In this document: in pieces, positions 1 to 19,250 of the stretch
How positions within the stretch are numbered: the stretch's first letter is position 1
How the letters are laid out: each line of letters begins with the position of its first letter
Source of the DNA: Promethearchaeota archaeon
Lineage (GTDB): Archaea; Asgardarchaeota; Lokiarchaeia; Sigyniarchaeales; SOKP01
Assembly: GCA_004524535.1 (NCBI GenBank)
Contig: SDNY01000069.1
Location: forward strand, 1-19,250
Length of the DNA: 19,250 nucleotides
Direction of reading: 5' to 3'
Notes under the pieces: generated by a model
What the model was told of the DNA's origin: nothing
What the model saw: the letters and a program-made list of their open reading frames with translations, nothing else
Databases searched by the model: none
Translations under genes and position numbers: made by a program

Positions 1-129
1 ACCAACAAAATAGAGAGCAAACATTCCCAAGTCAAAAGAAATGGAGCGGGGAGAAAGCAGAGAGATAAGGAGTACGGGCACAAGTTATACATGCTTCACA
101 CATTCCTCGTGGAGTACGGATTTATCCCT
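1..129 (-). ncRNA. Probable 5' leader of a structured non-coding transcript (possibly pre-rRNA) running off the left edge; identity undetermined
   Basis: GC-richer than its surroundings with no listed ORF. It starts about 25 nt downstream of a minus-strand TTATATAA (161-154). AGGGAUAA (129-122) pairs with UUAUCUCU (68-61) using a G-U pair that only works on the minus strand. No mature rRNA or tRNA sequence is visible. Confidence 0.3.
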
Positions 130-153
130 TTTACAAATCTTGCGGGACGCCCC

Positions 154-161
154 TTATATAA
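154..161 (-). promoter_or_regulatory. Candidate archaeal TATA box (TTATATAA) for a leftward transcript starting near 128-131
   Basis: Palindromic TTATATAA with A-rich sequence upstream on the minus strand; spacing to the hairpin start fits a typical TATA-to-TSS distance. Confidence 0.4.
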
Positions 162-193
162 GTATTTAATCAAAAAGAGTAAAAAGAAAAAAA

Positions 194-299
194 TAGGGTA
201 TAAAACCCTTGAGAACGATCGCATTTACGTTCAAACCGTTCTAAGCGCCTATGAGTAAAAACTTAAATTTCATGATCACCTAAAAGGTGTTATACCCTA
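194..299. mobile_element. MITE-like inverted-repeat element (alternatively a pair of inverted operator sites)
   Basis: TAGGGTATAA (194-203) and TTATACCCTA (290-299) are a perfect 10-bp inverted repeat, extending to 15/17 matches inward. Both ends terminate in TA. Internal inverted repeat AGAACG (212-217)/CGTTCT (237-242). Confidence 0.3.
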
Positions 300-453
300 A
301 ATTTTATTTTTTTTTTTTTCTCACTTTTGATAGACATACTGTAATATATTATCCAAATATCATTAACCTTAAATTACATAAAAATCACGATATCTTTTTA
401 AGAAAAATAATAAATAAAGTTAATATTAGTGAATTTACTTGTTTTAATTGGAG

Positions 454-478
454 ATCACGAAAATTTGTGATTTATAAT
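454..478 (+). promoter_or_regulatory. Palindromic operator-like site abutting a candidate TATA box upstream of fae-hps
   Basis: ATCAC-N8-GTGAT (454-471) followed directly by TTTATAAT (471-478), about 65 nt upstream of ATG 545. Confidence 0.3.
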
Positions 479-544
479 TTAATATGTTCAAAATATAATT
501 TCCATTAAATATTGAAAAGATAATAGATGTAAAATGTGAGAAAA

Positions 545-1828
545 ATGAAGAATGAATATTATGTGGGAGAAGCACTTGTTGGAACAGGTGCTGACTTAGC
601 GCATATTGATTTATTAATTGGGTCTAAGAATGGACCTATTGGAATCTCTTTAGCAAATGCGCTTAGTGAACCCTCAAAAGGACACGGCGGTTTATTAGCG
701 GCAATCCGCCCGAATTTACTTGCAAAGCCAATTACATTAATCGTACCGAAGGTAACAGTGTCAAAGATGGAAGAGGCTAATAAAATATTTGGTCCTGCTC
801 AAGCTGCCGTTGCAAAAGGAGTAGTTGATGCAGTTGAGGAAGGTCTTATTCCAATGAATAAACTTGATGAGTGGGTAATAATTGCAAGTGTTTTTATTCA
901 TCCTGGGGCAACTGACTATAGAAAAATTTTCCAGTACAACTATGGAGCAACTAAATTAGCAATTCAAAGAGCTCTAAAAGCATATCCTCCAATTGAAAAG
1001 ATATTTTATGATAAAGACAGGGCAAAGCATCCAGTAGCGGGAATACGGATCCCAAGATTATGGAGGCCGCCATATATACAAGTAGCCTTAGACGCACCTA
1101 ATCTCGAACGCCAAATAAAAGTAGTAAAAGAATTACCCAAAAGTGATCGTATTATACTTGAGGTCGGTACGCCTTTTCTCAAGAAATATGGTATGGAAGC
1201 AATTAAGGAAATTCGAGAGGTTGCAAAAGAAGCTTTCATCGTCGCTGATTTAAAAACATTAGATGTAGGAAAATTAGAAGTTGATTTTGCATTTGATGCA
1301 ACTGCTGATGGGGTTGTAGCAAGTGGTTTAGCCTCTACTGCCTCACTTGATAAATTTATCTTGGAAGCTCAGCGCCTTGGCATTCACGCGTTTGTTGATA
1401 CTATGGAAGTACAAGATCCGGTTGCGAAATTGAGTTCGCTAAAACAAATCCCCGACGTTGTTATACTTCATAGAGCAATTGATGTTGAGCAGTCTGTAGA
1501 AGGTGATCAATCGCCGGATGCCGCGCAAAAAGCAAGATGGGCTTTGGTTCCAAAAATCAAAGAATTATACAAAGAACAAAAAAAGGCTTCGGGGAGGGAT
1601 CGTGTTTTAGTTGCTGTAGCGGGAGGTATTGAGCCGAATAGCGCAATATTTGCATTGAAACAAGGAGCCGATATATTGATAGTTGGAAGATTTATAGCCT
1701 CTGCAAAAGACGTAAAATTTGCGATGAGAAGGATACTCCAAACACTACCAGGTTATCAAGATATTGATTTAAAGCGTATTCACGAGGAAGATGACGACGA
1801 ATCTGTAAAAAAAGCCACCTGGGATTGA
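545..1828 (+). CDS. fae-hps: Bifunctional formaldehyde-activating enzyme (5,6,7,8-tetrahydromethanopterin hydro-lyase) / 3-hexulose-6-phosphate synthase
   Basis: N-terminal Fae motifs GEALVG..AHIDLLIG, PKVT, FGPAQAAVAK, VFIHP, YNYGATKLAI. C-terminal HPS/OMPDC barrel motifs QVALD, LEVGTP, ADLKTLDVG, LHRAID, VAVAGGI, GADILIVGR. ATG 545 preferred over GTG 536. Confidence 0.93.
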   Translation: MKNEYYVGEALVGTGADLAHIDLLIGSKNGPIGISLANALSEPSKGHGGLLAAIRPNLLAKPITLIVPKVTVSKMEEANKIFGPAQAAVAKGVVDAVEEGLIPMNKLDEWVIIASVFIHPGATDYRKIFQYNYGATKLAIQRALKAYPPIEKIFYDKDRAKHPVAGIRIPRLWRPPYIQVALDAPNLERQIKVVKELPKSDRIILEVGTPFLKKYGMEAIKEIREVAKEAFIVADLKTLDVGKLEVDFAFDATADGVVASGLASTASLDKFILEAQRLGIHAFVDTMEVQDPVAKLSSLKQIPDVVILHRAIDVEQSVEGDQSPDAAQKARWALVPKIKELYKEQKKASGRDRVLVAVAGGIEPNSAIFALKQGADILIVGRFIASAKDVKFAMRRILQTLPGYQDIDLKRIHEEDDDESVKKATWD

Positions 1829-1907
1829 AAATCTTTAAATTCTGCTTTCAATTCTATTTTATCACTTAAATTTTTCGATATCATGAGAAAAAAAGCCACC
1901 TGGGATT
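1807..1907 (+). repeat. Perfect 20-bp direct repeat AAAAAAAGCCACCTGGGATT duplicating the fae-hps 3' end
   Basis: Copies at 1807-1826 (in the CDS, KKATWD then TGA) and 1888-1907 (intergenic, KKATWD then TAA), 81 bp apart. Confidence 0.9.
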
Positions 1908-1921
1908 AAATTAACTTTTTT

Positions 1922-2446
1922 TTATCCACTTGGTTGAAAATCATCAATTTCTTTGAGGATTTTTGAATAAAGTGTAGTAGAGATTCTAAATGTGGTATTT
2001 ACCACAAGATTTTCGATAAAATCTCTACATTTTTTTTTTGTTATGAATGATAAGTGCAATGCTTTGAGTATAATACCCAGAGTTCCGGTGATTTTAAGCC
2101 CTAATGTTCTTGCAATCTCTCGCGCCGTCAAATCATCAATAATGATAATATTCTCTTCAGCTTTATCCAGCAATTCTTTCCCTAGAGCGAGGATAGAAGC
2201 TTCTCCTGAGTGAATTTGTAATTTTTCAAGTTTTTTTATAAGCTTTTGATTACTGGTTTCTTTTATGGTTAACCATTCTGTAAAACTCTCTTCCAGTATA
2301 GTATATTCAGGAGCATTTTTTTGCCTTAAAACTTCATTTTTTACCAAGTTCGTCGTATAACACTTTGAAAAGAGCTTAGGAAACAATACAACTGCTCCAA
2401 TTTGTCCTAAATAGATTAATGGAGATGCATTTATGATTGCAATCAT
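1922..2446 (-). CDS. PIN-domain protein (DUF3368/COG2405-like, VapC-type toxin)
   Basis: IINASPLIYL, V.NEV, HSGEASIL, IIIDDLTAREIARTLGLKITGTLGIL pattern of DUF3368-type PIN proteins; immediately downstream of a small antitoxin-like gene. Confidence 0.85.
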   Translation of the reverse strand: MIAIINASPLIYLGQIGAVVLFPKLFSKCYTTNLVKNEVLRQKNAPEYTILEESFTEWLTIKETSNQKLIKKLEKLQIHSGEASILALGKELLDKAEENIIIIDDLTAREIARTLGLKITGTLGIILKALHLSFITKKKCRDFIENLVVNTTFRISTTLYSKILKEIDDFQPSG

Positions 2447-2455
2447 GATTATAAT

Positions 2456-2755
2456 TCATTCTAGGGCAAAATTTAAGTCTTCCCTAAGAGATTGTTCATC
2501 ATATCCAGAAAAGTTACATCTCTTTAACTCAAAGAGCATCTTTCTTAGCGATATTTTCGCGATTTCTGCTGCTTTCCACGCACTAATCTTTTTTTCTTCT
2601 ACTTGTTTGCAGAGAACTTCCATTAATTCCTCAGAAAGTGTCTTATCCAATAATTGGCGAATATAAGTAGATTTATCTATTATTTTTTGCTTTTTCATCA
2701 AGAAACTTAACTTATTTTCTAATTCTTCATCTAATCTAACTGAAAGAACTTTCAT
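2456..2755 (-). CDS. Antitoxin: N-terminal ribbon-helix-helix plus UPF0175-like C-terminal domain
   Basis: MKVLSVRLDEEL...DKSTYIRQLL (RHH); KISAWKAAEIAKISLRKMLFELKR...YDEQSLREDL (UPF0175-like); 9 bp upstream of the PIN gene. Confidence 0.82.
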   Translation of the reverse strand: MKVLSVRLDEELENKLSFLMKKQKIIDKSTYIRQLLDKTLSEELMEVLCKQVEEKKISAWKAAEIAKISLRKMLFELKRCNFSGYDEQSLREDLNFALE

Positions 2756-2760
2756 AATAT

Positions 2761-2796
2761 TATACTATGTATACTAGATCATATGATGTATATAAA
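2761..2796 (-). promoter_or_regulatory. Promoter and probable autoregulatory operator of the TA operon
   Basis: Minus-strand TTTATATA (2796-2789) preceded by an A-run; perfect palindrome ATCATATGAT (2778-2787); TATACTA direct repeats (2761-2767, 2770-2776). Confidence 0.45.
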
Positions 2797-3047
2797 TTTT
2801 TTGCTAAATATTCTTTTTTTAATCTCGTTTTTAATTTTATCTAATAAAAGTTATATATTTTTCTTGAGTTTTATCTGTTATATCTCAGCCTCTATCCCCA
2901 ATTTTATTTAAGAATTTTTAGATCTCAAATTTTTTTTAATAATTATTTTAATTATTAGGCTGGAATAAGGATAACAAAAAAAATTTTTAGCTAATTATTT
3001 ATGATCTTTAATAAAATAAAATATAAAATAAAAAGTGGTTTATTAGA

Positions 3048-5375
3048 TTAGAGTTTAACTGGTCTACTATTGGCTGTAAAAACTGGTCCGATGATCTGGG
3101 AATAAAGGTTACAGTATTGTTCGTGATTGCTGATAACGCTAATAATTTCCGAATCTTTTTCTGAATATGGAGCAAGAATAACTTCCTCGGCATCTCGAGT
3201 TACAGCAAAATATTCTCCCTGAGTATTTAAATTGCGGAATTGAATATTGCCCAATTGCATCATCTTCTTAAGGATATCTTGGTATTGACTCAAATCCCAA
3301 TGTGTAGTGATCATAAATCTTGCTACCTTTCTCTCATATGCAAATTCAGAGACAACTTGTAAAATTTCAGGTACAACCACGGGAGTAACAATTATGATTG
3401 AAGATTTGGTTCGATACACAGCATCTTTAACAGCTGCTATTAACGCCGTTTTTCCAACCGTATGCCACGTGGTAACTTTTGCGATTTCTGAAACTGGAAT
3501 TGAGCTAGAGGCCTTATGAATATCTTTAAGTTTTGTTTCGTTAGTTTCAGCTGCTTCTGTCACATCATCAATAGCATTCATAAAATTAAGGGTAAAATCG
3601 GCAATTGCATCTTTCACATTTTGAGTAGTATCTCGAGTTGTATTAGATAAACTATTTTGTAGAGTTTCCGCATTTAGTTTGTATTTATTTTTATGATTTT
3701 CAAGCATATCAGCCAACAAACCATCCATATCAGCAGATTCTTCATTCCAAAGATTAATCTCAGCATCAATTTTTCCAGATGTATTAGATTTAGATCCATC
3801 AAAATCACTTCGAATTTTGCTTAATCTATCATTTCCAATCTTCGTATGTTTATCTTTAAACTCAGATGACTTAGCTTTAATCTCAGCATCGAAGTCGGTA
3901 TAATGCTTCAAGGATCCATCTTTATGTTTATTTATAGCATCATCATAGTCTTTATGATGTGTTTTTAAAGAATTTTCTAATGAATCTTTCAGTTTTACAG
4001 TAGTATCAGAACAATCTTTTACTCCAGTTTGTAATGTATTATCAATTTCGCCAGACATATCAGTAGCAAGCGTATCTAATTCTGCAGTAATCGTTTCTTG
4101 CGCTCTTTTATCAAGGTCAGTCGTTTCTGTTCCTAATGATTGATTCTCATTTGCCACGGTATCTGATACTTCCTTTTTTAGTTCATCAGAAGTACTTTGA
4201 GTATCCTTAATATATTTATCGCACTCATTCACAAAATCATCTTTGAATGGTCTTGAAATATCTGCAACTTCTGTTTCTATAACCTTCCAAGCATTAATAT
4301 ATTTCAATTTCTTCTTTTTTCCAAAGAAAAACCCTGTATTCGGAATTGCTTCAGCAAGATCACTAAATTTATTTGATTGGGTAATTAGATTTTCTAATAA
4401 TGTCAAGGCTCTATTTTTATATGAATTGATTATATCTTTTATTTCTAAATGTCTATTTTCGACTTTTGTATGAAGATCTGATTCAATATTACTTGTTGTG
4501 CTTTTTACATGGCTCATATGGTCAGCTAATAATCTTGAAATGCGTTCCTTTAGATCAGTAACGATTTTATCCATTCTTTCTAGGTATTTTTCAAGAATCT
4601 GTTCCATTTTAGGTTTAAGTTCATTGGCAATGTTCTTATGTCTGTCTACATGATCATCCAAATCCTTTTTTAATTCAGTTTCTAAATTGCTTACTCTTGT
4701 TGAGAAATCTCCTAATAAATCAGTAATAATTTTGTCGATATCAGTTTTGGCTGCGTTAATTGAAGTTTCATTATTTGAAACTAATGTATCTATGATTTGA
4801 TGAGATTCAGTATCAAGCTGTTTTAAATCATTGTCTAATTCTGAAAAGTCTTTTTCTATATTCTCGTGTAGATCTTTTTCTAAAGTTTTTGATGTTTCTG
4901 TAAATCTGGTCGTTGCTTTATTAATTCTTTCTTTTTTACTTGCATTCTTATCATCTGAATCTTGAAAAAATTCCTTCACTTGAGTGTCAACTGCGGTCTC
5001 AACTTCTTCGATACTTTTGTTTTGAATCGATTCCAGCTTTTCAAATCGACTAGATTGATCAGAAAGAGCATTATCTTTAGTAGTAGCAATTTTCTGTCTA
5101 AACGCTTCAGATTCGCTCGTAAATAATTCAAAAAATGGTTCGAGTGGTACGTACCTATCTATAATTCCTTCGACCTTTTGTAGAAATTTTGATTCAACGA
5201 GTTTTTTAGTAATTTCTTCAACTTCTGAATATTCAATCTCACCCTCTTCAAAATACATGAATACTTCTGAAATTGTTGCTTGTGGCACTCCAAGATATTT
5301 AATGTAGACACTAATTTCTTCTTCAGTTAACCCGTATCTCGTAAATAATTCTTTAGTAATTTCTTTCAATGACAT
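3048..5375 (-). CDS. TrmB-like protein: N-terminal winged HTH, about 550-aa helical repeat insertion, C-terminal PLD-fold (TrmB effector-type) domain
   Basis: YGLTEEEISVYIKYL..ATISEV..LVESKFLQKVEG..RYVPLEP resembles the TrmB wHTH. WHTVGKTALIAAVKDAVYRTKSSIIIVTP...VTRDAEEVILAP resembles the TrmB C-terminal domain. The middle region shows 22-aa periodicity. Confidence 0.65.
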   Translation of the reverse strand: MSLKEITKELFTRYGLTEEEISVYIKYLGVPQATISEVFMYFEEGEIEYSEVEEITKKLVESKFLQKVEGIIDRYVPLEPFFELFTSESEAFRQKIATTKDNALSDQSSRFEKLESIQNKSIEEVETAVDTQVKEFFQDSDDKNASKKERINKATTRFTETSKTLEKDLHENIEKDFSELDNDLKQLDTESHQIIDTLVSNNETSINAAKTDIDKIITDLLGDFSTRVSNLETELKKDLDDHVDRHKNIANELKPKMEQILEKYLERMDKIVTDLKERISRLLADHMSHVKSTTSNIESDLHTKVENRHLEIKDIINSYKNRALTLLENLITQSNKFSDLAEAIPNTGFFFGKKKKLKYINAWKVIETEVADISRPFKDDFVNECDKYIKDTQSTSDELKKEVSDTVANENQSLGTETTDLDKRAQETITAELDTLATDMSGEIDNTLQTGVKDCSDTTVKLKDSLENSLKTHHKDYDDAINKHKDGSLKHYTDFDAEIKAKSSEFKDKHTKIGNDRLSKIRSDFDGSKSNTSGKIDAEINLWNEESADMDGLLADMLENHKNKYKLNAETLQNSLSNTTRDTTQNVKDAIADFTLNFMNAIDDVTEAAETNETKLKDIHKASSSIPVSEIAKVTTWHTVGKTALIAAVKDAVYRTKSSIIIVTPVVVPEILQVVSEFAYERKVARFMITTHWDLSQYQDILKKMMQLGNIQFRNLNTQGEYFAVTRDAEEVILAPYSEKDSEIISVISNHEQYCNLYSQIIGPVFTANSRPVKL

Positions 5376-5493
5376 GATATATTATTTCCTTTTAATTTTA
5401 AAATAAATTATATTCGAATTTGCTTAATAATATTTTATTGAAAATATAATTTAATAATATTTTGATACCAATTAAAATATTTATACTTTAGTT

Positions 5494-5516
5494 AAAAAAA
5501 CAAAACAAAACAAAAC
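5494..5516 (-). terminator. U-rich archaeal terminator-like tract, (GTTTT)x4 plus TTT on the minus strand
   Basis: AAAAC x4 at 5497-5516 on the plus strand, starting 7 nt past the stop of the minus-strand amidohydrolase (5524). Confidence 0.5.
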
Positions 5517-5523
5517 AATGTTC

Positions 5524-7164
5524 TTAATCGTTATTTCTGCGCCTTAGAATTTGACCCTTTTGTACTCCTAAATGTTTTCCATTTTTAACAGTGATTTCTC
5601 CATTTACAATAACATAATATATCCCGTCTGGAAATTGACGCCCATTTTGGTAAGTAGATTTATCTTTTATTTCCATCGGATTAAATATTACGAGATCTGC
5701 CTTGTAATTTTCTTTGATAATCCCTCTGTCCTTCAATCCCAATATTGATGCGGGTAATGATGTCATTTTTCTAATTCCTTCTTCTAATGACACAATCTTC
5801 TTTTCTCTAACATATCTCGCTAAGATTCGTGGAAATGTGCCATATGATCGTGGATGAGTATTACCTTCTAAAACTAAAAAACCATCCGAGCCAATACATA
5901 CAAAATCTTGCTTGAATAAAGATAAAATGCTCTTTCTCTCGTTCATTCCTTTAAAAGAAACCATAATCGATCCTTCCTCATCTCTAACGAAATCCAATAA
6001 AGCTTCAGCTATTTCTTTTTTCGGATAAAGAATTGCCAACGCATCGTTTAAAAATTTTCCCTCTATTTTATGATTATGCAAAACACTGATTATCCTTACG
6101 CCATCTTTTAAAAAATTGAACATAAGCTCTATCACTTTATTTCTAGGGATCTCTTTCATTTTAGATGAGAGGTTAGTTAAAAATGCTGAGGTTAACATAT
6201 TAATTGTTTCATCTATGATTCTTTCTCTAGTATCTGGTTTAGTTAAATTTTCTTTAAAGTTTTTAAAAACCCAAGGTTTCAATAAAAATCCTGCCAAACT
6301 AGTAGAACTCTCCTCATAGGGATAAATATCTGCGTTAATTTTAAGACCTTCATTTCTCGCATTTTCTACTAATTTAATCATCTCAGGAGTTAATTTCCAT
6401 GCAAAATTACCCGCTGCTTTCCAATGAGATATCTGACCTTGAATATTTGCTTTTCTTACAATATTAATAAATTCACCCATTCCTTCTAAAACTTTGATAC
6501 TTTCGTCTCTTATATGGGAGTCGTAAATACCTCCGTATTGCCTTACAACTTTGCAAAGTTCAATGATTTCTTCTGTAGATGTAATGGATCCAGGTGGATA
6601 TACTAAACCCGTACTCATACCGAAAGCCCCAGCTTCCAATTCTCTTTTAATGATATTTTTCATTGAATTCAATTCTTCTGGTGTTGCTGCGCCTTCATCC
6701 AACCCTAACACGCTTGCTCTTATATTTCCATGCGGAATGAAAAATGCTAAATTTGTAGAAATTCCTTTTTTCTCTATTACATCCATATATTCTTGAATTG
6801 TATCAAATAATTGCAATCTACTCGAACCAAACACATTTTCCACCAAAGTTGAATAATATTCTCGAACTCTATCGTTAGCAGGGGCAAGGCCTATCCCACA
6901 CATTCCAACTACGAGAGTTGTAACTCCTTGCATGATAGTTGCTTCAGCTTTGTTTGCTTCTAAAATCATTAAATCAGCGTGTGAATGCATATCGATAAAT
7001 CCAGGAGAGACAACTTTATTAGACGCATCAATTAATTCGCAGTCATCTTCCTGTAGATTCAATCCAATCTTTTCAATTCTGTTATTTTTAATATAAACAT
7101 CAGATTTATATCCCGGAAAGCCGGTACCATCAATAATTATTCCATTTTTTATTAAAATATTCAT
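5524..7164 (-). CDS. N-acyl-D-amino-acid deacylase (D-aminoacylase) family amidohydrolase
   Basis: ILIKNGIIIDGTG, PGFIDMHSHAD, QGVTTLVVGMCG, GAFGMSTGLVYPPG, SHIRDE, ISHWK, DIYPY, GSDG, HPRSYGTFPR, GIRKMTSLPA, ADLVIF. Confidence 0.88.
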   Translation of the reverse strand: MNILIKNGIIIDGTGFPGYKSDVYIKNNRIEKIGLNLQEDDCELIDASNKVVSPGFIDMHSHADLMILEANKAEATIMQGVTTLVVGMCGIGLAPANDRVREYYSTLVENVFGSSRLQLFDTIQEYMDVIEKKGISTNLAFFIPHGNIRASVLGLDEGAATPEELNSMKNIIKRELEAGAFGMSTGLVYPPGSITSTEEIIELCKVVRQYGGIYDSHIRDESIKVLEGMGEFINIVRKANIQGQISHWKAAGNFAWKLTPEMIKLVENARNEGLKINADIYPYEESSTSLAGFLLKPWVFKNFKENLTKPDTRERIIDETINMLTSAFLTNLSSKMKEIPRNKVIELMFNFLKDGVRIISVLHNHKIEGKFLNDALAILYPKKEIAEALLDFVRDEEGSIMVSFKGMNERKSILSLFKQDFVCIGSDGFLVLEGNTHPRSYGTFPRILARYVREKKIVSLEEGIRKMTSLPASILGLKDRGIIKENYKADLVIFNPMEIKDKSTYQNGRQFPDGIYYVIVNGEITVKNGKHLGVQKGQILRRRNND

Positions 7165-7299
7165 AGAAAATCAAGAATCAAGTGTGATAAGAACTTAAGA
7201 ATCAATAAATTAAATTATAAATATATGAATCTATTTATATTTAAATTAATTGTTTAAAACTAAAAACATAAAATTGAAGGCAATAAAAGAGGATATGAA

Positions 7300-8715
7300 T
7301 TGAACTCTAATAATGAAACTTTTGAAGAATATATTCCAAGAAAATCTAAATTAGCTTTTGGTGCTCTTAACGCAGGTAATGGGGTTTTATCAGGAATAGC
7401 ATTTTCTACTATAACATTTTATTATAACGTGAAATTAGGTTTGGCGGCAGGATTTGTTGCATTAGCTTGGTTATTATTTGCCATTTGGAATACGATAAAT
7501 GATCCTCTTTTTGGTTATCTACAAGATCGTACAAAATCCAAATATGGAAGAAGAATTCCGTATGTTCGCTTTGGAGCTCCGATTATTGGGATTTTATTTA
7601 TTATTTGTTGGTTCCCTTTTGTTGATAGGACTGATGAATTCGGGCTCTTTTTAAATCTTTTAATTGTACTTTTATTATTTGATACATTATTTACAATAAT
7701 AGGCCTTATTGGCTTTTCCTTACCTGCAGAAATGGCCATTACACAAAAAGCTAGAACTGAGGTGGTGACTTATGGCGTAGTTCTCGGTGGCCTTGCATTA
7801 ATTTTCTCATTTATAATACCCGTTTTTCTTCTAACAGGTGATAAATCTACCAAAGTTAATCCAATGTTCTTAATTGCGATGATTTTCATTGGAATAATAT
7901 GTGCTTTTATTATTTTCATAAGTAGCTTTTTCTTAAAAGAAAATCTTTATACTCAACTTGAAGAACCATTAGGATTTAAAGATACTATAAAAGAAACCAT
8001 TAAAAATAAACCCTTTTTAAGATATGAAATTAGTAATTTTTCTTTTCTACTTGCTCAAACAATTTTTACAACGGGTATATTTTACTATATTGATTATGTT
8101 TTAAATATAAGTGGATATTTAACGATGGTCCCTCTCTTGCTTGTTTTTTTAATGGCATTCATCTTTACTCCCATTTTCGCCAAATTGTCGGGAAAATATG
8201 GGTTAAAAAAAGTATATATATTTGGCCTTGCATTTACTGGTATAATTTCTATCAGCTTCTTTTTCTTAGGTTGGTCTTTATTAACTGCAATCATTCCATT
8301 GCTTTTATTAGGGATTGGTTTTTCTGCGTTACTTCTTTTAAGACCAGCGATAATGGCTGATGTTATTGATTTTGACGAAACTCGTACTGGGAAGCGTAGA
8401 GAAACGAGTTATGGAGGAATGAATGCTGTAATTGAAAAACCAGCAGTCTCAATTGCAAACTGGATGTTTTTATTTGTGATTGTATATTTTGGCTTTCAAG
8501 CAAAAGCACAAACACAAGGCTTTCAAGCAAAAATGGGGATAATGGTAGCATTAACATTAATACCTGCGATATTTGTTCTGTTTAGTGCATTTATTATGAA
8601 ATTTTTCCCTTTAGATGGTCCGGAATGGAATAAGCAAAAATCAGAACTTAAAAGAATACACTATGAGAAGGAAAAAGAATATATCAAACATCTAAAAGAA
8701 CAAGGGAAAATTTAA
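7300..8715 (+). CDS. MFS transporter, GPH/MelB-like (MFS_2) family
   Basis: About 12 hydrophobic segments; IWNTINDPLFGYLQDRTKSKYGRRIPY; MADVIDFDETRTGKRRE. TTG start with GAGG upstream. Confidence 0.9.
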   Translation: MNSNNETFEEYIPRKSKLAFGALNAGNGVLSGIAFSTITFYYNVKLGLAAGFVALAWLLFAIWNTINDPLFGYLQDRTKSKYGRRIPYVRFGAPIIGILFIICWFPFVDRTDEFGLFLNLLIVLLLFDTLFTIIGLIGFSLPAEMAITQKARTEVVTYGVVLGGLALIFSFIIPVFLLTGDKSTKVNPMFLIAMIFIGIICAFIIFISSFFLKENLYTQLEEPLGFKDTIKETIKNKPFLRYEISNFSFLLAQTIFTTGIFYYIDYVLNISGYLTMVPLLLVFLMAFIFTPIFAKLSGKYGLKKVYIFGLAFTGIISISFFFLGWSLLTAIIPLLLLGIGFSALLLLRPAIMADVIDFDETRTGKRRETSYGGMNAVIEKPAVSIANWMFLFVIVYFGFQAKAQTQGFQAKMGIMVALTLIPAIFVLFSAFIMKFFPLDGPEWNKQKSELKRIHYEKEKEYIKHLKEQGKI

Positions 8716-8735
8716 ATTTATAATTTTTATTGTTT

Positions 8736-10133
8736 CTATCTTTGTTCTGTCCCTACTATTGGAACTTTCTGAAAGATGATTACAGCAATTAAGATTAAGC
8801 CACTGCCAACTACAGATATTATTAACGCGTAGGAAATTGGTGATTCTGGACCAAATAATTGCAGGATAATTGATACTATTAGCATAGAAAGAGCAGCGGC
8901 GAGCGATCCTATCATTATAAATGCCCCCGAATATGTTCCGCTCAATGATTTTCCATCAGCTTTCGATTCAGCAGAATCAATAAGATCTCCCATTATTGCA
9001 AATGGGAATGTCATCGTTCCAACCAAACTGCAAAAACAGAGGCATATTATAGCGACGCCAAATATAAACGTTAATTGATGCGTCATTGGTATAATCAAGA
9101 TTAATATAAGAGAGAACGATATACTAGAAAAGATTAAACAAATAGTGAATGTCTTCTTCAGCGAAAATTTCTGCGAAATTTTTTGCCAGATTACAAATGA
9201 AAAGATAGTTGAAATAAATCCAATCAATATCGCAATTAAAAATTCGATACCTCTTAAATCCAATACAAATGTAGCTAAATTTACGGCTAAAAATTGAAAA
9301 GCCATAAAAGGGACCCAAAATATAAAAAATGTAATTAACCATCTTCTATAATTTCTATCTTTTAAAGGCTTAGAAAGCCCTCTTAAAATGTCTTTAAATC
9401 CTGTGTGCTCTCTATTCGTCTTCTTCGGTTCTTTTATTATAAGCATCATCAGAGTCATAAGTACTAAGAAAAAGATTCCAATTAATATTACAAATAACAT
9501 AATTTGAGAATATATTGCTTGACCGGAAGCAGAATTTTTATAATATAAATTAGGATCTTCTCTCGAAAGATTTTGAGTTGCATTACTCATTAGAATGAAG
9601 GGACCAATTATCCCTATCACTATTCCTAAGATCGTCATTAGCATATTAATCATGCTAACTTTAACTCTATTTTTTTCGTCAGTGCTGAGTTCTGGAAAGA
9701 GAGCTAACATTGAAGATTGAAAAGCTCCAATCATCATTCGAAATGAAAATGAAAAAATTAAAAACCAAATTATTAATGGAAGATAAATTTGACCGTATTT
9801 TGTATCAGGGATCGGTGGCATCCAGATAAATATGAAGGCAATCGCCATCACCGGTCCAGAAATTAACATAACTTTCTTTTTTCCGATTTTATCTGCTATT
9901 GCCCCACCTATTATACACATCATTGCATAAACAACTAATCCTGCTGAAAAAATGCCCCCTACTACAATTGGGGGTTGCCCCATAATGTTGATATAAAAAA
10001 GAAGAGTAAAACTTACCGCTATTGCTAAAATTGCCTGCAACCCTGCATTTGGTAAAGTATAAGCTACTGCTTGTCCTGTTGATAATATTTTATGCTCAAA
10101 AAGAGTTTTATCTCCTTCAGATTTTTCAGTCAT
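8736..10133 (-). CDS. MFS transporter, GPH-like family (divergent)
   Basis: About 12 TM segments; GAIADKIGKKK (motif A), ALFPELSTDEKNR, AIMGDLIDS..SLSGTYSG. Confidence 0.85.
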   Translation of the reverse strand: MTEKSEGDKTLFEHKILSTGQAVAYTLPNAGLQAILAIAVSFTLLFYINIMGQPPIVVGGIFSAGLVVYAMMCIIGGAIADKIGKKKVMLISGPVMAIAFIFIWMPPIPDTKYGQIYLPLIIWFLIFSFSFRMMIGAFQSSMLALFPELSTDEKNRVKVSMINMLMTILGIVIGIIGPFILMSNATQNLSREDPNLYYKNSASGQAIYSQIMLFVILIGIFFLVLMTLMMLIIKEPKKTNREHTGFKDILRGLSKPLKDRNYRRWLITFFIFWVPFMAFQFLAVNLATFVLDLRGIEFLIAILIGFISTIFSFVIWQKISQKFSLKKTFTICLIFSSISFSLILILIIPMTHQLTFIFGVAIICLCFCSLVGTMTFPFAIMGDLIDSAESKADGKSLSGTYSGAFIMIGSLAAALSMLIVSIILQLFGPESPISYALIISVVGSGLILIAVIIFQKVPIVGTEQR

Positions 10134-10308
10134 AACTTTTTCCTAATTAAATCGCTTTATATGTAAACTATAAATTTAATCCTTAAATATTAATTTAATT
10201 ATTCTCTCAAATATAAATTTAAATCGATATATGGGGAAAGTTATTCCTTAAGCCTTTTTAAATCAAATCAATTTTATTTTTTTAGAACAAATTTGAGTGA
10301 TAAAAAAA

Positions 10309-11001
10309 ATGACACAAATGAGTAAAATTTTATTTGGGTTATTTCTGGTATCATCATTCATATCTGGATTTATGATATATAATGTTGAAGATGTAGCAGC
10401 GGCAAAAGACGATGAGAAAGTTGATATAGATGATGGTAAGAGAATTCAATATTTTGTAATGGCTGAAAATCAAATAAGGTTTCGTTTCGAGGAAAAAACA
10501 AGGGTAACGTTCGAAGCAAATAAACCCGCAAATTTGGATATAAAATGTGATGGTGAAAGAATCGGAGATAAAGATTTTGAAATTGAAGTCGAGGCTGATA
10601 GAGCTTTTAATATGACAATGAACTGTAAAGAAGAACAAAATACAAAGGGACTTAGAGAAGGTAATATTATTGAAGCACGTAATCGCGTACGATATAGGTA
10701 CCAAGAAGGTTTTGTTGCCGATATTGAATGTACGGAAGATTGCGACGCAAAATTAAGGATTCAAGAAACTGATCAGAATAGAGGAGGTACATGGGCTTAT
10801 TATGACGAAGAAGATGAGGAATGGGTTCCTGTTGAAACAACTAGTGAAGATGGATATTTAGAATGTGAAACAGATCATTTTTCAACTTGGACTGTATTAG
10901 TACCTGAGACAGATTACACATTAATAATTTTGATTGGAGTTGGAATCGGAGCTGCAATCTTAATTGGGGCTGCTGTTATAATAATAAAAAGAAGAAAATA
11001 A
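10309..11001 (+). CDS. Single-pass surface protein with beta-rich ectodomain and juxtamembrane H-F-S (GPS/GAIN-like) motif
   Basis: N-terminal signal peptide (KILFGLFLVSSFISGFMIYNVEDVAA); WAYYDEEDEEWVPVET...YLECETDHFSTWTVL; C-terminal TM helix plus KRRK. ATG 10309 preferred (GAGTGA upstream) over GTG 10297. Confidence 0.7.
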   Translation: MTQMSKILFGLFLVSSFISGFMIYNVEDVAAAKDDEKVDIDDGKRIQYFVMAENQIRFRFEEKTRVTFEANKPANLDIKCDGERIGDKDFEIEVEADRAFNMTMNCKEEQNTKGLREGNIIEARNRVRYRYQEGFVADIECTEDCDAKLRIQETDQNRGGTWAYYDEEDEEWVPVETTSEDGYLECETDHFSTWTVLVPETDYTLIILIGVGIGAAILIGAAVIIIKRRK

Positions 11002-11080
11002 AGACCAGAAATAATTTTTTTAATCAATATCTAAATTTTTTTTTTTATATTAAATTTATTAAAAAAAGGATTGATAATAG

Positions 11081-12358
11081 TTGGTATTTATATCAATAAC
11101 TAATAAATGGAAAAAACGTGGATTTTGTTTTTTACTTCTAATTATTATTCTTCTAGAATTTAGTATATTAATTTCTATGGGATTCGCAAGAAAAGACACT
11201 TATATTTCTGGATATTCAAAAAAAGGAGAAGTAAATCCTGGTGAATCAAAATCTTATCTTTTTTCGAATAATAACAGATTACAAATCAGTACAGATGTGC
11301 TTATTCATCTTGATATTGAATATGATAAAAAAATCGAAAATCGTGAAATATCTCTTGATATTAATAATAATGATCACAGTCATAATCCTCTCTCTCTCGA
11401 AATAAAATCAGAACGAAGTATGGAAAGTTTTGGATTATCAAAAACTCCAAAAGAACCAAAAAACGGAGATTTTGAGTTAAGATCTCAATATAACTGTATT
11501 TATCTTATAAAATCTAACTCATCAATTGAAAAAATAAAATTAGAATTCATAAAAGATAATAAATATGGTTTGGATCCCCTTATAGAATATTCAATAGCGA
11601 TATATGAAGAAGATGAAAATTCGTGGGAATTAGTAGATACGGAGGAAAAAGTTGATGAACCAAATTCAGAAACTTACTTGGCAGCTAGCATTAAAGAGCT
11701 TGAAGCAGATACTGACTATTATATTACAATTTACGAAGTGAGTTATTGGTCTTATGTATGGATATGGACATTAATCATATTTTCTATAGGAGTTATCTCT
11801 TTAGTAATTTTAATTTCAAAAAAGGATTATATTCATTATTTAAAGACAAGAACTACTTCATATTCCAAAGGAGCTCATCGTTTAACATTGGAAGAAGTTT
11901 TAGAAAACGAAAATCGAAATAAAATAATAGATTTAATATTAGAGGAACCAGGAATTCATTTTAATGAATTATTGAGGAAAACTGAGCTTGCAGCTGGAAA
12001 TTTAGTATGGCATCTAGATATATTAGAAACATATAGAATTATAGGAAAAAAAAGAATTGCGAATTATATTGCATATTTTCCCTATTATCAAAAAAATCCA
12101 ATTTCCAATATAGATCTAAAGCTCAGTAAAAGCAAATTATCATTAGAAATATTGGAAATGATTGAAAAAGAACCTGGAATTTGGAATAATTTAATAACTA
12201 AGAGATTGAAAGTAGATCATAAAACCACCTCTTATCATATAAAAAAATTGGCCGAGCTTGATTTAATCTATATAAAAAAGTCAGGCAGAAAAAAGAAAAT
12301 ATATCCCAATCTTGAATCAGATTACTTTATAAAAAAAAATCACAATGTTAACTCTTAA
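11081..12358 (+). CDS. Membrane-tethered transcriptional regulator: signal/TM, ectodomain, TM helix, tandem winged-HTH (COG3398-like)
   Basis: Hydrophobic N-terminus; second TM WSYVWIWTLIIFSIGVISLVILIS followed by KK; two wHTH repeats RNKIIDLILEEPGIHFNELLR..LVWHLDILE and EILEMIEKEPGIWNNLITKRL..TSYHIKKLAELDLI. Confidence 0.78.
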   Translation: MVFISITNKWKKRGFCFLLLIIILLEFSILISMGFARKDTYISGYSKKGEVNPGESKSYLFSNNNRLQISTDVLIHLDIEYDKKIENREISLDINNNDHSHNPLSLEIKSERSMESFGLSKTPKEPKNGDFELRSQYNCIYLIKSNSSIEKIKLEFIKDNKYGLDPLIEYSIAIYEEDENSWELVDTEEKVDEPNSETYLAASIKELEADTDYYITIYEVSYWSYVWIWTLIIFSIGVISLVILISKKDYIHYLKTRTTSYSKGAHRLTLEEVLENENRNKIIDLILEEPGIHFNELLRKTELAAGNLVWHLDILETYRIIGKKRIANYIAYFPYYQKNPISNIDLKLSKSKLSLEILEMIEKEPGIWNNLITKRLKVDHKTTSYHIKKLAELDLIYIKKSGRKKKIYPNLESDYFIKKNHNVNS

Positions 12359-12450
12359 CTATCTAAAGTTTTTAAATTATACCAGAGTTATTTTTTTTAA
12401 AAGAATGGATGCAAATAATATTAATATTTCAATAAGTTATACTTAAAATT

Positions 12451-12774
12451 ATGAAAAAGAAAGATCACGATAAACTTCCTATTGAAAATCAGAAGTTTCA
12501 AACCGTCAATTCAATACAGAATCATACGTCTAGCTACATTAATGATAAATTAAAAGAATTAGAACTTGTTGCTGATGAATTAATTAAATTTGCCATGTGG
12601 AGATGGGAAAGAAATCCAAAAGAAAAAGATATCATCTTAAAAGAAACTGAAGATTGGTTAAATCAAAGAATTGGGCACGGATCTATAGGACCCGCAACAG
12701 CTGCCGCTGGACCACTATTAAGAGAAAAAACAGAGGAATTAAGGGTATTATTTAAAAAAGATTTCTATAAATAA
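12451..12774 (+). CDS. Hypothetical helical protein (107 aa)
   Basis: ATG-started ORF filling the gap between co-oriented genes with protein-like composition; no family recognised. Confidence 0.6.
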   Translation: MKKKDHDKLPIENQKFQTVNSIQNHTSSYINDKLKELELVADELIKFAMWRWERNPKEKDIILKETEDWLNQRIGHGSIGPATAAAGPLLREKTEELRVLFKKDFYK

Positions 12775-12847
12775 GTTAAGAATTTATTTTACATTATAAT
12801 TGTTAAATTAATTATTATAAAACAAATAAATATTGAGCACATCTAGT

Positions 12848-13354
12848 ATGATAAATCCAAAAGACTTGTTAGATTTTTTTAAGGAAAGAAGAAGCATTCG
12901 AAGTTTTAAAGATACACCCATTCCCGACGAAGAGATCGAAATGATTTTAGAAGCGGGGAGAGCCTCTCCTTCAGCCTCTAATATACAACCATGGGAATTT
13001 ATTGTCATAAAAAATAAAGAAATAATAAGTAGATTGGCAAGTATTGCCCCATATGGGCGTTTTATTAGTCAAGCTCCTGTGGTTATAGCTATAGTAGGTA
13101 AAATCGATCAAAATCCTACTTGGTATATACAAGACACTACCCTGGTCTCTATGAATATGATGCTAATGGCCTGGGCTTTAGGTATTGGCACTTGTTGGAT
13201 TGGTTCCATAGATCGGGAAAAAGCGAAAACAATTTTAGGGATTCCAGGATATGATTTTCTTTTAACTGTTTTACCAATGGGCTACATAAGCGGAAATATC
13301 CCAAATCCAACTCCCAGGAAAGATATGGATAAAATTAAAAGAATAATTGAATAA
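12848..13354 (+). CDS. Nitroreductase family protein
   Basis: RRSIRSF, ILEAGRASPSASNIQPWEFIVI, NMMLMAWALGIGTCWIG, PTPRK. ATG 12848 preferred over TTG 12833. Confidence 0.92.
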   Translation: MINPKDLLDFFKERRSIRSFKDTPIPDEEIEMILEAGRASPSASNIQPWEFIVIKNKEIISRLASIAPYGRFISQAPVVIAIVGKIDQNPTWYIQDTTLVSMNMMLMAWALGIGTCWIGSIDREKAKTILGIPGYDFLLTVLPMGYISGNIPNPTPRKDMDKIKRIIE

Positions 13355-13858
13355 ATGTCTGTTGAAATAGTTATAATAGGAGATACTCATGCTCTTACTT
13401 TTGAAGAATTACCGAAGGAAATGCTGAAAGCTATACAAAGAGCAGATTATGTGATCCATGTAGGAGATTATACTTCTAAAAATGTCTTAGATGGTTTAAT
13501 AAGACTCAAGGGGCAGCAATTTAAAGGAGTATATGGTAATACCGATCCTCAAGCTATTAGAAATATGGTTCCATCTAAACAAATCCTTGAGATAAAAGGA
13601 AAAAGGATAGGAATTACTCATCCTGCTGTTGGAGGGCTTGAAAAATATACATTAAAAAGAGCAATGGCAAAATTCAGGAATAAAAATGTGGATGCCATAA
13701 TTTATGGGCATACTCATGAACCAGTTATTAAAAATCAAGGTAATATAATACTATTTAATCCAGGAAAAGGATATTTAGAAGATGGTCAATCAGCTTCATT
13801 CGGAATCATTACTATTGATAAGGAGATTAAGTCTAAAATCCAAGAAATTGGAGTTTAA
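13355..13858 (+). CDS. YfcE/MJ0936-type metallophosphoesterase (calcineurin-like)
   Basis: GDTH, HVGD, GNTD, ITH, YGHTH, NPG motifs; start codon abuts the nitroreductase stop (TAA-ATG), suggesting an operon. Confidence 0.9.
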   Translation: MSVEIVIIGDTHALTFEELPKEMLKAIQRADYVIHVGDYTSKNVLDGLIRLKGQQFKGVYGNTDPQAIRNMVPSKQILEIKGKRIGITHPAVGGLEKYTLKRAMAKFRNKNVDAIIYGHTHEPVIKNQGNIILFNPGKGYLEDGQSASFGIITIDKEIKSKIQEIGV

Positions 13859-13863
13859 TAACT

Positions 13864-15027
13864 TTAAAGGGAAATTATAACATCATCAAGTTCTTCAGGT
13901 GCCCGAGTGAGTTTCTTATTTCCATCATCTGTTATTATGACACTGTCAGAGTGCCTAAAACCACCTATGCCAGGTATGTAGATCCCAGGTTCAATACTAA
14001 CTACCATGCCAGGTTCTAGTTTCCGATCATATCCTTCAGCAATATATGGTGCTTCGTGACCGGTGATTCCTAACCCATGCCCCGTGCGGTGGATGATGTA
14101 TTCACCATATCCCCGATCAGTTATGAGTTTCCGCACTGCTTTATCAATCTCACTCATTACAATCCCAGGCTTTGCAAGTTCATATGCTAAAGCCCTGGCT
14201 TCAAGCATGACTTCGAATGGAGACTTTGCTTTTTCAGGAATAAATCCTAAAAAAAAAGTTCTTTCAACCTCAACTCCGTACCCATCTATTTGACCACTCA
14301 CAATTGAAACATGAGGTCCTCCATCTTCCATCTCTTGAAAAATAGTTGGAACTTTATGAGGATCGTGAGAGATTTCTGGTGGCCAAACAGCTCCTACAAC
14401 TCTAGTAACTATCATATTGGCATTAGGAAGATCTGCTACTATTTTCTTTATCATTGCGCCAGTGGTTTCTTGGTATATAGCAAATTCCAATACCCCAGGC
14501 CTACAAACCTTTAATAAGACTTTATGACCCTTATTTACTACACGGCAGGCATGAATAGTTCGCCCAATCTCATAATCAGATTTTATAAGGCGCACCTCTT
14601 CGATAATATCAGTGATGATTTTTTTTCCAGGCGTTTTTTCAGCAATTCCAATAGGCATGGCTGATTCTATTCCGACACGGGCGTTATCCTCAATTAGAGT
14701 GCGATAATGGTCATACCAATTTTTTCCCTCAGGAGCAGGAAATTCATAATAGCTTATATAATCTAATTCGCACCGAGCTCGTGTCTCAACATGAACTTTT
14801 TCTAATAAGGGGACCAACATTTTTGGAGTGCCCCCTTTTGAAATCACCATAATAAAAGGACGTTCATGAATATAATTAGCAAAATTGGTAAGGTAATATA
14901 TATTTACAGGATCGAATGAGACATAATAATCTAAATTTTGTTGATCCATTAATACCCTTAGCTTTTCCAAGCGGTTAGATAATTCTTCTTGGCTTGGTGG
15001 TGTAGTAATAGACTTAAGTTTACTCAT
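13864..15027 (-). CDS. M24 (pita-bread fold) hydrolase, Xaa-Pro peptidase/creatinase superfamily, with a non-canonical metal site
   Basis: Creatinase_N-like start (NRLEKLRVLM..NIYYLTNF), RLIKSDYEI, HRTGHGLG..HE, SIEPGIYIPGIGGFRHSD. Confidence 0.85.
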   Translation of the reverse strand: MSKLKSITTPPSQEELSNRLEKLRVLMDQQNLDYYVSFDPVNIYYLTNFANYIHERPFIMVISKGGTPKMLVPLLEKVHVETRARCELDYISYYEFPAPEGKNWYDHYRTLIEDNARVGIESAMPIGIAEKTPGKKIITDIIEEVRLIKSDYEIGRTIHACRVVNKGHKVLLKVCRPGVLEFAIYQETTGAMIKKIVADLPNANMIVTRVVGAVWPPEISHDPHKVPTIFQEMEDGGPHVSIVSGQIDGYGVEVERTFFLGFIPEKAKSPFEVMLEARALAYELAKPGIVMSEIDKAVRKLITDRGYGEYIIHRTGHGLGITGHEAPYIAEGYDRKLEPGMVVSIEPGIYIPGIGGFRHSDSVIITDDGNKKLTRAPEELDDVIISL

Positions 15028-15163
15028 TATTTTTTATTACCTCCTATTACTAAGACATTAATTATTACAAGTGACAAAAATTTATTAAATATTTCTTAGA
15101 TATAACGAATAGAAATAAAATATTAACAACTTTAAAATAATTATTTTAATTTGATGTAATTAT

Positions 15164-15910
15164 ATGGTTATTGAGGTTGAATTAAGCGAAACAGGGCATC
15201 TCTCTGGTATCCTTGGAGTTTTTGCTATATGCGTAGCGTTCCTGTTAGGCGGAATTGTTCTATATAAAGCGATTAAATTAAAACAAAAGATGCTTTTTTA
15301 TTTCTTTTTAACAGTCTTTTTTACAATCAGTCCGTGGTACTCTTCTGGATTTGGCTATATTTTTTTATTAATTACTAAAAGTACTCTTGATTATCGGTTT
15401 TATGTTTTGCTCGGAACGATTTTTATTCCCATTGCCATCCTTGCGTGGCTAACAATATACATGACAGTTATATTCCCCAAAAAAAAGAATTTTATTCTGA
15501 TTTCTTATGCCATCTTTTCAATTTTCTTTTACATTTATCTGATTTTATTCCTTTACACTGTTCCAGGAGCTCCAATAGAGAGCATGGTTGGAATTAAAAG
15601 AACTCCTATTGATATTGAATATAGCGGTTTTGTTTTTATTTATCTGGGATTAATGATAGCAACTGCTGTTCTTACAGGTATCCATTTTTCCATTATTTCT
15701 TTAAAATCAGATACAATTGAAGTTAAATGGAAAGGTAGATTTTTATTAAGCGCTTTCATTTCTTTTGGAATTGGAGCGATCGCAGATGGGCTACTTAATT
15801 TATCTCTCCTTTTTTTATTTATCTTCAGAGTAATCCTACTGGTTTCAGCAAGCCTTTTTTATATAGGATTTATAATGCCAAAGTGGATGAAAAAAATCAT
15901 TAAGATATAA
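15164..15910 (+). CDS. Seven-transmembrane protein of unknown function
   Basis: Seven hydrophobic segments by eye; Lys-rich loops after TM1, TM3 and TM5; basic C-terminal tail PKWMKKIIKI; no soluble output domain. Confidence 0.7.
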   Translation: MVIEVELSETGHLSGILGVFAICVAFLLGGIVLYKAIKLKQKMLFYFFLTVFFTISPWYSSGFGYIFLLITKSTLDYRFYVLLGTIFIPIAILAWLTIYMTVIFPKKKNFILISYAIFSIFFYIYLILFLYTVPGAPIESMVGIKRTPIDIEYSGFVFIYLGLMIATAVLTGIHFSIISLKSDTIEVKWKGRFLLSAFISFGIGAIADGLLNLSLLFLFIFRVILLVSASLFYIGFIMPKWMKKIIKI

Positions 15911-15965
15911 AAATCAGTAAATACTTAACCACATTTTCTCTCGAATTATATCTTTACGGGATTTA

Positions 15966-16415
15966 TTATATTATTGATTTCATTAATTCAATAAATTCCT
16001 CAAAATTTATTTTATCATCTCCATCCATATCTACTTCTTTTAACATGGCTCTGATTTGCATCTCATTTAAATTTTCCCCTACTTCTTTCATAATACGTTT
16101 CAATTCATCTAAAGTAACATATTTATTTCCATCGCAATCACATATCTTAAAGGCTTCTATTAGTTTTTCTTCTTGGACTTTAAAATGTATGTATTTCTTA
16201 TATAAGCTCAAGAACTCATGGAACGTAATATATCCATCCTGATTCAAATCATTATCATTCATCATTTCTAAGAGCTCTTTTTCTGTAAAATGATGTCCAA
16301 GTGCTTCATAAACATTTCCTAATTCATTGATCGTTATAGATCCACTTCTATCTTCATCAAACAAGGCAAATTGCTCTCTTATATTATGTAATTCTTCATC
16401 TCCAATTTCAAACAA
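15966..16415 (-). CDS. Calmodulin-like four-EF-hand protein (149 aa)
   Basis: EF loops DEDRSGSITINE, DLNQDGYITFHE, DCDGNKYVTLDE, DMDGDDKINFEE at calmodulin spacing; TTG start with GAGGG about 10 nt upstream. Confidence 0.92.
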   Translation of the reverse strand: MFEIGDEELHNIREQFALFDEDRSGSITINELGNVYEALGHHFTEKELLEMMNDNDLNQDGYITFHEFLSLYKKYIHFKVQEEKLIEAFKICDCDGNKYVTLDELKRIMKEVGENLNEMQIRAMLKEVDMDGDDKINFEEFIELMKSII

Positions 16416-16458
16416 GATTTTTTAACCCTCTTTTTAGTTCTGTTATCAATATTTTTTG

Positions 16459-17934
16459 TTAATAACTCTTAGCAAGATATACTGTACATGAGGCAGGTTC
16501 TCCACAAATTATACAACTTGCAAATTCATGTTTTTCTTCATCCACACGCTTTCCTCGTACAAAAGCTCCAATTTCTTTTTCAACAACTTCGGCACATCTA
16601 ATTCCTTTATTATCTATAGAGCAAAAACCACAACACACAATCTTACCATTTTCAATTGCTTCCATAGCTGAATCTTTTTCATAACATAATTCTATTTGAG
16701 ATTCGAAATCTAACATCTTCTTTTCTTTAATTTCTTTTGTATAATTTTCAGCCATGTTTTCTATAAATGATTCAATTTCCTTATTTTTTATATTGAATTT
16801 TTGGCCATCATGTCTTTTTACTATGACTACTTGATTATTTGCCACGTCCTTAGGTCCAATTTCAATTCTGAATGGAACACCTTTCATTTCCCAGTAATAA
16901 AATTTACTACCAGGAGATTCATCAGAATCGTCCAGTTTTACTATATATTTATCCCTAATTGTCTCGTAGACTTCTTTACATTTCTCTAAAACATTCTTCT
17001 CTTTTCCTTTAATTAATATTGGAACTATAACAATTTGAATTGGTGCTAAATCGAATGGTAAAATTAATCCCTTATCATCCCCTAAATACGCAATCATCGC
17101 ACCATAGATTCTACTTATGGCAGGGCCATAGCAAGTTTGATAACCATACTTTTCATTTCCATCTTTATCAACAAATTTAACATTGAATGGCTTTGAAAAG
17201 TTCTGACCAAGTAGGTGAGTAGAAGGGAGTTGTAATACTTTTCCAGATCCCATGAGAGCATCGGCTGCGTAAGTATTAATCGCACCCGCAAATTTGTCCC
17301 ATTGAGGACGCTCAAAAAAGATGATTGGAATACAGAATTCATCTTGAAGCATTTGATAGGTCATTTTCATATCTTCATGCACTTGCGCCATAGCATCATC
17401 TTCTGTGGCAAAAACATCATGGGCTTCTATCCAATGAAATTCTCTTCCTCTAAAAAATGGACGCGTCATTTTTCCTTCATAACGCCATACCTGACATGAT
17501 TGATATCTTTTAAATGGCAAATCTTTATAACTTCGAATCCAAATGCTATACATTGGATAAAGAGCCGTTTCACTCGTAGGGCGAAGTGCTAATCTTTCGC
17601 TTAAGGGACCTGAGCTTCCTGCTTCAGTAATCCAAAACACTTCTGGTGCAAACCCTTCCACATGGGTAGCTTCTAACATAAGATTACTTTCGGGAATTAA
17701 AGAAGGCATTGTGAGTGGTAAGTGCCCATTTTTTTCCAGAAGCTCCTCGTATTTTCTATACATCTTTCGAATACTAATAGTAGCCCAAGGTCTATAACAC
17801 ACAAATCCTTTTACATTATATCTAATATCCGCCAGCTCGGCTTTCTCAATTATTTCAGTATACCACGCAGAAAAATCCTCGTCTTTCGAAACTGTAATTC
17901 CCGTTATTGGCGCTTCTTTTTTCTTTTTTGCCAT
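16459..17934 (-). CDS. proS: Proline--tRNA ligase, archaeal/eukaryotic type
   Basis: DFSAWY, HVEGFAPEV, LALRPTSE, WRYE..TRPFFRGREFHWIEAH, THLLGQNFSKPF, WEMKGVPFRIEIGPKD, C-terminal CIICG..AKSY. ATG 17934 preferred over TTG 17946. Confidence 0.96.
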   Translation of the reverse strand: MAKKKKEAPITGITVSKDEDFSAWYTEIIEKAELADIRYNVKGFVCYRPWATISIRKMYRKYEELLEKNGHLPLTMPSLIPESNLMLEATHVEGFAPEVFWITEAGSSGPLSERLALRPTSETALYPMYSIWIRSYKDLPFKRYQSCQVWRYEGKMTRPFFRGREFHWIEAHDVFATEDDAMAQVHEDMKMTYQMLQDEFCIPIIFFERPQWDKFAGAINTYAADALMGSGKVLQLPSTHLLGQNFSKPFNVKFVDKDGNEKYGYQTCYGPAISRIYGAMIAYLGDDKGLILPFDLAPIQIVIVPILIKGKEKNVLEKCKEVYETIRDKYIVKLDDSDESPGSKFYYWEMKGVPFRIEIGPKDVANNQVVIVKRHDGQKFNIKNKEIESFIENMAENYTKEIKEKKMLDFESQIELCYEKDSAMEAIENGKIVCCGFCSIDNKGIRCAEVVEKEIGAFVRGKRVDEEKHEFASCIICGEPASCTVYLAKSY

Positions 17935-17993
17935 AACAATCAACAAATAAAATATTTCAAAAATTATTAATTTTTCTCTTAATTAAATCGTTT

Positions 17994-18530
17994 ATGAGTA
18001 AACAATTAATAACCGATGAATCTCGAACTTCCTATATAAATAGATTTAAAAAAATGCAGGAGTTAGGATTCACTGAAAAAGGAGATGAATTATTTAGATC
18101 AAGACTGGTTGCTGAAGCTGAACAAGTAGATAATTTACATGTTAAATCTAAAATCGGTGAATTTGAAATAGAGAATGATGCACCAGAAGCATTAGGCGGG
18201 AGTAACGCAGCTCCAGCGCCAATGCCAATGTTGTTAGCAACCATAGCAAACTGCCTTGAAATTACAGCCCTGTTATATTTTTCATTCTTAAAAGTTAATG
18301 TAGATTCAATAAAAGTAAGAGTAGAAGCGACTTTTGATAAAAGATGTGTCCTGCCAGATAAAGAAGCTCCATTACCAGGTTTTTATAATATAAACTATGT
18401 TTGGTATATTGAATCAAAAGAAAAATTGCGAAAGATTAAAGAAGTATTGGAAAAAGTAGAGAAATTTTGCCCAGTGAAAGGTACTTTAACAAGGAATCAT
18501 GATTATAAACAAAAAATAGTCTTAGTATAA
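17994..18530 (+). CDS. OsmC/Ohr-like family protein
   Basis: DAPEALGGSNAAPAPMPMLLATIANC and distal FCPVKGTL, the two conserved cysteine contexts of the family. Confidence 0.85.
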   Translation: MSKQLITDESRTSYINRFKKMQELGFTEKGDELFRSRLVAEAEQVDNLHVKSKIGEFEIENDAPEALGGSNAAPAPMPMLLATIANCLEITALLYFSFLKVNVDSIKVRVEATFDKRCVLPDKEAPLPGFYNINYVWYIESKEKLRKIKEVLEKVEKFCPVKGTLTRNHDYKQKIVLV

Positions 18531-18552
18531 CATTGAATAAAAAAAAAATTAA

Positions 18553-19250
18553 TTAAGCCTCATCTGGAAGTAATTTTAAATCTGTGATCACTGAATCTTC
18601 AAGTAATTTTACCTTATAACCTTTTGATTCTAAATATCTTTTTATTTCCTCCCCAATTTCTTTCAATTTAGCTTTATTTTCTGAGGGTACACCAAAGCGA
18701 ATTAAAGATTGGGCAGACTCGAATATCTGTGTATCTGGTAAATTATCAACAGACGTAATACTGAATTGAGTGGCACCCGCAGTTCTCGCAATTTTTTTAA
18801 TCTCTTCTTCTAATGAACCAAACGTGAAAAATTGTCTACTCCTTTTTTCAAATTTCTCTGCTATTATTTTTTCTAAATTTTCTCTCGATTTCTCGTCATA
18901 AAAAGCGGTTAATTCTTGTCTACAAATATTCTTATATTTTCCCGATATTAAATTCTCCTTGTCTTCAATAAAGTCTATTAAAGAATGAAAGTATTTCTCA
19001 TCAATTTTTTGAAAATTCTCTACGTTTCTTATGAAATCAGTTAATTTATCTATTAAATCATAATAAAACTTTAAATTGGATTTAATTATTAATTTATCGT
19101 CCATTTCCTTTATTTCAGGATAATATTTTTTCAGTATAAGATTTATTTGTTTATTAAAATCAGCGCATACTTTAGCAACATTATCCGCAATTTTGATAGA
19201 TTTCTTTTCTAATAATTCAAGCAAATAAACTTCCCATTGAGGTAATTCAT
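18553..19250 (-). CDS. Hypothetical helical protein, probably 5'-truncated by the window edge
   Basis: The frame stays open upstream of TTG 19224 (..ELPQWEVY-LLELLEKK) to the end of the window; no family recognised. Confidence 0.7.
   Translation of the reverse strand, partial: ELPQWEVYLLELLEKKSIKIADNVAKVCADFNKQINLILKKYYPEIKEMDDKLIIKSNLKFYYDLIDKLTDFIRNVENFQKIDEKYFHSLIDFIEDKENLISGKYKNICRQELTAFYDEKSRENLEKIIAEKFEKRSRQFFTFGSLEEEIKKIARTAGATQFSITSVDNLPDTQIFESAQSLIRFGVPSENKAKLKEIGEEIKRYLESKGYKVKLLEDSVITDLKLLPDEA

What the first reader, a model, noticed from the sequence alone, without database searches (positions are those of the whole stretch)
10309..12358. Two-gene membrane signalling module: surface protein plus membrane-tethered wHTH regulator with paralogous ectodomains
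Seen: two adjacent co-oriented genes whose ectodomains align by eye along their length: RFRFEEKTRVTFEANKPANLDIKCD vs SYLFSNNNRLQISTDVLIHLDIEYD; RIGDKDFEIEV vs KIENREISLDI; YRYQEGFVADI vs LRSQYNCIYLI; AYYDEEDEEWVPVET vs AIYEEDENSWELVDT. Gene 1 ends in a TM helix plus KRRK with no cytoplasmic domain and has an HFS motif. Gene 2 lacks HFS and carries a tandem winged-HTH inside the cell. Established: ToxR/ToxS and TcpP/TcpH pair a membrane-tethered regulator with an accessory membrane protein, and Notch and RsgI couple ectodomain cleavage to transcription. Inference: a duplicated-ectodomain heterodimer in which shedding or loading of the partner controls the regulator. I do not recognise this as a described archaeal system.
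Basis: partly seen in the sequence, partly recalled or inferred. Interest (0 to 1): 0.82.

Follow-up and report, generated by a model that had tools for sequence, protein, structure and literature searches.

The report
GAIN-like surface protein beside membrane-tethered regulator
An Asgard archaeon keeps a small surface protein, built like the self-cleaving GAIN domain of animal adhesion receptors, next to a cleavage-dead copy of that domain tethered through the membrane to a DNA-binding regulator, which may link this microbial domain to gene control.

Summary
Gene 1 (10309-11001) encodes a signal peptide, a 165-residue all-beta ectodomain, one TM helix and KRRK. Gene 2 (11081-12358) encodes a signal peptide, a paralogous ectodomain, one TM helix and a tandem winged helix (PF24266 + PF13412). 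Ectodomain profiles match at hhalign probability 96.6%, E 5e-10; shuffled controls score at most 21.9 against 65.6.

Gene 1's ectodomain resembles GAIN subdomain B and ZU5/FIIND (Z 6.4-7.5). Its invariant HFS lies in the turn before the last strand. By end offsets, S192 falls on the catalytic Ser of CD97 (S531) and rat NLRP1 (S969). This fits the 'MAIN' domain of a May 2026 preprint, which reports HF|S autoproteolysis and no known signalling output.

Gene 2 has Y-Y-I at that site in every homologue examined, so it should not cleave.

The pair is adjacent in 69 of 69 canonical genome loci with enough downstream DNA. Strong matches occur in 67 of 75 other genomes of the window's order. Three proteins join an HFS-bearing ectodomain and TM helix directly to the tandem winged helix.

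New here: a 34-nt promoter element unique in this genome, and a T7-T13 tract after gene 1 in 79 of 79 spacers.

Cleavage, binding between the two proteins and the regulator's targets are untested.

The parts
10230..10263 (+). Conserved 34-nt promoter element: an imperfect dyad (GGGrAA..TTATTCC), then TyAAnCC, abutting a TATA-like TTTTTAwA. It starts 79 nt upstream of the gene 1 ATG; the TTCCTyAAnCC core starts 65 nt upstream.
   Evidence: 76 of 90 usable upstream regions hold the core with at most 2 mismatches, in one orientation; the core started mostly at -61 to -68. The other 14 hold degenerate copies (12 were printed); a PWM scan of the whole genome (7.3 million positions) finds one site above 12, and it is this one (38.6); the element is also upstream of the unpaired gene 1 paralogue in 5 of 5 loci with upstream DNA (scores 25.8-48.4).
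10309..11001 (+). Gene 1: a 230-aa type I membrane protein made of signal peptide, stand-alone MAIN/GAIN-B-like ectodomain, TM helix and KRRK.
   Evidence: model pLDDT 84.8, pTM 0.71; fold searches.
10411..10905 (+). Gene 1 ectodomain (residues 35-199), an all-beta sandwich.
   Evidence: One search gives the strand list. BAI3 GAIN Z 7.5 (rmsd 3.5, 127 aligned), CELSR1 GAIN 7.2, CD97 GAIN 6.6 and 6.5, BAI2 GAIN 6.5, rat NLRP1 FIIND 6.4, CARD8 6.1, ankyrin ZU5 5.3-5.8.
10876..10884 (+). HFS codons (H190 F191 S192), the predicted autoproteolytic site HF|S in the turn between the last two strands.
   Evidence: One search confirms the translation. H190, F191, S192, W194 and T195 are invariant in 63 sequences; strands 183-188 and 193-199 flank the motif; by end offsets S192 falls on CD97 S531 and rat NLRP1 S969.
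10915..10986 (+). Gene 1 TM helix (about residues 203-226), followed by KRRK and the stop codon.
11036..11046 (+). T11 tract in the 79-nt spacer; a T7 tract lies at 11015-11021. Probable archaeal terminator or attenuator after gene 1.
   Evidence: One search shows the sequence; a T run of 7 or more occurs in 79 of 79 spacers (median longest run 10). Shuffles of the same segments give a mean of 10 and a maximum of 18 of 79. Flanking controls give 6 of 75 and 11 of 74.
11081..12358 (+). Gene 2: a 425-aa type I membrane-tethered regulator.
11189..11746 (+). Gene 2 ectodomain (residues 37-222), a paralogue of the gene 1 ectodomain that lacks the catalytic His and Ser.
   Evidence: (lead only): an Atlas structure row matches a ZU5 part of an LRR-ZU5-Death cluster at TM 0.55.
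11717..11725 (+). Y-Y-I codons at the position equivalent to HFS.
   Evidence: none of the 67 aligned segments that cover this site (66 loci and the window) has His at the first position. The consensus is D-T-[DE]-Y-[YF]-[IVF]-T.
11747..11821 (+). Gene 2 TM helix (about residues 223-247).
11906..12085 (+). First winged helix (PF24266 HTH_HVO_0163_N, residues 276-335).
12134..12268 (+). Second winged helix (PF13412 HTH_24, residues 352-396), ArsR/MarR-like.
   Evidence: ArsR 6j0e_B Z 11.8 (rmsd 3.5, 87 aligned), MarR 3bpx_A Z 11.4.

Best explanation
This is a vertically inherited two-gene unit, found in the genomes searched mainly in one order of Asgard archaea. The two genes are paralogues.

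Gene 1 encodes a minimal, membrane-anchored MAIN domain (a microbial GAIN-B/ZU5-like fold). It keeps the catalytic H-F-S. I infer that it cuts itself between F191 and S192. That would leave a fragment of about 160 residues held non-covalently on a 39-residue stub made of the last strand, the TM helix and KRRK.

Gene 2 encodes the same ectodomain with the catalytic residues replaced (Y-Y-I). It is joined by one TM helix to a tandem ArsR/MarR-like winged helix in the cytoplasm.

I infer that the two form one transmembrane signalling unit. The state of the cleavable protein (capped, or stripped of its outer fragment by force, a ligand or envelope damage) would be read by the uncleavable paralogue through their related ectodomains or TM helices. 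That would change DNA binding by the winged helices.

The likeliest target is the unit's own promoter. It carries a 34-nt dyad-plus-TATA element found nowhere else in this genome. A conserved T tract after gene 1 probably keeps the regulator much scarcer than gene 1's product.

Shown here: anatomy, paralogy, fold resemblance, motif conservation and loss, adjacency, fusions, the promoter element and the T tract.
Inferred: cleavage, contact between the two proteins, what the regulator binds, and the stimulus.
For: Domain identity:
- GAIN and FIIND chains fill the top six rows of the second-look fold search (Z 6.4-7.5, 124-128 residues aligned). They also head the Foldseek-independent search.
- The end offsets of three alignments put S192 on CD97 S531 (8ikj and 9mqr) and on rat NLRP1 S969 (7crw). 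These are the residues whose Ala mutants block autoproteolysis. For CD97 I read passages of PMC12519206. For NLRP1 I read passages of bioRxiv 10.1101/2020.08.13.250241, which places the cut between F968 and S969.
- H, F, S, W and T are invariant in 63 sequences. The motif H[FLYW][ST]x[WFY] occurs in 126 of 150 library representatives, where a TM segment was found typically 11-30 residues before it.
- The gene 1 profile reaches a 1460-aa protein with Ig-like and other surface-protein domains, three YYDE..W..DHF[TS] repeats and three SLH domains (E 2e-7). It also reaches proteins with fn3 or PKD domains, then this domain, then a TM helix (P0290, P0304, P0308).
- That is the architecture the MAIN preprint describes. 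The preprint shows cleavage between F and S of HFS by Edman degradation and S-to-A mutants.

Coupling of the two genes:
- 69 of 69 canonical loci with enough downstream DNA carry the pair on one strand. So do 14 metagenome loci.
- Strong matches occur in 60 of 68 other genomes of the window's family and 7 of 7 of its sister family.
- P0011 and P0013 (67% identical to gene 1) and the divergent P0229 carry the HFS ectodomain, a TM helix and the tandem winged helix in one chain.
- The promoter element accompanies gene-1-type genes whether or not they are paired. It is unique in this genome.
Against: - All fold scores are middling. No Foldseek hit reaches E 0.001; the best is 0.033. No VIA Z reaches 8, and the tool's own note says a best Z of 7-8 is typical for models without a clear match.
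- Sequence searches give nothing: no PDB chain at E up to 10 with the profile, and no Pfam or NCBIfam family for gene 1.
- The offset argument assumes ungapped ends. I saw ranges, not residue-by-residue alignments.
- I could not compare with YfkN, the tested MAIN protein.
- Gene 1 has no passenger domain, so it lacks the handle that the force model uses for MAIN and GAIN.
- The T tract suggests that the two genes need not be co-transcribed.
- Six loci hold a gene 1 paralogue with no regulator beside it. Two metagenome loci (L098, L101) hold a gene-2-type regulator preceded by a 191-aa membrane protein that neither ectodomain HMM matched, which has no HFS.
- Nothing ties the promoter element to this particular regulator.
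Confidence: 0.5

Rival explanations
1. Regulator and target only. Gene 2 is a self-contained one-component sensor whose pseudo-MAIN ectodomain binds some ligand. Gene 1 is merely a gene it controls: a surface protein that sheds its ectodomain, as proposed for bacterial MAIN proteins. The two proteins never touch.
For: The promoter element sits upstream of gene-1-type genes, paired or not. A T tract separates the genes in 79 of 79 spacers. Unpaired gene 1 paralogues exist. The MAIN preprint proposes release rather than signalling.
Against: It does not explain why the regulator's sensor is a paralogue of its target. It does not explain why the HFS ectodomain can replace the regulator's own in P0011, P0013 and P0229. 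It does not explain why adjacency persists down to about 40% identity.
Confidence: 0.25
2. Decoy paralogue. Gene 1 is a headless copy that pairs with gene 2 and keeps it from forming DNA-binding homodimers, or shields it from proteolysis as TcpH does for TcpP. Self-cleavage only sets gene 1's turnover.
For: Gene 1 has the same architecture without the DNA-binding module. The T tract would make gene 1 the more abundant partner. Pairing of a tethered regulator with an accessory membrane protein is established for ToxR/ToxS and TcpP/TcpH (recalled, not read here).
Against: There is no evidence of heteromer formation. The invariance of H, F, S, W and T points to selection on the cleavage site itself, more than a turnover role would seem to need.
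Confidence: 0.15
3. No signalling and no cleavage. HFS is only a structural turn motif, and the two are envelope proteins. The winged helices anchor DNA or another partner at the membrane rather than regulating transcription.
For: No experiment exists on this subfamily. The fold scores are middling.
Against: The loss of exactly His and Ser in all 67 gene 2 segments, against their invariance in gene 1, is the pattern expected of active and inactive enzyme paralogues. HF|S cleavage was demonstrated for bacterial domains with the same motif context. The winged helices pass the Pfam cut-offs and resemble ArsR and MarR repressors.
Confidence: 0.07

Closest known systems
MAIN (Microbial Autoproteolysis INducing) domains, Brogan and Rudner, bioRxiv 10.64898/2026.05.12.724683 (abstract, Results and Discussion read)
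   Same: Secreted GAIN-B-like beta sandwich. Conserved HFS in the last beta turn, cut between F and S, with the fragments staying associated. The domain lies just N-terminal to a cell-surface anchor. Reported in bacteria and archaea.
   Different: Here the domain stands alone, with no adhesion or enzyme passenger; the preprint gives an average protein of 158 kDa. The anchor is a TM helix rather than a sortase signal or SLH domains. It is paired with a cleavage-dead paralogue that carries a cytoplasmic DNA-binding module, and in three proteins it is fused to that module. [quoted passage not shown]
GAIN domain of adhesion GPCRs (BAI3, CELSR1, CD97)
   Same: Best structural matches (Z 6.5-7.5). 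The cleavage motif H-hydrophobic-S/T lies in the last turn. The last strand is followed within about 10 residues by a TM helix. Uncleaved family members exist: the BAI2 entry 8oek is titled 'in the uncleaved state'.
   Different: There is no helical GAIN-A subdomain and no 7TM domain. The output would be a transcription factor on a separate paralogous chain. No sequence similarity is detectable.
ZU5/FIIND autoproteolytic domains (NLRP1, CARD8; PIDD recalled)
   Same: Related beta sandwich (Z 5.3-6.4). Cleavage before Ser after Phe, as in the rat NLRP1 F968/S969 site. Non-cleaving ZU5 domains (ankyrin) exist alongside cleaving ones.
   Different: Those domains are cytosolic and eukaryotic and are followed by UPA, CARD or death domains. 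This one is extracellular and followed by a TM helix.
RsgI/SigI anti-sigma systems (PMC10328401, listing abstract only; also as summarised in the MAIN preprint's Discussion)
   Same: A prokaryotic transmembrane route in which an extracytoplasmic domain cuts itself, the pieces stay together, and their separation is proposed to lead to a transcriptional response.
   Different: A different fold (SEA-like) and a different output (an anti-sigma factor released by intramembrane proteolysis). It is a single chain, with no paralogous partner, and bacterial.
ToxR/ToxS, TcpP/TcpH and CadC (recalled); ArnR of Sulfolobus (recalled)
   Same: Membrane-tethered one-component transcription regulators. In the Vibrio pairs an adjacent gene encodes an accessory membrane protein.
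   Different: Those have an N-terminal OmpR-type or other HTH and the opposite topology. Their accessory proteins are not paralogues of the sensor domain. No autoproteolytic domain is involved.

Membership tests
MAIN domain (microbial GAIN-like) | Beta-sandwich fold like GAIN subdomain B | tested here: met
   Gene 1 model (pLDDT 84.8) against BAI3 4dlo_A: Z 7.5, rmsd 3.5, 127 aligned. CELSR1 8vy2_A: Z 7.2, rmsd 3.4, 128 aligned. CD97 8ikj: Z 6.6, rmsd 3.9, 124 aligned. The scores are middling, and the Foldseek best E is only 0.033.
MAIN domain (microbial GAIN-like) | Conserved H-x-S/T (HFS) in the turn before the last strand | tested here: met
   Gene 1: H190, F191 and S192 are invariant in 63 sequences and lie between strands 183-188 and 193-199. 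Gene 2 does not meet this: Y-Y-I, with no His in any of 67 segments.
MAIN domain (microbial GAIN-like) | Signal peptide, and a surface anchor directly C-terminal to the domain | tested here: met
   N-terminal hydrophobic helix; TM helix 203-229, starting 11 residues after S192. The anchor type differs from the sortase and SLH anchors that are usual in bacteria.
MAIN domain (microbial GAIN-like) | Large N-terminal adhesion or enzymatic passenger domains | tested here: not met
   Only about 10 residues lie between the predicted signal peptide and the domain. More distant relatives do carry fn3, PKD or Ig-like domains.
MAIN domain (microbial GAIN-like) | Sequence relationship to bacterial MAIN proteins | tested here: inconclusive
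   The gene 1 profile hits an SLH-anchored 1460-aa surface protein with three DHF[TS]-type repeats at E 2e-7. YfkN and the other tested proteins could not be fetched for a direct comparison.
MAIN domain (microbial GAIN-like) | Autoproteolysis with the fragments remaining associated | not testable with these tools
   This needs expression of residues 32-201 with tags on both ends, plus the S192A and H190A mutants.
GAIN domain (adhesion GPCR / polycystin type) | Helical subdomain A preceding subdomain B | tested here: not met
   In the model, the only ectodomain helix is the four-residue 82-85; the long helices are the signal peptide and the TM helix.
GAIN domain (adhesion GPCR / polycystin type) | Fusion to a 7TM or 11TM signalling domain | tested here: not met
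   A single TM helix, then KRRK and the stop codon.
ZU5/FIIND | ZU5 fold followed by a UPA subdomain | tested here: not met
   There is fold resemblance at Z 5.3-6.4, but the domain is followed by a TM helix and no UPA.
HVO_0163-like tandem winged-helix regulators (PF24266 + PF13412) | Both Pfam domains above their gathering scores | tested here: met
   58.9 bits against 31, and 40.9 bits against 21.9. The fold matches ArsR, MarR and SmtB repressors at Z up to 11.8.
ToxR/ToxS-type pairs | N-terminal cytoplasmic OmpR-type winged helix, and a periplasmic domain bound by an unrelated accessory protein | tested here: not met
   The winged helices are C-terminal and ArsR/MarR-like. The accessory protein is a paralogue of the sensor domain.

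The most novel reading that the evidence does not exclude
GAIN-type signalling predates eukaryotes. In this order of Asgard archaea, a self-cleaved GAIN-like cap on a tiny TM stub works with an uncleavable paralogue tethered to a transcription factor. Loss of the cap, through force, contact or envelope damage, would switch transcription from a dedicated promoter. This would be the first case in which a microbial MAIN domain has a cytoplasmic output, and a prokaryotic counterpart of adhesion-GPCR or Notch logic. The single-chain fusions (P0011, P0013, P0229) would be its simplest form.
Probability: 0.25. Interest if true: 0.88.

Novelty: new variant of a known kind. Interest (0 to 1): 0.7.

Why it matters
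The only description of microbial GAIN-like (MAIN) domains I found says they release surface proteins and have no known signalling role.

This locus offers the missing link in testable form. The same domain is wired to a DNA-binding output in two ways. In one, a conserved cleavage-dead paralogue carries the output. In the other, the cleavable domain is fused directly to it.

The unit lies in Asgard archaea, the archaeal lineage closest to eukaryotes (recalled), whose adhesion GPCRs use GAIN.

It also supplies a defined candidate operator and small soluble domains, so the hypothesis can be tested with ordinary biochemistry.

Tried and rejected
- Complex prediction of the two ectodomains (A1 residues 35-201 with A2 residues 37-222): no verdict, score 0.00 in both runs. 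This is neither for nor against binding.
- Sequence search of the Protein Data Bank with the gene 1 profile: 0 chains at E up to 10.
- Pfam and NCBIfam on gene 1: nothing above cut-off.
- Foldseek against the PDB: no hit at E 0.001 or better.
- Fold search with the whole gene 2 model: winged-helix proteins filled the list, so the ectodomain was not tested that way.
- Search for relatives of the P0229 ectodomain: only P0229 itself.
- Metagenome scan for the contigs that hold the fusions P0011 and P0013: their own contigs were not returned. I therefore could not see whether the fusion replaces the pair.
- Attempt to reach B. subtilis YfkN through the control genomes: only tallies are given there, no DNA.
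- Rfam on the window: no match.
- The sigma-70 and hairpin-terminator scan does not apply to archaea and showed nothing above shuffles.
- GGATTG just before the gene 2 start in the window looked like a second copy of the promoter core. It occurs in only 3 of 92 spacers, so I dropped it.
- Literature searches: 'GAIN domain' with 'Asgard' gave 0 papers. 'HVO_0163' gave one unrelated acetylome paper. 'Microbial Autoproteolysis INducing' gave only the preprint. 'membrane-bound transcription' with archaea, winged helix and transmembrane gave 3 papers, none on this system judging by title and abstract.
Full report
**What is there.** Two co-oriented ORFs fill the stated coordinates.

Gene 1 (10309-11001, 230 aa) has these parts:
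- an N-terminal hydrophobic helix;
- an all-beta ectodomain;
- the sequence ETDHFSTWTVLVP;
- a TM helix, KRRK and the stop codon.

Gene 2 (11081-12358, 425 aa, TTG start) has these parts:
- an N-terminal hydrophobic helix;
- an all-beta ectodomain;
- a TM helix;
- a poorly modelled linker;
- two winged helices, PF24266 (58.9 bits, cut-off 31) and PF13412 (40.9 bits, cut-off 21.9).

Gene 2's C-terminal domain resembles ArsR, MarR and SmtB repressors (Z up to 11.8). Gene 1 matches no Pfam or NCBIfam family.

**Are the ectodomains related?** Yes.
- I collected 130 relatives of gene 1 and 43 of the gene 2 ectodomain. I removed signal peptides and TM helices and compared the two profiles.
- hhalign gave probability 96.6%, E 5.1e-10 and score 65.6 over 139 columns.
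- Reversed profiles scored 12.9 and 14.3. Thirty column shuffles reached at most 15.6. Thirty block shuffles reached at most 21.9.
- In the fetched loci, each ectodomain HMM also finds the other gene's product.
- A search of 1.84 billion representatives with the gene 1 profile returned gene-2-type proteins at E 5e-9 to 4e-6.
- The two models have the same order of strands.

**What is the ectodomain?** The gene 1 model is confident (pLDDT 84.8, pTM 0.71).
- Foldseek found nothing at E 0.001 or better. Its best hits were BAI3 and BAI2 GAIN (E 0.033 and 0.087).
- VIA-align against 48,161 representative chains, which does not depend on Foldseek, put these on top: CELSR1 GAIN (Z 7.2), BAI3 GAIN (7.1), CD97 GAIN (6.6 and 6.5) and CARD8 FIIND (6.1). 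Ankyrin ZU5 and NLRP1 FIIND follow lower down.
- The second look gave BAI3 7.5, CELSR1 7.2, CD97 6.6 and 6.5, BAI2 6.5, rat NLRP1 6.4, then an SSV19 phage tail chain (6.0) and ankyrin ZU5 at 5.0-5.8.
- These Z values are middling. The tool warns that a best Z of 7-8 is common.
- Even so, nine of the top ten rows in the second look come from two related families of self-cleaving beta sandwiches, and each alignment runs to the C-terminal end of the domain.
- By end offsets, S192 falls on CD97 residue 531 in two entries (8ikj: 204 to 543; 9mqr: 201 to 540) and on rat NLRP1 residue 969 (7crw: 201 to 978).
- CD97 S531A was introduced to prevent GPS cleavage (PMC12519206, passages).
- Rat NLRP1 cuts between F968 and S969, and S969A does not cleave (bioRxiv 10.1101/2020.08.13.250241, passages).
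- I saw ranges only, so this assumes ungapped ends.
- H190, F191, S192, W194 and T195 are invariant in 63 sequences. They lie in the turn between the last two strands.

**Known context.**
- A preprint of May 2026 (bioRxiv 10.64898/2026.05.12.724683; I read the abstract, Results and Discussion) names such domains MAIN.
- It shows cleavage between F and S of HFS in several Bacillota proteins, and that the fragments stay associated.
- It describes the usual architecture as signal peptide, large adhesion or enzyme domains, MAIN, then a surface anchor.
- A term search of its main text found no occurrence of Asgard, Lokiarch or helix-turn-helix.
- The gene 1 profile reaches proteins of exactly that architecture:
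  - a 1460-aa protein with Big_2, Shr-like and Fn3-associated domains, three repeats ending in DHFT or DHLT, and three SLH domains (E 2e-7);
  - proteins with fn3 or PKD domains, then this domain, then a TM helix.
- I could not fetch YfkN for a direct comparison.

**Gene 2 is the dead copy.** At the HFS position it reads Y-Y-I. None of the 67 aligned segments that cover the site has His there. The consensus is D-T-[DE]-Y-[YF]-[IVF]-T. Of the 80 gene-1-type ORFs, 78 carry HFSx[WFY]; the other two had no match to the pattern. An Atlas structure search with the gene 2 ectodomain listed a ZU5 part of an LRR-ZU5-Death cluster at TM 0.55. I treat that as a lead only.

**Conservation and linkage.**
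- Of the 80 genome loci kept (108 relatives were found), 69 have a gene-2-type ORF directly downstream on the same strand. The winged helices are visible in 65; the other 4 are cut by the contig end.
- Five loci end within 200 bases of gene 1.
- Six hold a longer gene 1 paralogue with an insert and no regulator within about 4 kb. Two of those six come from genomes that also have the pair.
- Fourteen metagenome loci also show the pair. Two (L098, L101) hold a divergent gene-2-type regulator preceded by a 191-aa membrane protein that neither ectodomain HMM matched, which has no HFS.
- In a sample of 301 genomes of the phylum, 94 match:
  - 60 of 68 in the window's family and 7 of 7 in its sister family have strong matches to the gene 1 profile;
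  - elsewhere the listed matches are weak (E 1e-6 to 1e-11) and where listed cover only the C-terminal part.
- The window's genome has one copy of each gene.
- Flanking genes are partly syntenic: a 775-aa protein in 54 of 80 loci, a nitroreductase in 51 of 80, and an M24 peptidase in 32 of 80. That points to vertical inheritance.

**Fusions.**
- P0011 and P0013 (384 aa, 67% identical to gene 1) carry the HFS ectodomain and gene-1-like TM helix. These run straight into the juxtamembrane segment and tandem winged helix of gene 2.
- P0229 (481 aa, compositionally different) has the same plan, with SHFSTF.
- Among the 150 best representatives, 5 carry the winged-helix tandem. Two of the five have HFS.
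- I could not retrieve the contigs of the fusions. P0229 has no relatives by the word-based search.

**New cis features.**
- Upstream of gene 1 lies a 34-nt element (window 10230-10263). Its consensus reads ATTGGGaAAaATTATTCCTCAATCCTTTTTATAT.
- The core is present with at most 2 mismatches in 76 of 90 usable upstream regions. In one search it was in one orientation and started mostly at -61 to -68. The other regions show degenerate copies.
- It ends in a TATA-like box. The part before it is an imperfect dyad.
- A PWM scan of the whole 3.66-Mb genome finds one site above 12, and it is this one (38.6). The 23-nt sub-motif scores 30.8 here and 15.9 at the next best place; the training minimum is 25.8.
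- The element also precedes the unpaired paralogue in 5 of 5 loci with upstream DNA.
- Between the genes, a T run of 7 or more (median longest run 10) occurs in 79 of 79 spacers. Shuffles give a mean of 10 and a maximum of 18 of 79. Flanking controls give 6 of 75 and 11 of 74. The run begins about 24 nt after the gene 1 stop.
- Oligo-T tracts terminate archaeal transcription (established knowledge, recalled). Gene 2 is therefore probably expressed by read-through or from its own promoter, and at a lower level.

**Interpretation.**
- Firm: the two genes are paralogues, and the pair is conserved across one order of Asgard archaea.
- Probable (about 0.8): the HFS copy cleaves itself, by analogy with tested MAIN, GAIN and FIIND domains.
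- Inferred (about 0.5 for the whole chain): the two work as one signalling unit that controls their own promoter.
- The main rival is regulator and target without contact. The next is a decoy paralogue.
- The complex prediction gave no verdict.

Noticed in passing
window 15966-16415 (-): A 149-aa protein with calmodulin-like EF-hands (PF13499 at 1.3e-31, EF-hand_1 in 3 stretches) in an Asgard genome.
   Followed up: no
window 3048-5375 (-): A 775-aa protein with only a sub-threshold apolipoprotein-like (coiled-coil) match. It is conserved upstream of the pair in 54 of 80 loci.
   Followed up: partly
window 536-1828 (+): A fused formaldehyde-activating enzyme (Fae) and OMPdecase/HUMPS-family protein, 430 aa.
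   Followed up: no
L072, L075, L077, L078, L079, L081 (match near 4001 in most): A second gene-1-type paralogue of about 290 aa with an insert in the ectodomain. It has no adjacent regulator but has the same promoter element upstream in 5 of 5 loci with upstream DNA. It can coexist with the pair in one genome.
   Followed up: partly
L098 3688-5552 (and L101): A divergent gene-2-type regulator preceded by a 191-aa membrane protein that neither ectodomain HMM matched, with no HFS and no C-terminal TM helix. A weak copy of the promoter element scores 11.7.
   Followed up: partly
proteins P0063, P0166, P0218, P0240, P0301 and others: Proteins with two or three tandem HFS-bearing domains before one TM helix. 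25 of 150 representatives have 2 or 3 motifs. If each copy cleaves, several fragments would hang together non-covalently.
   Followed up: no
G000 contig C65 8432-8893 (+), locus L104: The only other match to the gene 2 winged-helix tandem in this genome: a 246-aa frame matching profile positions 253-409, without the ectodomain.
   Followed up: no
window 7300-8715 (+) and 8736-10133 (-): Two convergent MFS_2 sugar-type transporters directly upstream of gene 1. They are present in only 3 and 4 of 80 related loci, so they are probably a local insertion into the syntenic block.
   Followed up: partly
window 12451-12774 (+): A 107-aa ORF directly downstream of gene 2 with no family match. It is found in only 3 of 80 loci.
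   Followed up: partly

Follow-up and report, generated by a model that had tools for sequence, protein, structure and literature searches.

The 19,250 nucleotide stretch of Lokiarchaeial DNA analysed here (the window) encodes a 149 amino acid calmodulin-like protein belonging to a family that is confined, within the searches made, to a subclade within a single family of the Promethearchaeota (Lokiarchaeia). In our judgement the protein is on balance a calmodulin-type Ca2+ sensor that was acquired once by this subclade, probably from a eukaryote, and was later lost or moved repeatedly. Calmodulin itself is treated as a eukaryotic invention, and the results summarised below point to the archaeal calmodulin-like EF-hand protein being a lineage-restricted accessory gene more than the ancestor of calmodulin.

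The coding sequence occupies positions 15966–16415 on the minus strand, stop codon included, and specifies 149 amino acids when read from a TTG codon (as judged from the list of open reading frames, Pfam and phmmer). The translation start region (16416–16430, minus strand) contains a GAGGG motif at 16430–16426, 10 nt ahead of the TTG (16415–16413), which is itself immediately preceded by ATC (16418–16416). The gene of the closest relative (G008) begins ATG-TTG-TTT, where the window copy has ATC-TTG-TTT and no ATG (16413–16418, minus strand). As G008 has an ATG at the same place, the ancestral ATG has been lost from the window copy, in which translation must then begin at TTG or ATC; TTG, the next codon after ATC, is the sole common start codon left.

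Upstream on the same strand and 43 bp away lies proS (16459–17946, minus strand), which encodes a prolyl-tRNA synthetase (ProRS) with an archaeal/eukaryotic C-terminal domain (Pfam domains tRNA-synt_2b, HGTP_anticodon and ProRS-C_1). The downstream neighbour is convergent (15164–15910, plus strand) and encodes a 248 amino acid hydrophobic protein with no Pfam match, a homologue of which adjoins the proS region in G008 and in a second genome, G005. The first-pass annotation of this DNA had described a 149 amino acid four-EF-hand gene with a GAGGG motif 43 bp behind a same-strand proS, a description confirmed by the reading frames, the sequence and Pfam. Scanning the window with bacterial promoter and terminator models, which are uninformative for archaea, gave seven promoter-like sites (11.0 expected) and zero terminators, and a tRNA scan of the window found none. 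Elsewhere in the window, a formaldehyde-activating enzyme (Fae) fused to an OMPdecase/HUMPS-family domain is encoded at 536–1828 (plus strand), genes for UPF0175 (99 amino acids) and DUF3368 (174 amino acids) proteins adjoin one another at 1922–2755 (minus strand) and are presumably a small toxin–antitoxin-type module, and two convergent paralogous MFS_2 transporter genes are found at 7300–8715 (plus strand) and 8736–10133 (minus strand), a pair kept in G008.

The calmodulin-like gene is native to its genome and intact. Its genome, 99% complete and assembled into 198 contigs, contains a single copy, and the two halves of this gene give that genome's only matches to the EF-hand_7 profile, making its product the sole EF-hand protein there. 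The GC content of the gene region (0.28–0.29) lies inside the range seen across the window (0.23–0.41), the contigs bearing family relatives reach 663 kb and dN/dS values of 0.11–0.44 in seven of seven pairs indicate purifying selection. That the locus is an assembly chimera, or a eukaryotic contaminant of the metagenome-assembled genome (MAG), is next to inconceivable. Both genomes with the proS junction are metagenome bins, and nothing specific otherwise speaks for such an artefact. Against it, a contig of 143.9 kb in G008, an independent MAG from the same genus, is collinear over 16 kb that include this junction and ~90% identical there in DNA sequence, eight other genomes carry the family within archaeal contigs, the GC content is in line with that of the neighbouring genes and homologous flanks are common to relatives. 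The view taken in the first-pass annotation that the gene is native thus holds good, on the strength of the shared junction, the matching GC content, the archaeal contigs and the dN/dS values.

In the 149 amino acid protein Pfam recognises EF-hand_1 four times and the EF-hand_7 pair twice (PF13499, E = 1.3e-31), the EF-hand_7 score of 109.2 bits over two stretches, against a curated cut-off of 30, placing it in the EF-hand superfamily. Searching the PDB with phmmer matched 530 chains, with residues 4–146 of the protein aligning to residues 5–147 of calmodulin in a single gapless stretch; the best stand-alone chain is 1clm (E = 1.8e-34), and a hand count on the phmmer alignment gives 56 identities in 143 columns against the calmodulin part of 4il1. 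Across 17 named calmodulin domains there are 51–63 identities with the window protein (35–43%), and MAFFT introduces no more than one gap column (0–1) against 13 of the 17. An insect calmodulin domain (P0211) yields 56 identities over 148 positions, and this figure matches the ungapped alignment with roughly 56 of 148 identities to human calmodulin that had been claimed beforehand. The linker matches and the shared Met51, Met109, Met124 and Met145 claimed at the same time are all visible in the phmmer alignment.

An AlphaFold2 model of the protein (pLDDT 85.3, pTM 0.64, from a 22-row alignment) comprises two EF-hand pairs with a helix running between them over residues 65–92. When this model was compared with the PDB using Foldseek, the top 12 matches were all calmodulin, with mouse centrin-1 at rank 13 (33% identity). 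Prediction of a two-copy complex, in which a homodimer would form via the hydrophobic linker, gave a score of 0.00, which counts neither way. Set against the defining features of calmodulin, the window protein has the length of ~148 residues, the four EF-hands, the lack of extensions and the collinearity, but neither the very high sequence conservation (identity is 35–43% to calmodulins and falls to 50% within the family) nor the nine-methionine pockets and flexible acidic linker: four of the nine methionines are present, the linker is replaced and Phe92 is changed to Cys.

Residue conservation was counted over 47 rows of the calmodulin-like archaeal family. Every one of the 47 members retains the full set of 16 key Ca2+ ligand positions, with D, N or S at the first, third and fifth positions of each loop and Glu at the twelfth. 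Taking these four positions in order, the loop of EF-hand 1 (16323–16358, minus strand; residues 20–31) has D, D (N), S (N) and E, that of EF-hand 2 (16215–16250, minus strand; residues 56–67) has D, N, D and E, that of EF-hand 3 (16104–16139, minus strand; residues 93–104) has D, D (N), N, S or D and finally E, and that of EF-hand 4 (15996–16031, minus strand; residues 129–140), for which the codons were checked by hand, has D, D (N), D and E, in every case in 47/47 rows. Position 6 is less orthodox. In EF-hand 3 it is mostly not glycine (K in 17, G in 13, Q in 7, E in 4 and R in 3 of the 47 rows, with 3 rows beyond these counts) and in EF-hand 4 it is mostly Asp or Asn (47 rows). A missing glycine at loop position 6 could lower Ca2+ affinity.

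Beyond the loops, F16, F65, F68, F89, L105, L116 and F141 are invariant across the 47 rows, and M51, M109, M124 and M145 are kept in 35–44 of them. Five of the nine calmodulin methionine positions are replaced (36 by Y/F, 71 by L, 72 by Y, 76 by V/I and 144 by L) and the residue corresponding to Phe92 of calmodulin is Cys in 44/47. A further departure is seen in the central linker, where the acidic, flexible segment of calmodulin gives way to a family-specific stretch of hydrophobic and basic residues (residues 72–81; 16173–16202, minus strand) that includes Y72 (46/47), K73 (47/47), V/I76 (39/47) and F78 (35/47). The replaced methionines, Cys92 and the hydrophobic and basic linker together suggest that target recognition may differ from that of calmodulin.

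From the loop ligands, the Phe/Leu core, the four kept methionines, the two-lobe model and the Foldseek matches, we infer that the family protein binds Ca2+ and serves as a Ca2+-triggered, target-clamping sensor. By homology, Ca2+ would fill the four canonical EF-hand loops, each lobe would then open and uncover a pocket whose hydrophobic lining consists of Phe, Leu, Met and Tyr, and this pocket would grip an amphipathic helix in one or a few putative target proteins. The host is not known to have the classical calmodulin targets. A protein of the same origin might instead serve to buffer or chelate Ca2+ in the cytosol without binding a target, an idea consistent with the finding of no conserved neighbour or co-distributed partner, with its being the only EF-hand protein in the genome and with divergence that is fast compared with eukaryotic calmodulin. 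We think this rather unlikely, however, given that the pocket-lining residues of calmodulin, many of them also core residues, are invariant or conservatively kept across the 47 rows and that the two lobes and long central helix of the model are the architecture of a sensor. Identity within the family drops to 50% between genera of one archaeal family, compared with 78–93% for ProRS overall and 78–81% for ProRS where the calmodulin-like protein is at 50%, suggesting few constraining partners, unlike a many-partner hub, and on this point the sensor 'hub' proposed in the first-pass annotation is not sustained.

Nor does the neighbourhood of the gene single out a partner. In the window genome and in G008 (G000 and G008) the gene lies 40–43 nt behind a same-strand proS, but in three genomes of genus g4 the same-strand upstream gene encodes a NikR-like ribbon-helix-helix protein (gap of 78–88 nt), in G023 it is cbiQ (111 nt), in G007 it encodes a PLP-dependent decarboxylase (115 nt) and in both g6 genomes it is a trpB-like gene (20–23 nt), with trpA found downstream. 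Synteny across the nine family loci therefore identifies no conserved partner gene. DUF4140-like neighbours of the gene in g4 were considered as a co-distributed partner and rejected, being present in three of five carriers and two of five non-carriers. The slot behind proS is itself variable in content: in G005 (L020, 262–1461) it contains ORFs of 65 and 299 amino acids and in G001 (L021, 3155–4281) three similar Cys-rich, zinc-ribbon-like ORFs of 57–63 amino acids. With proS adjacency conserved only in the nearest relative, G008, and other genes at the slot and other neighbours elsewhere, the adjacency appears incidental, and a functional coupling to proS finds no support from synteny. What is shared is proximity: in 9/9 family loci a same-strand gene, drawn from five different upstream genes, lies 20–115 nt away, which suggests read-through transcription, and the calmodulin-like gene may ride on the transcript of whichever gene lies upstream.

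Searches of large sequence collections returned ~47 related protein clusters; those that carry a name all come from MAGs of Promethearchaeota type. When 5.8 billion protein clusters were searched, there were 43 matches among 69 candidates, with P0001–P0039 being 46–90% identical to the window protein, and the named family members are labelled Promethearchaeota, Lokiarchaeota, 'Hermodarchaeota' or simply archaeon. P0028 bears the NCBI label 'Candidatus Hermodarchaeota archaeon'. Its sequence is the same as that of the protein from G007, a genome placed in the window's own genus, and the label does not therefore widen the range of the family. Of 2701 candidates compared with a family profile, 354 reached E ≤ 1e-10. 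The best 120 of these 354 comprise 44 full-length family clusters and three fragments, the lowest full-length family member scoring 191 bits, followed by single-domain calmodulins at ~150 bits. When 1.84 billion cluster representatives were read, 27,714 matched at E ≤ 1e-3; among the best 150 of these are only three family representatives, of 149–150 amino acids, the rest being long multi-repeat EF-hand or calmodulin-type proteins that align with residues 4–146 in one stretch at 39–44% identity. Every named non-family match is a eukaryotic calmodulin or calmodulin-like protein, most metagenomic matches carrying no name, and each of the 10 Atlas clusters listed is 100% Eukaryota. Among 34 pattern matches on viral contigs there is no family relative, leaving a viral vector unsupported.

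A motif scan of 185,579 species genomes found five archaeal loci and one weak bacterial locus, but is not exhaustive, since the motif misses G007, G177 and G179. The bacterial match, on a Verrucomicrobiales contig, shows 25% identity (E = 6e-5). It bears on the idea that the family has a bacterial calmodulin-like source, or arose within the archaea from a single EF-hand pair, its likeness to calmodulin reflecting convergence or an ancestry shared with the proposed bacterial source of calmodulin. Schaffer et al. (2020; PMC7016017) derive calmodulin and calmodulin-like EF-hands from cyanobacteria or actinobacteria, with only the calcineurin phosphatase coming from Asgard archaea; no Asgard calmodulin is mentioned in the passages of their paper on Asgard archaea and calmodulin. 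We regard such an origin for the family as very improbable, as the gapless 35–43% identity to calmodulin far exceeds the 25% shared with the sole bacterial match and there is no bacterial entry among the named non-family matches (with most metagenomic matches unnamed).

To define its distribution, the family was sought in 399 Asgard species genomes; the counts depend both on this sample and on the completeness of its MAGs (58–100%). Only nine of the 399 carry the family, the window genome included, and all are in the GTDB-type family f1, in which eight of the 133 other genomes are carriers. By genus, the family is present in three of nine g1 genomes (two of eight without the window genome), in all four g4 genomes and in two of six g6 genomes, and is absent from the two best-sampled genera, g2 (0/42) and g11 (0/54; 0/96 in total). 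Non-carriers in the window's genus include G005 (98% complete) and G001 (92% complete). The first-pass annotation had called for a homology search across Asgard genomes and had allowed for a gene with no other archaeal homologues; such homologues do exist. EF-hands are rare in these organisms, with EF-hand_7 above its cut-off in just 14 of the 399 genomes, and at E ≤ 1e-3 the family profile adds only G038, together with G036 and G091, each of which has one EF-hand pair. In G038, a member of another Lokiarchaeial family, a 150 amino acid four-EF-hand protein with four canonical loops is encoded beside a formate-tetrahydrofolate ligase gene (L019, 7478–7930). It aligns without gaps to residues 2–147 of the window protein at 25% identity (profile E = 1.1e-20).

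A quick single-marker tree of ProRS from 30 genomes, including incomplete bins, has a branch with 99 SH-aLRT support that separates g1+g4+g6+g10 from the clade of g2 and g11, and the six carriers sampled all fall on the g1+g4+g6+g10 side. The carrier pattern on this tree needs four changes of state and fits one gain in the g1+g4+g6+g10 subclade followed by losses. Five of the g2 genomes (G257, G247, G009, G258 and G271) have one in-frame TAG inside a ProRS match that otherwise extends over the full length; as the longest open frame in G257 nevertheless runs to 492 amino acids, the TAG may sit at the very start.

Trees of the family itself were built without centrin, troponin C or calcineurin B and are unrooted, three protein searches and the representative search having returned only calmodulin-type rows and thus no paralogue to serve as outgroup. 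Proteins longer than 300 amino acids, matches covering fewer than 125 query residues (such as P0043) and family fragments shorter than 140 amino acids were left out, as were non-family rows redundant at 85% (first tree) or 80% identity (second tree), and the family was cut to 26 rows in the second tree. In the first and more careful tree (90 rows, 149 columns) the 47 Asgard rows form a clade with 100/100 support on a stem of 0.84 substitutions per site (0.76–0.84 across the two trees). Its neighbours there are divergent calmodulin-like rows whose placement is unsupported (63/28 and 71/88), and the family lies outside the moderately supported clan formed by canonical calmodulins (83/77). In the second, quick tree (89 rows) the family joins divergent ascomycete calmodulins with 84 SH-aLRT, a join that is likely to be a long-branch effect; the G038 protein and P0041/P0042 also behave as long branches in the trees. 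Neither the 90-row nor the 89-row tree puts the family inside a eukaryotic lineage, and no donor lineage was found.

This placement is what might be expected if the family were a vertical relic of an Asgard protein with four EF-hands, one that in the stem eukaryote became the source of calmodulin, centrin and calcineurin B and that was lost by nearly all other Asgard lineages. It nests in no eukaryotic lineage and has a long stem outside the canonical clan, its internal branches are deep (with 50% identity between genera and the unplaced metagenomic branches P0035 and P0037–39), the very divergent G038 protein from another Lokiarchaeial family is equally collinear and, according to parts of a study of gelsolins (PMC9433394), Ca2+-regulated gelsolins attest to Ca2+ signalling in Asgard archaea. 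On such a reading, the central eukaryotic Ca2+ sensor would be a legacy of the archaeal host rather than of a bacterium, with only a few Lokiarchaeia having kept it, a scenario to which we give little credence. Descent of this kind is improbable as it needs loss in ~390 of the 399 sampled genomes, including those of every family except f1, and because a place outside the canonical clan is not diagnostic: calmodulins and calmodulin-like proteins that post-date LECA, from ascomycetes, tick and tapeworm, fall outside it in the same trees. Moreover, forcing the family to group with six alveolate calmodulins is not rejected by the AU test (p = 0.30, delta lnL 13.5). Against a eukaryotic source, on the other hand, the best match of the family being to calmodulin may only mirror the slow evolution of calmodulin.

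Taken together, the limited spread of the family and the scarcity of EF-hands across Asgard archaea are most economically explained by one late acquisition from a eukaryote, although both the direction and the source of the transfer are matters that we infer. The gene would have been received a single time by the ancestor of three genera, its most probable source being a eukaryotic gene for calmodulin or a calmodulin-like protein, and would thereafter have evolved fast and undergone repeated loss or relocation. Two origins had been put forward in the first-pass annotation, namely a eukaryote-to-archaeon transfer and a pre-eukaryotic one; the former best fits the narrow distribution and the latter is the less favoured.

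No title or abstract among those listed for the literature on Asgard, Lokiarchaeota or archaeal calmodulin or EF-hands describes the family, although the supplements of surveys of eukaryotic signature proteins may list it, and the terms 'calmodulin' and 'EF-hand' do not appear in PMC9433394. If acquired as proposed, the family may represent a clear-cut instance in which a core signalling gene of eukaryotes passed into their closest archaeal lineage, and this bears on how patchy 'eukaryotic signature proteins' are interpreted; less likely, it may be a trace of an archaeal origin of calmodulin. On either reading, it offers a tractable soluble protein for probing Ca2+ signals in Lokiarchaeia, which also have Ca2+-regulated gelsolins.

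Comparison with known systems puts the family in context. The Asgard gelsolins are described as Ca2+-regulated in parts of two papers (PMC9433394; PMC7444086) and, on those accounts, are evidence that Ca2+ serves as a signal in Asgard cells; like the calmodulin-like family they occur in Lokiarchaeia, but they have an unrelated fold and a wide distribution among Asgard archaea, and nothing was found to link them with the calmodulin-like gene. The bacterial calmodulin-like proteins treated in the relevant passages of PMC7016017 are likewise prokaryotic, are built from EF-hand pairs and are the proposed source of calmodulin, but are often fused to other domains and stand much further from calmodulin than the Asgard family does. 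Centrin (mouse centrin-1, PDB 5d43) has the same four-EF-hand, two-lobe fold but, at Foldseek rank 13, shows a TM-score of 0.53 and 33% identity, compared with 38–43% for the calmodulins in the same list. Eukaryotic calmodulin (Paramecium 1clm, 1exr and 1osa, and the vertebrate protein) remains the best match in both sequence and fold, with 148–149 residues, four EF-hands and two lobes, the same loop spacing and canonical ligands in all four loops, and Met51, Met109, Met124, Met145 and the Phe/Leu core in common with the archaeal family. The named calmodulin domains from diverse eukaryotes mostly collapse at 85% identity, however, whereas the archaeal protein is only 35–43% identical to calmodulins and, unlike eukaryotic calmodulin, belongs to a rapidly evolving family that some members of a genus can do without.
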